Shown piece by piece: positions 1 to 64,000 of a stretch of DNA of 64,000 nt. The translations under genes were made by a program, and so were the position numbers. The DNA is from Arcobacteraceae bacterium (GTDB taxonomy: Bacteria; Campylobacterota; Campylobacteria; Campylobacterales; Arcobacteraceae): positions 45,907 through 109,906 of the forward strand of contig CBDCZH010000001.1 in assembly GCA_965224485.1 (NCBI GenBank), read 5' to 3'. Under the pieces are notes generated by a model that was not told the DNA's origin, searched no databases, and saw only the letters and a list, made by a program, of their open reading frames with translations. Position 1 is the first letter of the stretch. Each line of letters starts with the position of its first letter.

Positions 1-141
1 GTAGATTCCAATTCAAGTGGTAGTGGTTTAGGGCTTAGTATAGTTAAACAAATTGCACTTTTACATAAAGCTAGTGTAGAAGCTAGAAATAATAATGGTT
101 TAGAAATTTCAATTATTTTTACTAATTATACAAAAATATAA
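1..141 (+). CDS. C-terminal fragment of a sensor histidine kinase (HATPase_c G2 box); gene starts before the window
   Basis: Frame +1 reads VDSNSSGSGLGLSIVKQIALLHKASVEARNNNGLEISIIF...TAA; GxGLGLSIV is the kinase G2 box. Not in the ORF track. Confidence 0.8.
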   Translation, partial: VDSNSSGSGLGLSIVKQIALLHKASVEARNNNGLEISIIFTNYTKI

Positions 142-164
142 ATACTAAAAAGTTTAAAAGAAGA

Positions 165-194
165 ATAAACAAGTAGAAAACTCTACTTGTTTAT
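165..194. terminator. Hairpin between the convergent kinase and tctA genes, probably a bidirectional terminator
   Basis: ATAAACAAGTAGA-AAAC-TCTACTTGTTTAT, 13-bp perfect stem. Confidence 0.7.
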
Positions 195-198
195 ATAG

Positions 199-1692
199 TT
201 ATTTTGTTATAGCTTTTATTATCTTAGATCCAAATAGTGAGAATAATAATAGTGCTAGAATTACTAGTGCTATTGGACGTTCAAGTAAATAAGATATATT
301 TCCACCAGATATTTGTAAGGTTTGAACTAAAGAACTCTCAGCCATAGAACCTAATAACATTCCAATAACAGCTGCTGGAACTGAGAAGTTATATCTTCTA
401 AATACCCAACCAATTATTGCAAAAACTAGAACCGTAATTGGCCCAGACATATTACCAGTTAATCCAAAAGCTCCTGAAACTGCAAGAACTAAAACAGAAG
501 GTACTAAATATGTCATTTTTACTTTTATAATAGATGCCAAAACTGGAATTAATAATAAACCTAAAATTATAAGTAAAAATACTTGTCCGAAGTTTGCAAA
601 AATAATTGCATAAACAATATCCATCTCTTCTCTAATAAATTGAGGACCACCTGTAATATTATGCATAGCAAAAGCTGCTAACATAACAGCAGTTGCACCT
701 CCTCCTGGAATTCCAAGTGCTAAAAGTGTTGCCATTGAACCAGCTTCAGAGGTTGAATTAGCAGCTTCTGAGGCTACTACACCTTTTGGATTACCCTTAC
801 CAAAAGAATCAGGATCTTTATCTCTTCTTTTAGTTTCGATATAAGATAATAGATTTGATACAGAAGAACCAACTCCTGGAACTGCTCCTATTAAAACTCC
901 AATTAAACTTCCACGTATTAAAATAACAGGATAAGAAAAAGCTTGTCTAAAACCTTTTAGTATTTCAGATATTCTAACTTGTCTTTTACTTTCATCTTCA
1001 ACTAAAAACTCAGATTTAACAAGTTTAAAGAGCTCAGATGCTGCAAACATTCCCATCATTGCAGGAATTACAGGAATTCCATCTGCAAGAAGTTCTATAT
1101 CCATAGTTCCTCTCATAACTCCAGCCTCACTAAAACCAATAGTTCCAATTAAAAGACCAAAAAGACCAGCAATTAAACCTTTTACTACATGTTTACCAGT
1201 TAAAGAAGCGATTAGCGTTAAACCCCAAAAAATAACCATAAACATCTCAGCAGGTCCTAGTTTTAAAACAAATAAAGACATTGGTTTAATTAAAAAGAAT
1301 AATAAAACATATCCAATTAAAACACCAAAAGTAGATGATCCTAAAGCTAAACCTAAGGCTTCATTATGTCTTCCTTGTTTTGCCATAGGATAACCATCAA
1401 AAGCTGTAGCAATTGCGGAAGAAGTTCCTGGTATATTCATCAAAATTGCAGGCACTCCTGCTCCAAATCCACCACCTGTAAAAATAGCTGTTAAAAATAA
1501 CATTGCTTGTAAAAAATCCATATACAAAGTCATTGGTAAGAAAATAGCCATTGCCATAGATGTTTGTAAACCAGGTGTTGCTCCAAAAAATAAACCAATC
1601 ATAATTCCAGGAATTACAACTAACCAATATTGAGGTTCTGAAAAAAGTAAAGTAAGCGCATCTTGCGCTGCATTTATATCAATTATATTCAT
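199..1692 (-). CDS. tctA: Tripartite tricarboxylate transporter large permease
   Basis: 497 aa polytopic protein with ILMNIPGT..ATAFDGYPMAKQG and EAAN..LALGIPG motifs. Confidence 0.92.
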   Translation of the reverse strand: MNIIDINAAQDALTLLFSEPQYWLVVIPGIMIGLFFGATPGLQTSMAMAIFLPMTLYMDFLQAMLFLTAIFTGGGFGAGVPAILMNIPGTSSAIATAFDGYPMAKQGRHNEALGLALGSSTFGVLIGYVLLFFLIKPMSLFVLKLGPAEMFMVIFWGLTLIASLTGKHVVKGLIAGLFGLLIGTIGFSEAGVMRGTMDIELLADGIPVIPAMMGMFAASELFKLVKSEFLVEDESKRQVRISEILKGFRQAFSYPVILIRGSLIGVLIGAVPGVGSSVSNLLSYIETKRRDKDPDSFGKGNPKGVVASEAANSTSEAGSMATLLALGIPGGGATAVMLAAFAMHNITGGPQFIREEMDIVYAIIFANFGQVFLLIILGLLLIPVLASIIKVKMTYLVPSVLVLAVSGAFGLTGNMSGPITVLVFAIIGWVFRRYNFSVPAAVIGMLLGSMAESSLVQTLQISGGNISYLLERPIALVILALLLFSLFGSKIIKAITK

Positions 1693-1701
1693 TATATAGT
1701 C

Positions 1702-2154
1702 CTAATAATCAGTTGGAAAAATAAGCATAGGCATAGGGTATGGTAACATTAGTGAAAAAAAGTATGATATTAAAAATCCATATACTAAACTATATCCAAG
1801 TATCCAAGTCCATCTAGTTTCACCATGAAAGAATAAGAATAGTGCAATAAATATTACTGTTCCAATATCAAAACCTAAAATTTCTAAAGTAAAAACGTAA
1901 AGTGTAAATAAAATAATTACAGGTAAAACAGTTGTAATATCTTCTTTTTTATCTTTGTCATCTTCTATTTCATCTTTATGGGTAAAAAAATCATATAAAC
2001 ATAAGCATAAAGTTATTGCAGTTATTGGAAGAATCAGTATCATGTTTTCTAAACTACTTGAAGCTCTATGTGCATCAAGTGCATACCATATTACAAAAGA
2101 AGCTAAGCATAGGATTACTATGCTATTAGCCACTCTTTGTTTTGAAAAAGTCAT
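1702..2154 (-). CDS. tctB: Tripartite tricarboxylate transporter small membrane subunit
   Basis: 150 aa, about 4 TM helices, between tctC and tctA. Confidence 0.8.
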   Translation of the reverse strand: MTFSKQRVANSIVILCLASFVIWYALDAHRASSSLENMILILPITAITLCLCLYDFFTHKDEIEDDKDKKEDITTVLPVIILFTLYVFTLEILGFDIGTVIFIALFLFFHGETRWTWILGYSLVYGFLISYFFSLMLPYPMPMLIFPTDY

Positions 2155-2164
2155 TTATCTAACT

Positions 2165-3163
2165 CTATTTTTTTAATAAATAACTATATGATTTAAAAAT
2201 ATCAAATGATTTTAAAATTAACTCATTTGATTTTTCAGGACCAGTCCATGTATATCCAATATTACTTTTTTTAAGAAACTTTTGAACACCTTTTGTTGCA
2301 AGAGTTCTTTTTATTGCATCTTTTAAAGTATTAAATCTTTGGGGATATTTATTTTTAAACTTAGTAGATACTGCAAATCCTCTCATAGAACCTGGAAATA
2401 CTGGAAGTTCAAATCCTAAAGGTTTAATTGCTTCATTTAACGTAGGAGCATCCCATTGTTTCATTCTTTTATCTTTAACTATTGCTAAAGGACGAATAAA
2501 TTCTCTAATACTTTCACTTCCTTGAGCTGAAATTGCGATTAAATCAACTTGCCCACCAGCAACTGCTGTTCTAGCTTTTCCACCAGAACTATAAGTAACT
2601 AAGTTTAAGTTTTCTTGAGGAATATTATATTTTTCTAATAATAGTTTTAAAATTAAATGTCCACCACTTCCTTGAACAACTGCTGCTTTAACTGTTTTTG
2701 GTTTGTTTTTAATTTCATTTAAAAGTTCAACCATAGTTTTAAATTTTGTGTCTTTATTAACAGCTAATAATTCAAAGTCAAACCATTGAATATTTATAAA
2801 TGAGAAATCATTCATACTATATTTAGCTCCACCTGTTAAGATAGTATTTGCTAAGTATGGTGAGAATGTTGATGCAAAAACTGTATATCCATTTGCTGGT
2901 TTTTTAAGTACATAATTTGCTGCAATTTGAGTTCCTGCACCTTTTTTATTTACTATTTTAATTCTTTGTCCTATTTCATCTGAAAGAAAAGTTGACATTG
3001 TTCTTGTCATTCTATCAGCACTTCCTCCAATACCAAATCCAACTACAACATTTATAGTTTTACTTGGGTATGAGTCTGCTTGAATATTGCTTGTTAAAAG
3101 CCCTAAACCTATTATTGAAAGGCTTGCAATTTTTATTGCTGATTTCATCATTGTTTTATACAT
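2165..3163 (-). CDS. tctC: Tripartite tricarboxylate transporter substrate-binding protein (Bug/TctC)
   Basis: Signal peptide; YPSKTINVVVGFGIGGSADR..NKKGAG motif. Confidence 0.9.
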   Translation of the reverse strand: MYKTMMKSAIKIASLSIIGLGLLTSNIQADSYPSKTINVVVGFGIGGSADRMTRTMSTFLSDEIGQRIKIVNKKGAGTQIAANYVLKKPANGYTVFASTFSPYLANTILTGGAKYSMNDFSFINIQWFDFELLAVNKDTKFKTMVELLNEIKNKPKTVKAAVVQGSGGHLILKLLLEKYNIPQENLNLVTYSSGGKARTAVAGGQVDLIAISAQGSESIREFIRPLAIVKDKRMKQWDAPTLNEAIKPLGFELPVFPGSMRGFAVSTKFKNKYPQRFNTLKDAIKRTLATKGVQKFLKKSNIGYTWTGPEKSNELILKSFDIFKSYSYLLKK

Positions 3164-3330
3164 TCTATCTCCTTTAAATTTATAAATTCACTTTATCATA
3201 CAAATCTGTCGCCTAGCTTGCATATTAAATATATAAATAATTAAAGTCTTGATATTTTAAGGCTTAAAAAAAATAAAGTGGAATCTTGATAAAAATTAAT
3301 TTATAGAAGAGGGTTTTAAATAGTATCTTC

Positions 3331-3357
3331 GCACTATGTATCAGCTGATACAAGTGC
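3331..3357. promoter_or_regulatory. Palindrome upstream of tctC (candidate operator or terminator)
   Basis: Perfect 16-bp palindrome TGTATCAGCTGATACA (3337-3352), extended by GCACT/AGTGC. Confidence 0.4.
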
Positions 3358-3436
3358 TAAAATTGAAAGTTTTGTTTATATTCTATTTTTAGAAATACTT
3401 TATATAACTGTATAAAAGTGTAATTGATATATGAGT

Positions 3437-4720
3437 CTAATTCTCATATTTAACCCCTGTTGAATACTCTAATATTGCTATACTGCTCTTATATGAATAA
3501 TATGAATGTACTAAATCATTTTTAGAAGTAATAAAATCTAATTTTGCATTATTTAACTCTACAATATCATTTAATCCATTTTTATATCTCTCTTGGGCTA
3601 GATATAAATTCTGTTTTGCTAAGTTGATACTTAAACGTGATATTTCTACTATTTCAATGCTTTGTTTTAAATCATAATAAGCAGATGTTAGCTCTTCTAT
3701 TATGATTAACTCTTCTTGTTTTAACTTCTCTTTAGCACTTATAATTGAGCTAAAAGCTTGTTTGCTTTTAGCTTGTGTTTTAAAACCAGAGAAAAACTCC
3801 CATTTTAAAAATACTCCAATATTACCTTGTTCTGAATCTTGCGAACTTATATCATTAGAACTACTATTTGTATAAGAGGCTTGTGCATTAAGAGTGGGGT
3901 AAAAATTAGCCTTAGAAGCTCTATGCTTTTCTTTATTTTCTTCTACTAATAATTTGTATAAAACAAGTTCTACTCTTGTATTTAAAGCTTTATTTATTAG
4001 CTCATTTAAGTTCTTTTTATCTATTTTGATATTTTTTACTAAAGCTAACATATCTTCATTTTTAGGTTTTATACTTATTAGTTTTTTTTCTCCTAAAATA
4101 ACAATTAGTTTAGTTTGTGCTTTTTTAAAACTATAGTTTGCTTTTACTAAACTAAGTTTTGAGTTTGATAATTGAAGTTTTGCATTAGTAAGATCGATTT
4201 TTGTTTTAATACCTGCATCAAAATATGCTTGTACTTGTACTACTTGCAAGTTATCTATTTTAATAGACTCTTTTGCTACTTTTATTAAATGATATTTACT
4301 TAAAATATCAAAATATGCTTTTTTTACATTTAATACAGTTTTGGCCTTTGATATAATTAAATCACTTAGTGCTGCTTGATAACTCTTTTTTAAAGCACTT
4401 ATAATATTAGAAGTTTTCCCAAAATCATAAAGTAATTGATTTGCACTAAGTGTATAAGCTTTTGATGAACCATCAGCTCTTACACCTTGGCTTTTCGTAT
4501 TATGTCTACTTGTATTGGCACCTAAAGATAAACTTGGTAAATAAGATGCTTTTTTTTCTTTTATTACAGCTTTTTTACTTATAATAGTTGCTTTTTTTAT
4601 TAAAATATTACTATTATTACTTAATGCGATATCTATTAGTTTGTTTAATTCATTTGTATTATTTACATCACTTGCAAATAAAGAAATTGAAAAAAAACTT
4701 AGTGCAATTATTCTTCTCAT
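3437..4720 (-). CDS. TolC-family outer membrane efflux protein
   Basis: Signal peptide, two OEP repeats (KASYLPSL / KANFYPTL; AQERYKNGL), last gene of the RND operon. Confidence 0.9.
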   Translation of the reverse strand: MRRIIALSFFSISLFASDVNNTNELNKLIDIALSNNSNILIKKATIISKKAVIKEKKASYLPSLSLGANTSRHNTKSQGVRADGSSKAYTLSANQLLYDFGKTSNIISALKKSYQAALSDLIISKAKTVLNVKKAYFDILSKYHLIKVAKESIKIDNLQVVQVQAYFDAGIKTKIDLTNAKLQLSNSKLSLVKANYSFKKAQTKLIVILGEKKLISIKPKNEDMLALVKNIKIDKKNLNELINKALNTRVELVLYKLLVEENKEKHRASKANFYPTLNAQASYTNSSSNDISSQDSEQGNIGVFLKWEFFSGFKTQAKSKQAFSSIISAKEKLKQEELIIIEELTSAYYDLKQSIEIVEISRLSINLAKQNLYLAQERYKNGLNDIVELNNAKLDFITSKNDLVHSYYSYKSSIAILEYSTGVKYEN

Positions 4721-7700
4721 ACCTTATCCTTTGTATTTTTTCTCTCTCTTACTCTTTGTAAAACAACAAATAATAAAGGGGTAAAAAGAAGAGTTAAAAT
4801 TGTTGATATTACCATTCCACCAAAAACAGCGGTACCTAAAGAAGCTCTTGAAGCAGCTCCTGCCCCAGAAGCAAAAACAAGAGGTAAAATTCCTAAAAGA
4901 AAAGAGAATACTGTCATTAATATTGCTCTTAGTCTTAAAATTGATGCTTGAATTGCAGCTTCAATAATAGAATAACCTTCTTGCCTTAACTCTTTAGCAA
5001 ACTCTATTATTAAAATAGCACTTTTTGAAGACATTCCTATTAATAATACAAGACCAATTTGTGTATATATATTATTTAATAAACCAGCCAACATATTAGC
5101 ACTTAATGCACCAAACATTACAACTGGAATTGGAAGCATAATCATTAAAGGCATCATCCATGATTCATATTGAGCAGCTAAAAATAAAAATACCATTAAT
5201 AAAGATAAAATAAATATAAATAAAGCTGCATTTCCTGCCTCTTTTTCTTGCAAACTAAGACCAGAAAATTCATATGATACTGAAGAAGGCAGTGTAGCTT
5301 GGGCTATTTTTTCTATACTTTTAAGTGCATCTCCTGAGCTATAACCTTCTTTAATATTATGAACTCCATTTATAGCTATACTTTGATAAGAGTTAAAATG
5401 AGTAATAGTATTAGCTCCACTTGTTTGAGTAATACTAACAACAGTACTTAAAGGAATCATCTCATCTTTAGAATTTTTTACAAAATATTGGGAAATAGCA
5501 TTTTTGTTTGCTCTAAAGTTTTGATCTGCTTGTAAGAAAACTCTATAGTTTTTACCAAATTTCTCAAAATCATTTACATAAATTGAACCTAGATATGCTT
5601 GCAAAGTAGAGAAAACATCATTTAAATTTAAACCTAAAGAGTATACTTTATCTCTATTTACATCAAGAAAATATTGTGGATATGAAGAGTTAAATGAAGT
5701 ATAAGCCATCATAATTGTTTTATCTTTATTTAAATTTTTTATAAACTCTTTTGCATAAGATTCAAACTCTTTTAAAGGAAGGTTTTGTTTATTTTGGAGT
5801 TTTACTTCAAAACCTCCAACAGCAGATAATCCAGGAATAGAAGGCATATTAAAAACTCTTACACTAGCAGAGTTTATCTCTTTATTTGTCTTTTTAGTAA
5901 TTGCACTTATAATACCTTCAATAGATGTACTTTTGTCTTTTCTCTTATTCCAATCTTCTAAAACTATAAAAATAGTTGCAGTTGAAGAGTCAAGTGCTCC
6001 AGAAATAACAGAAAAACCACTTATACTTAAAACATCAGAAATACCTTTTGTATTTTGTATAATAGAAGTCACTTTTTTAGTTATTTCACTTGTGTTTTTT
6101 AAAGTAGTTCCTGCTTCTAAAGTAATTGAGGCAAGAAGTGTTCCTTGATCTTCATTTGGAATAAAACCAGTAGGAAGAATTTTAAATATACCATAAGTTA
6201 AAGCTAATAATATTGTGTAAATAATTATAGAAACATACCAAAACTTGATAAGCTTTCGCAATACTTTTTCATATACTATTTTAAAAGATTCAATACCTTC
6301 ATCAAATTTTTTAAAAAATATATTTTTATCTTTTTGTTTTTTTCTTCGTAAAATTGTAGCACATAAAGCAGGTGAGAGACTTAGAGCACAAAGTGATGAA
6401 ATTATAACAGCAAATGCTATAGTAGTTGCAAATTGCTGATATAGGGCTCCTGAAATTCCTGGTATAAAAGTAACAGGAACAAAAACAGCTAAAAGAACTA
6501 AAGTAGTTGAAATAATAGGTGCAAATACTTCTTTCATAGCTTTTATAGTGGCTTCCTTTAAACTTATATCTGGATTCTTCTCTAGGTTTGCTTCTACATT
6601 TTCAACAACAATAATAGCATCATCAACAACAATACCAATGGCTAAAATTAAACCAAATAAAGTAAGAGTATTAATAGAAAAATTTACAGCCATTAAAAGA
6701 GCAAATGTTCCTACAAGTGAAACAGGAATAGCAATGGCTGGAATAATAGTACTTCTAAATGATTGTAAAAATATATATACTACTAATAAAACTAAAAATA
6801 AAGCTTGAATTAAGGTTATAATAACCTCTTTTATTGATGCTTCAACAAACTTAGTTGTATCATATGTTGCTTCAATACTTAAACCTTTTGGAAATCTTTT
6901 CTCCAAATCTTTTAGTTTACTTTTAACTTTTTTTGCAACATCAAGTGCATTTGAACCAGGAAGTTGGTAAATTCCTAATAAAGCTGTTGCTTTATTATTT
7001 AAAGTAGCTGCCCAAGCATAAGATTCAGCTCCAAGCTCGATTCTTGCTACATTTTTTAATCTAATTTTACTTCCGTCTTTATTCTCTTTTACAATAATGT
7101 CTTCAAATTCTTTTACTGTACTTAATTTTGTATTTGACGTAAGAGTAAATTGAAACTTATTATTTGAAGTATTAGGACTCTGCCCAATTGTTCCAAGAGC
7201 AGCTTGTAAGTTTTGTGCTTTTATTGCTTGTGTAATTTGACTAATGCTTAGATTATAATTAGCTAGTTTATTAGGGTTTATCCATACTCTCATTGAGTAT
7301 TTTCTCTCACCTAAATTAGAAACATCACCAACTCCTTTAATTCTTTTTAGCTCTTCTACTATATTTAAACTTGCAAAGTTTGATAAAAATAGAGCATCAT
7401 GTAAATCATTAGTAGATTTAAGTGCTAAAATTTGAAGCATAGAGGTAGATTTTTTCTTAGTTATTACTCCTTTTTGTTTAACTGATTCAGGTAAAGTAGG
7501 AAGTGCTAAAGAGACTCTATTTTGAACATCAATAGCAGCCACATCTAAATCATAAGAAGATTCAAAATATAAATTAATATTAGACTTACCATCAGATGAT
7601 GAGGTAGAATCCATATAAATAAGACCCTGCATTCCATTTAACTGCTCTTCTAAGGGTTTAGTAAGCGAAGTCTCAACAACTTGTGCACTTCCACCTGTAT

Positions 7701-7848
7701 ACGTGGCACTTACAGAAATAGTAGGAGGAGTTATTTGTGGAAACTGAGCAACGGGAAGAGAATAGAGTGCAATAAAACCAACAATTATTATAAAAATAGA
7801 GATTACTTTTGCAAAAATTTGTCTATGTATAAAAAATATTGAAAACAT
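4717..7848 (-). CDS. RND efflux permease (HAE1, AcrB/CmeB-like)
   Basis: 1043 aa; LPVAQFPQITPP, GIVVDDAIIVVENV, RLRAILMT. Confidence 0.95.
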   Translation of the reverse strand: MFSIFFIHRQIFAKVISIFIIIVGFIALYSLPVAQFPQITPPTISVSATYTGGSAQVVETSLTKPLEEQLNGMQGLIYMDSTSSSDGKSNINLYFESSYDLDVAAIDVQNRVSLALPTLPESVKQKGVITKKKSTSMLQILALKSTNDLHDALFLSNFASLNIVEELKRIKGVGDVSNLGERKYSMRVWINPNKLANYNLSISQITQAIKAQNLQAALGTIGQSPNTSNNKFQFTLTSNTKLSTVKEFEDIIVKENKDGSKIRLKNVARIELGAESYAWAATLNNKATALLGIYQLPGSNALDVAKKVKSKLKDLEKRFPKGLSIEATYDTTKFVEASIKEVIITLIQALFLVLLVVYIFLQSFRSTIIPAIAIPVSLVGTFALLMAVNFSINTLTLFGLILAIGIVVDDAIIVVENVEANLEKNPDISLKEATIKAMKEVFAPIISTTLVLLAVFVPVTFIPGISGALYQQFATTIAFAVIISSLCALSLSPALCATILRRKKQKDKNIFFKKFDEGIESFKIVYEKVLRKLIKFWYVSIIIYTILLALTYGIFKILPTGFIPNEDQGTLLASITLEAGTTLKNTSEITKKVTSIIQNTKGISDVLSISGFSVISGALDSSTATIFIVLEDWNKRKDKSTSIEGIISAITKKTNKEINSASVRVFNMPSIPGLSAVGGFEVKLQNKQNLPLKEFESYAKEFIKNLNKDKTIMMAYTSFNSSYPQYFLDVNRDKVYSLGLNLNDVFSTLQAYLGSIYVNDFEKFGKNYRVFLQADQNFRANKNAISQYFVKNSKDEMIPLSTVVSITQTSGANTITHFNSYQSIAINGVHNIKEGYSSGDALKSIEKIAQATLPSSVSYEFSGLSLQEKEAGNAALFIFILSLLMVFLFLAAQYESWMMPLMIMLPIPVVMFGALSANMLAGLLNNIYTQIGLVLLIGMSSKSAILIIEFAKELRQEGYSIIEAAIQASILRLRAILMTVFSFLLGILPLVFASGAGAASRASLGTAVFGGMVISTILTLLFTPLLFVVLQRVRERKNTKDKV

Positions 7849-7856
7849 ATTATATC

Positions 7857-8990
7857 CTAGTCATTAAGAGGGTTTTTTACTTCATTTACTTTAACTTCTT
7901 GATCTTCTTTAAGTTTAGTGATACTACTTAAAATAACTCTATCTCCTTGTTTTAATCCACTTTTGATAATTGCAAGTGTTTTATTGCTATAACTTACTTT
8001 TATTTGTCTTGTTTGTATTTTATTTTTATCATTTACAAGTAAAACATATGAACCTAATTGATTTTGTGAAATATTATTAGGATGTAAGGCAAAAAACTCT
8101 ATTTTGTCACTAATAAAAAGTTTTATATTAACAAAAGTTCCAGGAAATAATAAATTTTCTTTATTTTCTATTTTTGCTCTCATTGCAACTGTTCCTGTTG
8201 ACTCATTACTTGTATTATCAATAAAATCAATATGTCCAGCTAAGCTTAAACTTTGATTTTTATCTCCAGCTTCTATTATGACTTTTTGATTTTTACTAGA
8301 GCTATATTTTTTTATCAAACTAACTTCATTTGCACTTGGATTAAAATTTACATATAGTATTTTTGCATTAATAATATTTGCTAAAGTAGTTTTTGAAGCA
8401 CTTATAATATTTCCAACATCAACTAAAGCTTTTCCAATTTGCCCATTTATACTTGCTTTTACACTTGTAAAGTCTAAGTCTATTTGCGCTTGTTTAATTG
8501 CTTCTTTGTCTGCTTTAACTATTGCTTCATTTTGTTTTTGTACCGCTTGTAGTTCTTCAAGTTTTTCTTTTGGAGCTAGGCCTTTATTTACAAGAGGCGT
8601 ATATCTTTTAACACTTGATATTGCTAGATTTAGACTTGCTTTATTTTTTGCTAAAGATGCTTGTTTTTGAGCAAGAACTGATTTTATTTCTCTATCATCA
8701 ATTTTAAATAAAATATCACCTTTTTTAACTTCATTTCCTGCTTTAAATAAAATCTCTTTTAATTCTCCACTTGCTCTTGCTAACAATTCTACTTTTTCAT
8801 AAGCTTGAGTTTTACCTGTAAAATCAATCCATAAGGGGTAGGCTTGTTTTTTTATTGAAATAGTATCAACTACTATGACTTGTACTTTTTCTTGGTTTTT
8901 TTCTTCTTTATTCTTATTATCACAAGAACTAAATGTTAGTAGTGCAAAAAGAATAAGGCTAAAAGTTATTGATATTTTCTTAAAATTCAA
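7857..8990 (-). CDS. RND periplasmic adaptor (MFP) lipoprotein
   Basis: Lipobox FSSC, VKKGDILFKID, coiled coil, LFPGTFV. Confidence 0.9.
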   Translation of the reverse strand: MNFKKISITFSLILFALLTFSSCDNKNKEEKNQEKVQVIVVDTISIKKQAYPLWIDFTGKTQAYEKVELLARASGELKEILFKAGNEVKKGDILFKIDDREIKSVLAQKQASLAKNKASLNLAISSVKRYTPLVNKGLAPKEKLEELQAVQKQNEAIVKADKEAIKQAQIDLDFTSVKASINGQIGKALVDVGNIISASKTTLANIINAKILYVNFNPSANEVSLIKKYSSSKNQKVIIEAGDKNQSLSLAGHIDFIDNTSNESTGTVAMRAKIENKENLLFPGTFVNIKLFISDKIEFFALHPNNISQNQLGSYVLLVNDKNKIQTRQIKVSYSNKTLAIIKSGLKQGDRVILSSITKLKEDQEVKVNEVKNPLND

Positions 8991-9108
8991 AGTTTGTCCT
9001 TTTTTATTAGTGCAAATATAATAGCTAAAATTATTACTCTAATAACTTAGATTTATCAGTAAGTTTTATTTAATTAGAATATTTTTTTACTTGATATTAG
9101 AGAAAAAA

Positions 9109-9117
9109 TGATATAAT
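9109..9117 (+). promoter_or_regulatory. Extended -10 promoter of the rpe operon
   Basis: TGATATAAT about 28 nt upstream of the rpe ATG. Confidence 0.6.
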
Positions 9118-9144
9118 CGCGATATTAAATTAAAAAGGTTTTAT

Positions 9145-9786
9145 ATGTTAGTAGCTCCTTCTATACTTTCTGCTGATTTTGGAAAGTTAAACGAAGATAT
9201 AATTGCAATTTGTGAGGCGGGATGTGACTTAATTCATGTTGATGTAATGGATGGGCATTTTGTTCCAAATATGACGATAGGGCCTGTTGTTGTAAATGCA
9301 GTTGCAAAAATAGCTTCTAAACCTTTAGATATACATCTTATGGTTGAAGATAATAACTTCTTTATTGATCTATTCTCACATTTAAAACCCCAGTATATAT
9401 CTTTTCATATAGAGAGCGAAAATCATCCCCATAGAGTTATTCAAAAACTAAGAGCTTTAGGAATTAAACCAGCTATTGTACTTAACCCTCATACTGCACC
9501 TTCTTCTATTGAGTATTTATTGCAAGACTTAGATATGGTACTTTTAATGAGTGTTAATCCAGGCTTTGGTGGTCAAAAGTTCATAGAAAATGTACTTGAG
9601 CGAGCTAGTAGCTTAAAAAAATTAATTCAAAAAAGAAACCCTTCTTGTTTAATACAAGTTGATGGTGGAGTTAATGATAAAAATATTGATGCTTTGAAAG
9701 AAGCTGGTGTTGATGTTGTTGTTGCTGGTTCTTATGTTTATGGTTCAAATGATTATAAAAAAGCTATAAAAAGTTTACAAGTTTAA
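9145..9786 (+). CDS. rpe: Ribulose-phosphate 3-epimerase
   Basis: APSILSADF, HVDVMDGHFVPN, MSVNPGFGGQ, VDGGV. Confidence 0.97.
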   Translation: MLVAPSILSADFGKLNEDIIAICEAGCDLIHVDVMDGHFVPNMTIGPVVVNAVAKIASKPLDIHLMVEDNNFFIDLFSHLKPQYISFHIESENHPHRVIQKLRALGIKPAIVLNPHTAPSSIEYLLQDLDMVLLMSVNPGFGGQKFIENVLERASSLKKLIQKRNPSCLIQVDGGVNDKNIDALKEAGVDVVVAGSYVYGSNDYKKAIKSLQV

Positions 9787-9788
9787 AC

Positions 9789-10379
9789 GTGAGAGTTAAA
9801 ATCTGTGGAATAACAAACTTAAAAGATGCTCTTGATGCAATAGATGCAGGAGCTGATGCTTTAGGTTTTGTATTTTATGAAAAAAGCCCTAGGTATATTG
9901 AGCCCCTTGAAGCTAAAAAAATAGCTGAAGCCTTACCTCCTTTTGTTCAAACAGCAGGACTTTTTGTAAATGAAAGTGCTATACAAATAAATAATATTTG
10001 TAAAATAGCTAAAATGAACTTAGCTCAGATTATTGATGATGAAAATACCTGTAAACTTGATACTTTAGAGTATAAGTATATTCTAGTTGCTAGAATCAAA
10101 TCAAAACAAGACTTAATTAAAGTACAAAATGAATTTATTTTAGTTGATGCTTTTGTTGAGGGTTTTGGTGGTCATGGTAAACAAATCAATAAGTCTTTTT
10201 TTGAAGGTATAAATACCTCAAAAATGATAATAGCAGGTGGTTTAAGTGCTTTAAATCTAAAAGATTTAAAAGAGTTTGATTTCTACGGTTTTGATGTAAG
10301 TTCAGGTGTTGAAAAATCAAAGGGTAAAAAAGATAAAAATAAAATGATAGATTTTATAAAAGCAGCAAATGAAACTTAA
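9789..10379 (+). CDS. trpF: Phosphoribosylanthranilate isomerase
   Basis: VKICGIT, GFVFYEKSPR, AGGL, DVSSGVE. Confidence 0.95.
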   Translation: MRVKICGITNLKDALDAIDAGADALGFVFYEKSPRYIEPLEAKKIAEALPPFVQTAGLFVNESAIQINNICKIAKMNLAQIIDDENTCKLDTLEYKYILVARIKSKQDLIKVQNEFILVDAFVEGFGGHGKQINKSFFEGINTSKMIIAGGLSALNLKDLKEFDFYGFDVSSGVEKSKGKKDKNKMIDFIKAANET

Positions 10380-11235
10380 AAATAGAAAAAGACTTCAAAA
10401 AATTCCAAACAATGAAAAACTTGTAAAGAGATTAAAATCTAAGGATTTATTACTTTGTGAGTGTTTAGAAATAATAGATAGTTTTGATGATAATTTCTTT
10501 GATAGCTCTTCTTTAGAGCTAGAACTTTTAATATCAAATGGTTTTCCACTTGATGTACAAGAAGATAAAGTATTACTAAAAACAGCAAGAACTCCTTTAC
10601 ATAATCAAACTTTTTGTATAGTTGATATAGAAACAAATGGTTCTGATATTACAAAAGGACAAATTATTGAACTTGGTGCTGTTAAGTATAGAAATGGAAA
10701 AATCATTGATAAATATGACTCCTTAGTATATGCTAAAACTATTCCTCCTTATATTCAAGAAGTTACAAATATTACTCCTTTGATGTTAGAAGATGCTCCT
10801 ATTATAAATAAGGTTTTAGAAGAGTTTAAAATATTTTTAGAAGATGATGTTTTTGTAGCTCATGATATAAAGTTTGATTATAAATTTGTTTCAGACTCTT
10901 TTGAAAAATATGACCTAGGAAAATTAGAAAATAGAAAACTTTGTACTATTGATTTATCAAAAAGAACAATTGCTGCAAAGAGATATGGTTTAGATTTTTT
11001 AAAAACTTTATTAGACATAGATATAAAAAATCAACATAGAGCTTATAGTGATGCTTTAAGTACTTCTTATATCTTAAAAAAGGCTTTTAATCTTTTACCT
11101 TCTTGTGTTCAAACAGCAGAAGATTTAATAGAATTTTCTAAATCAAATAATATAATAAATGCCACTATTCCTAGAAATATGAAAAAAGATAAAAACAAAA
11201 ATGGAAATGAAAAAATGAAGGAAAAAAATGTTTGA
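10369..11235 (+). CDS. DEDDh 3'-5' exonuclease (DNA polymerase III epsilon-like)
   Basis: VDIETNG, FVAHDIKFD, HRAYSDA. Confidence 0.88.
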   Translation: MKLKNRKRLQKIPNNEKLVKRLKSKDLLLCECLEIIDSFDDNFFDSSSLELELLISNGFPLDVQEDKVLLKTARTPLHNQTFCIVDIETNGSDITKGQIIELGAVKYRNGKIIDKYDSLVYAKTIPPYIQEVTNITPLMLEDAPIINKVLEEFKIFLEDDVFVAHDIKFDYKFVSDSFEKYDLGKLENRKLCTIDLSKRTIAAKRYGLDFLKTLLDIDIKNQHRAYSDALSTSYILKKAFNLLPSCVQTAEDLIEFSKSNNIINATIPRNMKKDKNKNGNEKMKEKNV

Positions 11236-11761
11236 TCAAGATAAATATTTAAAAGCAATAAATTTTGCACAAAAAGCTTATGAAAATCATGAAAACAAAG
11301 AATCAATGATAACATATTTAAGCAGCGTTGCTATGGAAGTTATACATGCTACAATTGAGTCAAAATTTGATCAAAGAGATGCGAATATTGCTATTACTTG
11401 TGCTTTATTACATAATATATTTGATAATACTTCTGTTAGTTTTGATGAAGTTTTAGAAGAATTTGATGAAGATATTTCAAATGGAGTTGAAGCTTTAAGT
11501 AATAATAAACAAATGAATGCTAAAGATCAATTAGGAGATAGTGTTAATAAACTCTTGGGTGAATCATATAATGTTCAAATAGTAAAAATAGCAAGTACTA
11601 TAATATCTTTACAAAAACCAAAAGAGAATAGTGATTCACTAGAAATATTCAATAAACATAAAGAAGCTAGATTTATCCTTTCTTGTTTTAAAAATGCAAA
11701 TATGTATATAGCAAAAAGATTAGAAGAAAAAATAGCTTTATATCGGACTTATATTAAGTAG
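11228..11761 (+). CDS. HD-domain protein of RelA/SpoT hydrolase (Mesh1/SAH) type with a degenerate active site
   Basis: KAINFAQKA..VAMEV..CALLHNIFDNT..EEFDEDISNGVEALS..IVKIAS follows the SAH pattern, but HD is HN. Confidence 0.65.
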   Translation: MFDQDKYLKAINFAQKAYENHENKESMITYLSSVAMEVIHATIESKFDQRDANIAITCALLHNIFDNTSVSFDEVLEEFDEDISNGVEALSNNKQMNAKDQLGDSVNKLLGESYNVQIVKIASTIISLQKPKENSDSLEIFNKHKEARFILSCFKNANMYIAKRLEEKIALYRTYIK

Positions 11762-11873
11762 TTGTAGCTATTAAGTTGTATGTTGTAGGTACTTTGATTT
11801 ATTGATAATTCTGTTGAAAATCTTGTGAAAACATAGGTTTTTACTTGACAAAGTAGTCTATTTTGGACAAAAT

Positions 11874-12025
11874 ACCTACAAACCTACAAACCTACAAACC
11901 TACAAACCTACAAACCTACAAACCTACAAACCTACAAACCTACAAACCTACAAACCTACAAACCTACAAACCTACAAACCTACAAACCTACAAACCTACA
12001 AACCTACAAACCTACAAACCTACAA
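11874..12025. repeat. Perfect tandem repeat (ACCTACAA)x19
   Basis: 152 bp = 19 exact 8-mers counted directly; overlaps the oorC stop. Confidence 0.97.
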
Positions 12026-12572
12026 CTCTCTTAGCATACTCTATTCCTAAATCAAAAGCTTTTTCATTTATATCATGAACTTTTTTAGGAACTTTACTTA
12101 ACATAGTTGCTCTTAGAATTTCTGGATCAACTGTATTGTTTGTCATATAATTAGCAATAGATAAAGCAAGTACACTTTGTGTAATTACATTTCCTACTTC
12201 TTCTTTTGCAATTGTAATAATAGGAATCTCATATATCACCCATTTTTTCTTATCTTCTTCACTAGGTTTTACTAAATTAGGTTCAATTACAATAATCCCA
12301 CCTTCTTTAACACCTTTTTTAAAAGAATCATATGAAACTTGTGCAACAGATAACATAAAATCAATTTCACCATCATTTGCATAAGGGTATAAAATTTCGC
12401 CATCTTCTAAAGTAATATCAACAACAGTAGGTCCACCTCTTACTTGTGAAGTATATGTTGATGTTTTTAACCCATTTCCACCTGCATTAATCTTAGCAGC
12501 TGCAAAGATAGAACCTGCAAGAAGAACACCTTGTCCACCAACACCTGTAAATCTCATTAATGTTTTTGCCAT
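12012..12572 (-). CDS. oorC: 2-oxoglutarate:ferredoxin oxidoreductase gamma subunit
   Basis: RFTGVGGQGV, YTSQVRGG; operon context. Confidence 0.93.
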   Translation of the reverse strand: MAKTLMRFTGVGGQGVLLAGSIFAAAKINAGGNGLKTSTYTSQVRGGPTVVDITLEDGEILYPYANDGEIDFMLSVAQVSYDSFKKGVKEGGIIVIEPNLVKPSEEDKKKWVIYEIPIITIAKEEVGNVITQSVLALSIANYMTNNTVDPEILRATMLSKVPKKVHDINEKAFDLGIEYAKRVVGL

Positions 12573-12581
12573 TGTTTCTCC

Positions 12582-13415
12582 TTATAGTTCTACCATAGTA
12601 TTATTTTGATGTGCTAGTTTTACTTTTTCATATGAATCTGTATATTCAGCAGCATCTTTATCTTGTTTTAAAATTCCAGTAGGAAATAAACCTTTTTGTT
12701 CTGCTGGTTCTAATTTATCAAATTTCATTTTTGCCATAGAAATAGAATCAATCCATTCTAAGTTAGCCATAGCAGAACCCATTTTATTTTTTCTTCCTAA
12801 GTTTACATGACAGTTTGAAAAAATATCAAAGAAAGAGTATCCATTGTGTTGAAACCCTTTTACAAAAACTCGCTCTAGTTTTTTAGGATCTAACATAGTT
12901 TCTCTTGCTACAAATGAAGCTCCTGCTCCTATTGCTAAGTTACAAGCATCAAAAGTAGGGTCAATATTCCCTCTTTTCATAGTTACAGTCCACATACCTT
13001 GAGGAGTTGTTGGGCTTGTTTGAGAGTTTGTTAAACCATAAATGAAGTTATTAATTACAATATGATTAATATCAATATTTCTTCTACATCCATGAATTGT
13101 ATGATTTCCCCCAATAGCTAGACCATCTCCATCTCCTGTGATACAAAAAACTTTTTTCTCAGGATTTGCTAGTTTTATTCCTGTTGCATAAGCAATTGTT
13201 CGTCCATGAGTTGTATGAACTGTATTACAGTTTATATAAGAAGAGAATCTTCCAGAACATCCAATACCTGATACAACACACATATCATCCATTTTCCATT
13301 CAAGTTTATCAATTGCTCTAATAAATGCTTTTAAAATTACACCATCACCACATCCCCAACACCAAAGTGTTGGCATTTTATTAGTTCTTAAATATTCATC
13401 ATAATTAAAAGCCAT
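12582..13415 (-). CDS. oorB: 2-oxoglutarate:ferredoxin oxidoreductase beta subunit
   Basis: WCWGCGDG, SGIGCS, TPP motif GDGD...NNFIYG. Confidence 0.95.
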   Translation of the reverse strand: MAFNYDEYLRTNKMPTLWCWGCGDGVILKAFIRAIDKLEWKMDDMCVVSGIGCSGRFSSYINCNTVHTTHGRTIAYATGIKLANPEKKVFCITGDGDGLAIGGNHTIHGCRRNIDINHIVINNFIYGLTNSQTSPTTPQGMWTVTMKRGNIDPTFDACNLAIGAGASFVARETMLDPKKLERVFVKGFQHNGYSFFDIFSNCHVNLGRKNKMGSAMANLEWIDSISMAKMKFDKLEPAEQKGLFPTGILKQDKDAAEYTDSYEKVKLAHQNNTMVEL

Positions 13416-13416
13416 A

Positions 13417-14547
13417 TTACATTCCTCTCACTTTTTGCACAATTTCTAAAGGTGCAATTGGTCTACCATTTGCTTTTAATAATGTTTCAAAATCTCTTCT
13501 ACTACTAACTCTTTCTATTTCTTCAAGATATTGACCTAAATTTAACTCAGTTACTAAAACTTTTTTAAATTTATCAGTTAATTCTTTGATTCTTTTTGCT
13601 GGACTTGGCCATAAAGTAATAGGTCTAAACATACCAACTTTAATTCCCTCAGCTCTTAATCTATTAATAGCTTCTTTAACTGACAAAGACATAGAACCAT
13701 AAGCAATAATTAAAATATCAGCATCTTCTATTTTATACTCTTCATTTAATTCAATTTCATCTATATAGTTATCAACTTTTCTAAATAATCTTTTGATTAA
13801 ATCATCACATTTTTGCTCATCTTCTGTAGGATGACCACTTTCATCATGATGTAAACCAGTAAAGTGATATCTATAACCTTCAAACATAGGATTCAATACT
13901 GCTGGTTGATCATTTTCGCAAGCGTAAGGTTTATAATCTTTTTTATCGCCTGTAAAAACCTTTCTTGGAACTATTGCTTCTTTAACTTCTTGTTCTGTAG
14001 GAATAACCGCTTTTCCACTCATATGCCCAATTGTTTCATCGAATAAAACAAAAACAGGAGTCATAAATCTATCTGCTAAATTAAATGCTCTTACTGTCTC
14101 AGTATAACACTCAGAAAGTGTTCCTGCACATAAAGTAATTGATTTAAAATCTCCATGTGTTGGAGTTTTTGCTTGATTTACATCACCTTGTGCAACTCTT
14201 GTAGGTAGACCAGTAGAAGGTCCACCTCTCATTACATTGATAATTACAATAGGAACTTCTGATATAAAAGCAAGTCCTATATTTTCAGCCTTTAGTGATA
14301 TTCCAGGTCCTGATGTTGCTGTTAAAGCACGTTTACCAGACATAGCTGCACCAATAGTACAGCAAATTCCTGCTATTTCATCTTCCATTTGAATAGCAGC
14401 TCCTCCAACAGAAGGTAATAAGTCTGAAATTGTATGCATTATTTCACTTGAGGGGGTTAAAGGATAACCACCAAAAAACCTACACCCAGCATCTACTGAT
14501 GCTATTGCTGCTAAATCATTACCAGTTGATATTATTTCTCTAGCCAT
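13417..14547 (-). CDS. oorA: 2-oxoglutarate:ferredoxin oxidoreductase alpha subunit
   Basis: GYPLTPSSE, QMEDEI, TATSGPG, RGGPSTGLPT. Confidence 0.95.
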   Translation of the reverse strand: MAREIISTGNDLAAIASVDAGCRFFGGYPLTPSSEIMHTISDLLPSVGGAAIQMEDEIAGICCTIGAAMSGKRALTATSGPGISLKAENIGLAFISEVPIVIINVMRGGPSTGLPTRVAQGDVNQAKTPTHGDFKSITLCAGTLSECYTETVRAFNLADRFMTPVFVLFDETIGHMSGKAVIPTEQEVKEAIVPRKVFTGDKKDYKPYACENDQPAVLNPMFEGYRYHFTGLHHDESGHPTEDEQKCDDLIKRLFRKVDNYIDEIELNEEYKIEDADILIIAYGSMSLSVKEAINRLRAEGIKVGMFRPITLWPSPAKRIKELTDKFKKVLVTELNLGQYLEEIERVSSRRDFETLLKANGRPIAPLEIVQKVRGM

Positions 14548-14556
14548 TAATACTCC

Positions 14557-14874
14557 TTAAACGCCTAATGCTCTATATTTATTATTTGCGATAGCTTCTG
14601 CTCTGCTTTTCGCCTCATCACTTAGTTTTGCAAACTTAAATTCTTTTTTATCTGCAACGAAAATTGCGAAATCTGGACAAGATAGTTCACAATCGTTGCA
14701 GCCAATACATGATTCTGGATTTTGTACACTAATCATAGCACCCAGTGTTGAAGTAGGCTCTGGTATCATAGCTATTACTCCAGCTGGACATACAGATACA
14801 CAAACATCACAAGCTTTACAATTATTAGTATTTACCCATACAGGAGTATTACTTGGAGCTTCCATTATTGCCAT
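14557..14874 (-). CDS. oorD: 2-oxoglutarate:ferredoxin oxidoreductase delta subunit (2x[4Fe-4S])
   Basis: CKACDVCVSVCP and CIGCNDCELSCP. Confidence 0.93.
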   Translation of the reverse strand: MAIMEAPSNTPVWVNTNNCKACDVCVSVCPAGVIAMIPEPTSTLGAMISVQNPESCIGCNDCELSCPDFAIFVADKKEFKFAKLSDEAKSRAEAIANNKYRALGV

Positions 14875-15153
14875 TGTTTCCCCTTTTACTTTTATAAAAA
14901 TATTTTATTAAGATATGTTATATTTCTGCTGAAATGATAACAAATATCTAAGTATAATTTTGTTTATGTATTACTAAACTAATTATCTAATTTTAGCTTT
15001 GTTACTTATTGCAACAAATTATATTAAAATTTAAATCTTATCTTAAGTTTAAAAAAAATTTGAACTTAATTATAGACGAAAGTATACTCTTTTTTCATAA
15101 GTGAATAATAAAGAATTGGATATAATTGCCATAATTTACAAAAAGGATTATAT

Positions 15154-15864
15154 TTGCTTCTTTATCAGCCTGATAATGGTTATTGTTACAATAGTGATAC
15201 TCATTTTTTACATAATTTTATATTAAAAAACTTGGAGAAATATAAGAATGTAAAAGGGGAACTTTTAGACATAGGAAGTGGTAGTGGAATATTAGGACTT
15301 TTGACTTCAAGAGATAAAAAAAATCTAAATTTACACCAGTGTGAAATCCAAAAAAGTTTTATAAACTTGTCTTGTATTAATGCCCGAATTAATAAAATAA
15401 GTGCTTTTATGTATGAAGGAAAATATCAAGATATTGTTTTTGATAAAAAGTTTGATATTTGTGTTTCAAATCCTCCTTTTTATCACAATAATGTAATAAA
15501 AAGTGAAAATGAATCTTTAAGAATTGCTAGATATAACGACTCTTTATCTTTAGAAGACTTTATAAGTAAAACAGCAAAGATTTTAAATAACAAAGGCAAG
15601 TTTTTCTTTTGTTATGACGTTAAGCAGATAAATGATATTATCTTCTTATTACGTAAATACAAGTTTAATATAGAATGTTTACAATTTGTTCATCCTAAAA
15701 AAGACAAAGATGCAAGTCTTATTTTAGTTTATGCAAGACGTGATTCTAAGTCTTTAAATAGAGTTCTTCCAGCTTTAGTAGTATTTGAAGAAAATGAGTT
15801 TACACAAGAAGTTCAAGATATTTATAAAGTATCCTCAACACATAGTATAAAAGTACAAATATAA
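15154..15864 (+). CDS. tRNA1(Val) adenine(37)-N6 methyltransferase-like SAM-dependent MTase
   Basis: LDIGSGSG and VSNPPFY motifs. Confidence 0.8.
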   Translation: MLLYQPDNGYCYNSDTHFLHNFILKNLEKYKNVKGELLDIGSGSGILGLLTSRDKKNLNLHQCEIQKSFINLSCINARINKISAFMYEGKYQDIVFDKKFDICVSNPPFYHNNVIKSENESLRIARYNDSLSLEDFISKTAKILNNKGKFFFCYDVKQINDIIFLLRKYKFNIECLQFVHPKKDKDASLILVYARRDSKSLNRVLPALVVFEENEFTQEVQDIYKVSSTHSIKVQI

Positions 15865-16244
15865 TGAATATTTTAAAAAAAGAAGGTTTCTCTTTTGCTT
15901 TTAAGTCAAGTGCTTGTGATACATGTTCTGGAAATTGCTGTATAGGGGAGAGTGGTTATATTTGGATTAATAGCTTAGAGATTCAAAAACTAGCAAAACA
16001 TTTAGTTTTAAGTGTTGATGAACTTTCTTTGAAGTATTTAAGAAAAGTAGGGTATAAGTATTCAATAAAAGAGAATAAACTCCAAGAGAATAATTATGCC
16101 TGTATGTTCTTTGATTTAGAAAAAAAACAGTGTTCCATTTACGAGGCACGTCCAATACAGTGCAAAACGTTCCCTTTTTGGGACTACTTTAAGAGTAATA
16201 TACAAGAGGTGAAAAACGAGTGTCCAGCTATAATCGAATTGTAA
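15864..16244 (+). CDS. YkgJ-family cysteine cluster protein
   Basis: CDTCSGNCC...CMFFD..CSIYEARPIQCKTFPFW. Confidence 0.88.
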   Translation: MNILKKEGFSFAFKSSACDTCSGNCCIGESGYIWINSLEIQKLAKHLVLSVDELSLKYLRKVGYKYSIKENKLQENNYACMFFDLEKKQCSIYEARPIQCKTFPFWDYFKSNIQEVKNECPAIIEL

Positions 16245-17488
16245 TAATCTTATCTCTTTTTGTTTGTATATCTTTTGCAAATGAAAATTCATATAAAAAA
16301 CTTCATGTAAAAGAAGATTTATATATAGTTTTTGCCCTAGAGTATGAAAAAAGCTCTAATTTCAATGCATCACGTGAACTTTTTTTAAAACTTTATACCT
16401 TAACAAATAAATATGAATACCTCTTAAAGTATCTTCGAACTTCTTTATCTTTAAAAAAATTCAAAGATGTAAATAAATATGCTTCAAAAAATTTAAAAGA
16501 AAATGAAAAAGAGTATGAAATAGTATTAAGAATTTACTGTATCTCTTTATTAAATACAAAAGAGGTAAATAAAGCTTTTTTAATTGCAAGTACCTTAATT
16601 AAAAAATTTAATAATGCAATAAACTATGAACTAATGGCAAATGTTTATTTTGTAAAAGAAGATTTTAATAATGCAAAGAAGTATTATGAGAGTGCTTATG
16701 TTATGAGTAAAAAACCTTCTAATTTATTTAATCTTGTAAATATTTTATATGCTTATTTAGATAAAAAAGAACAAGCTATCTCATACTTAGAAACATATGT
16801 TCGTTTATATGGTTGTACTTCTATAGTATGCAATAAACTTTTATCAATTTATCAAGAACAAAATAATATAGATGGTTCAATTTCAATTTTAAAAAGATCA
16901 TATTTTGAGTTTAAAGAAAAAAAGCAAAATGCAAATGCTATAAAAGTATATAAACTTCTAATAGCATATTTAGAGAAAAAAGATATAAAAGAAGCAATTA
17001 AGTTTTTAGAAGAAAATCCCCATGACTCTTATAAGTTAATATCTTTATATAAAAGAACAAATCAAAATAAAAAAGCTTTAGTTTTAGTAAAAAAACTTTA
17101 TGAAGAAACTGGAAATATAGACTTACTTGCACAAATTGCAATTTTAGAATTTGAAAGTGCAAAGAATAAAGAAATTGTTATAAAATCTGTTATAAAAAAG
17201 TTTGAATCAGTTTTAGTAGTTTTAAATAACCATGTTTATCAAAACTATCTTGCTTATATTTTAATTGATTTTGAAATAGATGTAAAAAAAGGTTTAGCTT
17301 TAGTTAAAAAAGCACTAGAACAAGCTCCTAATAATATAGCATATTTAGACTCCCTTGCTTGGGGTTTATATAAAGATAATAAATGCAGCGATGCTTATAG
17401 TATTATGCAAAAAATAGTAGATGAGGTTGGTTTAAGTGATAATGAAATAAAACATCATTGGAAAAAAATTAAAGGTTGTAAAAAATAA
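16220..17488 (+). CDS. Exported TPR-repeat protein
   Basis: Signal-like N-terminus; [33 protein letters not shown] pattern. Confidence 0.8.
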
Positions 17489-18279
17489 TGATATTAGATG
17501 AGATTAATAAAAGAACATTAGAAGACGTAGAAAAAAGACAAAAAGATTATTCTCTTGATTGGTTAGGACGAAGTTTAAGTGCAAATCCTTTTCCTCCAAG
17601 AGATGTTAAACCTTTTTTAATATCAACAAAAGAAGAACCTATTAGAATTATTGCAGAAGTAAAAAAAGCAAGTCCTTCTAAGGGACTTATAAAAGAAGAT
17701 TTTGATCCTTTAAAAATAGCACAAGCTTATAGTAAAAGTGGAGCAAATGCAATTTCTGTACTAACAGAACCTCATTATTTTCAAGGTAACTTAGAATACC
17801 TAACACAAATTAGACGTTATGTACCAACACCACTTCTAAGAAAAGATTTTATCTTAACTAAGTATCAAATTGTAGAAGCTGTAGTTTATGGAGCTGATTT
17901 TATACTGTTAATTGCAAAAAGTCTAAGTACTAAAGCTTTAAAAGAGTTATATGAATATGCCTTACATTTAGGATTGGAAATATTAGTAGAAATACATGAT
18001 AAAGAAGACCTTACAAAAGCCCTGCGTTGTGGGGCTAATATAATTGGAATAAACCATAGAAACCTAGAAACAATGGAAATGGATATGACTATGTGTGATC
18101 AGTTAATTCCCCTTATTCCAAATGGTAAGATAATTGTGGCAGAATCAGGAATTAATGATGTAGAAACTATTAAAAGACTAAGTGGTATAGGAGCAGATGC
18201 TTTTTTAATAGGGGAGCATTTTATGAGACAAGAGAGTATCGAAGACGAGTTGTCTCGATTCAAAAATGCGCTTGTATAA
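17488..18279 (+). CDS. trpC: Indole-3-glycerol phosphate synthase
   Basis: [31 protein letters not shown]. Confidence 0.96.
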
Positions 18280-18404
18280 CTGCATCTTTTTGCAAATTTC
18301 GGCGTCAGGTAATTAAACTATCTACTCATTGACTTATCGTCAAATCCTACGATAGTTTAATCACCTTCCTTGAACTTCACTAAAAAGCTACAATTCTACA
18401 AGCG
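18269..18404. repeat. Long imperfect palindromic element, copy A, overlapping the trpC stop
   Basis: Outer arms CGCTTGTA/TACAAGCG; inner 16-bp stem 18307-18322/18351-18366 (1 mismatch); apical TTGAC-TTATC-GTCAA. Confidence 0.8.
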
Positions 18405-18405
18405 A

Positions 18406-18426
18406 ATTTGGCTTATGGTAAAATAG
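18406..18426 (+). repeat. 21-bp direct repeat, copy 1
   Basis: ATTTGGCTTATGGTAAAATAG, identical to 19277-19297. Confidence 0.85.
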
Positions 18427-18451
18427 CTTTTGACTTATTTTAAAAGCTAAA

Positions 18452-18604
18452 TTATATTTTAGATGATACTTTGATGTTATATTTTTTTCTAATAACTTTA
18501 GTCTCTTTTAAAACTTGTATTGAAGCTTCATTATATCCTTCAATTCTTTGAGTGTTTTTTATGACTTTTTTTAAAACATTTTGATTTAATCTCTTTTTAG
18601 TCAT
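18452..18604 (-). CDS. 50-aa protein, FicA/VbhA-like antitoxin candidate
   Basis: Start moved to ATG 18604 (AAGG upstream); TQRIEG fits the Fic-inhibitory (S/T)xxxE(G/N) motif. Confidence 0.5.
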   Translation of the reverse strand: MTKKRLNQNVLKKVIKNTQRIEGYNEASIQVLKETKVIRKKYNIKVSSKI

Positions 18605-18623
18605 TTTATTAACCTTACTTTCT

Positions 18624-18896
18624 TTATTTTTTAAACAAAGAAGAGTGAGAGCCAACTCTTGTAAGTGCAAGTTCCAAAATGTTATTATTAATTCTATAAA
18701 TTAAAAGTAAATCAGGTTTGATATGACACTCTCTACAGTTGTTAAAGTTTCCTATTAGTTGGTGATCTTTGTATTTTTTATTTAGGTCTTCATTATTGGC
18801 AAGTATTGTAATTATTTCTTTTAAAAGTTGTTTATCTTTGTTAGTTAATTTTTTATAATCTTTTTTAAAACTATTCGTTTTAAATATATTTAACAC
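18624..18896 (-). CDS. yafQ: YafQ-family (RelE superfamily) mRNA interferase
   Basis: FKKDYK, KYKDHQLIGN, RECHIKPDLLLIY, RVGSHSSLF. Confidence 0.92.
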   Translation of the reverse strand: MLNIFKTNSFKKDYKKLTNKDKQLLKEIITILANNEDLNKKYKDHQLIGNFNNCRECHIKPDLLLIYRINNNILELALTRVGSHSSLFKK

Positions 18897-19148
18897 TTAT
18901 GAATCCAAGTCTTTAAATAAATCCTCGACACTATTATGAGTTGTTCCTTTTCTCTGTTTTAGTTCATTTAAAGCTTTTTGTGTCTCTTTAGTAGGAACTT
19001 TAACATCAAAGGGTAAACCATTATTTAAAACAATCATATTATTAAACACAGAAATAGCTTGAGAATAAGTAAGTCCAAGTTTTTTTAAAATATCCTTAGC
19101 TTCAAAATAGTTTTCTTCATCAACTCTAATTGTTGTTTGAGTTTTCAT
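18897..19148 (-). CDS. dinJ: DinJ/RelB-family antitoxin
   Basis: Start moved to MKTQTTIRVD (AAGGA RBS); LGLTYSQAI..GLPFDVKVP; directly upstream of yafQ. Confidence 0.88.
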   Translation of the reverse strand: MKTQTTIRVDEENYFEAKDILKKLGLTYSQAISVFNNMIVLNNGLPFDVKVPTKETQKALNELKQRKGTTHNSVEDLFKDLDS

Positions 19149-19276
19149 ATTTATTCCTTTAATATTTCTATTATATCCCAAAATGAATACAAAATCAAAT
19201 GAAAACACTATTTATTATTTTAAACTATTCTTGATTTTTTATCAATAGTAGTTTAATTATATTCAGCTTGAATAGC

Positions 19277-19297
19277 ATTTGGCTTATGGTAAAATAG
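19277..19297 (+). repeat. 21-bp direct repeat, copy 2
   Basis: Identical to 18406-18426. Confidence 0.85.
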
Positions 19298-19330
19298 ATT
19301 TTTGAATTTTATAAGTGAACTAATAATATG

Positions 19331-19438
19331 TTAATTAGTTTTTTCACTATCTATATGAGTGAGAGCATAAACGCTGTAAACTATCACAGCTGTAAATAGT
19401 ACACCAATAAAAATGATTGATAATTGTGCAAAATCCAT
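19331..19438 (-). CDS. 35-aa single-TM small protein, not in the ORF track
   Basis: AAAGGAG RBS; MDFAQLSIIFIGVLFTAVIVYSVYALTHIDSEKTN*. Confidence 0.6.
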   Translation of the reverse strand: MDFAQLSIIFIGVLFTAVIVYSVYALTHIDSEKTN

Positions 19439-19439
19439 T

Positions 19440-19695
19440 TTATAACTCCTTTATATCATTTATTAGTTTTATTATATATTTTATAATAAAAGGCAATATA
19501 CATATAAATATTATATCTAAAAATATACCAATTACAAATATCAAATCAATATTATCTTTATAGTACATATTTAACAAACCTGCACTTATTGTCAATACAA
19601 CTGCAACAATAATTCCAAATCCAGCTTTAACAAGTGCAGGATCAATGTATTCTAACTCAGTTTGTTCTTAATTGATTAAAAACTCTTTATTTCAT
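19440..19695 (-). pseudogene. Two-TM small protein gene with a damaged 5' end
   Basis: Open frame 19667-19440 (EQTELEYIDPALVKAGFGIIVAVVLTISAGLL...IKEL*) preceded by an in-frame TAA; its stop is 1 nt before the next ATG. Confidence 0.45.
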
Positions 19696-20583
19696 CATTG
19701 TTATTGTTTTTTAATTCATCAACTAGTTCATCTTTTGTATGTAAATATAATTTATACTGACTTGCGAAAATATGTTCATTATCTTGAGGCAAAGAATATT
19801 GAACTACTTTTTCATTTTTATCATTACAAAGTAGTATTCCTATTGTTTTATTGTCATCACTATTTTTTATCTCTCTATCAAAATAATTTACATACATTTG
19901 CAATTGACCTAAATCTTGGTGTTTAATTTTCTAGTTTTAAGCTCAATAATTACATAACACTTTAAAGGAATATTATAAAATACCAAATCAGCAAAATAAC
20001 TATCTTCACTTAATGTCAAACGATATTGTCTTTTTACAAATGCAAAACCACGACCAAGTTCTAGTAAAAACTTTTCAAGATGTTCAATTAGTCTGTCTTT
20101 TAAAACTTTTTCATTGTTATTTGTGATTTCATCAAGTCCAAAAAACCCAATATATAAGGGTCTTTTATAATATCTTTTGGTTTCCTTTGAGCTGTTGTTT
20201 CTAACTCTTTTTTTTTCTTTAATTCTTAATATCGTATTGTTTTGTATCTCTTTTTGCAGTTGCCGTACTGTTAGGTTTTGCTCAATTGCATACTTTTCAT
20301 AAAACTTCATTTCATTATTATCAAGTCTCATAAGATAAGTATAGTGTGTAAAAGATAGTTTAAATGTAGATTCGCCAGTCAATGACTGGCTTTTTTGCAA
20401 ATCCAATTCTCCCGTCATTGACTGGAGTTTTTTATAAAACTATCTGCAATCTTTTATAGTAGAAACAGAAAAACCTTTTCCATATTTTAAAGTAAGTTTT
20501 TTAGATAAGTTTTGAATATTTCCAATCTTACTTTTAGCATCTTCTATTTCATTATATTGAGCTATTAATAAATCTTTTATCAT
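19676..20583 (-). pseudogene. YhcG/DUF1016 PDDEXK nuclease pseudogene
   Basis: LSKKLTLKYGKGFS then an in-frame TAG; LSFTHY; KDPYIL in a shifted frame; FLLELGRGFAFVKRQ, DLVFYN, IIELK; further frameshift before GQLQMYVNYFDRE. Confidence 0.85.
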
Positions 20584-20594
20584 AAAATACTTTT

Positions 20595-20700
20595 ATATTT
20601 TTTTATAAAAACTATCTTGTTTATGTTCATATCTTCTAAAAATAGCCCAAGAAATATAATTAACAATTTATAAGTTTACATTTGAAGGACTAGAATGATG
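20595..20700 (-). pseudogene. Remnant of a DUF3800-like gene C-terminus
   Basis: HHSSPSNVNL*IVNYISWAIFRRYE resembles the LQxxDYxxWAIFRKYE motif, with Q changed to stop. Confidence 0.45.
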
Positions 20701-20775
20701 AAAATATCATATCTTATAAAATATCTTCTTAATTGTATCTCTAAAATTTCTTATATCTTGTTACGTAAAATTCCT

Positions 20776-22509
20776 TTATTCATATTCGGGTTTTGGTTCA
20801 GCTACCAAAATATTTTCATAATTATTTATCTTATGCTGTGGAATAAACTTTTTAAAATAGTTTTCTAAATTTTTATCATAACAGTATATATAGGTACCTT
20901 TTATTCCTCGATACATAATAGTTTTATAAATATTAATTATGTATTCATGTAGTTGAGTTAAATTAATTCCCGCTTTCCCATTTCTATCATAATAATTTTC
21001 TTTTTTAGTTTCAATTAGTTTTGTTTTGTTATTGTAGATTATATCGCTTCCAAAGATAACTCCAGCGTAGTTTAAATCATAGCCTTGGGTAGTATGTATA
21101 CATCCCATTTCATTCATTTTACTTGTTGAATTAATCCAATCTTTATTTGTTCTATTCCAATATAAATCTACCCCATCAATTATAACATCTGGTTGTGCTG
21201 TTTTATTTGAAATCCATTTCCATGAATATCCAGAAATTGTTCTACATAATCCATGTTTTTTTTCTTTAATACTTAATTCTGTTATCATATCTTTCATTGA
21301 AGCAAAAAGTTTTAAATCATAATTCTTAGATTTCCATATATCTATTTTTTTGTTTGAAGATAAAAGGTTATTAATAAATTTAATATAATCTTCTCCTCCT
21401 TCAACTCTCATTTGAGATTTTAGTTCAATTGTTATGGAGTATGATTTTATTTTGTCAAATTCAGTTTGTTCCACATCTGAAGGTCTAATTGATTGCTTTT
21501 TATCATAAAAAAATAATTGATTATCACTTGAAAGTTGAATCCAATCTAGTTCATTACCTTTCACTTTATCTAAATTAAAAGATTTATTTGTTTTATCGAA
21601 TTCACCATAGCCAGTTATGTTTTTCCTTCTTTTTAATCTATGTGCTTCATCTACTATTAAAATATCATAATAATCATGTTTAACTTCATTTGGCCCAATT
21701 ACTAATTTTTGAGATAATCCGTGAATACTTTTAAATACTTTTTGTAATGTTTTTCTTAAAGATGTCATAGGAATAACAAGTGCTATTTTTAACTCTTCTT
21801 TATTTCTTTTTAGTTTGTTTTTTACCTCTTGAGCTAATTCTATTAAGGAACTAACTTCAAAGTTATCTTCTAAGTCATCACTATTTATATCACTTAATAG
21901 AAGCTTGATAAGATATACTGCAAGTATAGTTTTTCCGGTTCCTGCACTACCTTGAATAAAAGTACTTGTTTCATTTTTTGAATTATTTAGTATAAAAAGA
22001 TATTCTCTTATTGCATTATATTGATCTTCTGATAATTGCTTATATGGTGAGTATTTAAATAGGTCAGAATTTTGAATATTAAGAAGATCATTTTTTACTA
22101 GTTTTTCAAATTGTAAATTCTTCCAAATATTTTGAAAAGTATCTTCATATTTATTCTTTTGATAATATTGATGATTTGAAATACCATCATTTGCATTTAG
22201 AAGTTTAAATTGATTATCTGCAAGCATATTTTGAATTAAACTTGATTCAATATCAAGAACAGAAGATTTATTAAAGTATTGGCTAAAAATAATTTTTATA
22301 TTCTTTAGTTGCTTTTTTTCAGAATTGGATAAATGTTGCTTTACTCTATTTAAAATATTTGTTGTTTCTCCTATATACGCTTTTTTACTTTTTTTACAGT
22401 AAATGATATATACTGTTGGAAAAATATAATATGTTGGCATTTCTTCTTTTATCTGGTTAAATGAGGAATGATCAAAGATATAATCTTTTGTTAAGTATTC
22501 AAATGACAT
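20776..22509 (-). CDS. GIY-YIG nuclease fused to a DUF2075 (Schlafen-group-3-like) helicase
   Basis: VYII..AYIGET..RVKQH; Walker A GSAGTGKT; LIVDEAHRL; GCIHTTQGYDLNYAGV. Confidence 0.85.
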   Translation of the reverse strand: MSFEYLTKDYIFDHSSFNQIKEEMPTYYIFPTVYIIYCKKSKKAYIGETTNILNRVKQHLSNSEKKQLKNIKIIFSQYFNKSSVLDIESSLIQNMLADNQFKLLNANDGISNHQYYQKNKYEDTFQNIWKNLQFEKLVKNDLLNIQNSDLFKYSPYKQLSEDQYNAIREYLFILNNSKNETSTFIQGSAGTGKTILAVYLIKLLLSDINSDDLEDNFEVSSLIELAQEVKNKLKRNKEELKIALVIPMTSLRKTLQKVFKSIHGLSQKLVIGPNEVKHDYYDILIVDEAHRLKRRKNITGYGEFDKTNKSFNLDKVKGNELDWIQLSSDNQLFFYDKKQSIRPSDVEQTEFDKIKSYSITIELKSQMRVEGGEDYIKFINNLLSSNKKIDIWKSKNYDLKLFASMKDMITELSIKEKKHGLCRTISGYSWKWISNKTAQPDVIIDGVDLYWNRTNKDWINSTSKMNEMGCIHTTQGYDLNYAGVIFGSDIIYNNKTKLIETKKENYYDRNGKAGINLTQLHEYIINIYKTIMYRGIKGTYIYCYDKNLENYFKKFIPQHKINNYENILVAEPKPEYE

Positions 22510-22853
22510 TAAATTTCTGTGTACTTTCTAAAGTTTCCTTTAATCTTTTCAATTGGATATTTTTTTTCATTTTTTTTCATCTTTTCTAATATTGCATCTT
22601 CTAAATTTATATCTAATTTCATACATAATTTAATCAGATAAATAGCGATATCTGCTATCTCATCTTTTGTATGAGCTTTATTTTCAATACTTAGATTTTT
22701 AGATTCTTGCTCATCCATCCATTGAAATATTTCATTAAGTTCACCTATCTCCCCAGATAGAGCCATGATTAAATTTTTTGGAGAATGATATTTATCCCAT
22801 TCTCTTTCTTCAGAAAAGTTTTTAATTATGTGCTCTATATTTTTTAAGTTCAT
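22509..22853 (-). CDS. MazG-like nucleotide pyrophosphohydrolase (dCTPase-type)
   Basis: REWDKYHSPKNL, GEIGELNEIFQW, DEIADI, KMKKNEKKYP. Confidence 0.9.
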   Translation of the reverse strand: MNLKNIEHIIKNFSEEREWDKYHSPKNLIMALSGEIGELNEIFQWMDEQESKNLSIENKAHTKDEIADIAIYLIKLCMKLDINLEDAILEKMKKNEKKYPIEKIKGNFRKYTEI

Positions 22854-22960
22854 AAAGTATTCCTAATATAAATTATTATTAAATAATTTTACTATAATTA
22901 ATTAAATTTTTTGCTTATAGAAATTGTTATGATTAGTGAGAGTTTTTCATTTTATTGCAA

Positions 22961-22989
22961 TTGACTTAACTTAATATATCTGATATAAT
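22961..22989 (+). promoter_or_regulatory. Sigma70 promoter convergent on mazF-like gene 1
   Basis: TTGACT-17 bp-TATAAT with TG extension; no + strand gene downstream. Confidence 0.8.
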
Positions 22990-22995
22990 ATTCGT

Positions 22996-23035
22996 ATAAT
23001 TTCCTTCGGGACTGCCCTCTTAATTTTTAAGAGGG
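22996..23035 (+). ncRNA. Candidate structured small RNA, copy 1 (3' end uncertain)
   Basis: ATAATT, then TCC-TTCG-GGA, then CCCTCTTAA-TTT-TTAAGAGGG; stems co-vary with copy 2. Confidence 0.6.
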
Positions 23036-23041
23036 AGAAAA

Positions 23042-23428
23042 TCATAAATCTAATAGCTTTTTTAATTTTTTCCTTAAATTACTAAAATAAGCTTTATTTA
23101 TTACTCCTACTTTTGTATCCAATCTTTTTACATCATAAATTTTAGCTTGTACTAATAGTGCATTACTTTGTATATTATTTAAGTTAAAGTTGTAGAAAAA
23201 ACTTCCCTCTTTTATTTTTGTTGATAAGGGTACACCTAAAAATAAATCCCTATTCAATTTTTGAATTATTAATATAGGTCTTGAAAAATCCTTCCCTTTC
23301 CCATTTTGTTCAGAGCCAATATTTTCACCTATACTTGCCCAATAAATTTCCCTATTTTTTACGTTGATGGTATTTACTCTTTTATCTACTTGTTTTTTAA
23401 CTTCATTCCATTCATCAAAATCTTTCAT
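23042..23428 (-). CDS. PemK/MazF-family endoribonuclease toxin 1, no protein antitoxin
   Basis: REIYWASIGENIGSEQNGKG..RPILII, GVPLST; ATGA overlap with radC. Confidence 0.88.
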   Translation of the reverse strand: MKDFDEWNEVKKQVDKRVNTINVKNREIYWASIGENIGSEQNGKGKDFSRPILIIQKLNRDLFLGVPLSTKIKEGSFFYNFNLNNIQSNALLVQAKIYDVKRLDTKVGVINKAYFSNLRKKLKKLLDL

Positions 23429-24084
23429 AATAATTCTTCTTCTTTAAAAGAGAAAAATCCATCTTTACTAAGTATTACATGGTCTAAAAATTCTATTCCT
23501 AATATCTTTGCACTTGTTTGTAGTCTTTTTGTTATATTTATATCTTCACTACTTGGTTTTAGAATGGAAGAGGGGTGATTATGAGCAACTATTATACTTG
23601 CACAGCGTTTTTGTATTGCATATGAGAATACTTCCCTTGGATGCACCAAGGATTGGTTTAATGTGCCTATACTTATTACTTTTGTAGCTACTATATTATT
23701 TGCTCCATCTAAATAGATACTTAAGAAGTATTCTTGTTTTTTATTATGATACTTTTTTAGGTGAATATATATATCTTTTGCTGTTTTGATTTGTACTTTT
23801 GTTTTACTTAGGTATCTTTTTGATAATTCAAGGGCTGATAATATTTGGGAGGCTTTACTTAAACCTAAACCATGAATTGCTGTTAGTTTTTCTAAACTTA
23901 GGTTTTGAAAGTCTTTTTCAAAAAGTTTTATTATTTCTTTTGATAAATTCAAAACATCTTTTTGTTTTGTTCCACTTCCTAGAATGATTGAGAGAAGTTC
24001 ATAATCTTTTAAAGAAGATATTCCATTTTTGATAAGTTTTTCTCTTGGTTTATCTATATTGTTTAAATTTTTGATTGTTTCCAT
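23425..24084 (-). CDS. radC: RadC (JAB/MPN domain) protein, full length
   Basis: KPREKL, ELLSIILGSG, VHPREVF, HNHPS..PSSED, LDHVI. Confidence 0.93.
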   Translation of the reverse strand: METIKNLNNIDKPREKLIKNGISSLKDYELLSIILGSGTKQKDVLNLSKEIIKLFEKDFQNLSLEKLTAIHGLGLSKASQILSALELSKRYLSKTKVQIKTAKDIYIHLKKYHNKKQEYFLSIYLDGANNIVATKVISIGTLNQSLVHPREVFSYAIQKRCASIIVAHNHPSSILKPSSEDINITKRLQTSAKILGIEFLDHVILSKDGFFSFKEEELL

Positions 24085-24094
24085 TTTCTCTCCT

Positions 24095-24123
24095 TTGACT
24101 TAATAGCCGTTATCTGATATAAT
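24095..24123 (+). promoter_or_regulatory. Sigma70 promoter convergent on mazF-like gene 2
   Basis: TTGACT-17 bp-TATAAT with TG extension; shares TTGACTTAA and TATCTGATATAAT with 22961-22989. Confidence 0.8.
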
Positions 24124-24129
24124 ACATAC

Positions 24130-24168
24130 ATAATTCGCCTTCGGGCACACCCACTTTTTTCAAGTGGG
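24130..24168 (+). ncRNA. Candidate structured small RNA, copy 2 (3' end uncertain)
   Basis: ATAATT, then GCC-TTCG-GGC, then CCCACTT-TTTTC-AAGTGGG, overlapping the toxin stop. Confidence 0.6.
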
Positions 24169-24564
24169 GCTAATTATTCCTCGTAGTTTTAAAATAATTT
24201 CTTCAAAATCTTTTTTATTTACTATTCCTATTTTGTTCATTAGTCTTTTTATACTAAAAACTTTTACTTGTAGTATCATTGCAGAATTTTTAGTTTCACC
24301 ATTTTGTTTATTTGTATATGTAAACTTGTGAAAATAATCATTGTTTTTTATTGTACTGGTAATTTGAACCCCAATAAATAAATCGCTTGTAAGTTTTCTT
24401 ATTATAATTATAGGTCTTGCAAAGTTTTTATCTTTGCCATATTCTTCGCTTCCAATATTCAAACCTATTTTTGCCCAAAATATTTCGCGAGATTTAATTC
24501 CTAGTTCTCTTTCATTTGTAGAACATTTCTTTTTTATTTCATTCCAATTATCGTAATCTTTCAT
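24160..24564 (-). CDS. PemK/MazF-family endoribonuclease toxin 2, no protein antitoxin
   Basis: REIFWAKIGLNIGSEEYGK..ARPIIII, GVQITST; paralog of toxin 1. Confidence 0.88.
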   Translation of the reverse strand: MKDYDNWNEIKKKCSTNERELGIKSREIFWAKIGLNIGSEEYGKDKNFARPIIIIRKLTSDLFIGVQITSTIKNNDYFHKFTYTNKQNGETKNSAMILQVKVFSIKRLMNKIGIVNKKDFEEIILKLRGIISPT

Positions 24565-24634
24565 AACTGTCCTTTATTAGAATAAAGTATAGTATAAAAT
24601 AATTAAAAAAGTAATTTAATTTGGAACTAAACTA

Positions 24635-25192
24635 TTAAAGGGAGCTTTTAATGGATTTTAAAATACTTTCTTGTCGATTTATTTTGGAATCACTTCTTAG
24701 AAAGATACTTGTTAAGTTCTTATCTATTACTTTTATATAAAACTTTTTAATATAGGGATAGCTATAAGTTTTATTCATAGTTTGAGTTGATAGTTTTTTT
24801 ATTGGATAAATTTGCATTAAAATAAAAAGTACAAAAGAGATTACTAATATTGCTTCTAAAAAAGATATGATTTTTGCTAGTAGTATTTTTATTCTTGCAC
24901 TTGAAATTAGGTAATTTAGTGCTTTAAGAATATATTTAAAACTATAAATTAAGATAAGTAAATTGATAAAAAAAGCTAATAATATAGCTATATAATATGT
25001 ATCAGCTCTTAAAATATTTACTTTTGATAAAAAAGTATAAGTTTCATAGGAGAAAGAAGAAGATAAAAATATAAATAAAAATATTTTTATATAATCAAAT
25101 ACTTTTATATACGTTCTTTTTATATAATTAAAATACGAGAAAAAAACAATGGCTAGAAAAAATAACAAATCAATAATAAAGTAATACTTCAT
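24635..25192 (-). CDS. Membrane protein, possibly CvpA-like
   Basis: About 4 TM helices followed by a soluble tail. Confidence 0.5.
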   Translation of the reverse strand: MKYYFIIDLLFFLAIVFFSYFNYIKRTYIKVFDYIKIFLFIFLSSSFSYETYTFLSKVNILRADTYYIAILLAFFINLLILIYSFKYILKALNYLISSARIKILLAKIISFLEAILVISFVLFILMQIYPIKKLSTQTMNKTYSYPYIKKFYIKVIDKNLTSIFLRSDSKINRQESILKSIKSSL

Positions 25193-25365
25193 AACTATCC
25201 TAATTAAAAGAGAATTATCTCATATTTTTGTATAAAATAATATAAATATAAGAAAAATATAAAAAAACTACTAACTTAAGGTAAACTTATTGATATTAAT
25301 TATTAATATAAGTTAACTTTCAAGTAAAATTTAGTAAAATCTTTTAAATAAAAAAGGATTTATAT

Positions 25366-25920
25366 ATGAAAAAAATATTATTAACTGCTGTTTTAGCATT
25401 CGCTTTATTTACTAACTTAAATGCGTATGACTTAGATGGTGATTTAGGTTTAAAATGGACTGGTTTTAAATCAGCAAACAAAGTTGGAGTTGCTGGGACT
25501 TTTAAAAAAGTTACACTTGAAATGAAAAAAGCTGCTAAATTAGCTGATTTCTTAAAAAGTTCAAAAGTAGAAATTGATACGTCTAGTGTTAATACAAAAA
25601 TGGGATTTAGAGATAAAAACATTACTTCTACTCTTTTCAAGCTTGCAAGCTCTAAACTTATCAAAGGTTCAATCTCTTCTGTAAAAGGTGATGATAAAAA
25701 AGGTTCATTAAGTTTAACACTTACTATGAATGAAGTTACTAAAGAAGTACCTATGACTTATGAAGTTAGTGCTAATAAAATTATTGTAAAAGGTAGTGTT
25801 GAAATATTAGACTTTGCTTTAAGTGAATCATTTGCAGCTTTTGCTAAAAAATGTAAAGCTTTTCACCAAAATAAAACATATTCTGATGTAGCTGTTGAGT
25901 TTACTATTCCTTTTAAATAA
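25366..25920 (+). CDS. YceI-family periplasmic lipid-binding protein
   Basis: Signal peptide; WTGFK..GTF; IDTSSVNT..RD; LTMNEVTKEV. Confidence 0.85.
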   Translation: MKKILLTAVLAFALFTNLNAYDLDGDLGLKWTGFKSANKVGVAGTFKKVTLEMKKAAKLADFLKSSKVEIDTSSVNTKMGFRDKNITSTLFKLASSKLIKGSISSVKGDDKKGSLSLTLTMNEVTKEVPMTYEVSANKIIVKGSVEILDFALSESFAAFAKKCKAFHQNKTYSDVAVEFTIPFK

Positions 25921-25935
25921 AAAGAAATAAGAATA

Positions 25936-25970
25936 AAAAAAGGCTTCTATATAATATAGAAGCCTTTTTT
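25936..25970. terminator. Bidirectional intrinsic terminator
   Basis: AAAAAAGGCTTCTATA-TAA-TATAGAAGCCTTTTTT between convergent genes. Confidence 0.85.
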
Positions 25971-25985
25971 ATTATATAAAATATC

Positions 25986-26663
25986 TTATTTAAATAAAGA
26001 CGAACCAACTCTAATCATATTCGAACCACTTGCGATTGCAAGTTCATAATCACTGCTCATACCCATTGAACAATATTTTGCTCCAAAAGGTACAACTTTA
26101 TCATAAATATCTTTTGTGATCTTAAAAGATTCTTTAATCTCTTCTCTAATCGTGCTATGTGCTCCTATGCTCATAACACCAAGAAGTTTAATATTTGGAC
26201 AGGTATCTAATATACTTTTATAAATATCAAAAGCTTCTTGTGCTTGTACTCCTGCTTTACTAGGCTCATTTGCAGAGTTTATTTGCAGTAAACATTTCAT
26301 AGTTTTATTTTTTGCTTCAAGTTTTTTATTTAATTCTTGGGCTAAACTAAGAGAATCAAGAGAGTGCATTAGTGTTGGATTTAAATCAATTAAATTATTG
26401 ATTTTATTTTTTTGTAGTGTTCCTATAAAGTGCCATTCTAAAGGAAGTTCATCTAAAGCTTCAGCTTTTTGCTTTAAATCTTGTACTTTATTTTCCCCAT
26501 AAGCTCTTTGACCTGCTTCATATAAACTTGTGATATCTTCTTTGTTTGAATACTTAGAAACTGCTATTAGTTTAACTATATGATGCTCACTTATAAAAAG
26601 CCTAGCACCTTCCATTTTACTAATAACTTTATTCAAGTTTAGTATTGCTTGTTCTTTATTCAT
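25986..26663 (-). CDS. yggS: PLP homeostasis protein
   Basis: LIAVSK, GENKVQ, WHFIGTLQKNK, SMGMSSD, IRVGS. Confidence 0.93.
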   Translation of the reverse strand: MNKEQAILNLNKVISKMEGARLFISEHHIVKLIAVSKYSNKEDITSLYEAGQRAYGENKVQDLKQKAEALDELPLEWHFIGTLQKNKINNLIDLNPTLMHSLDSLSLAQELNKKLEAKNKTMKCLLQINSANEPSKAGVQAQEAFDIYKSILDTCPNIKLLGVMSIGAHSTIREEIKESFKITKDIYDKVVPFGAKYCSMGMSSDYELAIASGSNMIRVGSSLFK

Positions 26664-26677
26664 ATATCTTTATCCTT

Positions 26678-27730
26678 CTAGCCAAAAAATCTATTAATAT
26701 CATTGTAAATACCAAGAATCATAAGTGATCCTAATATTAGCCAACCAGCAATTGTTAAAAACATAAAAACTTTTTCACTTGGTTTTTTTCTTGTTATTAT
26801 TTCATAAATATTAAACATAATATGTCCACCATCAAGGGCAGGAATTGGTAAAAGGTTTAGAACACCTAGGTTTACTGAGATTAAAGCTGTAATTGTAAGT
26901 AGGGCAATAATAGAAGACTGTGAAGCGTCTGAAATAACCTTACCAATAGTAATAACTCCACCAACTTCACTAGAAGGAATAACTCCAGAAATTAGTTTTT
27001 GAACACCTTTAAAAATTAAACTTGAGGACTCAATAGTTTTATCATAAGCATAAAGAAATGATTGTGATATAGATAAGTCAAGTTTGATTAAGATTGGTGC
27101 TGGGGCAATTCCAATCATTCTTTTTTTAATTTTTTCTTTGAAAATATTTTGTGAGTCTGAAACTTTTGGTCTTATAACTTTAGCTTGAAGTTTACCATCT
27201 CTTTTTATATAAAATTTTAATGCACCTTGAGTACTTGTTATATATTTTCCAATATCATTCCAAGTTTTAACCTCATGTTGGTTAATTCTTACAATTTTAT
27301 CATTTACTAATAATCCCGCTTTTTGTGCTGGTGAATTTTCAATAATCTTTCCAATTGTAGGACTTAGAGCTGTTGCTCCAATGTTTGCAATAACAAAGTA
27401 TAAAATTCCTGCTAATAAAAAGTTTGCAAAAGGACCTGCTAAAAGTATAATAATTCTTTGCCAAGGTTTTTTTGTATTATATGAATCATCACCAAGTTCT
27501 ACTAAATTTGGTTTACTATCATCTTGACCTTTCATTTTTACATAACCACCTAAAGGGATTAATGAAAGTTGCCAAAGTGTATCTCCAAATTTTTTAGCAA
27601 AAATTTGTTTTCCAAAACCTATTGAAAAAACTTCTACTTTTACTTTAAAAAATCTAGCAGCGCTAAAGTGACCTAGTTCATGAAAAAAAACTAAAAATGA
27701 TAAAACCAATAAAAATGTAATAGTACCCAA
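26678..27730 (-). CDS. rseP: RIP metalloprotease RseP
   Basis: HELGH, AGPFANF, PDZ domain, NLLPIPALDGG. Confidence 0.95.
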   Translation of the reverse strand: MGTITFLLVLSFLVFFHELGHFSAARFFKVKVEVFSIGFGKQIFAKKFGDTLWQLSLIPLGGYVKMKGQDDSKPNLVELGDDSYNTKKPWQRIIILLAGPFANFLLAGILYFVIANIGATALSPTIGKIIENSPAQKAGLLVNDKIVRINQHEVKTWNDIGKYITSTQGALKFYIKRDGKLQAKVIRPKVSDSQNIFKEKIKKRMIGIAPAPILIKLDLSISQSFLYAYDKTIESSSLIFKGVQKLISGVIPSSEVGGVITIGKVISDASQSSIIALLTITALISVNLGVLNLLPIPALDGGHIMFNIYEIITRKKPSEKVFMFLTIAGWLILGSLMILGIYNDINRFFG

Positions 27731-27746
27731 TGTAAATCTCCGATTT

Positions 27747-27795
27747 AAGTGAAAAGTGAAAAATGAATAGTTGAAATTTTAATTTTTCTTTTCAT
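27747..27795. repeat. Degenerate heptamer (AAGTGAA) array with a weak inverted arm
   Basis: AAGTGAA-AAGTGAA-AAATGAA-TAGTTGAA followed by TTTTAATTTTTCTTTTCAT; same unit as 31329-31426. Confidence 0.55.
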
Positions 27796-27798
27796 CTT

Positions 27799-28344
27799 TT
27801 AGTTTTTGAAATAATCTCTTATATATTCATATCCTGAATATAGAGTTAAAAAAACTGCGAACCATAATAATTCAGCAGCATATGGCCAGTTCATAATTAA
27901 AAAACCAATAGCTATCATTTGAACAACTGTTTTAGTTTTCCCGCTTAAAGAAGAAGCTATATCTTTGCCTTCAGCAACAGCAACTACTCTAAGACCTGTT
28001 ATAAAGAACTCTCTTGAAAGAATTAGAAAAATTGCCCAAACTGAGGCTCTATTAAGTGCTAATAGTCCCATAAAACCAGCTAACATTAACATCTTATCTG
28101 CAAGTGGGTCTAAAATACTTCCCATTTTTGTCATTTGATTCCAAGCTCTTGCTATAAAACCATCAAAAAAGTCTGTAACTGAAGCAATAACAAAAACTAA
28201 TCCTGCAAAATAGTCCATCCAAGAAGGATGGAAACTTGCAAAAAGAGTATTGTTCCTATCAACTAAAAACCATAACATTAAAGGAGCTAGTGCTATTCTT
28301 AAAACAGCTAGTAGATTTGGTAGATTTACTACTTTTTCTTTCAT
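27799..28344 (-). CDS. pgsA: CDP-diacylglycerol--glycerol-3-phosphate 3-phosphatidyltransferase
   Basis: NLPNLL; DFFDGFIAR..G..LDPLADK. Confidence 0.95.
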   Translation of the reverse strand: MKEKVVNLPNLLAVLRIALAPLMLWFLVDRNNTLFASFHPSWMDYFAGLVFVIASVTDFFDGFIARAWNQMTKMGSILDPLADKMLMLAGFMGLLALNRASVWAIFLILSREFFITGLRVVAVAEGKDIASSLSGKTKTVVQMIAIGFLIMNWPYAAELLWFAVFLTLYSGYEYIRDYFKN

Positions 28345-29120
28345 TATCTAAACGTTGTTCCACCATCTACTAATAGAGTCTGTGAAGTAACCCAAGATGC
28401 ATCAGAAGTACATAAGAAATAACATGCACTAGCTAAATCATCAGGTTGACCAACTCTATTTAAAGCAGATAATTCAGCAGTTTTTTGCTTCACTTCTTCA
28501 TAATTAGTAAATGCTTTTAAAGCATCAGTATCAATAGGACCACCTGAAACAGAATTTACTCTAATATTAAACTCACCTAATTCAGTTGCTGCATATTTAA
28601 CCATAGTTTCAACAGCTGCTTTATTAGTACCATGACCTGCATAGTTTTCAATATAAACAAGATTTCCAGTAGAACTTAGTGAAACAATAGATCCACCACC
28701 TGTTTTTTGCATTCTTTTAGCAGCTTGTTGAGCTCCACATACAAAAGCATTTACAGTTGCTGTATAAATATTATTAAGTCCTCTTGGTTTTAAACGCATA
28801 AACTTACCATATCCACCAACAACAGCTCGACCATAAATCATTGCATTTGAGATGAAAAAATCAACTCTATCAAAGTCTTTATCAATTTCTAAAAAAACTT
28901 CTTTATATGTTTGTGGTTCTAAAATATTTAATGCATAACACTTACATTTTACCTTATATTTTTCTTCAACATCTTTACAGATTTCTTGAGCAATCTCTTT
29001 ATTTGAATTATAAGTAAAAGCAACATTTACACCATTTTGTGCAAACTTATAAACATTTGCTTTCCCTATTCCTTTAGTACCACCAGAAATAACTAGTGTT
29101 TTACCCTTCATATCAGACAT
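28344..29120 (-). CDS. SDR oxidoreductase (enoyl-ACP reductase / 7-alpha-HSDH-like)
   Basis: ISGGTKGIG, RVNSVSGGPIDT, LLVDGG; start moved to ATG 29120. Confidence 0.85.
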   Translation of the reverse strand: MSDMKGKTLVISGGTKGIGKANVYKFAQNGVNVAFTYNSNKEIAQEICKDVEEKYKVKCKCYALNILEPQTYKEVFLEIDKDFDRVDFFISNAMIYGRAVVGGYGKFMRLKPRGLNNIYTATVNAFVCGAQQAAKRMQKTGGGSIVSLSSTGNLVYIENYAGHGTNKAAVETMVKYAATELGEFNIRVNSVSGGPIDTDALKAFTNYEEVKQKTAELSALNRVGQPDDLASACYFLCTSDASWVTSQTLLVDGGTTFR

Positions 29121-29132
29121 ATTCTCTCCCAC

Positions 29133-30020
29133 TTATTTAATTATATTGTATTTTTGTATTACTTTTTCAAGTTTTTTCATTGTTTCAGCACTTGGAGCTG
29201 TTAGAGGTAATCTATATTCTAAAGTATCTAATAAACCTGCTAAATACATAGCTGCTTTAATAGGAACAGGATTTGCTTCTATAAAAAGTGTTTTATTTAA
29301 TTCATATAAATCATTATTTATCTCTCTCGCTTTATCATAATCGCCAGCCATTACACTATGAACTAATTGGCTTTTATAATTTGGTAAAAGATTTGAAGTT
29401 ACTGAAATAATACCAGCTGCTCCATTTGCTAACATAGGAAAATCAATTGCATCATCTCCTGATATTACACAAAAATCTTTTCTTTGTGATAACAGTTCTA
29501 CTGCACGCTCTAAAGAACCTGTTGCTTCTTTAATAGCATAAATATTTGATACATCATCAAATAATCTAATTGCTGTATTTGCTTCAATATCAACACCAGT
29601 TCGTCCAGGAACATTATAAAGCATAAAAGGAATCTCAACTGCTGATGCAATTGCTTTATAATGTTGATATAAACCTTCTTGTGTAGGTTTATTATAATAA
29701 GGAGCAACAGATAATAAACCATGAGCACCAACATTTTGAGCGTGTTGAGCTATTTCTATTGCTTCTTTAGTTGCATTAGAACCAGCACCAGCAATTACTT
29801 TTACATTCGTACCCTTACAAGTAGCAACTGCAATTTCTATACACTCTTTATGTTCAGGGTGAGTTAAAGTAGCACTTTCACCAGTTGTTCCAACAGGAAC
29901 TACTGCATCCATACCTTGTTGGATTTGTCGTTTTATTAGTGACTCATAAGCTTGTGTATCAATTTTACCATTTTTAAAAGGTGTAATTAATGCTGTCATT
30001 GCTCCAGTTATGTTGTTCAT
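29133..30020 (-). CDS. dapA: 4-hydroxy-tetrahydrodipicolinate synthase
   Basis: [24 protein letters not shown]. Confidence 0.96.
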
Positions 30021-30051
30021 GTTTTTCCTTGTGCTTTTTTATAGTTAATAT

Positions 30052-31311
30052 TTATTTTTTTTTCTTTAAAATTACTGTTGTTGAGTTATCTTCTATTAAA
30101 TATTTATTAGCTACTTTTATTATGTCTTTTAATTTTATTTTTTCTATATCTTCTTCATAAGAAAATAAAGGTTTAATATTTCCACGTACAAGATATGAAC
30201 CGTAAAGATTTGCTAAAGAAGTTGAACTTTCTAAAGAAAAAACAAAATCAGCTTTTGTATTTATCTTTATTTTAGCCAAGTCTTTATTAGAAATCTTAGC
30301 TTCTTTTACATCTTTTATAATTTTCAAGAACTCTTTTTCAACATCTTTTGCTTTAACACCTTCATTACAAACAGCTAAAAACATAAAAACACCTGGATCT
30401 TTAAGTTCCATATTATAAGCATAAACAGAGTTTACAAGTTTTTTCTCATCAACTAGAACTTTATGTAAAAGTGAACTTTTACCAGAACTTAATAATTCAG
30501 ATAAAGCAGATAAAGCAACTTGATCTTTATGTTCAAAATTAGGGATATGATAAGTAATAGCTATCATTTGCACGCTTGAGTCTTTATGAATAATTACTCT
30601 TTTAGCCCCATCTTGCTTAGGTTCTATTGTATGAATCTTTTCTATTATTTCTTTTTTATTTTTAATGTCTTTAAAGTATTTTTCACTAGCTTCAAAAACT
30701 TTTTCTTTAGTAATATCACCAGTTACTAGAACAATTGCATTTTTTGGTTGATAATACGTTTCATGGAAATCCCTAATATCTTCAATTTTCCAGTTTTGTA
30801 TATCTTCCATAAATCCAATAGGAGTCCAATGGTAAGGATGATAAGCATAAGCATAGTTAAAAAGTTTAAAATATAAATATCCTGTAGGATTATTATCTGT
30901 TCTCCATCGTCTCTCTTCAGTTACCACATCACGTTCTGGTTGAAACTCTTCATCTTTTAGTGTTAAGTTCTCCATAAGTTCAGAAAATAACTCTAAAGAT
31001 TTATCCATATTTTTAGAGCTTGATTTGATGTAATAATGTGTATAGTCAAAAGAAGTAGAAGCATTATTAACTCCTCCAAAACCTTTTACTATTTCATCAA
31101 ATTCACCAGCTTTTAATTTCTTAGTTGATTTAAAATTTAAATGCTCTAACATATGGGCAATTCCACTTTTTCCCATAACTTCATTTCTTGAACCAACTTT
31201 ATAAAAAATATCAGTTGAAATTACATTTGTATCATTTTCCATAGGAATGGCAACTATTTGTAAACCATTTTCTAAGGTTTTAGTATAATATTTTGGTAAG
31301 CTACTGCTCAT
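30052..31311 (-). CDS. M16-family zinc protease
   Basis: HMLEH (HxxEH), NASTSFDYT; start is ATG 31311 with a GGGGA RBS, and the track's longer start runs through a repeat. Confidence 0.9.
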   Translation of the reverse strand: MSSSLPKYYTKTLENGLQIVAIPMENDTNVISTDIFYKVGSRNEVMGKSGIAHMLEHLNFKSTKKLKAGEFDEIVKGFGGVNNASTSFDYTHYYIKSSSKNMDKSLELFSELMENLTLKDEEFQPERDVVTEERRWRTDNNPTGYLYFKLFNYAYAYHPYHWTPIGFMEDIQNWKIEDIRDFHETYYQPKNAIVLVTGDITKEKVFEASEKYFKDIKNKKEIIEKIHTIEPKQDGAKRVIIHKDSSVQMIAITYHIPNFEHKDQVALSALSELLSSGKSSLLHKVLVDEKKLVNSVYAYNMELKDPGVFMFLAVCNEGVKAKDVEKEFLKIIKDVKEAKISNKDLAKIKINTKADFVFSLESSTSLANLYGSYLVRGNIKPLFSYEEDIEKIKLKDIIKVANKYLIEDNSTTVILKKKK

Positions 31312-31328
31312 TAAATCCCCTGTTAATA

Positions 31329-31426
31329 AAGTGAAAAGTGAAAAGTGAAAAGTGAACAATGCCACTTTTCTTATCATTTTTCTTAAATATTTTAATTTTT
31401 CACTTTTCATTTTTAATTTTTCACTT
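31329..31426. repeat. Inverted heptamer arrays (AAGTGAA)x4 ... (TTCACTT-like)x5
   Basis: 4 perfect units at 31329-31356; 5 degenerate reverse units at 31392-31426, containing the pyrD stop. Confidence 0.85.
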
Positions 31427-32482
31427 TCTTAAGTCTTCACCAATTGCTTGGTTAATATTTGTATATCCGTCTTCTTTTAATAATTCAATTAGACCTTCAT
31501 TTATATTTTTAACCATTGAAGGGCCTTCAAAAATCATTCCTGAATAAGCTTGAACTAAAGAAGCTCCAGCTTTTATTCTTTTATATGCTTCTTTTGCATC
31601 GCTTATTCCACCAACTGAAATCAGTATAGTTTTTCCATATAACTCTTTGGCTAATTCTTTAAATAGTTCATATGATTTTTCTTTTAAACACTCACCACTT
31701 AAACCACCAAAATCTTGTGCGTTATTAACTAAAGAATAATCAATAGTAGTATTCGTAGCAATAATCCCAGCAGCTCCTGCTTTTATAGCTGTTTTACATA
31801 AGTCCACAGCAGTTTTAGATTCCATATCTGGGGCTATTTTTAATAAAATTGGTTTTTTAGTAATCTTTTTTGCCATAACAAATAGTTCAGTAATAAAGTC
31901 TTCATTTTGCAAATCTCTTAAATTAGGAGTATTTGGGCTTGAAATATTTATTACTAAATAATCACTTATATCTTTAAATCTATTTATTAAAATTTTATAA
32001 TCACTTAAGGCAAACTCTTCAGGAGTTGTTTTATTCTTTCCTACATTTGCTCCAACAGGAATACAAAATGGAAATACCTTTCTTAAGTTTTTAGCAACTG
32101 CATATGAACCTTGGTTATTAAACCCCATAGCATTTTGAATAGATTTTTCACTTGGATATCTAAACATTCTAGGTTTAGGATTTCCCTCTTGTTCTTTAGG
32201 TGTCATTGTTCCAATTTCTGTATATCCAAAACCAAGTGCAGGCATAGCTTTAATCATAGTCGCATTTTTATCAAAACCAGCAGCAAGTCCCACAGGGTTT
32301 TCAAAAGTAATATTAAATAACTCTTGTTTTAAATAAGAGCTAGTAATAAAATTTCTTTTAATCATTTTATTATTTATTACTCTTAAACACGGTAGGGCTT
32401 TTAATGCATACTCACTAAGATTATGAGCAGTTTCAGGATTAAATAAAAATAGTATCTTTTTCAAATTTGAATAATTAAACAA
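31421..32482 (-). CDS. pyrD: Quinone-dependent dihydroorotate dehydrogenase
   Basis: NPVGLAAGFDKN, NISSPNTP, LKIAPD, GGLSG. Confidence 0.96.
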   Translation of the reverse strand: MFNYSNLKKILFLFNPETAHNLSEYALKALPCLRVINNKMIKRNFITSSYLKQELFNITFENPVGLAAGFDKNATMIKAMPALGFGYTEIGTMTPKEQEGNPKPRMFRYPSEKSIQNAMGFNNQGSYAVAKNLRKVFPFCIPVGANVGKNKTTPEEFALSDYKILINRFKDISDYLVINISSPNTPNLRDLQNEDFITELFVMAKKITKKPILLKIAPDMESKTAVDLCKTAIKAGAAGIIATNTTIDYSLVNNAQDFGGLSGECLKEKSYELFKELAKELYGKTILISVGGISDAKEAYKRIKAGASLVQAYSGMIFEGPSMVKNINEGLIELLKEDGYTNINQAIGEDLRK

Positions 32483-32553
32483 GTTTCACCTTTAGTAAAA
32501 TTTTGATATTTTATCTAAAATATAGTAAATATACATTTAGATAAGTTTTTATT

Positions 32554-34263
32554 TTAAATATTTGCTGAATTATGCAAACGTTTATACTCTGTACAGGTTT
32601 CTAAAAGTTCTTTTTCATTACCTAAACAAACAATTTTTCCAGCTTTAAAAACTGCTATTTTATCAGCATTTCTAATAGTACTTAATCTATGTGCTATTAC
32701 AAAGGTGATTCTATTTTTTGATATCTCATCTATTACTTCTGTAATAATCGATTCACTTTCATTGTCTAATGCTGATGTTGCTTCATCAAGAATTAAAATT
32801 TGTGGGTTTTTATATAAAGCTCTTGCAATTGCAATTCTTTGTCTCTGCCCTCCTGAAAGATTTGTTCCAAACTCATCTAAAATAGTATTAATTCCATTCT
32901 CTAAGCTTTGAATAAAAGTATAAGCATGAGCTTGTTTTAAAGCTGTTATTACTTTACTCTCATCAAACTCTTGTCCATAAGAGATATTATTTGCAACACT
33001 ATCATTGAAAATATAAACTCTTTGAGTAACAACAGAAATATTGTTTCTTAAAGATGGAATATCTATATTTTTTAAATTCTGTTCATTTACTAAAATATTT
33101 CCAGAATTAGTATCGTAAAATCTAATTATTAAATTTATTAAAGAAGATTTTCCTCCTCCACTATCTCCAACAAGAGCAATTTTTTCACCCTTGCTTACTT
33201 TTAAATTAATCTTATCAAGAGCTGTTACGTCATCATATTTTAAACTAACATCTTTAAATTCAATTGTTTGAATATCTTTAGGAAAAGCCTCTTTTCCTGT
33301 AAGAATATTAGCTTTTGTATGTAATAAATCATTTACTCTTTCATTTGCAGCTAAGGCACTTTGCATTTTATTATATAAAGAAGATAGTTTTTTCAAAGGA
33401 GTATATAACATAAATAAAGCTGTCATAAATGAGAAAAATGAACCAACAGACAGATCTCCATCAATTACTTGCTGACCTCCGTAAATAATAACAATAGCAA
33501 CAGCAAAAGATCCTAATATCTCCATAATAGGGGATACTAATTCATTTGTTTTAACAGCTTTTATTGAAATATTAAAAAATTTTTGATTATGGTCTTTAAA
33601 CTTTGAAGTCTCTAAATACTCTGTTGAGTTTGCTTTAATTATCTCTATATTGTTAAATGTTTCACTTAAATGAGAAGTAATATCTGAAATAGATTCTTGT
33701 GATTTAAAAGATAGCTTTTTCATCTTTTTAGCCAAAACTGTTAAAGGGTAAATAGCTAAAGGAAGTACAACTAAACCAAAAAAAGCAAGTTGTGGACTTT
33801 GATAAATAACCATAATAACAAGAGCAATAATAGTCATAGAATCTCTAATAAATTCTGCTATTTGGCTAGATACAGCTGATTGAATTTTGTTTATATCATT
33901 TGTAATTCTAGAAATTAACTCTCCACCATGTTTTTTCTGAAAAAAATCTATATCCAATGTAAGAGTATGAGCTAATAAAGAATCTCTTACTTTTCTAATA
34001 ATATCTTGTCCTATATATGAAATATAATATGCTTGTATATATTTACCAAAACCCTTAGCAGAGTATAGGGCTATTACCATTAAAGGCAAAAGGTGTAACA
34101 TGTTTTCGTCTTTTGCTATAAAAATATCATCTAATAAGGGTTTAATCACATAAGCAGTTCCGGCCGTTCCACCTGCTACTAAAACCATTCCTATAAAAGC
34201 ATAAGAAAACTTTAATTTATAATTTTTATAATAAGGTATATATTGTTTAAAAAAATCTAACAT
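32554..34263 (-). CDS. msbA: Lipid A exporter-type ABC transporter
   Basis: TMD plus NBD (GDSGGGKS, LSGGQRQR, ILDEATS); position upstream of pyrD. Confidence 0.85.
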   Translation of the reverse strand: MLDFFKQYIPYYKNYKLKFSYAFIGMVLVAGGTAGTAYVIKPLLDDIFIAKDENMLHLLPLMVIALYSAKGFGKYIQAYYISYIGQDIIRKVRDSLLAHTLTLDIDFFQKKHGGELISRITNDINKIQSAVSSQIAEFIRDSMTIIALVIMVIYQSPQLAFFGLVVLPLAIYPLTVLAKKMKKLSFKSQESISDITSHLSETFNNIEIIKANSTEYLETSKFKDHNQKFFNISIKAVKTNELVSPIMEILGSFAVAIVIIYGGQQVIDGDLSVGSFFSFMTALFMLYTPLKKLSSLYNKMQSALAANERVNDLLHTKANILTGKEAFPKDIQTIEFKDVSLKYDDVTALDKINLKVSKGEKIALVGDSGGGKSSLINLIIRFYDTNSGNILVNEQNLKNIDIPSLRNNISVVTQRVYIFNDSVANNISYGQEFDESKVITALKQAHAYTFIQSLENGINTILDEFGTNLSGGQRQRIAIARALYKNPQILILDEATSALDNESESIITEVIDEISKNRITFVIAHRLSTIRNADKIAVFKAGKIVCLGNEKELLETCTEYKRLHNSANI

Positions 34264-34357
34264 TGAAATCCTAAAGTATGTTTATCTTAAGATATAGATT
34301 ATATCTAAATATTACTAAAAGCATATTTTAGGTTTTTTTATTTTACGTTAAACATCT

Positions 34358-35212
34358 TTATATAAAAGAATTTATCATTAATAAAATCATAGAAAATAAT
34401 AAGTAAGAGTTAATAAGCATAAAGTTCATTAAGTACTTATGGTTTTTTCTTAATAAAAAAATAAAAACAACAGTAATTACATTTAAAATAAGTAATAAAA
34501 CTAATAAATATATAGGAAGAGGATAGAACACTAAAATCATAAACATTCCACAAATTACTGTTAATAATAACCATATAGAAGTAATGCGCTCTAGTCCTTC
34601 AACTCCAAATCTATCAATTACTGTAGGAAACTTAGCCTTTTTATACTGCTTATGATATTTAAGTGTTAAAAGCCAAAAATGAGGAATCTGCCATACAAAA
34701 TAAAATAAAGCAATAGCTTGAAATCGTATATCATATATTTCTCCTCCTGCACTAACCCAACCAATTAAGGGTGGAATTACTCCTAAAACTGCTCCATAAA
34801 CAGCTGCATAAATAGTTGTTTTTTTAGCATTTGTATAAAAAACATTGTATAAAATTACAACTAAAGCAAATAGGGCTAAACCAAAATAACTATTTGAGAT
34901 ATAGATTAAAGCAAATGCTAAAAATATCAATATAAAAGATATTACAGCTCCTTGTGTTGCAGTTACTCTCTTAGAAGCTATTGGTCTATTTTGTGTTCTT
35001 ATCATTAAGGCATCTTCTTTATACTCTTGGACTTGATTTAAGCAAGAAACACCTAAAGCTAATAATAAAACAGCTAAAAAAGGAATAAATGAATCTTTAT
35101 TTAACTCTTGTGCATATAAAACAAAAGTAAACAAACAAGACAAACTAACTGCAAAAGATAGTTTGAACTTAGTTAAAATAAAAAAATCATTTATGCTTAT
35201 AATTTTTGTCAT
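34358..35212 (-). CDS. ctaB: Protoheme IX farnesyltransferase (heme O synthase)
   Basis: NQVQE..DALMIRTQNRPI, GVIPPLIGW, WQIPHFW. Confidence 0.9.
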   Translation of the reverse strand: MTKIISINDFFILTKFKLSFAVSLSCLFTFVLYAQELNKDSFIPFLAVLLLALGVSCLNQVQEYKEDALMIRTQNRPIASKRVTATQGAVISFILIFLAFALIYISNSYFGLALFALVVILYNVFYTNAKKTTIYAAVYGAVLGVIPPLIGWVSAGGEIYDIRFQAIALFYFVWQIPHFWLLTLKYHKQYKKAKFPTVIDRFGVEGLERITSIWLLLTVICGMFMILVFYPLPIYLLVLLLILNVITVVFIFLLRKNHKYLMNFMLINSYLLFSMILLMINSFI

Positions 35213-35215
35213 TTT

Positions 35216-36484
35216 TTACTCCTTTTTATCTTTCATATCTAGTGTTTTTATATATTCAATTATTGCATCAACTTCTTCTTTGTTTAAAACATCTTTAAAA
35301 GCTGGCATCATATTTATATATCCCTCAACAATTTCATCTGCTGGGTTTAAAATGGCATTTATTATATATTTTTCATCTGCAATTATTTTTATAATATTTC
35401 CATCTTTTTTTATTTTTGTTTCTCTATTAAAAAGATTTTTAAAACTAGGTCCTACTATTTTACTTCCATCAATACTATGACAACCAATACATCCATTATT
35501 ATTTAGAAGATCTTCTGCATTAATTTTAGATTTCTGTATAGTCTTTTTGCCTGTAAAATAATCAAGTACGATTTGAAGATCATCATTTGATATAACATCT
35601 TTAAATCCTGGCATTAAATTTGCACTATAAGTTTCAACTATCTCTTTATTTGGATATAAAATTGCATTTTTTAGATATAACTCATCTCTTTTAACAGTTT
35701 TACTAATACCATTTACTGTAATTTTCACCTCTTTATTATAAAGGTCTTTGAATCCTGGCCCAACTAACACAGTAGAATCTAAACTATGACAGCCTGTACA
35801 GCCTAAGTTTTGCATGATTTCTATAGCACTTGTTTTTGAAGAAGTATCTTTTTTAGCTTTTGGTTCTAACCAAGATATATAATCTTCTTGTGAAAGCACC
35901 TTTACAGAAGAGGTCATATATGAGTGTCTAGTTCCACAATACTCAGCACATAAAATATCATATGTACCTAAGGTAGTTGCATTAAACCAAAGTTTTGTTA
36001 TTAATCCTGGAACAATATCTTCTTTTGCTCTAAAAGCTGGTACGAAAAAACTATGAAGAACATCATTTTCAGGTGCAGTCATTCTTAGCTTAATATCTTT
36101 ATTTATAGGAACAATAAGTTTATTCGATTTTTTACCATTTTCATATTCAAAAGTCCAGAACCATCGTTGTGCTGTTACTTTTATATTTACAGCCATATCA
36201 TCTTTAGGCATGGTTCGCTGAACTCTTAAAGAGTCTAAACCATAATAAAATATAATACCCATCAAAATAGTTGGAATTATAGTCCAAGCTATTTCTAAAG
36301 GAGTATGATGTTTTATGTTTTTAGTATCTTCTCTTTTATGTTTGCTTTCTTGATACTTAAATACAAAATAAAGCATTGCTCCAATAGTTACTACAAATAA
36401 AAATAAAGTTATAAGTGTTACAACTATAAAAGCCTGGTCTACATCTTGCGCATATGTTGATACGCCTTTAATTCCTTCTAACAT
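35216..36484 (-). CDS. coxB: Cytochrome c oxidase subunit II with CuA and two C-terminal cytochrome c domains
   Basis: LEIAWTIIP, DVLHSFFVP, CAEYCGTRHSYM; CTGCH and CIGCH; start moved to ATG 36484 (AAGGAG). Confidence 0.93.
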   Translation of the reverse strand: MLEGIKGVSTYAQDVDQAFIVVTLITLFLFVVTIGAMLYFVFKYQESKHKREDTKNIKHHTPLEIAWTIIPTILMGIIFYYGLDSLRVQRTMPKDDMAVNIKVTAQRWFWTFEYENGKKSNKLIVPINKDIKLRMTAPENDVLHSFFVPAFRAKEDIVPGLITKLWFNATTLGTYDILCAEYCGTRHSYMTSSVKVLSQEDYISWLEPKAKKDTSSKTSAIEIMQNLGCTGCHSLDSTVLVGPGFKDLYNKEVKITVNGISKTVKRDELYLKNAILYPNKEIVETYSANLMPGFKDVISNDDLQIVLDYFTGKKTIQKSKINAEDLLNNNGCIGCHSIDGSKIVGPSFKNLFNRETKIKKDGNIIKIIADEKYIINAILNPADEIVEGYINMMPAFKDVLNKEEVDAIIEYIKTLDMKDKKE

Positions 36485-36485
36485 A

Positions 36486-36800
36486 TCAATCTCCTTGAAA
36501 TAAATCAAATGTTTCATTTCTAAAAATAGCATCACTAGCAGTTATTATAAAAAATATTGCTAAAGTTCCTAGTGCCATTAAAACTATTAATTTAAAAAGT
36601 TTTGATTCATATTTTAAGTGCATATAATAAGAACCTATTAGAACTGTTTTTATACAAGCTATGAACATTTGTACCCATAAAGTATTACTAAGTTCCATAC
36701 TTAATAAATATGGTTGTATAAATGTAAGTGATGTTAATAAAAACAAAGCTACAAAAACTTTTAAATATATCTCTTTTGTTAAATGTGTTGAAGCTTGCAT
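36486..36800 (-). CDS. coxD: Cytochrome c oxidase subunit IV
   Basis: 3 TM helices; IK..LI..YYMHLKYE. Confidence 0.85.
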   Translation of the reverse strand: MQASTHLTKEIYLKVFVALFLLTSLTFIQPYLLSMELSNTLWVQMFIACIKTVLIGSYYMHLKYESKLFKLIVLMALGTLAIFFIITASDAIFRNETFDLFQGD

Positions 36801-36801
36801 C

Positions 36802-37465
36802 TTAGGCTCCTATACCAATAATATAAAATAATGGGAATAAAAATACCCAGACCATATGTACTAAATCCCAATATAAACAGATATTTTCTAAAATAACATA
36901 TGACTCTTTGTTCACTGTTTCTTTTTTAATTAAAAACAAAACCCATAACATTAAAAAAATACCTATGATAATGTGAACACCATGTAGACCAGTCATTGTA
37001 AAATAAAGTCCAAAAAATAGTATTTCTCCATTTGTTTGTGTATTTAATAAAACGGAATCAGGATAAATACCATGATTAATTTCTGCCATCCATTCAAAAT
37101 ATTTTACAAGTAAAAAAAACAGAGGCTAAAACTATAGTTATATATATTTTATTTTTAGCTTGTTGTTTTTCATCATTTTTTAAGTGCAATAAGGACATAC
37201 CCATAAAATATGTTGAGAAAAGTAAGATAAAGGTATTTATACCTCCTAAATATATATTAAGAGTTGTTGATGCTTTTACAAAATCACTAGTATTTGCATA
37301 AAAGAAAAACGTATAAACTAAAAACATTGTTCCAAATAACATAAGTTCTGTAAATAAAAATAGCCAAAAACCAAGTTTTGAACCTGTATAGTCATTGTTA
37401 AAATCAACTATTTCATGCTCTTTGCCATTTTTATCTAAAATTGTTTCAGGAGTTATATTAGTCAT
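36802..37465 (-). pseudogene. coxC: Cytochrome c oxidase subunit III, split by a +1 frameshift in a T8 tract (real or sequencing error)
   Basis: LGFWLFLFTELMLFG and YFTMTGLHGVH..YWDLVHMVW lie in different frames; removing one base at 37112-37119 gives FLLVKYFEWMAE. Confidence 0.85.
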
Positions 37466-39134
37466 CTTCTTCTCCTTTTTTCTTATTTGAATGTATTTCT
37501 TCATATAAGTTATATACAGGTTCACCTTTTTCATACTCATAAGGCTCAAAATCTATATAAGGAATGTTTTTAAAGTTCTCTAACGTAGGAGGAGAAGATA
37601 TTTGCCATTCTAAAGTTGTTGCATTCCAAGGATTAGGCCCACATTTTTCTTCTGTTTTAAGAGATCTTAAAAGATTGTATAACATGTATAAAATACCTGC
37701 TATTGTAATAAATGCACCAATAGCAGCTATTTGATGATAAATAGTAAACTCAGGTAAATAATCAAAATAACGTCTAGGCATTCCTAATGCACCTGCTAGG
37801 AACATAGGGAACCAAAGAAGATTGAAACCTATAAAGATAAGGTAAAAAGCTACTTTTGCCTTTGTTTCGTTATACATAATACCTGTAAACTTTGGATACC
37901 AATAGTGCATTCCTGCAAAAAGCATAAATACAACACCACCAAAAATTGTATAGTGAAAATGAGCAACTACAAAGTATGTATCGTGTAAATGAATATCAAC
38001 TCCAAGGGTAACTAATGTAATACCAGTTAATCCTCCAATAGCAAAAGTGATAATTGTTCCTAAAGCCCATAACATTGGAGTTTTTAAAACTATTGAACCT
38101 TTATACATGGTAGCAACCCAATCAAAGAACTTAATTCCTGTTGGAATAGATACAAAGAAGGTTAAAAAAGAAAAAATTATCTTAGTCCACTCGCTCATAC
38201 CAGAAGTAAATAAATGATGTCCCCATACTAAATAACCAATAATTGCAATTAAAGCAGATGAAATAGCTATTGATCTATAACCAAAAATCGTACGTCTACA
38301 AAAAGTAGGAAGAATCTCAGACATAATTCCAAAAGCTGGTAAAATCATCAAATATACAGCTGGGTGAGAATAAATCCAAAAAAGATGCTGATATAAAATA
38401 GGATCTCCACCCTTACTTGGATCAAAAATACCAATACCAAAGGTTTTTTCCAAAATTACTAAAACTAAGGTTATTCCAATAACAGGAGTTGCTAATATTT
38501 GTATCCAAGCTGTTGAGTATAAACCCCAAACAAATAATGGCATCTTAAAAAAGTCCATACCAGGAGCTCTTAATCTATGAACAGTAACTACAAAATTTAT
38601 ACCTGTTAAAATAGAAGCAAGTCCTAAAACATAAGCAGCACTTACAGCCATTATTACATTAGTATCTGTTTTAACACTATAAGGTGCATAAAAAGTCCAA
38701 CCAGTATCAGCAAAACCTGCATCAAAGAAAAGTGAAAATAAAGCTAAGGCACAGCCAAGAAGATAAAACCACCAAGATAAAAGATTTAGCCTTGGAAAAG
38801 ATACATCTCTAGCTCCTATTAATAAGGGAAGTAAAAAGTTACCAAAAACTGCTGGAATACCTGGAATTACAAATAAAAATATCATAATTGTTCCATGTAA
38901 GGTAAAAGCTTGATTGTATTGATCTGGGCTTAGTATTTGCTCTCCTGGATAAAAAAGCTCTAACCTCATAGTAAGAGCAACAGACATAGCAATAATGAAA
39001 AATATCATCATAACAAGTAAATATAAAAGTGCTATTCTTTTATGATCAATGGAAAAAATCCATTGCAATAATTTATTTTCATGATGTCCAAAAACAGTAT
39101 GTGTATTAGAGTAAAAACTATTTGTATTATCCAT
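37458..39134 (-). CDS. coxA: Cytochrome c oxidase subunit I, A2 type
   Basis: DHKRI, TLHGTIMIF, GWTFYAP, YSHPAVY, WGHH, HDTYFVVAHFHY, MPRRY. Confidence 0.96.
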   Translation of the reverse strand: MDNTNSFYSNTHTVFGHHENKLLQWIFSIDHKRIALLYLLVMMIFFIIAMSVALTMRLELFYPGEQILSPDQYNQAFTLHGTIMIFLFVIPGIPAVFGNFLLPLLIGARDVSFPRLNLLSWWFYLLGCALALFSLFFDAGFADTGWTFYAPYSVKTDTNVIMAVSAAYVLGLASILTGINFVVTVHRLRAPGMDFFKMPLFVWGLYSTAWIQILATPVIGITLVLVILEKTFGIGIFDPSKGGDPILYQHLFWIYSHPAVYLMILPAFGIMSEILPTFCRRTIFGYRSIAISSALIAIIGYLVWGHHLFTSGMSEWTKIIFSFLTFFVSIPTGIKFFDWVATMYKGSIVLKTPMLWALGTIITFAIGGLTGITLVTLGVDIHLHDTYFVVAHFHYTIFGGVVFMLFAGMHYWYPKFTGIMYNETKAKVAFYLIFIGFNLLWFPMFLAGALGMPRRYFDYLPEFTIYHQIAAIGAFITIAGILYMLYNLLRSLKTEEKCGPNPWNATTLEWQISSPPTLENFKNIPYIDFEPYEYEKGEPVYNLYEEIHSNKKKGEEDD

Positions 39135-39137
39135 CTT

Positions 39138-39917
39138 TTAATCCTTCTTCTTTTTGTTGTTTCGTCCTGTTTTAATTAAATATATAAAAAATATTAAGAT
39201 TAGTAAGAGCATAATAGTTCCTATAATCTTTTCTAGTTGAAAAACATAGGTTTTACTCTTGGCATCATAAGCAAAACAGTAAAGTAATGCTTTTGCAATA
39301 GTTGGACCTGTATTTTCTTTATTTGCTTCTAATAAGGCTAGTTTTAAATCAAATGGCAAAAAATCAATACCATTTAAATACCTAGAAATTTTTCCCTTAG
39401 GAGAAATAACCATAATAACTCCAGGGTGCAAATAATCAACAACTCCATCTTTCATTCTTTTTTCATATTTATAACCTAAAGAATCAGAAAGTTCATCTAT
39501 AATTTTTTGATTCTTAGTACTTAGAAAACTCCAAGTTTGAGGAGGAAATGATTTTTTGATTGTTTTAAGTATTGATTCTTTTTTCTTCATAGCATCAAAA
39601 GGTGTATCTTGCGTTTCTATACTTACCGTTATTACTTTATAATCAGTATATGGTTTTAAATCTAGTTTATTTAATGTTGAAGCTAAGGCATAAAGCTGAG
39701 GTGAGCAAATACCAGGGCATTTAAAATAATTTAGTGTTAAAATTGTTGCTTTATTAGAAAAAGATTCTTTAAGAGATTTTTCTTGCTTATATTCATTTGT
39801 AAAAAGAAGTTCTAAATTTATTTTTTCACCTAAATGCTCATAAACACCTATTTGTTTATTCCCATATATAAGTGAAGTGAAAAACAGAAGAAAAATTAAA
39901 AGTTTTTTTACTAACAT
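39138..39917 (-). CDS. SCO-family copper chaperone
   Basis: YFKCPGIC (CxxxC), YLHP, C-terminal TM. Confidence 0.9.
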   Translation of the reverse strand: MLVKKLLIFLLFFTSLIYGNKQIGVYEHLGEKINLELLFTNEYKQEKSLKESFSNKATILTLNYFKCPGICSPQLYALASTLNKLDLKPYTDYKVITVSIETQDTPFDAMKKKESILKTIKKSFPPQTWSFLSTKNQKIIDELSDSLGYKYEKRMKDGVVDYLHPGVIMVISPKGKISRYLNGIDFLPFDLKLALLEANKENTGPTIAKALLYCFAYDAKSKTYVFQLEKIIGTIMLLLILIFFIYLIKTGRNNKKKKD

Positions 39918-40002
39918 ATGTACTCCTATTTACTGTTACTTTAAAATTATTATAAAAATAATAACATAAGTTATTAAAGTAAACATAGGAATTAAAAATT
40001 AG

Positions 40003-41301
40003 TTAATTTATTAATAATTCTTTAAATTTTCTAAAACCAAAACTTTTAATAGTTAAAAAGAAAAGAATAAAACCACTTAAAGAAGAAGCTAAAGCAAGAC
40101 CAGCAGCCCCATAAGGTTTAATTAAAATAAGAGAAAAAACTATATTAAAACTCAAAGAAATTATAGATATCTTAGCTGCTAAAAACTGTTTTTCGTGAGA
40201 ATATAACCAAAGTGAAAAAATCTTAGCAATACCATAAGGAATAAGACCTAATAAATACATAGCTAAAATCAAGGCAGTACTTAATGTATCTTTTTGCAAA
40301 AAAGCACCTCTTTGAAATAATAGTTCAATAATAAACTCATTAAAAACAATACCTATAAATGTTGAAATAAGTAAAAAACTTGTAAGAATAAAAGTAGATT
40401 TCTTCATAAGTCTCAAGGCTTTTTTTTCATCTTTATTTTTTATACATCTTGCTACCATTGGAAATAAAGCCACTGTTGTTGCAATAGCAAATAAGGCAAG
40501 AGGTAATTGGAAAACTCTATTTGCATAATATATATAAGAAATACTTCCTGTTGCTAAAAAAGAAGCTAACCAAGTATCTAAAAAAGCTGATATATTTGCA
40601 GTTGAACTACCTAAGGAAGCTGCTGCAAAGTTTTTATAAAATTTATTATTTGTAAAATCCATCTTTTTAAAAGTAAATATTTTTAATAAGTTTTTATTCT
40701 TCATAGCAATAATATGTACTAAAACTTGTAAAACACCACCTATAATTACAGCATAAGACATATAATAAGTAATAGTATATGCGTTCATATCTTTAGAGAT
40801 TAATAGGGCTGTTATTAAAGAAAGATTTAATAAGGCAGTTGAAAAAGATGTTGTTGCAAAGTGATTTTTATATTGAAGTAGGGCAGCTATGAAAGTAACT
40901 ATAAAAATCAAAGGTAAATAATAAAAATTTATAGCAACTAAAGGTGCTGCTAAAGCTATAGTGTCTTTATCAAAACCAAGAGCAATTATATGAGTAATAA
41001 AAGTAGATAATAAAGTAACTACAAGTGAAATAATCATAATAAAAACAATAAATTGTAAGAATATAGCGCTTGAAAATCTTATTTTATGTGTAGTTTTTGC
41101 ATAAGCTGGTATAAAAGCTTGAGTAAAAGCACCTTCTGCAAAAATTCTTCTAAAAAGATTTGGTAATTTAAAAGCTACAAAGAAAATATCAGAATATATA
41201 TTAGCTCCTAAAATTGAAGCTGTTAGCAAATCTCTTATAAAACCTAAGACTCTTGAAAATAAAATACCAGAACTGTTTGTAAAAATTGATTTAATTAACA
41301 T
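40003..41301 (-). CDS. murJ: Lipid II flippase
   Basis: SRVLGFIRD, AFKLPNLFRRIFAEGAF, RVFQLP. Confidence 0.95.
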   Translation of the reverse strand: MLIKSIFTNSSGILFSRVLGFIRDLLTASILGANIYSDIFFVAFKLPNLFRRIFAEGAFTQAFIPAYAKTTHKIRFSSAIFLQFIVFIMIISLVVTLLSTFITHIIALGFDKDTIALAAPLVAINFYYLPLIFIVTFIAALLQYKNHFATTSFSTALLNLSLITALLISKDMNAYTITYYMSYAVIIGGVLQVLVHIIAMKNKNLLKIFTFKKMDFTNNKFYKNFAAASLGSSTANISAFLDTWLASFLATGSISYIYYANRVFQLPLALFAIATTVALFPMVARCIKNKDEKKALRLMKKSTFILTSFLLISTFIGIVFNEFIIELLFQRGAFLQKDTLSTALILAMYLLGLIPYGIAKIFSLWLYSHEKQFLAAKISIISLSFNIVFSLILIKPYGAAGLALASSLSGFILFFLTIKSFGFRKFKELLIN

Positions 41302-42829
41302 TTATATCGCTTTTTTTATGAATTGTTATTTGCATTTTATCTTTATAAAAAGACAAATGAGCATTTATTATATTTACTTTTTGCCCATTTTTTGGTAAAA
41401 AACTCTTATTTCTTGAATAAACTCTTATTTTTCCATCTTTGAAGTAAAAATAATTATTTTTATATAAGGCTTTTTTATTAGTAATTATCTCATTTATATA
41501 TTTTTTATTAAAAATATTTATATTCTTAGCATCTAAATATAGGTTTTTATATTTTTTATTAAAAGAATATTGTTTTATAACTTTTAGTTTTAATACTTCT
41601 TTTAAACCATTAAATTCAGCAATTTTCATAAGCTGTAAATCATAAGAAAAACCAAGCTTAAGATTATTTATATCTTTATACACAACAATAGCTCTATCTT
41701 TATACTTTTTTAAAATAACCAGGTTTTCACTTTTATATATTACACTTATATTTTTTAAGTTTATAGGATAGTTATAAGTGTTTTGTACATATATCTCTCT
41801 TATATTGTTTATTTTATTTGTGTCTTTAATATATTCTTTACTTGAAAAACGTGCAATTATAGGTAAGTGATCTGAATATCCCTTTGCTTGATGTACTTTG
41901 TTCTTCATTTTCCATCTATTTATTTTTCTTTTTTTTATTAGATAATTTGGAGTAAAAACTTTAAAAGAGTTATTTATATAAGAAATATTTTTATTATCAA
42001 ATAAAGAAGGAGCTAGTAAGATATTATCAGGGCTAGAGTTTCTTCCTCTATAAATATAAGAAAATCTGTTTTTATATAATAAATCTAACCATAAATTATA
42101 ATGAACTCTTTTTTTATAATCTAAGATAGAGTTTTTATTTACTAAAGTATTATTATAAGATGTATATATTACATCATTAATTGCAGTTAAATTTGAAGTA
42201 TTGTTTAGCTTTTTATCATATAAAAAAGTTTCATTTTCATTATAGTTTGAATTAAAATCCCCTATAAGTACATAATCTATATCTTTTTGTATTTTTTTAA
42301 TATGTTTATATAAAACAAGAGCATATTTAACTCTTATACTTTCTTTATTTCTTTTAGAAGGCCAGTGATTATTAAATACTATAAATTTTTTATTAAAAAT
42401 CAAAACTGTGCTTTTAACTATTGCTCTATTAAATCTAGCATCTTTAATATTTAGAATTTCATTTTTTAGAATTTTATATTTTGAGAAAATACTTAATCCA
42501 ATAGCTTGTTTTTTACTCTTATAAAAGTAGGAGTATTTATATTTTTTTAATCGTTTAAATAAGTCATTTGAGGCTTGTTGTGATTCGATTTCTTGTAAAA
42601 GTATAATATCAGCATCCAAATCAATTATAGTTTTAGATATATTTTTAAGTTTTGCCTGATAGCTTTTATAATTCCACTTAGATTTTGTATTTGGAATATA
42701 CTCTTTATATTCACTTCTATCATGCTTTAAATCAAATAAATTTTCTACATTATAAGAAGCCAGAGTAAATTCTTGTGCAAAAGAAGATATAGTAAAAAAA
42801 AATAGTAATAAAATATATTTTAAAATCAT
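41291..42829 (-). CDS. Exported endonuclease/exonuclease/phosphatase-family nuclease
   Basis: Signal peptide; SYNVENLFD, LQEIE, NHWPS, GDFN, SDHLPI. Confidence 0.85.
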   Translation of the reverse strand: MILKYILLLFFFTISSFAQEFTLASYNVENLFDLKHDRSEYKEYIPNTKSKWNYKSYQAKLKNISKTIIDLDADIILLQEIESQQASNDLFKRLKKYKYSYFYKSKKQAIGLSIFSKYKILKNEILNIKDARFNRAIVKSTVLIFNKKFIVFNNHWPSKRNKESIRVKYALVLYKHIKKIQKDIDYVLIGDFNSNYNENETFLYDKKLNNTSNLTAINDVIYTSYNNTLVNKNSILDYKKRVHYNLWLDLLYKNRFSYIYRGRNSSPDNILLAPSLFDNKNISYINNSFKVFTPNYLIKKRKINRWKMKNKVHQAKGYSDHLPIIARFSSKEYIKDTNKINNIREIYVQNTYNYPINLKNISVIYKSENLVILKKYKDRAIVVYKDINNLKLGFSYDLQLMKIAEFNGLKEVLKLKVIKQYSFNKKYKNLYLDAKNINIFNKKYINEIITNKKALYKNNYFYFKDGKIRVYSRNKSFLPKNGQKVNIINAHLSFYKDKMQITIHKKSDINVN

Positions 42830-42886
42830 ATGTCATTTTAGCAAATTATGGTTTGTTTAAGTATAAGAAAATCTAAGATAGTTTAA

Positions 42887-42912
42887 AAGCTGTATGATTT
42901 CTCATACAGCTT
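42887..42912 (-). terminator. Terminator of the rubrerythrin gene
   Basis: AAGCTGTATGA-TTTC-TCATACAGCTT, followed by T residues on the minus strand. Confidence 0.7.
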
Positions 42913-42916
42913 ATTT

Positions 42917-43570
42917 TTATTTTTTAGAATTAAGTCTTGATTGATATTCTTGAGGGTGTTTACAAACTGGGCATACTTTAGGTGCTTTCTTTCCTCTGTG
43001 AATATGACCACAGACTTCACATAACCACTCTTCATCTTCATCTTCACTTATATGTTCCGCTCCATCTTCTAAGCGTTTTAATAACATTCTATACATGTTT
43101 TCATGTTCAATTTCTATTTTTCCAATTGCTGTTAAAATTCTAGCTTCTTCTTTATGTCCTTCTTCTTTAGCAATTGCAGCAAAATCTGGGTACATAGTAA
43201 TATTTTCATATGATTCCCCTTCTATAGCATAGATAAGATTTTCTCTAGTATCTCCAAACTCTTTACCTATAGTCATTTTATTATAAAATTTTAATTCTAG
43301 TTTAGCATGCATTCTTTCATTTGTGGCAGCTCGTAAAAAATGTTCAGCTATATCTCTAAAACCTTCTTTTTGTGCAATTTTTGCAAAATACTCATACTTG
43401 TTTCTAGCCATTGATTCACCAGCAAAAGCTTTCATCAAATTTACTTGTGTCAAATCTTTAGTAGTCATTTGCATAACTTGTCCACAGCATTGAAGCTCTC
43501 CACCACCAACATTTTGTACTTCTACTACATTCCCACATTTTTCACATGTATACGATTCATATAATCTCAT
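42917..43570 (-). CDS. rrc: Desulforubrerythrin (desulforedoxin + rubrerythrin + rubredoxin domains)
   Basis: CEKCG..CCG; AFAGES, NERMH, EIEHE; CEVCG..CPVC. Confidence 0.88.
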   Translation of the reverse strand: MRLYESYTCEKCGNVVEVQNVGGGELQCCGQVMQMTTKDLTQVNLMKAFAGESMARNKYEYFAKIAQKEGFRDIAEHFLRAATNERMHAKLELKFYNKMTIGKEFGDTRENLIYAIEGESYENITMYPDFAAIAKEEGHKEEARILTAIGKIEIEHENMYRMLLKRLEDGAEHISEDEDEEWLCEVCGHIHRGKKAPKVCPVCKHPQEYQSRLNSKK

Positions 43571-43601
43571 TTTCTTTTCCTTTGTATAATTTTTATTAAA
43601 A

Positions 43602-43657
43602 GATAATCTTTTTCCTTTGTAATTATATTCATTATTTCTTAAAGGAAAATTATTATC
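43602..43657. promoter_or_regulatory. Candidate PerR/Fur operator pair
   Basis: GATAATCTTTTTCCTTT (43602-43618) and inverted AAAGGAAAATTATTATC (43641-43657), 15/17 match, between divergent rrc and perR. Confidence 0.5.
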
Positions 43658-43788
43658 TATTGATAATATGTTTTTTTAACTAACAAAGTCAATAAATTTT
43701 GTAAACTTGTCTTAATTATTGTACTTTATAATATATTTTAAATAAATTATCAAGTATTATTATAGCATTTAAAAAAAAGGAGGCAATT

Positions 43789-44190
43789 ATGAATTATGCC
43801 CATTTATTAAAAGAGTATAATTTAAAAGTTACACCTCAAAGATTAGCAATAGTAGAAGAGCTATATTACAAAGGTCATATGAATATAGATGATTTATATA
43901 AAACTTTATTAATAAAGTTTCCATCTATCTCTTTAGCAACAATATATAAAAATATTAACTCTATGTTAGAAAAAATTTTTTTAAATGAAGTTAAAATACC
44001 AAATAAAAAATCAGTTTATGAATTGAAAAAAGATGAACATTCTCATGTTATTTGTAAATCATGTAATAGTATAATTGATGTTACTTTAGATACTTCAACG
44101 CTTTCAGCTAAAGCAAGCGAGCTTACAAGTTATACTTTAGATCAAAGTTCAGTGATATTTTCAGGTCTTTGTTCTTCTTGTTCTAAATAA
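43789..44190 (+). CDS. perR: Fur-family peroxide regulator
   Basis: LKVTPQRLAI, SISLATIYKN, HSHVICKSC..CSSC; divergent from rubrerythrin. Confidence 0.85.
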   Translation: MNYAHLLKEYNLKVTPQRLAIVEELYYKGHMNIDDLYKTLLIKFPSISLATIYKNINSMLEKIFLNEVKIPNKKSVYELKKDEHSHVICKSCNSIIDVTLDTSTLSAKASELTSYTLDQSSVIFSGLCSSCSK

Positions 44191-44211
44191 TCATTTGATT
44201 ATTTAGAACAA
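44178..44211. terminator. Hairpin between convergent genes
   Basis: TTGTTCTAAATAATCA-TT-TGATTATTTAGAACAA, perfect 16-bp inverted repeat. Confidence 0.6.
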
Positions 44212-44245
44212 TTCTTTAACCATAATTTTAAGTATTTATATACCC

Positions 44246-45163
44246 TTATAAGGCATTTTGAAAAAATAGTGCTAAAACAACTAATAAAACAATTCCTGCA
44301 CTTTTATTATAAAGTTTATTAGCTGTTATAAAAACAAGCATTAGTGATAAAACAAAAGCTGTTGCAATATCAAAGAAATTTGCCGATAAATCTACATTTA
44401 AAGGGTTAACAAGAGAACTAAGCCCTAAAACCATAGTGAAGTTTGCAACATTTGATCCAATAATATTTCCTATTGCCAAATCAGAGTTATTACTAAGAGC
44501 TGCTTTAATAGAAATAGTAAGTTCAGGTAAAGATGTTCCAAATGCTACTAAAAATAGTCCAATTAACCATTCACTAATTCCAAAGTCTCTTGCTATATTT
44601 TCAGCACTTTGTATTGCAAAATCTGCACCTACAATAGTGAAAATAAAACCAACTAGTAATAACAATGCAGTTTTCTTCCACGCAAATTTATCTTTATCAT
44701 CTTCTTCATCATTCTGTTCAACTTGATCAGAAGAGATTAAAAATATCAAATAAGCAAGCATTAAAACTAAGAATAAAAAACCATCAAAAGCTGAAAGTTC
44801 CCCATCAATAGACATTATTATAAAAATAAGAATTGGAAATAAAGACCAGGCTGAATCTTTAGCAAAAAGATCTCTTTTAGGAATTATTTTTTTAGAAATT
44901 ATAAATACAACTGCTAAAACTAAAGAAATATTAAAAATTGTACTTCCTATTACATTAGCAACAGCAATATCTCCACTTCCTTGTAATGAAGCAGATATTG
45001 ATACAGCCATTTCTGGTAATGAAGTTCCAAGGGCTACTAAAGTAGCTCCTATTACAAAAGGTGAAATTTTATAATGAAGTGCAATTTTTTCACTTTGATT
45101 AATTATAAAATCAGCACCAAAAACAAGTGCAGCCATTGAAACTATGAAAATTAATAAATCCAT
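44246..45163 (-). CDS. Calcium/sodium antiporter (YrbG-like)
   Basis: Two alpha repeats, GTSLPE..NVIGS and GTSLPE..GNIIGSN. Confidence 0.92.
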   Translation of the reverse strand: MDLLIFIVSMAALVFGADFIINQSEKIALHYKISPFVIGATLVALGTSLPEMAVSISASLQGSGDIAVANVIGSTIFNISLVLAVVFIISKKIIPKRDLFAKDSAWSLFPILIFIIMSIDGELSAFDGFLFLVLMLAYLIFLISSDQVEQNDEEDDKDKFAWKKTALLLLVGFIFTIVGADFAIQSAENIARDFGISEWLIGLFLVAFGTSLPELTISIKAALSNNSDLAIGNIIGSNVANFTMVLGLSSLVNPLNVDLSANFFDIATAFVLSLMLVFITANKLYNKSAGIVLLVVLALFFQNAL

Positions 45164-45164
45164 T

Positions 45165-45584
45165 TTATGTATTCCTTATTATTAAACTATTTGGCAAGTT
45201 AAACTTTTTTATTAACTCTTCTTCTTTACTTCTATGCTCACCTGTATCTATTTCATGGTCATATTTTAATAAATGCAATAAACCATGAATAAAAAGTAAA
45301 CTTAGCTCTTCTTGTTTTGTATGTTTATACTCTTTTGCTTTTTGTTCTACAAATTCGTATGAAATAACTATAGAACCTAAAGGCATAGTAGGTAAGTCGA
45401 AATCTAGAGGAAATGATAAAACGTCAGTAGGAGAATTTTTTGCTCTATGCTCTTTATTTAAACCTTGAATTTCTTCATTTTTAGTGATAATTAATTCAAG
45501 GTCTTTAGGGCTTAAAGACTTAAGTATATCTTCTAAGAGCGTAATATCTAAATCAAAACCATATTCATTATCTAAGTCAATCAA
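45165..45584 (-). CDS. ybeY: rRNA maturation endoribonuclease
   Basis: PTDVLSFP, HGLLHLLKYDH. Confidence 0.95.
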   Translation of the reverse strand: MIDLDNEYGFDLDITLLEDILKSLSPKDLELIITKNEEIQGLNKEHRAKNSPTDVLSFPLDFDLPTMPLGSIVISYEFVEQKAKEYKHTKQEELSLLFIHGLLHLLKYDHEIDTGEHRSKEEELIKKFNLPNSLIIRNT

Positions 45585-45653
45585 GTTTATTTGCCTTTAT
45601 TTTTGCGAATAATACCCAATAATACCCAATTAACTTATAAAAATAAAGACTAG

Positions 45654-47003
45654 TTAGAAGAGTTCAATCATTTTTGAAACTTCATCAACAACAAAAGTTT
45701 TGATTTTTAGTTTTATATTTGGTTTTTGTGCAATGATTGCCTTAGTTAAACCTTGTGCTTGTATCTCTTTTAGTCTTATATCCATAGAAAAAACATCTTT
45801 GATTTCACCAGTTAAAGAAACTTCGCCTATAAAAGCGGACTCTTTAGATATTGGTCTATCTCTAAAAGATGAAATAATAGCTGCAATTACTGCTAAATCA
45901 ACAGAAGACTCTTTTATTTTAATTCCACCACTTATATTTATAAAAACATCATAGTTATTTAAAGGAAGGTCTAGTTTCTTCTCTAAAAGTGCTAAAAGCA
46001 TGTTTAATCTATTTAAATCAAATCCAGTTGTACTTCTTTTAGGGTTTGGGTACGTACTTTCACTAACTAAGGCTTGAACTTCTAAAATAATAGCTCGTGT
46101 TCCTTCAATAGCAACAGTTAAAGCAGAACCAGCCTGTGCTTTACTTTTGTCAAAAAACTTTGAAGCTATATCTTTAGCACTAACTAATCCTTCATTCGTC
46201 ATCTCAAAAATACCTATTTCAGATGTTGCTCCAAATCTATTTTTAAAAGCTCTTAACATTCTAATCTCTTTATTAGACTCACCTTCAAAATATAAAACAA
46301 CATCAACCATATGTTCTAGTACTCTAGGACCCGCAATTGAACCATCTTTTGTAATATGGCCTATTATAAACATAGCAATATTAGACTCTTTTGCTTTTCT
46401 CATAAGTTCAAAAGTTATCTCTCTTACTTGTGAGACTGAACCAGGTGAGCTTGTTAGGTTTGAGGAGTATATGGTTTGAATTGAATCAATAATTACTACT
46501 TCATAATTTTGTCTTAAAAGTTCATCTTGAATTTCTTCTAATTTTATCTCTGAGAGTAAAAAAAGATTAGCACTATTTGAATCTAATCTATTTGATCTTA
46601 GTTTTATCTGCCCCGCACTCTCTTCTCCTGAAACATATAATATTTTTTTACCAGCTTTTGCAATATTTCCTGCAATTTTAAGTAAAAGTGTTGATTTTCC
46701 AACTCCAGGACTCCCTCCTATTAGTGTTAAACTACCAGGAACAATTCCTCCTCCTAAAACTAAATCAAACTCTTCATTATTACTTGAGAATCTTTGCACA
46801 TCATCTTGTTTAACTTCAGTTATTGGTTTTGCTTTACTAGAACTTGAGCTTACTTTAGAAGTTTGTTTTAAAACTTCTTGTTGATCTTGATTTAATTCCA
46901 TAAATGAATCCCAAGAACCACAAGATGGACATTTTCCTAACCATTTTGCTGTTTGTTCTCCACATCCTTGACATTCAAATAGAGATGTTTTTTTCTTAGC
47001 CAT
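45654..47003 (-). CDS. radA: DNA repair protein RadA/Sms
   Basis: C4 zinc finger, GSPGVGKS, KNRFG. Confidence 0.97.
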   Translation of the reverse strand: MAKKKTSLFECQGCGEQTAKWLGKCPSCGSWDSFMELNQDQQEVLKQTSKVSSSSSKAKPITEVKQDDVQRFSSNNEEFDLVLGGGIVPGSLTLIGGSPGVGKSTLLLKIAGNIAKAGKKILYVSGEESAGQIKLRSNRLDSNSANLFLLSEIKLEEIQDELLRQNYEVVIIDSIQTIYSSNLTSSPGSVSQVREITFELMRKAKESNIAMFIIGHITKDGSIAGPRVLEHMVDVVLYFEGESNKEIRMLRAFKNRFGATSEIGIFEMTNEGLVSAKDIASKFFDKSKAQAGSALTVAIEGTRAIILEVQALVSESTYPNPKRSTTGFDLNRLNMLLALLEKKLDLPLNNYDVFINISGGIKIKESSVDLAVIAAIISSFRDRPISKESAFIGEVSLTGEIKDVFSMDIRLKEIQAQGLTKAIIAQKPNIKLKIKTFVVDEVSKMIELF

Positions 47004-47104
47004 TATAAACCTTTTATATTATTACTGTAATAATACAAGAACTTTTAAAAAAAAAGTAAAAATATTTCATTTTGTAAGAAATTTTTTTATTATTAGGATT
47101 TATT

Positions 47105-47662
47105 ATGATTATTTATATTCATGGTTTTGCATCTTCTGGACTGGGAGGAAAAGCAAAACTTTTCAAAGAAGAGTTTAAAGATGAAATTATTTTGCCTTCA
47201 TTATCTTATGTTCCTAGTTTAGCTATTAATACTTTAGAGCAATTAATAGAGTCTTTTTTAAATTTAGATGAAAAAGTAAGTTTAATTGGCTCTTCTTTAG
47301 GAGGTTTCTATTGTCTTTATTTAGCAAGTAAGTATAATCTAAAAGCAGTTTTAATTAACCCTGCTATAAAACCTTATAAAACACTAGATAAAATTGGTTT
47401 ACAAACAAATTATTTTGATTTTAGTTCATTTGAAGTAAAAGAAGAGCACATGATTTTTTTAAAAACTATAAAAGTGAACATAAAAAATAGTATTAAAGAA
47501 GAAAACTTTTTACTCTTAGTGCAAAAAGCTGATGAAGTTTTAGATTATAAAGAAGCTCTAGATTTTTTACCAAAAGCTACTTTATTTTTAGAAGATGGTG
47601 GAAATCATAGTTTTAAAAATATTAAAAGCCACTTTTTAAACATAAAAAACTTTTTACAATAG
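47105..47662 (+). CDS. YqiA/YcfP-family esterase
   Basis: YIHGFASS, GSSLGG, DEVLD, GGNHSF. Confidence 0.9.
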   Translation: MIIYIHGFASSGLGGKAKLFKEEFKDEIILPSLSYVPSLAINTLEQLIESFLNLDEKVSLIGSSLGGFYCLYLASKYNLKAVLINPAIKPYKTLDKIGLQTNYFDFSSFEVKEEHMIFLKTIKVNIKNSIKEENFLLLVQKADEVLDYKEALDFLPKATLFLEDGGNHSFKNIKSHFLNIKNFLQ

Positions 47663-47693
47663 TTTTTTATGCTTAATATTTTTTGTATCTTTA

Positions 47694-48647
47694 TTATTTT
47701 AAATAAATTCCATCTAATAAGGTATCAACAAATTTATCAGGAGAAAACTCAATTAAGTCTTCTTTCTTTTCTCCAATACCTATATAAAAAATAGGAAGTT
47801 CTAATTGATTTGAAATAGAAAATAAAGCTCCACCTTTAGCAGTTCCATCAAGTTTAGTAACAATAATACCATCAACTTTTACCATCTCATGAAAAGCTCT
47901 AGCTTGAGCAATTGCAGAGTTTCCTTGTGTTCCATCTAAAATAAGTAGTTTCTGATGAGGAGCATTTTCATAAGCTTTTGAACATACTTTTACTATTTTT
48001 ACTAATTCGTTATTTAAATTTGTTTGTGTTTGTAATCTTCCTGCTGTATCAATAATAACATTATCAATATCTCTTGCTAGGGCTGAAGAGATTGTATCAT
48101 AGGCAACAGCAGAAGAGTCATGTCCTTGTTTAGTTTTAATAATAGGAACATTTAACTTGTCTGCCCATATACTTAACTGCTCAATAGCAGCAGCTCTAAA
48201 TGTATCACCAGCCCCTAAAATAACGCTTTTATTTTTCTTTTTATACATGTGAGCTAATTTTGCTATTGTTGTAGTTTTTCCAGCTCCATTAACTCCAATG
48301 ATTAGTTGAACAAAAGGTTTAGGTAAATTATTCATATTTACATCAGGTGCATGCTCAAAAAGCATAACTAACCTATGTCTTAAATCTTTTCGCTCAATTA
48401 AAGGAGGTAATCCATCCATTGCTTTTTCAATAATTTCATACTCAATATCAGCTTCTATTAAAATTTCTTCAATATCATCAAAAGGAATTTTTTCTTTTCC
48501 TTTAGGAATAATACTTGAAACATTTTCTAAAGTTTTTTCCAAAGCTTTTGAGAAAAAATTTTGCTCTTTTTGCTCTATTTCTTCTACTTTTAATACTTCT
48601 TCTTGTACTTCTTGTACTTTTTCTTTTTTACTAAATATATTAAACAC
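47694..48647 (-). CDS. ftsY: SRP receptor
   Basis: GVNGAGKTTT, DTFRAAA, DTAGR, TKLDGTAKGG. Confidence 0.97.
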   Translation of the reverse strand: MFNIFSKKEKVQEVQEEVLKVEEIEQKEQNFFSKALEKTLENVSSIIPKGKEKIPFDDIEEILIEADIEYEIIEKAMDGLPPLIERKDLRHRLVMLFEHAPDVNMNNLPKPFVQLIIGVNGAGKTTTIAKLAHMYKKKNKSVILGAGDTFRAAAIEQLSIWADKLNVPIIKTKQGHDSSAVAYDTISSALARDIDNVIIDTAGRLQTQTNLNNELVKIVKVCSKAYENAPHQKLLILDGTQGNSAIAQARAFHEMVKVDGIIVTKLDGTAKGGALFSISNQLELPIFYIGIGEKKEDLIEFSPDKFVDTLLDGIYLK

Positions 48648-49183
48648 TATTTAAGAGCCTTTTTTATGTCTATTTCCATCATTTCTTGAGGAATTATTCC
48701 GACATATTTTTCTATTAATTTTCCATTTTTATTATACATAAACATTGTTGGAATTGATTTAATTCCTCCAAGTACTTTAGCTAGAATATAATTCTCATTC
48801 GAATTTGTAATAGGGTATTTTATATTATATTTCTTTATAAAATCTTTTAAATCTTGCGAAGTTTTCCCTTTTTCTAGTAAAATAGCAATAATTTCAAAAT
48901 TATTTTTATATTTTTCTCTTAAATTATTTAAGTGTGGAATTTCGGCTTTACAAGGTTTACACCAGCTTGTAAAAAAATACACTAAAACTACTTTTTGTTT
49001 GAACTCTTCAAAGACTAAACCATCATCAATGACCTTAATATGTAGGGTTTGTGCTTTTGTTGTTGTTAATCGATATGTTTTTGCATCTTCTTGTTTTTTT
49101 TCTTCTTCACCGTCTTTTTGATTACATCCACTAAAGAGTAAAAGGGACAAGATTGTGAAAAATGCGATTTGTTTAAACTGCAT
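48647..49183 (-). CDS. TlpA-family thioredoxin-like lipoprotein
   Basis: Lipobox FSGC; WCKPC; IPT. Confidence 0.88.
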   Translation of the reverse strand: MQFKQIAFFTILSLLLFSGCNQKDGEEEKKQEDAKTYRLTTTKAQTLHIKVIDDGLVFEEFKQKVVLVYFFTSWCKPCKAEIPHLNNLREKYKNNFEIIAILLEKGKTSQDLKDFIKKYNIKYPITNSNENYILAKVLGGIKSIPTMFMYNKNGKLIEKYVGIIPQEMMEIDIKKALK

Positions 49184-49245
49184 TTTAATTCCTTAAAGGT
49201 AAAATAATTTATTGGATATGGATTTTATCCAAGTAAGGCTTAAAT

Positions 49246-49782
49246 ATGTTAGAAAATCGTAAGCGTGAATTTAGAACTTCATGCATGAAAAGATTAAAAT
49301 TTGAAAGCCGTTTTTCAAAAGTAAAAAATGATAAAAAAATAGTAAACAATTTATATAAACTAATATTAAAATTAAAAGTAAGAAAGGTTTTGCTTTATGT
49401 TCCACTTTCTTTAGAAGTGGATGTTAACCCATTAATAAATAAACTAAGAAGAATCAAAAACATTGATGTTTATGTTCCTTTTATGTTTGAAGATAGTTTT
49501 AAAATAGTTAAATATAGATTGCCATTAAAAAGAAAAAAATTTGGTATATATGAGCCTAACAACTCTTTTTTTAAAGGAAAAATTGATTTAGCAATCGTAC
49601 CTATTGTGGGCCTTGATGTTTTAAATAAACGAATAGGTTTTGGTAAAGGAATGTATGATCGGTTTTTTCATAGATTAAAATATAAACCTATTACTGTTTT
49701 TACTCAAAGAAAACTTTGTAAAACTTCTGAAATTTTAAGTAATCATTACGATATTGAAGCTGATTATATTATTACAAAATAA
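49246..49782 (+). CDS. 5-formyltetrahydrofolate cyclo-ligase
   Basis: FGIYEP, AIVP, RIGFGKGMYDR. Confidence 0.92.
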   Translation: MLENRKREFRTSCMKRLKFESRFSKVKNDKKIVNNLYKLILKLKVRKVLLYVPLSLEVDVNPLINKLRRIKNIDVYVPFMFEDSFKIVKYRLPLKRKKFGIYEPNNSFFKGKIDLAIVPIVGLDVLNKRIGFGKGMYDRFFHRLKYKPITVFTQRKLCKTSEILSNHYDIEADYIITK

Positions 49783-49798
49783 ATATTAAGGTTTAAAT

Positions 49799-51346
49799 AT
49801 GGAAGTATTATTAATAGAAGGGCTTATTGTTATTATTTTTTCATCAGCTATGACTGTTTTTGTAATGAAAAAATTTAATAAAGCTAAATTTGATATTTAT
49901 ATTGAACAAGCAAAAGCAAAAGCAAGAGTTATGGAGCATGAAGCAGAAGTAAGTCTAAGAGAAGCGAAAAACAATGCAAAAAGAGATTATGATAGAGAGT
50001 TTAGGAATGCACGTAAAGATTATGACAATATGCTTAATAAAATTGAAAAAAAAGAGCGAGAGTTAAACGAGCATTTAGAATCAGAACTTAAAACGATAAA
50101 AAAACAAAAGTCTGAGATAGTTGAAAATAACGAAAAAATTAAAACTATAAAAGATGGTTTATTAAATCAACAAAAAACTTATGAAGAAAAGATTTCAAAA
50201 GCTATAAAAGTCTTAGAAAATGCTTCTGGACTAACGCAAGATGAAGCGTATAACTTAATGATAGAAAAAGTTAAAGAAGATTCAAGAGAAAAAATTTCTT
50301 CTATTTTTAGAAAAAAGTATAAAATTGCGCAAAAGAATACACAACATGAAATAAATAATATGTTTGCAAATGCAGTTACAAGATATGCAGGTGAGTTTGC
50401 AGCTGAGAGACTTATAAATAATCTACCTATTAATGATGATGAAACTAAGGGTAAGATTATTGGTAAAGAGGGTCGTAATATTAAGGCCTTAGAAATGTTA
50501 TTAGGTGTTGATATTATTATTGATGATACACCAAATACTATTACTATTTCATCTTTTAACTTATATAGAAGAGCAATAGCTACAAAAACTATAAAAGATT
50601 TATTAGAAGATGGAAGAATTCAACCAGCAAGAATTGAAGAGATTTACAAAAAAGTAAAATCTGAGTTTGATGGTAATATTTTAAAAGAAGGGGAAGATGT
50701 ATTATTAGATTTAGGTATAAAATCAATGCATCCAGAACTTACAAAACTTGTAGGAAGACTAAGATATAGAGCTTCTTATGGTCAAAATGCTTTAAAACAT
50801 ACTTTAGAAGTAGCAAATTTAGCAGGTTTATTAGCTGCTCAAATGGGTGGAGATGCTATTCTTGCTAGAAGAGCTGGATTATTGCATGATATTGGTAAAG
50901 CTTTAACGCATGACATGCCAGGAAGCCACGTTGATTTAGGGGCTGAAATTTGTAGAAGATATGATGAACCAGCAACTGTAATAAATGCTATTTATGCCCA
51001 CCATGGACATGAAGAACCTATAAATGTTGAATCTGCTGCTGTTTGTGCCGCTGATGCTCTAAGTGCTGCAAGACCAGGTGCACGAAGAGAAGTCTTAGAG
51101 TCTTATTTAAAAAGAGTAGAAGAGGTTGAAAATATTTCAACTTCAAGAACTGGTGTTATAAATGCTTATGCTATAAATGCAGGACGAGAAGTACGAGTTA
51201 TAGTAAAAGCAGACTTAGTAAATGATGATGAGGCTATTCTTTTAGCAACAGAAATTGCTCAAGAAATAGAAGAAAAAGTACAATACCCAGGTGAGATTAA
51301 GGTTAACGTAATCCGTGAAATACGAGCCCAAAGTTATGCTCGTTAG
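49799..51346 (+). CDS. rny: Ribonuclease Y
   Basis: N-terminal TM, coiled coil, KH domain (GKIIGKEGRNI), HD domain (LLHDIGK). Confidence 0.96.
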   Translation: MEVLLIEGLIVIIFSSAMTVFVMKKFNKAKFDIYIEQAKAKARVMEHEAEVSLREAKNNAKRDYDREFRNARKDYDNMLNKIEKKERELNEHLESELKTIKKQKSEIVENNEKIKTIKDGLLNQQKTYEEKISKAIKVLENASGLTQDEAYNLMIEKVKEDSREKISSIFRKKYKIAQKNTQHEINNMFANAVTRYAGEFAAERLINNLPINDDETKGKIIGKEGRNIKALEMLLGVDIIIDDTPNTITISSFNLYRRAIATKTIKDLLEDGRIQPARIEEIYKKVKSEFDGNILKEGEDVLLDLGIKSMHPELTKLVGRLRYRASYGQNALKHTLEVANLAGLLAAQMGGDAILARRAGLLHDIGKALTHDMPGSHVDLGAEICRRYDEPATVINAIYAHHGHEEPINVESAAVCAADALSAARPGARREVLESYLKRVEEVENISTSRTGVINAYAINAGREVRVIVKADLVNDDEAILLATEIAQEIEEKVQYPGEIKVNVIREIRAQSYAR

Positions 51347-51476
51347 GCTTTAGCTTAGCTCATAACTCTGCGTTGAAGAGATAAATTTAATACTCATGTA
51401 CTAAACGTACACTGCGTTTAAATTTATCTCTTCGCCTTGATTTCTAAACTAAGCTAAAACCTACCAAGCATAACTT
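51331..51476. repeat. Long imperfect palindromic element, copy B, overlapping the rny stop
   Basis: Outer arms AAGTTATGCT/AGCATAACTT; perfect 16-bp inner stem 51375-51390/51418-51433; apical TGTAC-TAAAC-GTACA. Confidence 0.85.
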
Positions 51477-51559
51477 AGTCTTACTCAAAAAATATTTTTC
51501 TTTTAATCAAGGAAAATATAAGGTTCATCTTTTATCTTTAATAAATCACTTTTTTATAT

Positions 51560-52114
51560 TTATGCACTGTTTTTATGAGATAGAATTTCTTTTAAAAGTT
51601 CACTTTGTGTATAAAATTGTTCCATATTAGGTTTTAAAAAAGTTTTTTTAAGCTCAGATATATCATTTGTAACATCTTTAAGTTTTGAGCTAAAAGATGA
51701 TAAATCACTAGAATTTGAAGAATTTGTATCATTTTCATCTACTTTTGTAATAGCTATTCCTGATACTTTTGCTTTAAGTTTTGCAATCATTTTTTCTAAA
51801 TCATCAAACATTTCTTTTATTTCATCTAAATCTACATTCTTTTCACTCATTTTTTCTTTTATTTTTTTAAGCATTTCTTCTAATGCTTCTAGTTCTTCTG
51901 AAGTAAGACCAGTTTTAAATAATGATAAAATATCTTCAACTAGTTTTTCACTCTCTTGCACACTATTTTTATAAGAATCTACTTCTTCTTTTTTCTCTAC
52001 TTGTGAATTTAGAATATTATCAAAAGAGATTATTACTTGTTCAGACTCTTTTTCTATATTATCCTTGTTTGAAACATTATTAGGTTTTGATACTATATTT
52101 ACATTTATTTCCAT
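51560..52114 (-). CDS. Hypothetical acidic helical protein
   Basis: 184-aa ORF with AGGGA RBS; no motif recognised. Confidence 0.6.
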   Translation of the reverse strand: MEINVNIVSKPNNVSNKDNIEKESEQVIISFDNILNSQVEKKEEVDSYKNSVQESEKLVEDILSLFKTGLTSEELEALEEMLKKIKEKMSEKNVDLDEIKEMFDDLEKMIAKLKAKVSGIAITKVDENDTNSSNSSDLSSFSSKLKDVTNDISELKKTFLKPNMEQFYTQSELLKEILSHKNSA

Positions 52115-52312
52115 AAAATCCCTTTAGCTAAGTATACAGATTTTTCATCCCTAAAAAAGTACTTTATTTCTTATATTAATAAAAATATAACTTTTTTAAA
52201 CTAATATTAAGTTTTGTATTTAAAAATTATTTAAATTTATACTTCTTTTATCTACTAAATCAATGAGAACTAATTTATTTTTGGTTAATATTCGCTTTTC
52301 AAAGGATATTTT

Positions 52313-53239
52313 ATACAATCTTCATCAAAAGCATATAAATATGCACTTATTTCTGTTTTTTTATGGTCAACAGTAGCAACTGCTTTTAAAGTATCTTTAC
52401 AATATCTTGATGTACTTACTTTAGTTATGTATTCAAGTTTTTCTTCTTTTCTAGTCTTATTTATCATAATAATTTTTCAAAAAAAGCTACACTTAATTAA
52501 AGACTATATAAAAAATAACTTTTTTCTTATTCTAATCTTGGGATTAATTAATCCTTTTTTATATTATGTTGTTTTATTTAAAGCTTATGATTTATTACCA
52601 GCACAAGAAGCTCAGGCTATAAATTATTCTTGGGCTTTGATGCTTGCTTTCTTATCTGTTATATTTTTAAAACAAAAACTTCGTCTTATTGATTTAATAG
52701 CTGGACTTATTTGTTATTTTGGAGTTATTATCATAGCAACGAAAGGAGATCCTTTATCTTTAAACTTTTCAAACCTAGAAGGTCTTTTTTATGCAATACT
52801 AAGTACCATCTTATGGTCTTTTTATTGGATTTTTTCTACAAAATCAAAAGTTGATCCTGTAATTGCTTTATTTTGTAACTTCTTATTTGCTATGCCTATT
52901 ATTATAGTATATTTTTATTTTACACATGACTTTGTAAGTGTAGATATAAAAGGTATTTTAGGAGCTATGTATATAGGTGTTTTTGAAATGGGTTTAACTT
53001 TTTTGTTTTGGTTAAAAGCAATGCAAAGTGCTATTCATACGTCTAAAATCACAAATCTTATTTTTATTTCTCCTTTTTTATCTTTAATATTTATATATTT
53101 TATCTTAGGCGAAACAATAGAACTTTCAACTATTCATGGTTTAGGTTTGATTATTGCTGGTTTAGTATTAGTTGCCATTTTTGATAATCAAAAAAGAAAA
53201 GAAGCAAGACGAATTGTAAGTAAAAAAATGAAGTCTTAA
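52313..53239 (+). CDS. DMT/EamA-family transporter, with apparent ATA start
   Basis: Hydrophobic frame (KAYKYALISVFLWSTVATAFK) extends 38 codons upstream of ATG 52427; AAAGGA precedes ATA 52313. Confidence 0.8.
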   Translation: MQSSSKAYKYALISVFLWSTVATAFKVSLQYLDVLTLVMYSSFSSFLVLFIIIIFQKKLHLIKDYIKNNFFLILILGLINPFLYYVVLFKAYDLLPAQEAQAINYSWALMLAFLSVIFLKQKLRLIDLIAGLICYFGVIIIATKGDPLSLNFSNLEGLFYAILSTILWSFYWIFSTKSKVDPVIALFCNFLFAMPIIIVYFYFTHDFVSVDIKGILGAMYIGVFEMGLTFLFWLKAMQSAIHTSKITNLIFISPFLSLIFIYFILGETIELSTIHGLGLIIAGLVLVAIFDNQKRKEARRIVSKKMKS

Positions 53240-53301
53240 CTTAAAAATCTAAAGCTTAAGAAATTTTGAATATAATAAAGAAAAATTACATTAAGAGAAG
53301 T

Positions 53302-53892
53302 ATGAAAACACAAAACTTTACAACACAAATAATAGCAGGAAAATATAGAGGTAAGAAGTTAGAATTACCATCTTTAGATGTTACAAGAAGCTCAAAAGCA
53401 AGATTAAAAGAGTCTTTTTTCAATGTTTTGCAGTATGAAATAATTGATAAAATATTTATAGAAGCATTCGCAGGTTCTGGTTCAATTGGGCTTGAAGCAG
53501 TTTCAAGAGAGGCAAAAAGATCTTATTTTATTGAGCTTGATAGAGCTTCTTATCATATTTTATTAAAAAACTGTAAAATGGTAGATTCTTCAAAATGCCA
53601 AACTCTTTTAGGTGATACTTTTAATGAACTTCCAAAAATCATAGAATCTTTAAAAAACTCGCAGGATGAATTAGTTATATATTTAGATCCTCCTTTTGAT
53701 TATAGAGATGGAATGGAAAATATATATGAGAAATCATTTGATTTAGTTAGAAAAATAACAAGTGATAATATATATCTTATTTGTTTTGAACATGTAAGTA
53801 CTTTAGAAATGCCTGAAAACTTAGGTAAGTTTTATATGTACAAAGAGAAAAAATTTGGTAAAAGTACTTTATCGTATTACAAATATAAATAA
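53302..53892 (+). CDS. rsmD: 16S rRNA m2G966 methyltransferase
   Basis: IIAGKYRG, ESFFN, FAGSGSIGLEAVSR, YLDPPF. Confidence 0.92.
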   Translation: MKTQNFTTQIIAGKYRGKKLELPSLDVTRSSKARLKESFFNVLQYEIIDKIFIEAFAGSGSIGLEAVSREAKRSYFIELDRASYHILLKNCKMVDSSKCQTLLGDTFNELPKIIESLKNSQDELVIYLDPPFDYRDGMENIYEKSFDLVRKITSDNIYLICFEHVSTLEMPENLGKFYMYKEKKFGKSTLSYYKYK

Positions 53893-53901
53893 GTAAAAAA
53901 G

Positions 53902-54702
53902 ATGTATAAATTTTCCTTTTATTTACTCTTAGGAACTATTTTAGGGGTATTTATACTTCCTTTTTTATATACAAACTCTCCTTATACCCTAAATCCAAAT
54001 GAAATCTTAGTTTCTCCTTCTTTAGAGCATATTTTTGGTACAGATAGATTAGGACGTGACCTTTTTGCAAGAGTTTTACAAGGTGGTCAGACTTCTTTGA
54101 TTATTGGTTTCTTATCTGCTAGTATTTCATCTTTGCTTGGATTATTTATTGGGATAAATGCAGGTTATTATAAGGGTAATGTTGATAAAGGTATTACTAT
54201 TTTAATTGATTTGTTTTTAACCTTCCCAACATTTTTTTTACTTTTAGCCCTTGTTTCATATATTCAGGCTTCTGCTTTAATTCTAATTATAGTTATTTCA
54301 ATTACTGCTTGGATGGGAATGGCTAGACTTATAAGAAGTGAAAGTTTTTCAATTACAAATAAACCCTATATAAAAATTCTAAATTTAGCAAATGTTTCAA
54401 AATATAAAATTATTTTTAAATATTTTGCTCCTTTATTAGCTCCAATTTTTCTAATCTCTTTTACTTTTGGAGTAGGTGGTTCGATTCTTGCTGAATCAGG
54501 GCTCTCTTTTTTAGGGCTTGGAATAAACCCACCTCAAATGTCGTGGGGAAGTTTATTAAGTTCTGGACGTGATGTTTTAGATATTGCTTGGTGGGTTAGC
54601 TTTTTTCCTGGACTTATGATTTTTATAATTACCTTTTGTCTAATGCAAATTTCTGATTATTTACAAGGAAAAACAAATCAAAAAGAGATTCAGACAACTT
54701 AA
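53902..54702 (+). CDS. Peptide/nickel ABC permease (DppC/OppC-like)
   Basis: HIFGTDRLGRD, ARLIRSE, ESGLSFLGLG..SWG. Confidence 0.9.
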   Translation: MYKFSFYLLLGTILGVFILPFLYTNSPYTLNPNEILVSPSLEHIFGTDRLGRDLFARVLQGGQTSLIIGFLSASISSLLGLFIGINAGYYKGNVDKGITILIDLFLTFPTFFLLLALVSYIQASALILIIVISITAWMGMARLIRSESFSITNKPYIKILNLANVSKYKIIFKYFAPLLAPIFLISFTFGVGGSILAESGLSFLGLGINPPQMSWGSLLSSGRDVLDIAWWVSFFPGLMIFIITFCLMQISDYLQGKTNQKEIQTT

Positions 54703-54795
54703 AATTTAATTAAAAATAAAATCTATTATCTTGTTACATAATTCTTACATAACTTAATAGTAAAATCTATACTAATTTTGAATAAGGAATAAAAT

Positions 54796-56502
54796 TTGAA
54801 CAAACTATTAAAAACTTTGATTTTATTAGCATTTATACCTCTAATGTTATTTGCTGATGCTAAAGAAAATGCGCAAATATATGGTTTTTTAACTATGTTA
54901 CCGCCTTTAGTTACAATTATTTTGGCTTTTGTTACTAGAAATGTAATTTTTTCATTATTTATGGGAATTTTATCAGGTACTTTTTTAGTTAATATAAATG
55001 GTGCTAATATTTTAACAGCATTCATGAATGCTTTTGTAGATATGTCTGCAAAAATGGTTGGTTCTCTTGCTGATTCGTGGAATGCTGGTATTGTTTTACA
55101 AGTTCTTACTATTGGTGGTATGATTGCAGTTATTACTAAAATGGGAGGGCCAAGAGCTATTGCAGAAAAACTTGCAGCTCGTGCTAAGTCTCCTGTTTCA
55201 GCTCAGTTATATACATGGATTATGGGATTCTTTATTTTCTTTGATGATTATGCTAACTCTTTAATAGTTGGACCTATTATGAAACCAGTTACTGATAAAT
55301 TAAAAGTATCAAGAGAAAAACTTGCTTTTATTATTGATTCAACAGCTGCTCCTATTGCAGGACTTGCACTTATCTCTACTTGGGTTGGATATGAGCTATC
55401 TTTAATTAAAGATGCTTATGCTATTTTAGGACAACCAGATATAAATGCATTTTCAATTTTTGTAGAAACTTTACCATATAGATTTTATAATATTCTGATG
55501 TTAGCTTTTGTTTTCTTCTCAGCATATAGTTTAAGAGAATTTGGACCTATGCATAAAGCAGCCAAAAGAGCTTATGAAACAGGTGAAGTATCAAATCCTA
55601 AATCTAAAGGTGTTATGAACCAAGAAAACTCTTTTATGTTACCAAAAGAGGGTGTTAAGTATTCAATGTCAAATGCTATTGTTCCTATTTTAGTATTAAT
55701 ACTTGTTGCTTTTGCTGGTTTTTACATAAATGGTAAAGGTTCACTAGAAGGCGATATTTTAAAAGCTGTTGAGTTAAATCCTTTTTCATTCGCTTCAATT
55801 AGAGATTGTTTTGGAGCAGCTGATGCTTCTATTGTAATTTTTGAAGCAGCCTTATTTGCTTCTTTAGTTGCTATTGCTATGGGTTTACAACAAAAAATAT
55901 TTAACTTACATGATGCAATTGAAACATGGGTTTATGGGGCAAAAGCTCTTGTAATAACTGCAGTTATTTTGATTCTTGCTTGGTCTATCTCTTCTGTTAT
56001 GAAAGAGTTAGGAACGGCTGCTTATTTAGTATCAATCTTATCAAATGCAACACCTCAATTTGTTCTTCCAAGTGCTATTTTTATTCTAGGATCAATTATC
56101 TCTTTTGCAACAGGAACTTCATACGGAACTATGGGTATTTTAATGCCTTTAGCTATTCCTTTAGCAAGTGCTGTTGGTATTAATACTGGTTTAGAAGGTT
56201 CTGAGTTACACTCTTATATTGTATTAAATGTAGGTGCAGTTCTTACAGGTGCTATTTTTGGAGATCATTGTTCACCTATTTCAGATACATCTATTTTATC
56301 TTCAATGGCTGCTTCTTGTGACCATATGGATCACGTATCAACACAGTTACATTATGCTATTTTCGTAGGTATCATTGCAGTTGTGTTTGGATATCTTCCA
56401 GCAGCACTAGGTGTTCCTGTTACTATCTTACTTCCTTTAGGAATGTTAGTAATTGCTTTAGTTATAAGGTTCTACGGAAAACCTTATATGACAGCTTCGT
56501 AA
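54796..56502 (+). CDS. NhaC-family transporter
   Basis: FFDDYAN, SREKLAFIIDSTAAP, SFATGTSYGT, GDHCSPISDT. Confidence 0.9.
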   Translation: MNKLLKTLILLAFIPLMLFADAKENAQIYGFLTMLPPLVTIILAFVTRNVIFSLFMGILSGTFLVNINGANILTAFMNAFVDMSAKMVGSLADSWNAGIVLQVLTIGGMIAVITKMGGPRAIAEKLAARAKSPVSAQLYTWIMGFFIFFDDYANSLIVGPIMKPVTDKLKVSREKLAFIIDSTAAPIAGLALISTWVGYELSLIKDAYAILGQPDINAFSIFVETLPYRFYNILMLAFVFFSAYSLREFGPMHKAAKRAYETGEVSNPKSKGVMNQENSFMLPKEGVKYSMSNAIVPILVLILVAFAGFYINGKGSLEGDILKAVELNPFSFASIRDCFGAADASIVIFEAALFASLVAIAMGLQQKIFNLHDAIETWVYGAKALVITAVILILAWSISSVMKELGTAAYLVSILSNATPQFVLPSAIFILGSIISFATGTSYGTMGILMPLAIPLASAVGINTGLEGSELHSYIVLNVGAVLTGAIFGDHCSPISDTSILSSMAASCDHMDHVSTQLHYAIFVGIIAVVFGYLPAALGVPVTILLPLGMLVIALVIRFYGKPYMTAS

Positions 56503-56522
56503 AAAAGAGTTTAACTCTTTTT
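56501..56522. terminator. Bidirectional terminator
   Basis: AAAAAAGAGT-TTA-ACTCTTTTT between convergent stop codons. Confidence 0.6.
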
Positions 56523-57343
56523 TACATTTTATTTAGAATTTTATCAAGTAAAAATGTTGGTAAAATTCTTTTTGCAAAACCTAAGATATGTGTTGCATAA
56601 GTAACATAATATCTAGGTTTTGGTTTTTTACTTTGCATTATTTTTAAAACTACTAAAGCAACACTTGAAGCTGGAAGGTTAAAAGGTGTATCGTCTTTTT
56701 CACTTTCAAGCCTAACTTTTAACTCTTTTGTATAAACATTTGTAAAAAAACTATTTTTACTATCTACATTTCTCTTAAATTTTTTAAGGGCATTTTCTCT
56801 AAACTTTGAAGTAACTGGACCTGTATTAATAACAGATACAAAAATATTAGAACCTAATACTTCTTGTCTTAAAGTATCAGTTAATCCTTCAATTGCATAC
56901 TTACTTGCATTATAAGAACCTCTAAATTTTAAAGAAATTAAACCTAAAACTGAACTATGTTGTATGATTTTTCCATATTTTTGTTCTCTAAATATTTTCA
57001 TAGCTTGAGTTGTTAATTCATGAAGACCAAATACATTTGTTTCAAACTGTTTTTTTAAAGTTTTAACACTTATATCTTCAAGTGCACCTATTTGTCCATA
57101 TCCTGCATTATTAAATACAGCATCTAAGGTTTTATCTTTTTGCAAAATAGTTTCTAAAGCAAATGATATATCTTTTTTAACTCTAATATCTATTTTAAAT
57201 GTTTCAAAACCTAAGTCTTTTAACATTTGAACATCTTTGTCTTTTCTTGCACTTGCGTAAACTTTAATATTTTCATTTTTTAAAATTTTAGCAGTTTCTA
57301 AACCAATACCAGAAGAACAACCCGTAATTAAAATATTTTGCAC
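56522..57343 (-). CDS. SDR oxidoreductase
   Basis: TGCSSGIG, NNAGYG, YNASK. Confidence 0.92.
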   Translation of the reverse strand: MQNILITGCSSGIGLETAKILKNENIKVYASARKDKDVQMLKDLGFETFKIDIRVKKDISFALETILQKDKTLDAVFNNAGYGQIGALEDISVKTLKKQFETNVFGLHELTTQAMKIFREQKYGKIIQHSSVLGLISLKFRGSYNASKYAIEGLTDTLRQEVLGSNIFVSVINTGPVTSKFRENALKKFKRNVDSKNSFFTNVYTKELKVRLESEKDDTPFNLPASSVALVVLKIMQSKKPKPRYYVTYATHILGFAKRILPTFLLDKILNKM

Positions 57344-57416
57344 TAAATAATCCTATTTTTTTTGCTATTATAACACAAAGAAAAATGAAAAAAATATTAC
57401 TTATAAAAGAAAAAAA

Positions 57417-58183
57417 ATGAACGAAATAAAAAAATTATTAGATAAAGAAGTAAAACAAAGAAATAAAAGCAGTGAACTATCATACGATAAGCCAGATCCC
57501 TCTTAGTTGCTAGTAGATATGATGATGAATATGCTATTTTATTATGTGCTCTTTTTGCTTATGGAAAAGCTAGCCTTATTGTAAAGTTCCTAGATACGTT
57601 AGATTTTTCTCTCTTAAATCAAAGTGAAGATAAAATAAAAAAAGAGCTAAACAATCATTATTATAGGTTCCAAAATAAAGATGATGTAATAGCTATCTTT
57701 ACTGCTTTTAGAAGATTAAAACAAGAAACAAGTTTAAATGAACTTTTTTATAATGAGTATAAAAAAGAGGAAAATATCTTAGAATCACTTGATTGTACAA
57801 TTAAAAAAATCCAAGAAATTAATCCATATACCTCGCAAGGGTATAAGTTCCTAAGCTCAAGCCCTTTTAAAAGAGACAAGCAAGGAAATATAAAAGAAAT
57901 AGGAAATTCTCCATATAAAAGATGGAATATGTTTTTAAGATGGATGGTTAGAAGTGATGAGTTAGACTTAGGTTTATGGCAAAATATAAATAAAAAAGAT
58001 TTAATTCTACCTCTTGATACCCATACCTTTAAAGTAAGCCAAAAACTAGGCCTATTAAACAGAAAAACCTATGATTTGAAATCAGCCTTAGAAATCACTT
58101 CTGTTCTAAAAACTTTTGATAAAAATGACCCAATAAAATATGATTTTGCTCTGTATCGTATTGGACAAGAAAAGATACTCTAA
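57417..58183 (+). pseudogene. TIGR02757/DUF2400-family gene with a -1 frameshift at CCC 57498-57500 (possibly a sequencing error)
   Basis: MNEIKKLLDKEV..KPDP joins LLVASRY..LCALFAYG..KRWNMFLRWMVR..PLDTH..DPIKYDFALY if one C is added. Confidence 0.8.
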
Positions 58184-58240
58184 CTAGATGAGAATACCAA
58201 TATATAGCGCTTGATAACACTTCTTTAAGAAAACTACTAA

Positions 58241-58313
58241 GTACAATTAGATACAATTATATACATATAAATAAAATAATAGGACACCTTTTAAGACACC
58301 TAAAAGGACACCT
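58241..58313 (+). repeat. Candidate integrase arm-type binding sites
   Basis: GACACCT at 58283, 58295 and 58307 (12-bp period); TACAATTA at 58242 and 58252 plus a partial copy (10-bp period). Confidence 0.6.
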
Positions 58314-58329
58314 TTATAAGGATGAATTT

Positions 58330-59550
58330 ATGAATAAGTATATATTAGTAAATATTGAGAATAGAAACTGTATAGGTTTGTTTTTAGAAGTTGATAAAAG
58401 TTTTGATATAAAACTAAATACTATTAAAGCCTATACTGATTTATTAAAGAAGTCTAAAAAAATTAAAATGCAGTTAAGAACTAAGATAGATGGAAAAAGA
58501 GGAAAAAAGAATTTTACTTTTAATTATCATGAAACAAAAAAAGATAAAGAACTTTTATTTGTAAAATCATTTAAAGATGTACTAGATATTATTGATTCTA
58601 AAAGACTTGATATAAAAGAGAAGATAAAAGCAGGTGAAACTTTAAGAAAAAAAAAAGTTATTGATGCAAATGATGAAAAAGAGAAAATTACATTCTTTGA
58701 TAAAGTTGAAGAATTTTTAAGAAATAAAGAAGTATCTGCAAGAAAATCAACAATACAAAATTATAAAACTACACTACTTACTCATACAAAAAAATTACAT
58801 AATAAAGAATTTTCAACTATTAAGATAAAAGATATACAAGATATAATTATAAAACAACTAGAAGATAATAAAGCACCTGCAACAGTAGTTTTATATGCTA
58901 GAACATTAAGAACTTTTTTCAAAGTTTATAAAAAATATCATTCATTAGATTTTGATGATTTAGAATTACCTGAATATAATAATGAAGTTGAATATACTCT
59001 ATCATTAAAAGATACAAAAAAGATTATTAAAGTGTTAAGAGAATATTCAAGAATTGAAATAGATGATGAAGTATTTTATCAATATGAAGAGATTAAAAAT
59101 ATATTTGCTTTTTCTTTAACTGGAAGAAGAATAGGGGAAATATTAAGTTTAAGATTTTGTGATTTAAATTTTGAAACAAACTCTTTTAAAATAATATCTA
59201 TTAATGCAAAAGGAAAAAAAGAATTAAATTTTTCTATTGATGAATATTTACTTGAAGCATTAGAAAGTCAAGCACGATTAAGAAATATTGATTTATATTC
59301 AAGAAGTCAAGCTAAGTTATTTACTTATACTAGAGAAACACCTAGGGTACATTTTCAAAATATTTTAAAGGCTCTTCATTTACCAAAATTAAGACTGCAT
59401 GATATTCGTCATATGCTAGGAACAACACTTGTTCAAAATGGTGTACCTATTCAAGATATTTCTAGGATGTTAGGGCATTCTAGTATAAGTATTACGGAAC
59501 AAAGATATGCTAAGACTAATAAAGAACAAGCAAGTAGGGGCTACAAATAA
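58330..59550 (+). CDS. Tyrosine recombinase / phage-type integrase
   Basis: TGRRIGEILSL (R), LHDIRH (HxxR), LGHSS..TEQRY (H, Y). Confidence 0.93.
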   Translation: MNKYILVNIENRNCIGLFLEVDKSFDIKLNTIKAYTDLLKKSKKIKMQLRTKIDGKRGKKNFTFNYHETKKDKELLFVKSFKDVLDIIDSKRLDIKEKIKAGETLRKKKVIDANDEKEKITFFDKVEEFLRNKEVSARKSTIQNYKTTLLTHTKKLHNKEFSTIKIKDIQDIIIKQLEDNKAPATVVLYARTLRTFFKVYKKYHSLDFDDLELPEYNNEVEYTLSLKDTKKIIKVLREYSRIEIDDEVFYQYEEIKNIFAFSLTGRRIGEILSLRFCDLNFETNSFKIISINAKGKKELNFSIDEYLLEALESQARLRNIDLYSRSQAKLFTYTRETPRVHFQNILKALHLPKLRLHDIRHMLGTTLVQNGVPIQDISRMLGHSSISITEQRYAKTNKEQASRGYK

Positions 59551-59575
59551 ATTTAATGATTTAATGGAGTGAAGA

Positions 59576-60280
59576 ATGAGTGAAATTAAATTTGATAATC
59601 TAACACAAAAAAAACAAGTACTATTAATTAATACATCTTATGATATTGCGAAGAAATATTTTTATCTTATTGATGATGATGTAGTTAATAACCTTAATTC
59701 TTATGTTCAATTAACATCTAATTTTAATGAAATAAGAAAAGAGATTGTTATTATTATGGATAGAATTGTAAAAGAATTAACTGAATTTAAAAACCCACGG
59801 GAATATGCACAAGGTAAGAATAATTATTTGAAAGTATTTTCATTGTTAGCAGTAAAAGAAATTGATAATATAACGTATTCAGATAAGTTGATTTTAATAT
59901 TTTTAGGAACTTACTTTTATTATATATATTATGAGAATATTTCTTACAATAAAAAAGAAATAAAAAAATCAAGAAAATTTATAGAACAAGCTTTAAAAGG
60001 TAATTTATTTGGAGAAAGCAAAAAAGCAATTAAGATTGATTTAGAAATGCAGAAAACAATATTAGATTTAAGAAAGGGAAAAGAAGAATATTTCTTTTTT
60101 AAAAATTTATCTATTTTTGGAAGTATGGGCATTGAAAAGAATAAATTAATAAAAGGTTTTGCAGATAAATTTAAAATGTTTAGTACAAAAAGAGAATCAA
60201 TGGATAAAGCTTTTAAAGATATACCTAATTTTAGTGTAGATAGTTATATGCGTATAATAAAAGAAAATAATTATAAGTAA
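59576..60280 (+). CDS. Hypothetical protein of the element
   Basis: 234-aa ORF with GGAG RBS directly after int. Confidence 0.65.
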   Translation: MSEIKFDNLTQKKQVLLINTSYDIAKKYFYLIDDDVVNNLNSYVQLTSNFNEIRKEIVIIMDRIVKELTEFKNPREYAQGKNNYLKVFSLLAVKEIDNITYSDKLILIFLGTYFYYIYYENISYNKKEIKKSRKFIEQALKGNLFGESKKAIKIDLEMQKTILDLRKGKEEYFFFKNLSIFGSMGIEKNKLIKGFADKFKMFSTKRESMDKAFKDIPNFSVDSYMRIIKENNYK

Positions 60281-60444
60281 ATACTAGAAATAGCTTATTC
60301 TAAAATATGAAAAAAACTTATAAATAAGCTTACTCTTAAAATTAAGAAACTAAGTAAAAATAGACTAGCCTATAAGCCCTATTTAAAGGGTTTAATCAAA
60401 AAAGATAGATTATAATAATTCCATATAAATACAAGGAGTTATAC

Positions 60445-60660
60445 ATGAACCAAAATACAAACTACGATAAGCAACTACCAAAAGGTGTGCTATTTAATTT
60501 AGCACAAATTCAAGACTACAATATTATTAAAATCCCAACAGCAAAAAAACTTATTTATGCAGGAAAACTTGAAGCAATTAAAATTGGTAATAAACTACAT
60601 ATATCAAGAACTGAAATAATTAGATACTTAGAAGATAGAACAGTAAAAATTAATCTTTAA
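60445..60660 (+). CDS. Excisionase-like HTH protein
   Basis: 71 aa; TAKKLIYAGKLEAIKIGNKLHISRTEIIRYL; AAGGAG RBS. Confidence 0.8.
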   Translation: MNQNTNYDKQLPKGVLFNLAQIQDYNIIKIPTAKKLIYAGKLEAIKIGNKLHISRTEIIRYLEDRTVKINL

Positions 60661-60817
60661 CCATAAAGTTCTAATTTAAAAACCTAACTTAAATCTAAAA
60701 ATAAACAAAAATAGTAAGTAAGCCCTTAAAATGGCTATTTATCTAACTGGTCTTAATATTCTAATGTTCAAGAAATGGATATTTAACAATTAATACAAAA
60801 CACTTTAAGGAGTTGAA

Positions 60818-61132
60818 TTGAATAATAAAATAGAAACAAGAATAAAAAATATTGCTAGATATTCAATAGAAGATTTTAGTAAAAATTGTATTTTTATATC
60901 TTTAGATGCTGAAATATTAGAAGAGTGGTTTTATACTGATCTAATACTAAATGAAGATATTAAAGATTTATCAACTATTGAAATATCAATGCTTACTTTT
61001 AAATTCTTACATTCATTAGATTTAGAGAATATAGAAACTATTATTAAAACAATAGAAGATGAAGACAATAAAGAAAAAATCACTAGTTTAAAAAATAAAA
61101 TATTATCTACTATTGAAAAAAGATTAGGTTAA
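60818..61132 (+). CDS. Hypothetical protein
   Basis: TTG start with AAGGAG RBS. Confidence 0.6.
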   Translation: MNNKIETRIKNIARYSIEDFSKNCIFISLDAEILEEWFYTDLILNEDIKDLSTIEISMLTFKFLHSLDLENIETIIKTIEDEDNKEKITSLKNKILSTIEKRLG

Positions 61133-61135
61133 TAA

Positions 61136-62710
61136 TTGATAACTATTTCTATTTCAGACCATACAGGAGATAAAGAAACTACTTTTGGATTTACAAAAGT
61201 AAGTATATCATCACTTCAAGGAGTAAAGAAGATGATGAATACAAAAGCAGTTTCAAACGGATTATTTTTAAATGGACATAGAAATACTAAGAATTTAAAA
61301 GGTATGGGTAATGTTTTATTTATTGATATTGACCAAGAACCTAAGGAAAATGAAAAACCATATTATAAAGAAATTGAAGATATCTTAAAAAATAATGATA
61401 TATCTTTTGTAAGCGTACCATCTAAATCTGCAAATAAGTACACTTATAAAAGACATATTGCAATTATCCTAAGTAATTACCTACCTACTGAAAAAGAAGC
61501 ATATTTAAGAATTACAAATAAAATATTAATTGATTTAACTATTGATATTGAAAAGCTTGATAAAAATGTTTCTCATAATCTTATATCTTTTTTAGCACCT
61601 TGTTGCATTACTGAAGAATTTACTAATTATGATGAAGTATCTACTGTTTACAATGCTAAACCTTTTGAAATAGAAGCACAGAAAAAAGAAGATAAACTAA
61701 TATTTAAAAATGTAATAGATTTTGATACTAAAATAGATTTTGCAAGTGGTGAAACAAATACAATACTAAATGCAATAAGACTAATTGAAAAAGGAACTTC
61801 AAAATATTGTTATTGTCCTATACATGATGATAAAAAAGCAAGTGCAACTTTTTATCATAATCAAAATGGAACAGTATATATAAAATGTGGAGTATGTGGA
61901 ACTATTGTAGTAAAAAGAATAGAACAATTAAAAGAGCCATTAATATCTCATCACTTATATAATTATTCTATTGTAGTTCATTCTAGCCAAGAGAAAGCAA
62001 TAATAAATATATTAGGTAATAAGTATCACAAGCAAGAAAACTTTTTAATATGGAGTTTTAAAGTTAATGATATGAATGATATTTATAATTTAATGATTTT
62101 AAAAATCCAATTAGTAAAAGATGGATTTATTCTAAATAATGAAAAACAATTTATATCTAGAGAATATACAAGTCTTGTAGCTTTTACTTATTATATTTCT
62201 AATACCAAAATACCTAATGTTTATGTAAATGAATCTGTATCTAGTTCAAAAGAATATACTATGTTCAGATATTCATATACATTTATTTTTAATAATAATC
62301 TATTTGTAGAATCAATTATATATGCAACATATCAAAGTTATCTAGTAGATGAAGATTTTGAAAAAGAATGTAATTATGGATTGTCTTATTTTGACTATAT
62401 TATTAATGAAATGGAAAAGCAAAAAGATTTTAAACACAAAGATAAAAGATTTAAATTTAGAAAGAATAAAAAAGCTATTAAAGAATCTTATGAAGAAAGA
62501 AATATAAATAAAACTTCCACAATTGAGAATAAACAAAGCTTAAAAGTAAAAGAAATACTTAAAGAAATAAAGACCAATAAATATTGGAAATCAAATAATA
62601 ATCTTAATAAATCAGAATTAGGAAAAAAAATAAAAGTTTCACGACCTAGCTTATATAAATATTTAACTGATAAAAAAATACTTGAATACTTAAAAAGTGT
62701 AAAAAAATAA
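61136..62710 (+). CDS. Putative primase/replication protein (AEP-like N-terminus, CHC2-type zinc finger, C-terminal HTH)
   Basis: LFIDID and SKS..KRHIAI; CPIHDDKKASA..CGVCG; KSELGKKIKVSRPSLYKYL. Confidence 0.6.
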   Translation: MITISISDHTGDKETTFGFTKVSISSLQGVKKMMNTKAVSNGLFLNGHRNTKNLKGMGNVLFIDIDQEPKENEKPYYKEIEDILKNNDISFVSVPSKSANKYTYKRHIAIILSNYLPTEKEAYLRITNKILIDLTIDIEKLDKNVSHNLISFLAPCCITEEFTNYDEVSTVYNAKPFEIEAQKKEDKLIFKNVIDFDTKIDFASGETNTILNAIRLIEKGTSKYCYCPIHDDKKASATFYHNQNGTVYIKCGVCGTIVVKRIEQLKEPLISHHLYNYSIVVHSSQEKAIINILGNKYHKQENFLIWSFKVNDMNDIYNLMILKIQLVKDGFILNNEKQFISREYTSLVAFTYYISNTKIPNVYVNESVSSSKEYTMFRYSYTFIFNNNLFVESIIYATYQSYLVDEDFEKECNYGLSYFDYIINEMEKQKDFKHKDKRFKFRKNKKAIKESYEERNINKTSTIENKQSLKVKEILKEIKTNKYWKSNNNLNKSELGKKIKVSRPSLYKYLTDKKILEYLKSVKK

Positions 62711-62991
62711 TTTTAGAAATGTAAAAACAATGAGAGTACGACCTTTTAAGGGTTATTACATAGGTATTACAGAAGATGAGAAGTGTAAAAATAATGATAG
62801 TATAGAATGTATATATAAATATATTATCTTATCTTTTTTTGAAGTAAAGAAAAATTAATATTTTTATTAAATAATGAACTTAAAAATAATATTATATGTA
62901 GTATAATTTTTTAAACATTTATTAGTAGTTAAAACATAATTATTATACTAAGTAAAATAACAATGTATAAAGTTGAATTTGAGAGGGAACT

Positions 62992-63405
62992 ATGGGAAGA
63001 GGATTTAATGCACTTAAACAAATTGCAAAAGAAATTGATAGACAACATTCTCGTTCTATCAAAGAGAGAAATCGTAACGAATCTTTAGAAAATAAAAGAA
63101 TACTAGCCAATTTAAGAAATGAAGAAAAAGAGATTAATTTAGAAATACGAAGAAAAGAAAAAGAGTATAAAGAACAAGCGAATAAAGAAAAAGCAGAAGA
63201 AAAGCAAAAGATTCTTGATGAAAGAATGAGAACAAAAGAAGAATTAAATAAAAATATAGAAGATATAAAGAGAACAAAAGAAGAATTGAAACTAAAAAAA
63301 GAACAAAGAAAAAAGAATTTAATTTTAGAAAAACATATTTATGAATTTCGTATAAAGAACAGAAAAAAACTATGTACTGGAATGATAGAAATATTAATTA
63401 AATAA
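62992..63405 (+). CDS. Charged coiled-coil hypothetical protein
   Basis: GAGGG RBS; MGRGFNALKQIAKEIDRQ followed by an E/K/R-rich helix. Confidence 0.6.
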   Translation: MGRGFNALKQIAKEIDRQHSRSIKERNRNESLENKRILANLRNEEKEINLEIRRKEKEYKEQANKEKAEEKQKILDERMRTKEELNKNIEDIKRTKEELKLKKEQRKKNLILEKHIYEFRIKNRKKLCTGMIEILIK

Positions 63406-63417
63406 AGGATATAAAAA

Positions 63418-64000
63418 ATGGAAATTACAGTTATAGGTTTAATCTTATTATCTATTCTTCTTTTAATACTATTAGTTAAAAGTGTTAAAAAAAATAATAC
63501 AAAAATGGAAGATTCTTTATCTTTGAATGAGAAAGTTGATAGCCTTAAAAAAGAAATAGATTTAAAGGATATTGAATTATCTAAAAAGAATGATGAAATA
63601 ATTAAAAAAGATAATAATATTAGTGAGATAAAAATTTTATTATCTGATAAGAAAAAAGAATTAGAACGTACTAAAAATGAAGTAAGAGAATACAATGTTA
63701 GATTAGAAGATAAAAAAAGAGAAATAAAAGATTTAATAAAACTTGAAAAAGAATCTAAGAATATTGAAAAAAAAGTTATTACATTAAATAAAGAGATTGA
63801 ATCATTAAATGATAAGATTTCTTTATGTAAAGAAGAACATAATAAAAAGAAATATCAATTAAAAGTTTTAGAATCAGAATTATCTTTATATTCAGATACA
63901 AAATTTTTTGTTGATATTGGTTTTTTTGAAGAACCTAAATATTTATATGAAACTAGTGAAAGATATAAATTAGAGATTAAGAAAATAAGAGATAAACAAA
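63418..64000 (+). CDS. N-terminal part of a DUF4041-like protein (TM plus coiled coil), truncated by the window end
   Basis: AAGGA RBS; MEITVIGLILLSILLLILLV, long coiled coil, DIGFFEEPKYLYETSERYKLEIKKIRDKQ; open to 64000. Confidence 0.6.
   Translation, partial: MEITVIGLILLSILLLILLVKSVKKNNTKMEDSLSLNEKVDSLKKEIDLKDIELSKKNDEIIKKDNNISEIKILLSDKKKELERTKNEVREYNVRLEDKKREIKDLIKLEKESKNIEKKVITLNKEIESLNDKISLCKEEHNKKKYQLKVLESELSLYSDTKFFVDIGFFEEPKYLYETSERYKLEIKKIRDKQ

Follow-up and report, generated by a model that had tools for sequence, protein, structure and literature searches.

How is a MazF-type toxin held in check when no gene for a protein antitoxin lies beside it? MazF is the toxin that textbooks use to illustrate type II systems, in which the antitoxin is a protein. 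Two such genes occur in the window analyzed here, a 64,000-nucleotide stretch of DNA from an Arcobacteraceae bacterium. An earlier note on this DNA, made from the letters alone, had pointed to two solo toxin paralogues, each facing a small structured RNA, and had suggested that the RNA takes the place of the antitoxin.

The toxin genes lie on the minus strand at 23042..23428 (toxin 1, 128 aa, stop codon 23042-23044) and 24160..24564 (toxin 2, 134 aa, stop codon 24160-24162). Consistent with their description as PemK/MazF paralogues, both match the Pfam family PF02452 (PemK_toxin; E values of 1.2e-8 for toxin 1 and 7.7e-8 for toxin 2), with scores of 35.5 and 33 bits, above the curated cut-off of 23.1, and they are 44% identical to each other. 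Toxin 1 gave profile matches to Bacillus subtilis YdcE/EndoA (E 2e-4) and Staphylococcus aureus MazF, together ranging from 2e-4 to 1e-3. When an AlphaFold2 model of toxin 1 (pLDDT 80.6) was compared to the PDB with Foldseek, the top listed matches were all MazF-type toxins (best E 3e-7, TM 0.66-0.78). We regard the MazF/PemK fold as confirmed for both ORFs. The catalytic residues of MazF are the Arg of an R-P motif and a Ser/Thr in the PL(S/T) loop; here R50-P51 is invariant in 37 toxin sequences and aligns with the RP of YdcE, and the Ser/Thr position is kept in most sequences without being invariant. Judged by its sequence, the toxin is a predicted MazF-family endoribonuclease of a distinct subfamily. 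Members of that subfamily begin with about 24 extra residues (xFDEWNEVKK), an N-terminal extension that is acidic and aromatic in character and invariant at W7, N8, and K11, and whose helix was modeled at a pLDDT of about 50. A PADLOC and NCBIfam search of both toxins returned nothing useful.

Neither gene has room for a protein antitoxin, as had been claimed. The start of toxin 1 overlaps by 4 nt the stop of the co-oriented radC gene (23425..24084, minus strand), which by Pfam encodes a RadC JAB domain and a UPF0758 N-terminal domain, and toxin 2 begins 70 bp downstream of a gene for a CvpA-like membrane protein. An order of radC and then a MazF-like gene recurs at five loci; radC is a recurrent insertion site, not a partner. 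More broadly, 50 of 75 upstream neighbors of toxins were scanned, and they included 10 HsdM proteins, 6 DUF4391 proteins, 5 HsdR or SNF2 helicases, 2 RadC proteins, 2 Cas6 proteins, and many housekeeping genes; no small protein recurred upstream among these 50, which agrees with the idea of toxins without a protein antitoxin. The mark of a type II system, an adjacent, cotranscribed protein antitoxin gene, was not seen, the upstream neighbors being large and varied. The toxins have no conserved protein partner, and the convergent RNA is their sole constant companion.

It is worth describing the surroundings of these modules in their own right. Translational coupling to hsdM, hsdR, or DUF4391 genes is frequent, and modules can be seated between hsdM and hsdS; some stand alone on small plasmids.

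The companion at each toxin 3′ end is a promoter with a two-hairpin unit on the opposite strand, present just as the earlier note had it. The promoter of unit 1 (22961..22989, plus strand) consists of TTGACT (22961-22966), a 17-nt spacer, and TATAAT (22984-22989), with an extended TG. The unit itself (22996..23044, plus strand) comprises an AUAAUU tail (22996-23001), hairpin 1 (UCC-UUCG-GGA, 23002-23011), a CUG linker, hairpin 2 (CCCUCUU/AAGAGGG, 23015-23035), and an A-rich tail. Unit 2 (24130..24180, plus strand) follows a promoter of the same design (24095..24123, plus strand; TTGACT 24095-24100, 17-nt spacer, TATAAT 24118-24123, extended TG), whose -35 element abuts the ribosome-binding site of radC on the opposite strand. 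Its tail is AUAAUUC (AUAAUU at 24130-24135), and hairpin 1 (GCC-UUCG-GGC, 24137-24146), an ACA linker, and hairpin 2 (CCCACUU/AAGUGGG, 24150-24168) come after it; the stop codon of toxin 2 falls within this hairpin 2, another detail that had been read correctly. Both promoters match at 11/12 positions, making them the two best promoter-like sites within 22800-24700, and in both units 6 nt separate the -10 element from AUAAUU. A covariance model, R1, matched unit 1 at 22996-23048 (55.1 bits, E 8.8e-16) and unit 2 at 24130-24180 (60.2 bits, E 1.1e-17). The units are not limited to the two copies first noticed; the source genome holds four, two of them on another contig with no adjoining MazF gene and, by tblastn at E values up to 10, with no toxin remnants nearby. 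An Rfam 15 scan of 22000-25500, again at E values up to 10, produced three chance-level matches elsewhere and none on the units, so that the comparison with Rfam proposed earlier brought up no relevant family.

Is this arrangement particular to one genome? Of 183 other genomes of the family, 6 contain the exact motif, a reversed control contains it nowhere, and R1 detected 94 sites in 88 sources, an occurrence far beyond chance. Of 93 homologous toxin ORFs, 88 were faced by the RNA in convergent orientation, 82 of them at the ORF 3′ end and 6 more inside a 3′ extension of the ORF, and the expectation that the motif would recur downstream of homologues held. In 73 of 89 pairs, hairpin 2 ended within -12 to +15 nt of the stop codon. 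Among 151 genomes of the family, R1 matches were present in 62; in the same genomes the RNA accompanied 66 of 92 toxin matches, and 28 of 92 R1 matches had no adjoining toxin match. Most of the 14 toxin-less sites that were retrieved are remnants or face divergent toxins, and at one locus the RNA is retained next to a toxin reduced to a 26-aa remnant. The pairing of toxin and convergent RNA is conserved across Campylobacterota.

The compensatory stem changes seen at first in two copies hold in 88 distinct sequences. Across these, 96.8% of stem cells are paired, changes on both sides of a pair number 175 cells versus 58.5 in shuffles, and the covariation score of 0.533 compares with at most 0.18 when partners are slid. 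The stem cells contain 42 G·U but 5 A·C combinations; it is therefore on the RNA strand, and not on the toxin mRNA, that the structure is maintained. The loop of hairpin 1 is UUCG in 69 of 88 sequences, and the single-stranded tails are conserved as well. The promoter belongs to the conserved unit: a -10 element with at least 5/6 matches is found in 86 of 88 units and ends 6 nt before RNA position 1 in 77 of 88, and a -35 match is present in addition in 67 of 88, the two together occurring at only 1.6% of random positions.

How long the RNA is matters for its possible role. By a heuristic search, 86 of 91 units have no intrinsic terminator within the 330 nt downstream; this makes hairpin 2 the likelier 3′ end and leaves a long, defined antisense RNA unsupported. 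The terminator-like score of hairpin 2 of unit 2 on the plus strand, taken together with a relative in Campylobacter jejuni that ends just past its last hairpin (see below), suggests that the RNA made from the units is probably short rather than a long antisense transcript.

That relative is found on plasmid pVir. The product of pVir0047 (CJJ81176_pVir0047) shares 48% identity with toxin 1, and its N-terminus bears the xFDEWNEVKK motif too. According to Dugar et al. 2013 (PMC3656092), the sRNA CJpv3 faces this gene, runs from 31119 to 31043 (77 nt), and was detected by Northern blotting. In the same study, the CJpv3 transcription start site (TSS), at 31119 on the minus strand, has a step height of 16164, about 580 times the 28 recorded for the TSS of the toxin gene itself (30608, plus strand), and it lies at the exact base that had been predicted beforehand from the promoter. 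By these coordinates, CJpv3 is discrete, ending 5 nt short of the toxin ORF and 2 nt past its last hairpin, with no U-tract; this speaks against the earlier suggestion that the transcript extends deep into the toxin gene. A second homologue, CJE1470 of the CJIE4 prophage, likewise shows antisense TSS enrichment at the predicted base. The convergent RNA is therefore expressed in two homologous C. jejuni loci.

The pVir locus resembles those in the window in its TTGAxx-17-TATAAT promoter, a TSS 7 nt after the -10 element, a convergent sRNA with a terminal CCCC/GGGG hairpin adjoining the stop codon, and a toxin of the same MazF subfamily with no annotated protein antitoxin. It differs in that CJpv3 has 77 nt and three hairpins, none of them a UUCG hairpin, and in being plasmid-borne, whereas the window loci are chromosomal. 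Thus, as modules the two match, each with a homologous toxin and a convergent sRNA at its stop codon, the high expression coming from C. jejuni. For the RNAs themselves, R1 gave no significant match on the pVir locus even with filters off, and homology in sequence and structure did not extend beyond the terminal hairpin and the geometry. The RNA on a Helicobacter suis plasmid looks intermediate between the two-hairpin and pVir forms. Geometry, the terminal CCCC/GGGG hairpin, and such intermediate forms suggest that the window units and CJpv3 may be homologous.

Shen et al. 2016 reportedly described cjrA/cjpT, a type I RNA-antitoxin pair on pVir. Only one toxin-like gene, pVir0047, is annotated on this plasmid, and cjrA/cjpT is probably the pVir0047/CJpv3 locus. 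Two further sources (PMC10470494, PMC7826846) describe CjrA as an antisense RNA that serves as the antitoxin in a pVir type I system; cjrA does not appear among the rows of the PMC7826846 supplement. An alternative candidate for the published pair is CJpv2, which the sRNA data place antisense to a different pVir gene; as the sRNA beside the MazF-like gene it was rejected, lying at about 25.3 kb and not at 31.1 kb. The earlier note had held that the system fits neither known class. We now see it otherwise, both in light of the type I label given to the pVir RNA in those sources and from the position of the RNA, convergent on the toxin 3′ end, which is the geometry of 3′-overlapping type I systems.

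Given a pairing conserved across Campylobacterota and an expressed plasmid relative in C. jejuni, we infer that the loci are most likely RNA-antitoxin systems. We favor, with somewhat better than even confidence, a two-part module in which convergent RNA made in excess acts as the antitoxin by type I-like pairing with the toxin mRNA. An RNA of about 40 to 50 nt would be transcribed from the near-consensus sigma-70 promoter toward the toxin stop codon, with a 6- to 7-nt 5′ tail, a UUCG-capped 3-bp hairpin, and a GC-rich hairpin of 7 to 9 bp marking its 3′ end. Any toxin transcript passing the stop codon would carry, as its 3′ end or 3′ UTR, the exact complement of this RNA, and it is this complementarity that makes a type I-like mechanism the most likely. 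We imagine that the RNA, present in large excess, pairs with the 3′ end of the toxin mRNA, that the duplex is cut (for instance by RNase III), and that the mRNA is then degraded from its 3′ end; once synthesis of the RNA stops, toxin would be made. The conserved 5′ tail, UUCG loop, and core sequence are not in themselves needed for antisense pairing, and a UUCG tetraloop is a poor kissing loop. Pairing of the sRNA with the translation start region of its own toxin was considered and rejected, the cognate energy being -15.75 versus -16.32 kcal/mol for non-cognate combinations (73 pairs, Wilcoxon p 0.28).

In the 3′-overlapping type I systems of Gram-positive bacteria (txpA/RatA, bsrG/SR4, and the par RNAI-RNAII pair of Fst), a cis-encoded convergent RNA, in excess over the toxin mRNA, is complementary to the 3′ end of that transcript, sometimes with a bidirectional terminator common to both genes. 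The window loci share the convergent placement of the RNA at the 3′ end of the toxin gene. However, Gram-positive type I toxins are small hydrophobic membrane peptides, typical of type I but not universal in it, whereas these toxins are predicted RNases, soluble MazF-fold proteins of 128 to 134 aa. Moreover, the overlap here is short, limited to the 3′ UTR and at most a few codons, and the core sequence of the RNA is conserved across genera.

In type III systems (ToxIN, CptIN, and TenpIN), an RNase toxin of related fold has a small structured RNA as its partner and lacks a protein antitoxin. Our loci are similar in these respects, and many lie in defense islands. One could then suppose that the MazF-like protein is bound directly by the two-hairpin RNA, which would occlude the active site. 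The single-stranded tails, AAUU(C) at the 5′ end and A-rich/AAUC at the 3′ end, would serve as pseudo-substrates, the toxin itself or trimming as far as hairpin 2 would define where the RNA ends, and complementarity to the mRNA would be a by-product of gene packing. We think this possible but doubtful. ToxN itself has a MazF/Kid fold and is inhibited by RNA, and such binding would suit a sequence and structure conserved on the RNA strand only, a scaffold-like UUCG hairpin, conserved tails, the scarcity of canonical terminators, and the 3′ end of CJpv3 as listed. Orphan units with their own promoter and terminator have nothing to be antisense to. Furthermore, at two loci about 85 nt and a bidirectional terminator separate the conserved core from an intact toxin gene, so the toxin mRNA there may not contain the complement of the core. 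Against this, the window toxins are true MazF/PemK proteins, not ToxN, AbiQ, CptN, or TenpN, and type III RNAs are tandem-repeat arrays upstream in the same operon, whereas here a single unit lies downstream, convergent, under its own promoter. The 3′ tail coincides in part with the coding sequence of the toxin, and this overlap may be the reason that it is conserved; the type I label of the pVir RNA also counts against binding. Finally, in three genomes the same core adjoins the 3′ end of a gene for an unrelated HEPN protein. Only 3 of 33 HEPN homologues have it, mutually 95-100% alike, so that the association was probably a single event; even so, a portable cassette acting at the RNA level fits it better than a binder specific to one fold. 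Tentatively, and with no greater probability than for binding by itself, the two modes might be combined: a single-copy RNA of about 45 nt would plug a true MazF, its antisense position adding a second layer of control, in an abortive-infection back-up widely built into Campylobacterota restriction-modification operons. That would add a fourth kind, with a structure of its own, to the protein-binding RNA antitoxins.

Could the toxin be restrained by a protein after all? PrrC of EcoprrI is a precedent for a toxin held by a restriction-modification complex, and such a complex, RadC, or the toxin's own N-terminal extension might do the same, leaving the RNA to tune read-through or insulate downstream genes. 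The frequent coupling to restriction-modification genes and the invariant residues of the acidic, aromatic extension would fit. We nevertheless find this unlikely: the upstream genes, which include prfB, ilvD, and mqnA, are too varied for one partner, modules also occur by themselves on small plasmids, the N-terminal helix is modeled with low confidence, and the RNA is the only constant neighbor. More improbable still is that the hairpins are a mere bidirectional terminator or 3′ stabilizer of the toxin mRNA, with a promoter that is incidental or serves an unrelated transcript. Hairpin 2 does abut the stop codon, and that of unit 2 resembles a terminator. However, the excess of G·U over A·C places the selected structure on the opposite strand; the toxin strand would have CGAA in place of the UUCG loop; the promoter keeps its distance in most units; homologous promoters are active primary TSSs, one of them very strong in the C. 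jejuni data; and orphan units lie away from any gene 3′ end. A role as minus-strand terminators only is already largely refuted.

One other structured RNA candidate has been placed beside pemK-type toxin genes. The pemK RNA motif of Weinberg et al. 2017, an Rfam entry, is said to lie upstream of pemK genes in Firmicutes, in a position unlike that of our units, and it had no match in the Rfam scan of 22000-25500.

If the pairing that we favor is correct, a whole MazF subfamily has had its protein antitoxin swapped for a small RNA, a little-known kind of system with a probable published precedent in cjrA/cjpT of pVir. We found no description of this RNA family in the literature searched, and Rfam has no model for it. 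The RNA is compact and supported by covariation, which makes it convenient for studying how RNA can silence an RNase toxin, through pairing or through binding. It might also account for toxins inside restriction-modification operons and on the plasmids and prophages of Campylobacter and Helicobacter, and it suggests a likely function for CJpv3, an abundant sRNA of C. jejuni. A single scan of the collection found relatives encoded in 388 stretches.

The locus lies on the minus strand and runs mazF-like 2 (24564-24160), radC (24084-23425) and mazF-like 1 (23428-23042, overlapping radC by 4 nt), followed by a MazG-like gene and a GIY-YIG/Schlafen-type helicase gene. Each mazF-like gene is faced at its stop codon by a plus-strand unit of the same design: TTGACT, 17 nt, TATAAT (extended TG), 6 bases, AUAAUU, hairpin 1 (3 bp with a UUCG cap), a 3-nt linker and hairpin 2 (7 bp, starting CCC). 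The toxin genes, overlaps and facing RNA units described in the earlier note are thus borne out by our reading of the sequence. In a promoter scan, the promoters of units 1 and 2 were the top sigma-70 matches in 22800-24700, at 11/12 each, and a scan of Rfam 15 found no family matching the window RNA units. The promoter scan also listed 22971-23000, which ends in a second -10-like hexamer of unit 1 (22995-23000). Most units have such a hexamer (TATAAT, TACAAT or CATAAT) at the corresponding place, 5-6 nt past the real -10 and made up of the RNA's first bases and the preceding base; it may act as a sigma-dependent pause or alternative start.

Both toxins are above the Pfam PemK_toxin threshold and share 44% identity with each other. 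The toxin profile matches B. subtilis YdcE/EndoA and S. aureus MazF, and MazF-type structures top the structural match list for an AlphaFold2 model (pLDDT 80.6). R50-P51 is invariant in the toxin subfamily, whose distinguishing feature is an N-terminal extension, some 24 residues long, with invariant W7, N8 and K11; this extension is modelled with low confidence. The upstream gene is large and varied, and commonly overlaps the toxin by a few bases: among the 50 neighbors scanned out of 75 found were 10 HsdM, 6 DUF4391, 5 HsdR or SNF2 helicases, 2 RadC, 2 Cas6, one type III Mod, one type IIG enzyme and many housekeeping genes (prfB, ilvD, mqnA). The RNA is the sole constant neighbor of the toxin, in agreement with the earlier proposal that there is no protein antitoxin. 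Some MazF-sRNA modules separate hsdM from hsdS in type I restriction-modification operons (loci L034 and L036), and others follow the DUF4391 genes of type III-like systems; modules also occur two or three in tandem, with three in locus L029.

Of 183 other genomes in the family, 6 contain the exact unit motif, which was absent from a reversed control; in five of those six loci it faces a MazF-like ORF. RNAalifold predicted both hairpins from 30 units, and 8 of the 10 base pairs showed compensatory changes. R1, the covariance model of the two-hairpin RNA, matched 94 sites in 88 sources. Across the 88 distinct rows of the R1 alignment, 96.8% of cells were paired, 175 cells were changed on both sides compared to 58.5 in shuffles, and the covariation score was 0.533 compared to at most 0.18 with slid partners, all figures flattered by the fitting of the alignment to the model. 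With that proviso, the compensatory changes first noticed in two copies are upheld. The loop of hairpin 1 was UUCG in 69 of the 88 sequences. A -10 match was present in 86 of 88 units, its end lying exactly 6 nt upstream of RNA position 1 in 77, with an additional -35 match in 67; both elements are found at only 1.6% of random positions. Pairing of the sRNA with the toxin translation start region was tested as well, with a negative result.

A species-level scan (one genome per species) yielded 388 stretches encoding a toxin relative. The best 80, which we examined, were mostly from Sulfuricurvum, Sulfurimonas, Sulfurospirillum and Arcobacter, and a few came from metagenome bins whose labels name other phyla. 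The motif sought downstream of homologues is indeed there: the toxin profile found 93 ORFs in 86 sources, with an opposite-strand R1 match at the 3′ end of 82 and, in 6 more, within an ORF extension of about 35 residues that reads through the RNA gene. Of the remaining five ORFs, three have variant two-hairpin units by eye, and in one of these three, from an Alphaproteobacteria bin, the two stems covary fully; a fourth sits at the end of a contig, and the fifth is a long fused ORF. For 73 of 89 pairs, the end of hairpin 2 falls between -12 and +15 nt relative to the stop codon. Read-through loci without the usual toxin stop are L034:1135-1632, L035, L036:2492-2992, L040, L043, L045 and L050; their ORFs span the whole sRNA gene, and the C-terminal extension (..SRPEGN..) stops where the next gene starts.

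An even sample of 151 family genomes gave R1 matches in 62, spread over 17 of 22 genera, and toxin-profile matches in 58; the RNA was beside 66 of 92 toxin matches. At a toxin threshold of E 1e-12, 28 of 92 RNA matches had no toxin match. Fourteen of these 28 were inspected, and 8 showed toxin remnants or truncations. Two faced a divergent 174-aa PemK-like protein (Pfam E 3.6e-14) encoded after radC (L102:1549-2206 and L103:1560-2217), where the two-hairpin core of the sRNA is accompanied by further hairpins and by a canonical bidirectional terminator that sits precisely on the toxin stop codon. One (L112:1532-1580), which has additional hairpins and a terminator of its own, faced a 473-aa reverse transcriptase (RVT_1; 1742-3163). 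A HEPN protein was faced by two and lay divergently beside one. A 193-aa protein with the HEPN RxxxxH motif (PADLOC PD-T4-5, E 6.7e-16) has the convergent core at its stop codon at L107:1525-2143, L110:1020-1638 and, in another genome, G154:C35:4335-4953. Only 3 of 33 homologues, 95-100% alike, carry the core, probably reflecting one event. The protein ends ..ELID, as MazF C termini do, suggesting that the toxin was exchanged while the RNA cassette was retained.

Relatives are also found on mobile elements. A tblastn search hit 47 plasmid records (Campylobacter 37, Helicobacter 8, Nitratiruptor 2), including pVir of C. jejuni 81-176, and seven Campylobacter prophage records matched as well. 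CJJ81176_pVir0047 is 48% identical to toxin 1 and shares its N-terminal motif. Downstream and convergent are TTGATT, 17 nt, TATAAT and a three-hairpin RNA, whose first base, predicted from these elements, coincides exactly with the published start of CJpv3. In the supplementary tables of Dugar et al. 2013 (PMC3656092), CJpv3 is a 77-nt, Northern blot-detected minus-strand sRNA from 31119 to 31043 (Table S12), and its start at 31119 is classed as antisense to pVir0047, with a step height of 16164 and an enrichment of 7.04 (Table S5); the start of pVir0047 itself, at 30608, has a step height of 28 in the same source. The 3′ end of CJpv3 lies 2 nt past the last hairpin, leaving 5 nt between it and the toxin ORF. 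The RM1221 prophage homologue CJE1470 likewise has an enriched antisense start at the predicted base. The pVir RNA gave no R1 match. On the H. suis plasmid, the RNA combines a UCC-UUUU-GGA hairpin with one additional hairpin and the terminal one and looks intermediate in form; the Nitratiruptor plasmid RNA is of the two-hairpin type. Passages of two papers (PMC10470494, PMC7826846) describe the antisense sRNA CjrA as the antitoxin in a type I system carried by pVir. pVir0047 is the only annotated toxin-like gene of the plasmid, and no annotated antitoxin gene was found beside it. The toxin partner was reportedly named cjpT by Shen et al. in 2016; cjpT is probably pVir0047, and the pVir0047/CJpv3 pair probably cjrA/cjpT.

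On balance, we lean toward the locus being an RNA-antitoxin module with mainly cis-antisense (type I-like) regulation, in which the sRNA would act on the 3′ end of the toxin mRNA. We do so because complementarity is obligatory and packing at the stop codon tight, because the RNA is in large excess over toxin mRNA in pVir, because passages in print apply the type I label (PMC10470494, PMC7826846), and because the same core is attached to the unrelated HEPN gene in three genomes, probably through one event. That attachment also argues against a type III-like mode, in which the RNA binds the toxin protein directly; we regard this as unlikely, even with the sequence conservation of the RNA tails, the UUCG scaffold, the orphan units carrying their own terminators and, at some loci, a bidirectional terminator between the core and an intact toxin gene all in its favor. 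Among the 88 R1 sequences, G·U pairs numbered 42 and A·C mismatches 5; the selected structure sits on the RNA strand, opposite the toxin gene. This strand asymmetry and the active promoters contradict the idea, named in the earlier note as potentially refuting, that the hairpins are only minus-strand terminators, which we consider very improbable.

Among known toxin-antitoxin systems, the module differs from type II in its missing protein antitoxin, and from type III in having no repeats, an RNA that is not upstream and a toxin that is not ToxN-type. Its geometry matches that of 3′-overlapping type I systems, although the toxin there is a membrane peptide and here a MazF-fold RNase; pVir0047/CJpv3 is its nearest known relative. 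We therefore place the window loci in a little-known kind. The earlier suggestion of a system fitting neither the protein-antitoxin nor the type III class is not supported as a claim of novelty, the geometry being that of 3′-overlapping type I. Beyond the pVir pair, a family-wide picture emerges of a covarying two-hairpin RNA, broad in Campylobacterota, embedded in restriction-modification operons and present in orphan copies; a search of the available literature found no description of these features, on which the Weinberg 2017 supplements and the Shen 2016 text may bear.

A script search of the whole genome to which the window belongs (2.79 Mb, 27% G+C) revealed a third unit, on contig C15 (330415-330464; L001:1216-1265), and the covariance model later a fourth (C15:340533-340585; L093:1501-1553). 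Both have intact promoters, and the third has its own hairpin and U-tract terminator. Neither a MazF-like gene nor a toxin remnant adjoins either C15 unit; the third neighbors a HepT/MNT pair and a 43-aa hydrophobic ORF, and the fourth folA/thyA and a canonical PemK gene on the same strand. The genome also has a repeated element at at least 10 sites (e.g., C3:319, C5:4661 and C10:166073), all opening with the same sequence of about 90 bp, probably the end of an insertion sequence. In the window, immediately downstream of unit 1, the GIY-YIG and Schlafen-group-3 helicase protein (577 aa) overlaps the MazG-like pyrophosphohydrolase (114 aa), both assigned by Pfam (20776-22853, minus strand); PADLOC matches to PDC-S14, PDC-S41 and AbiO are weak, and the two look like a defense gene pair.
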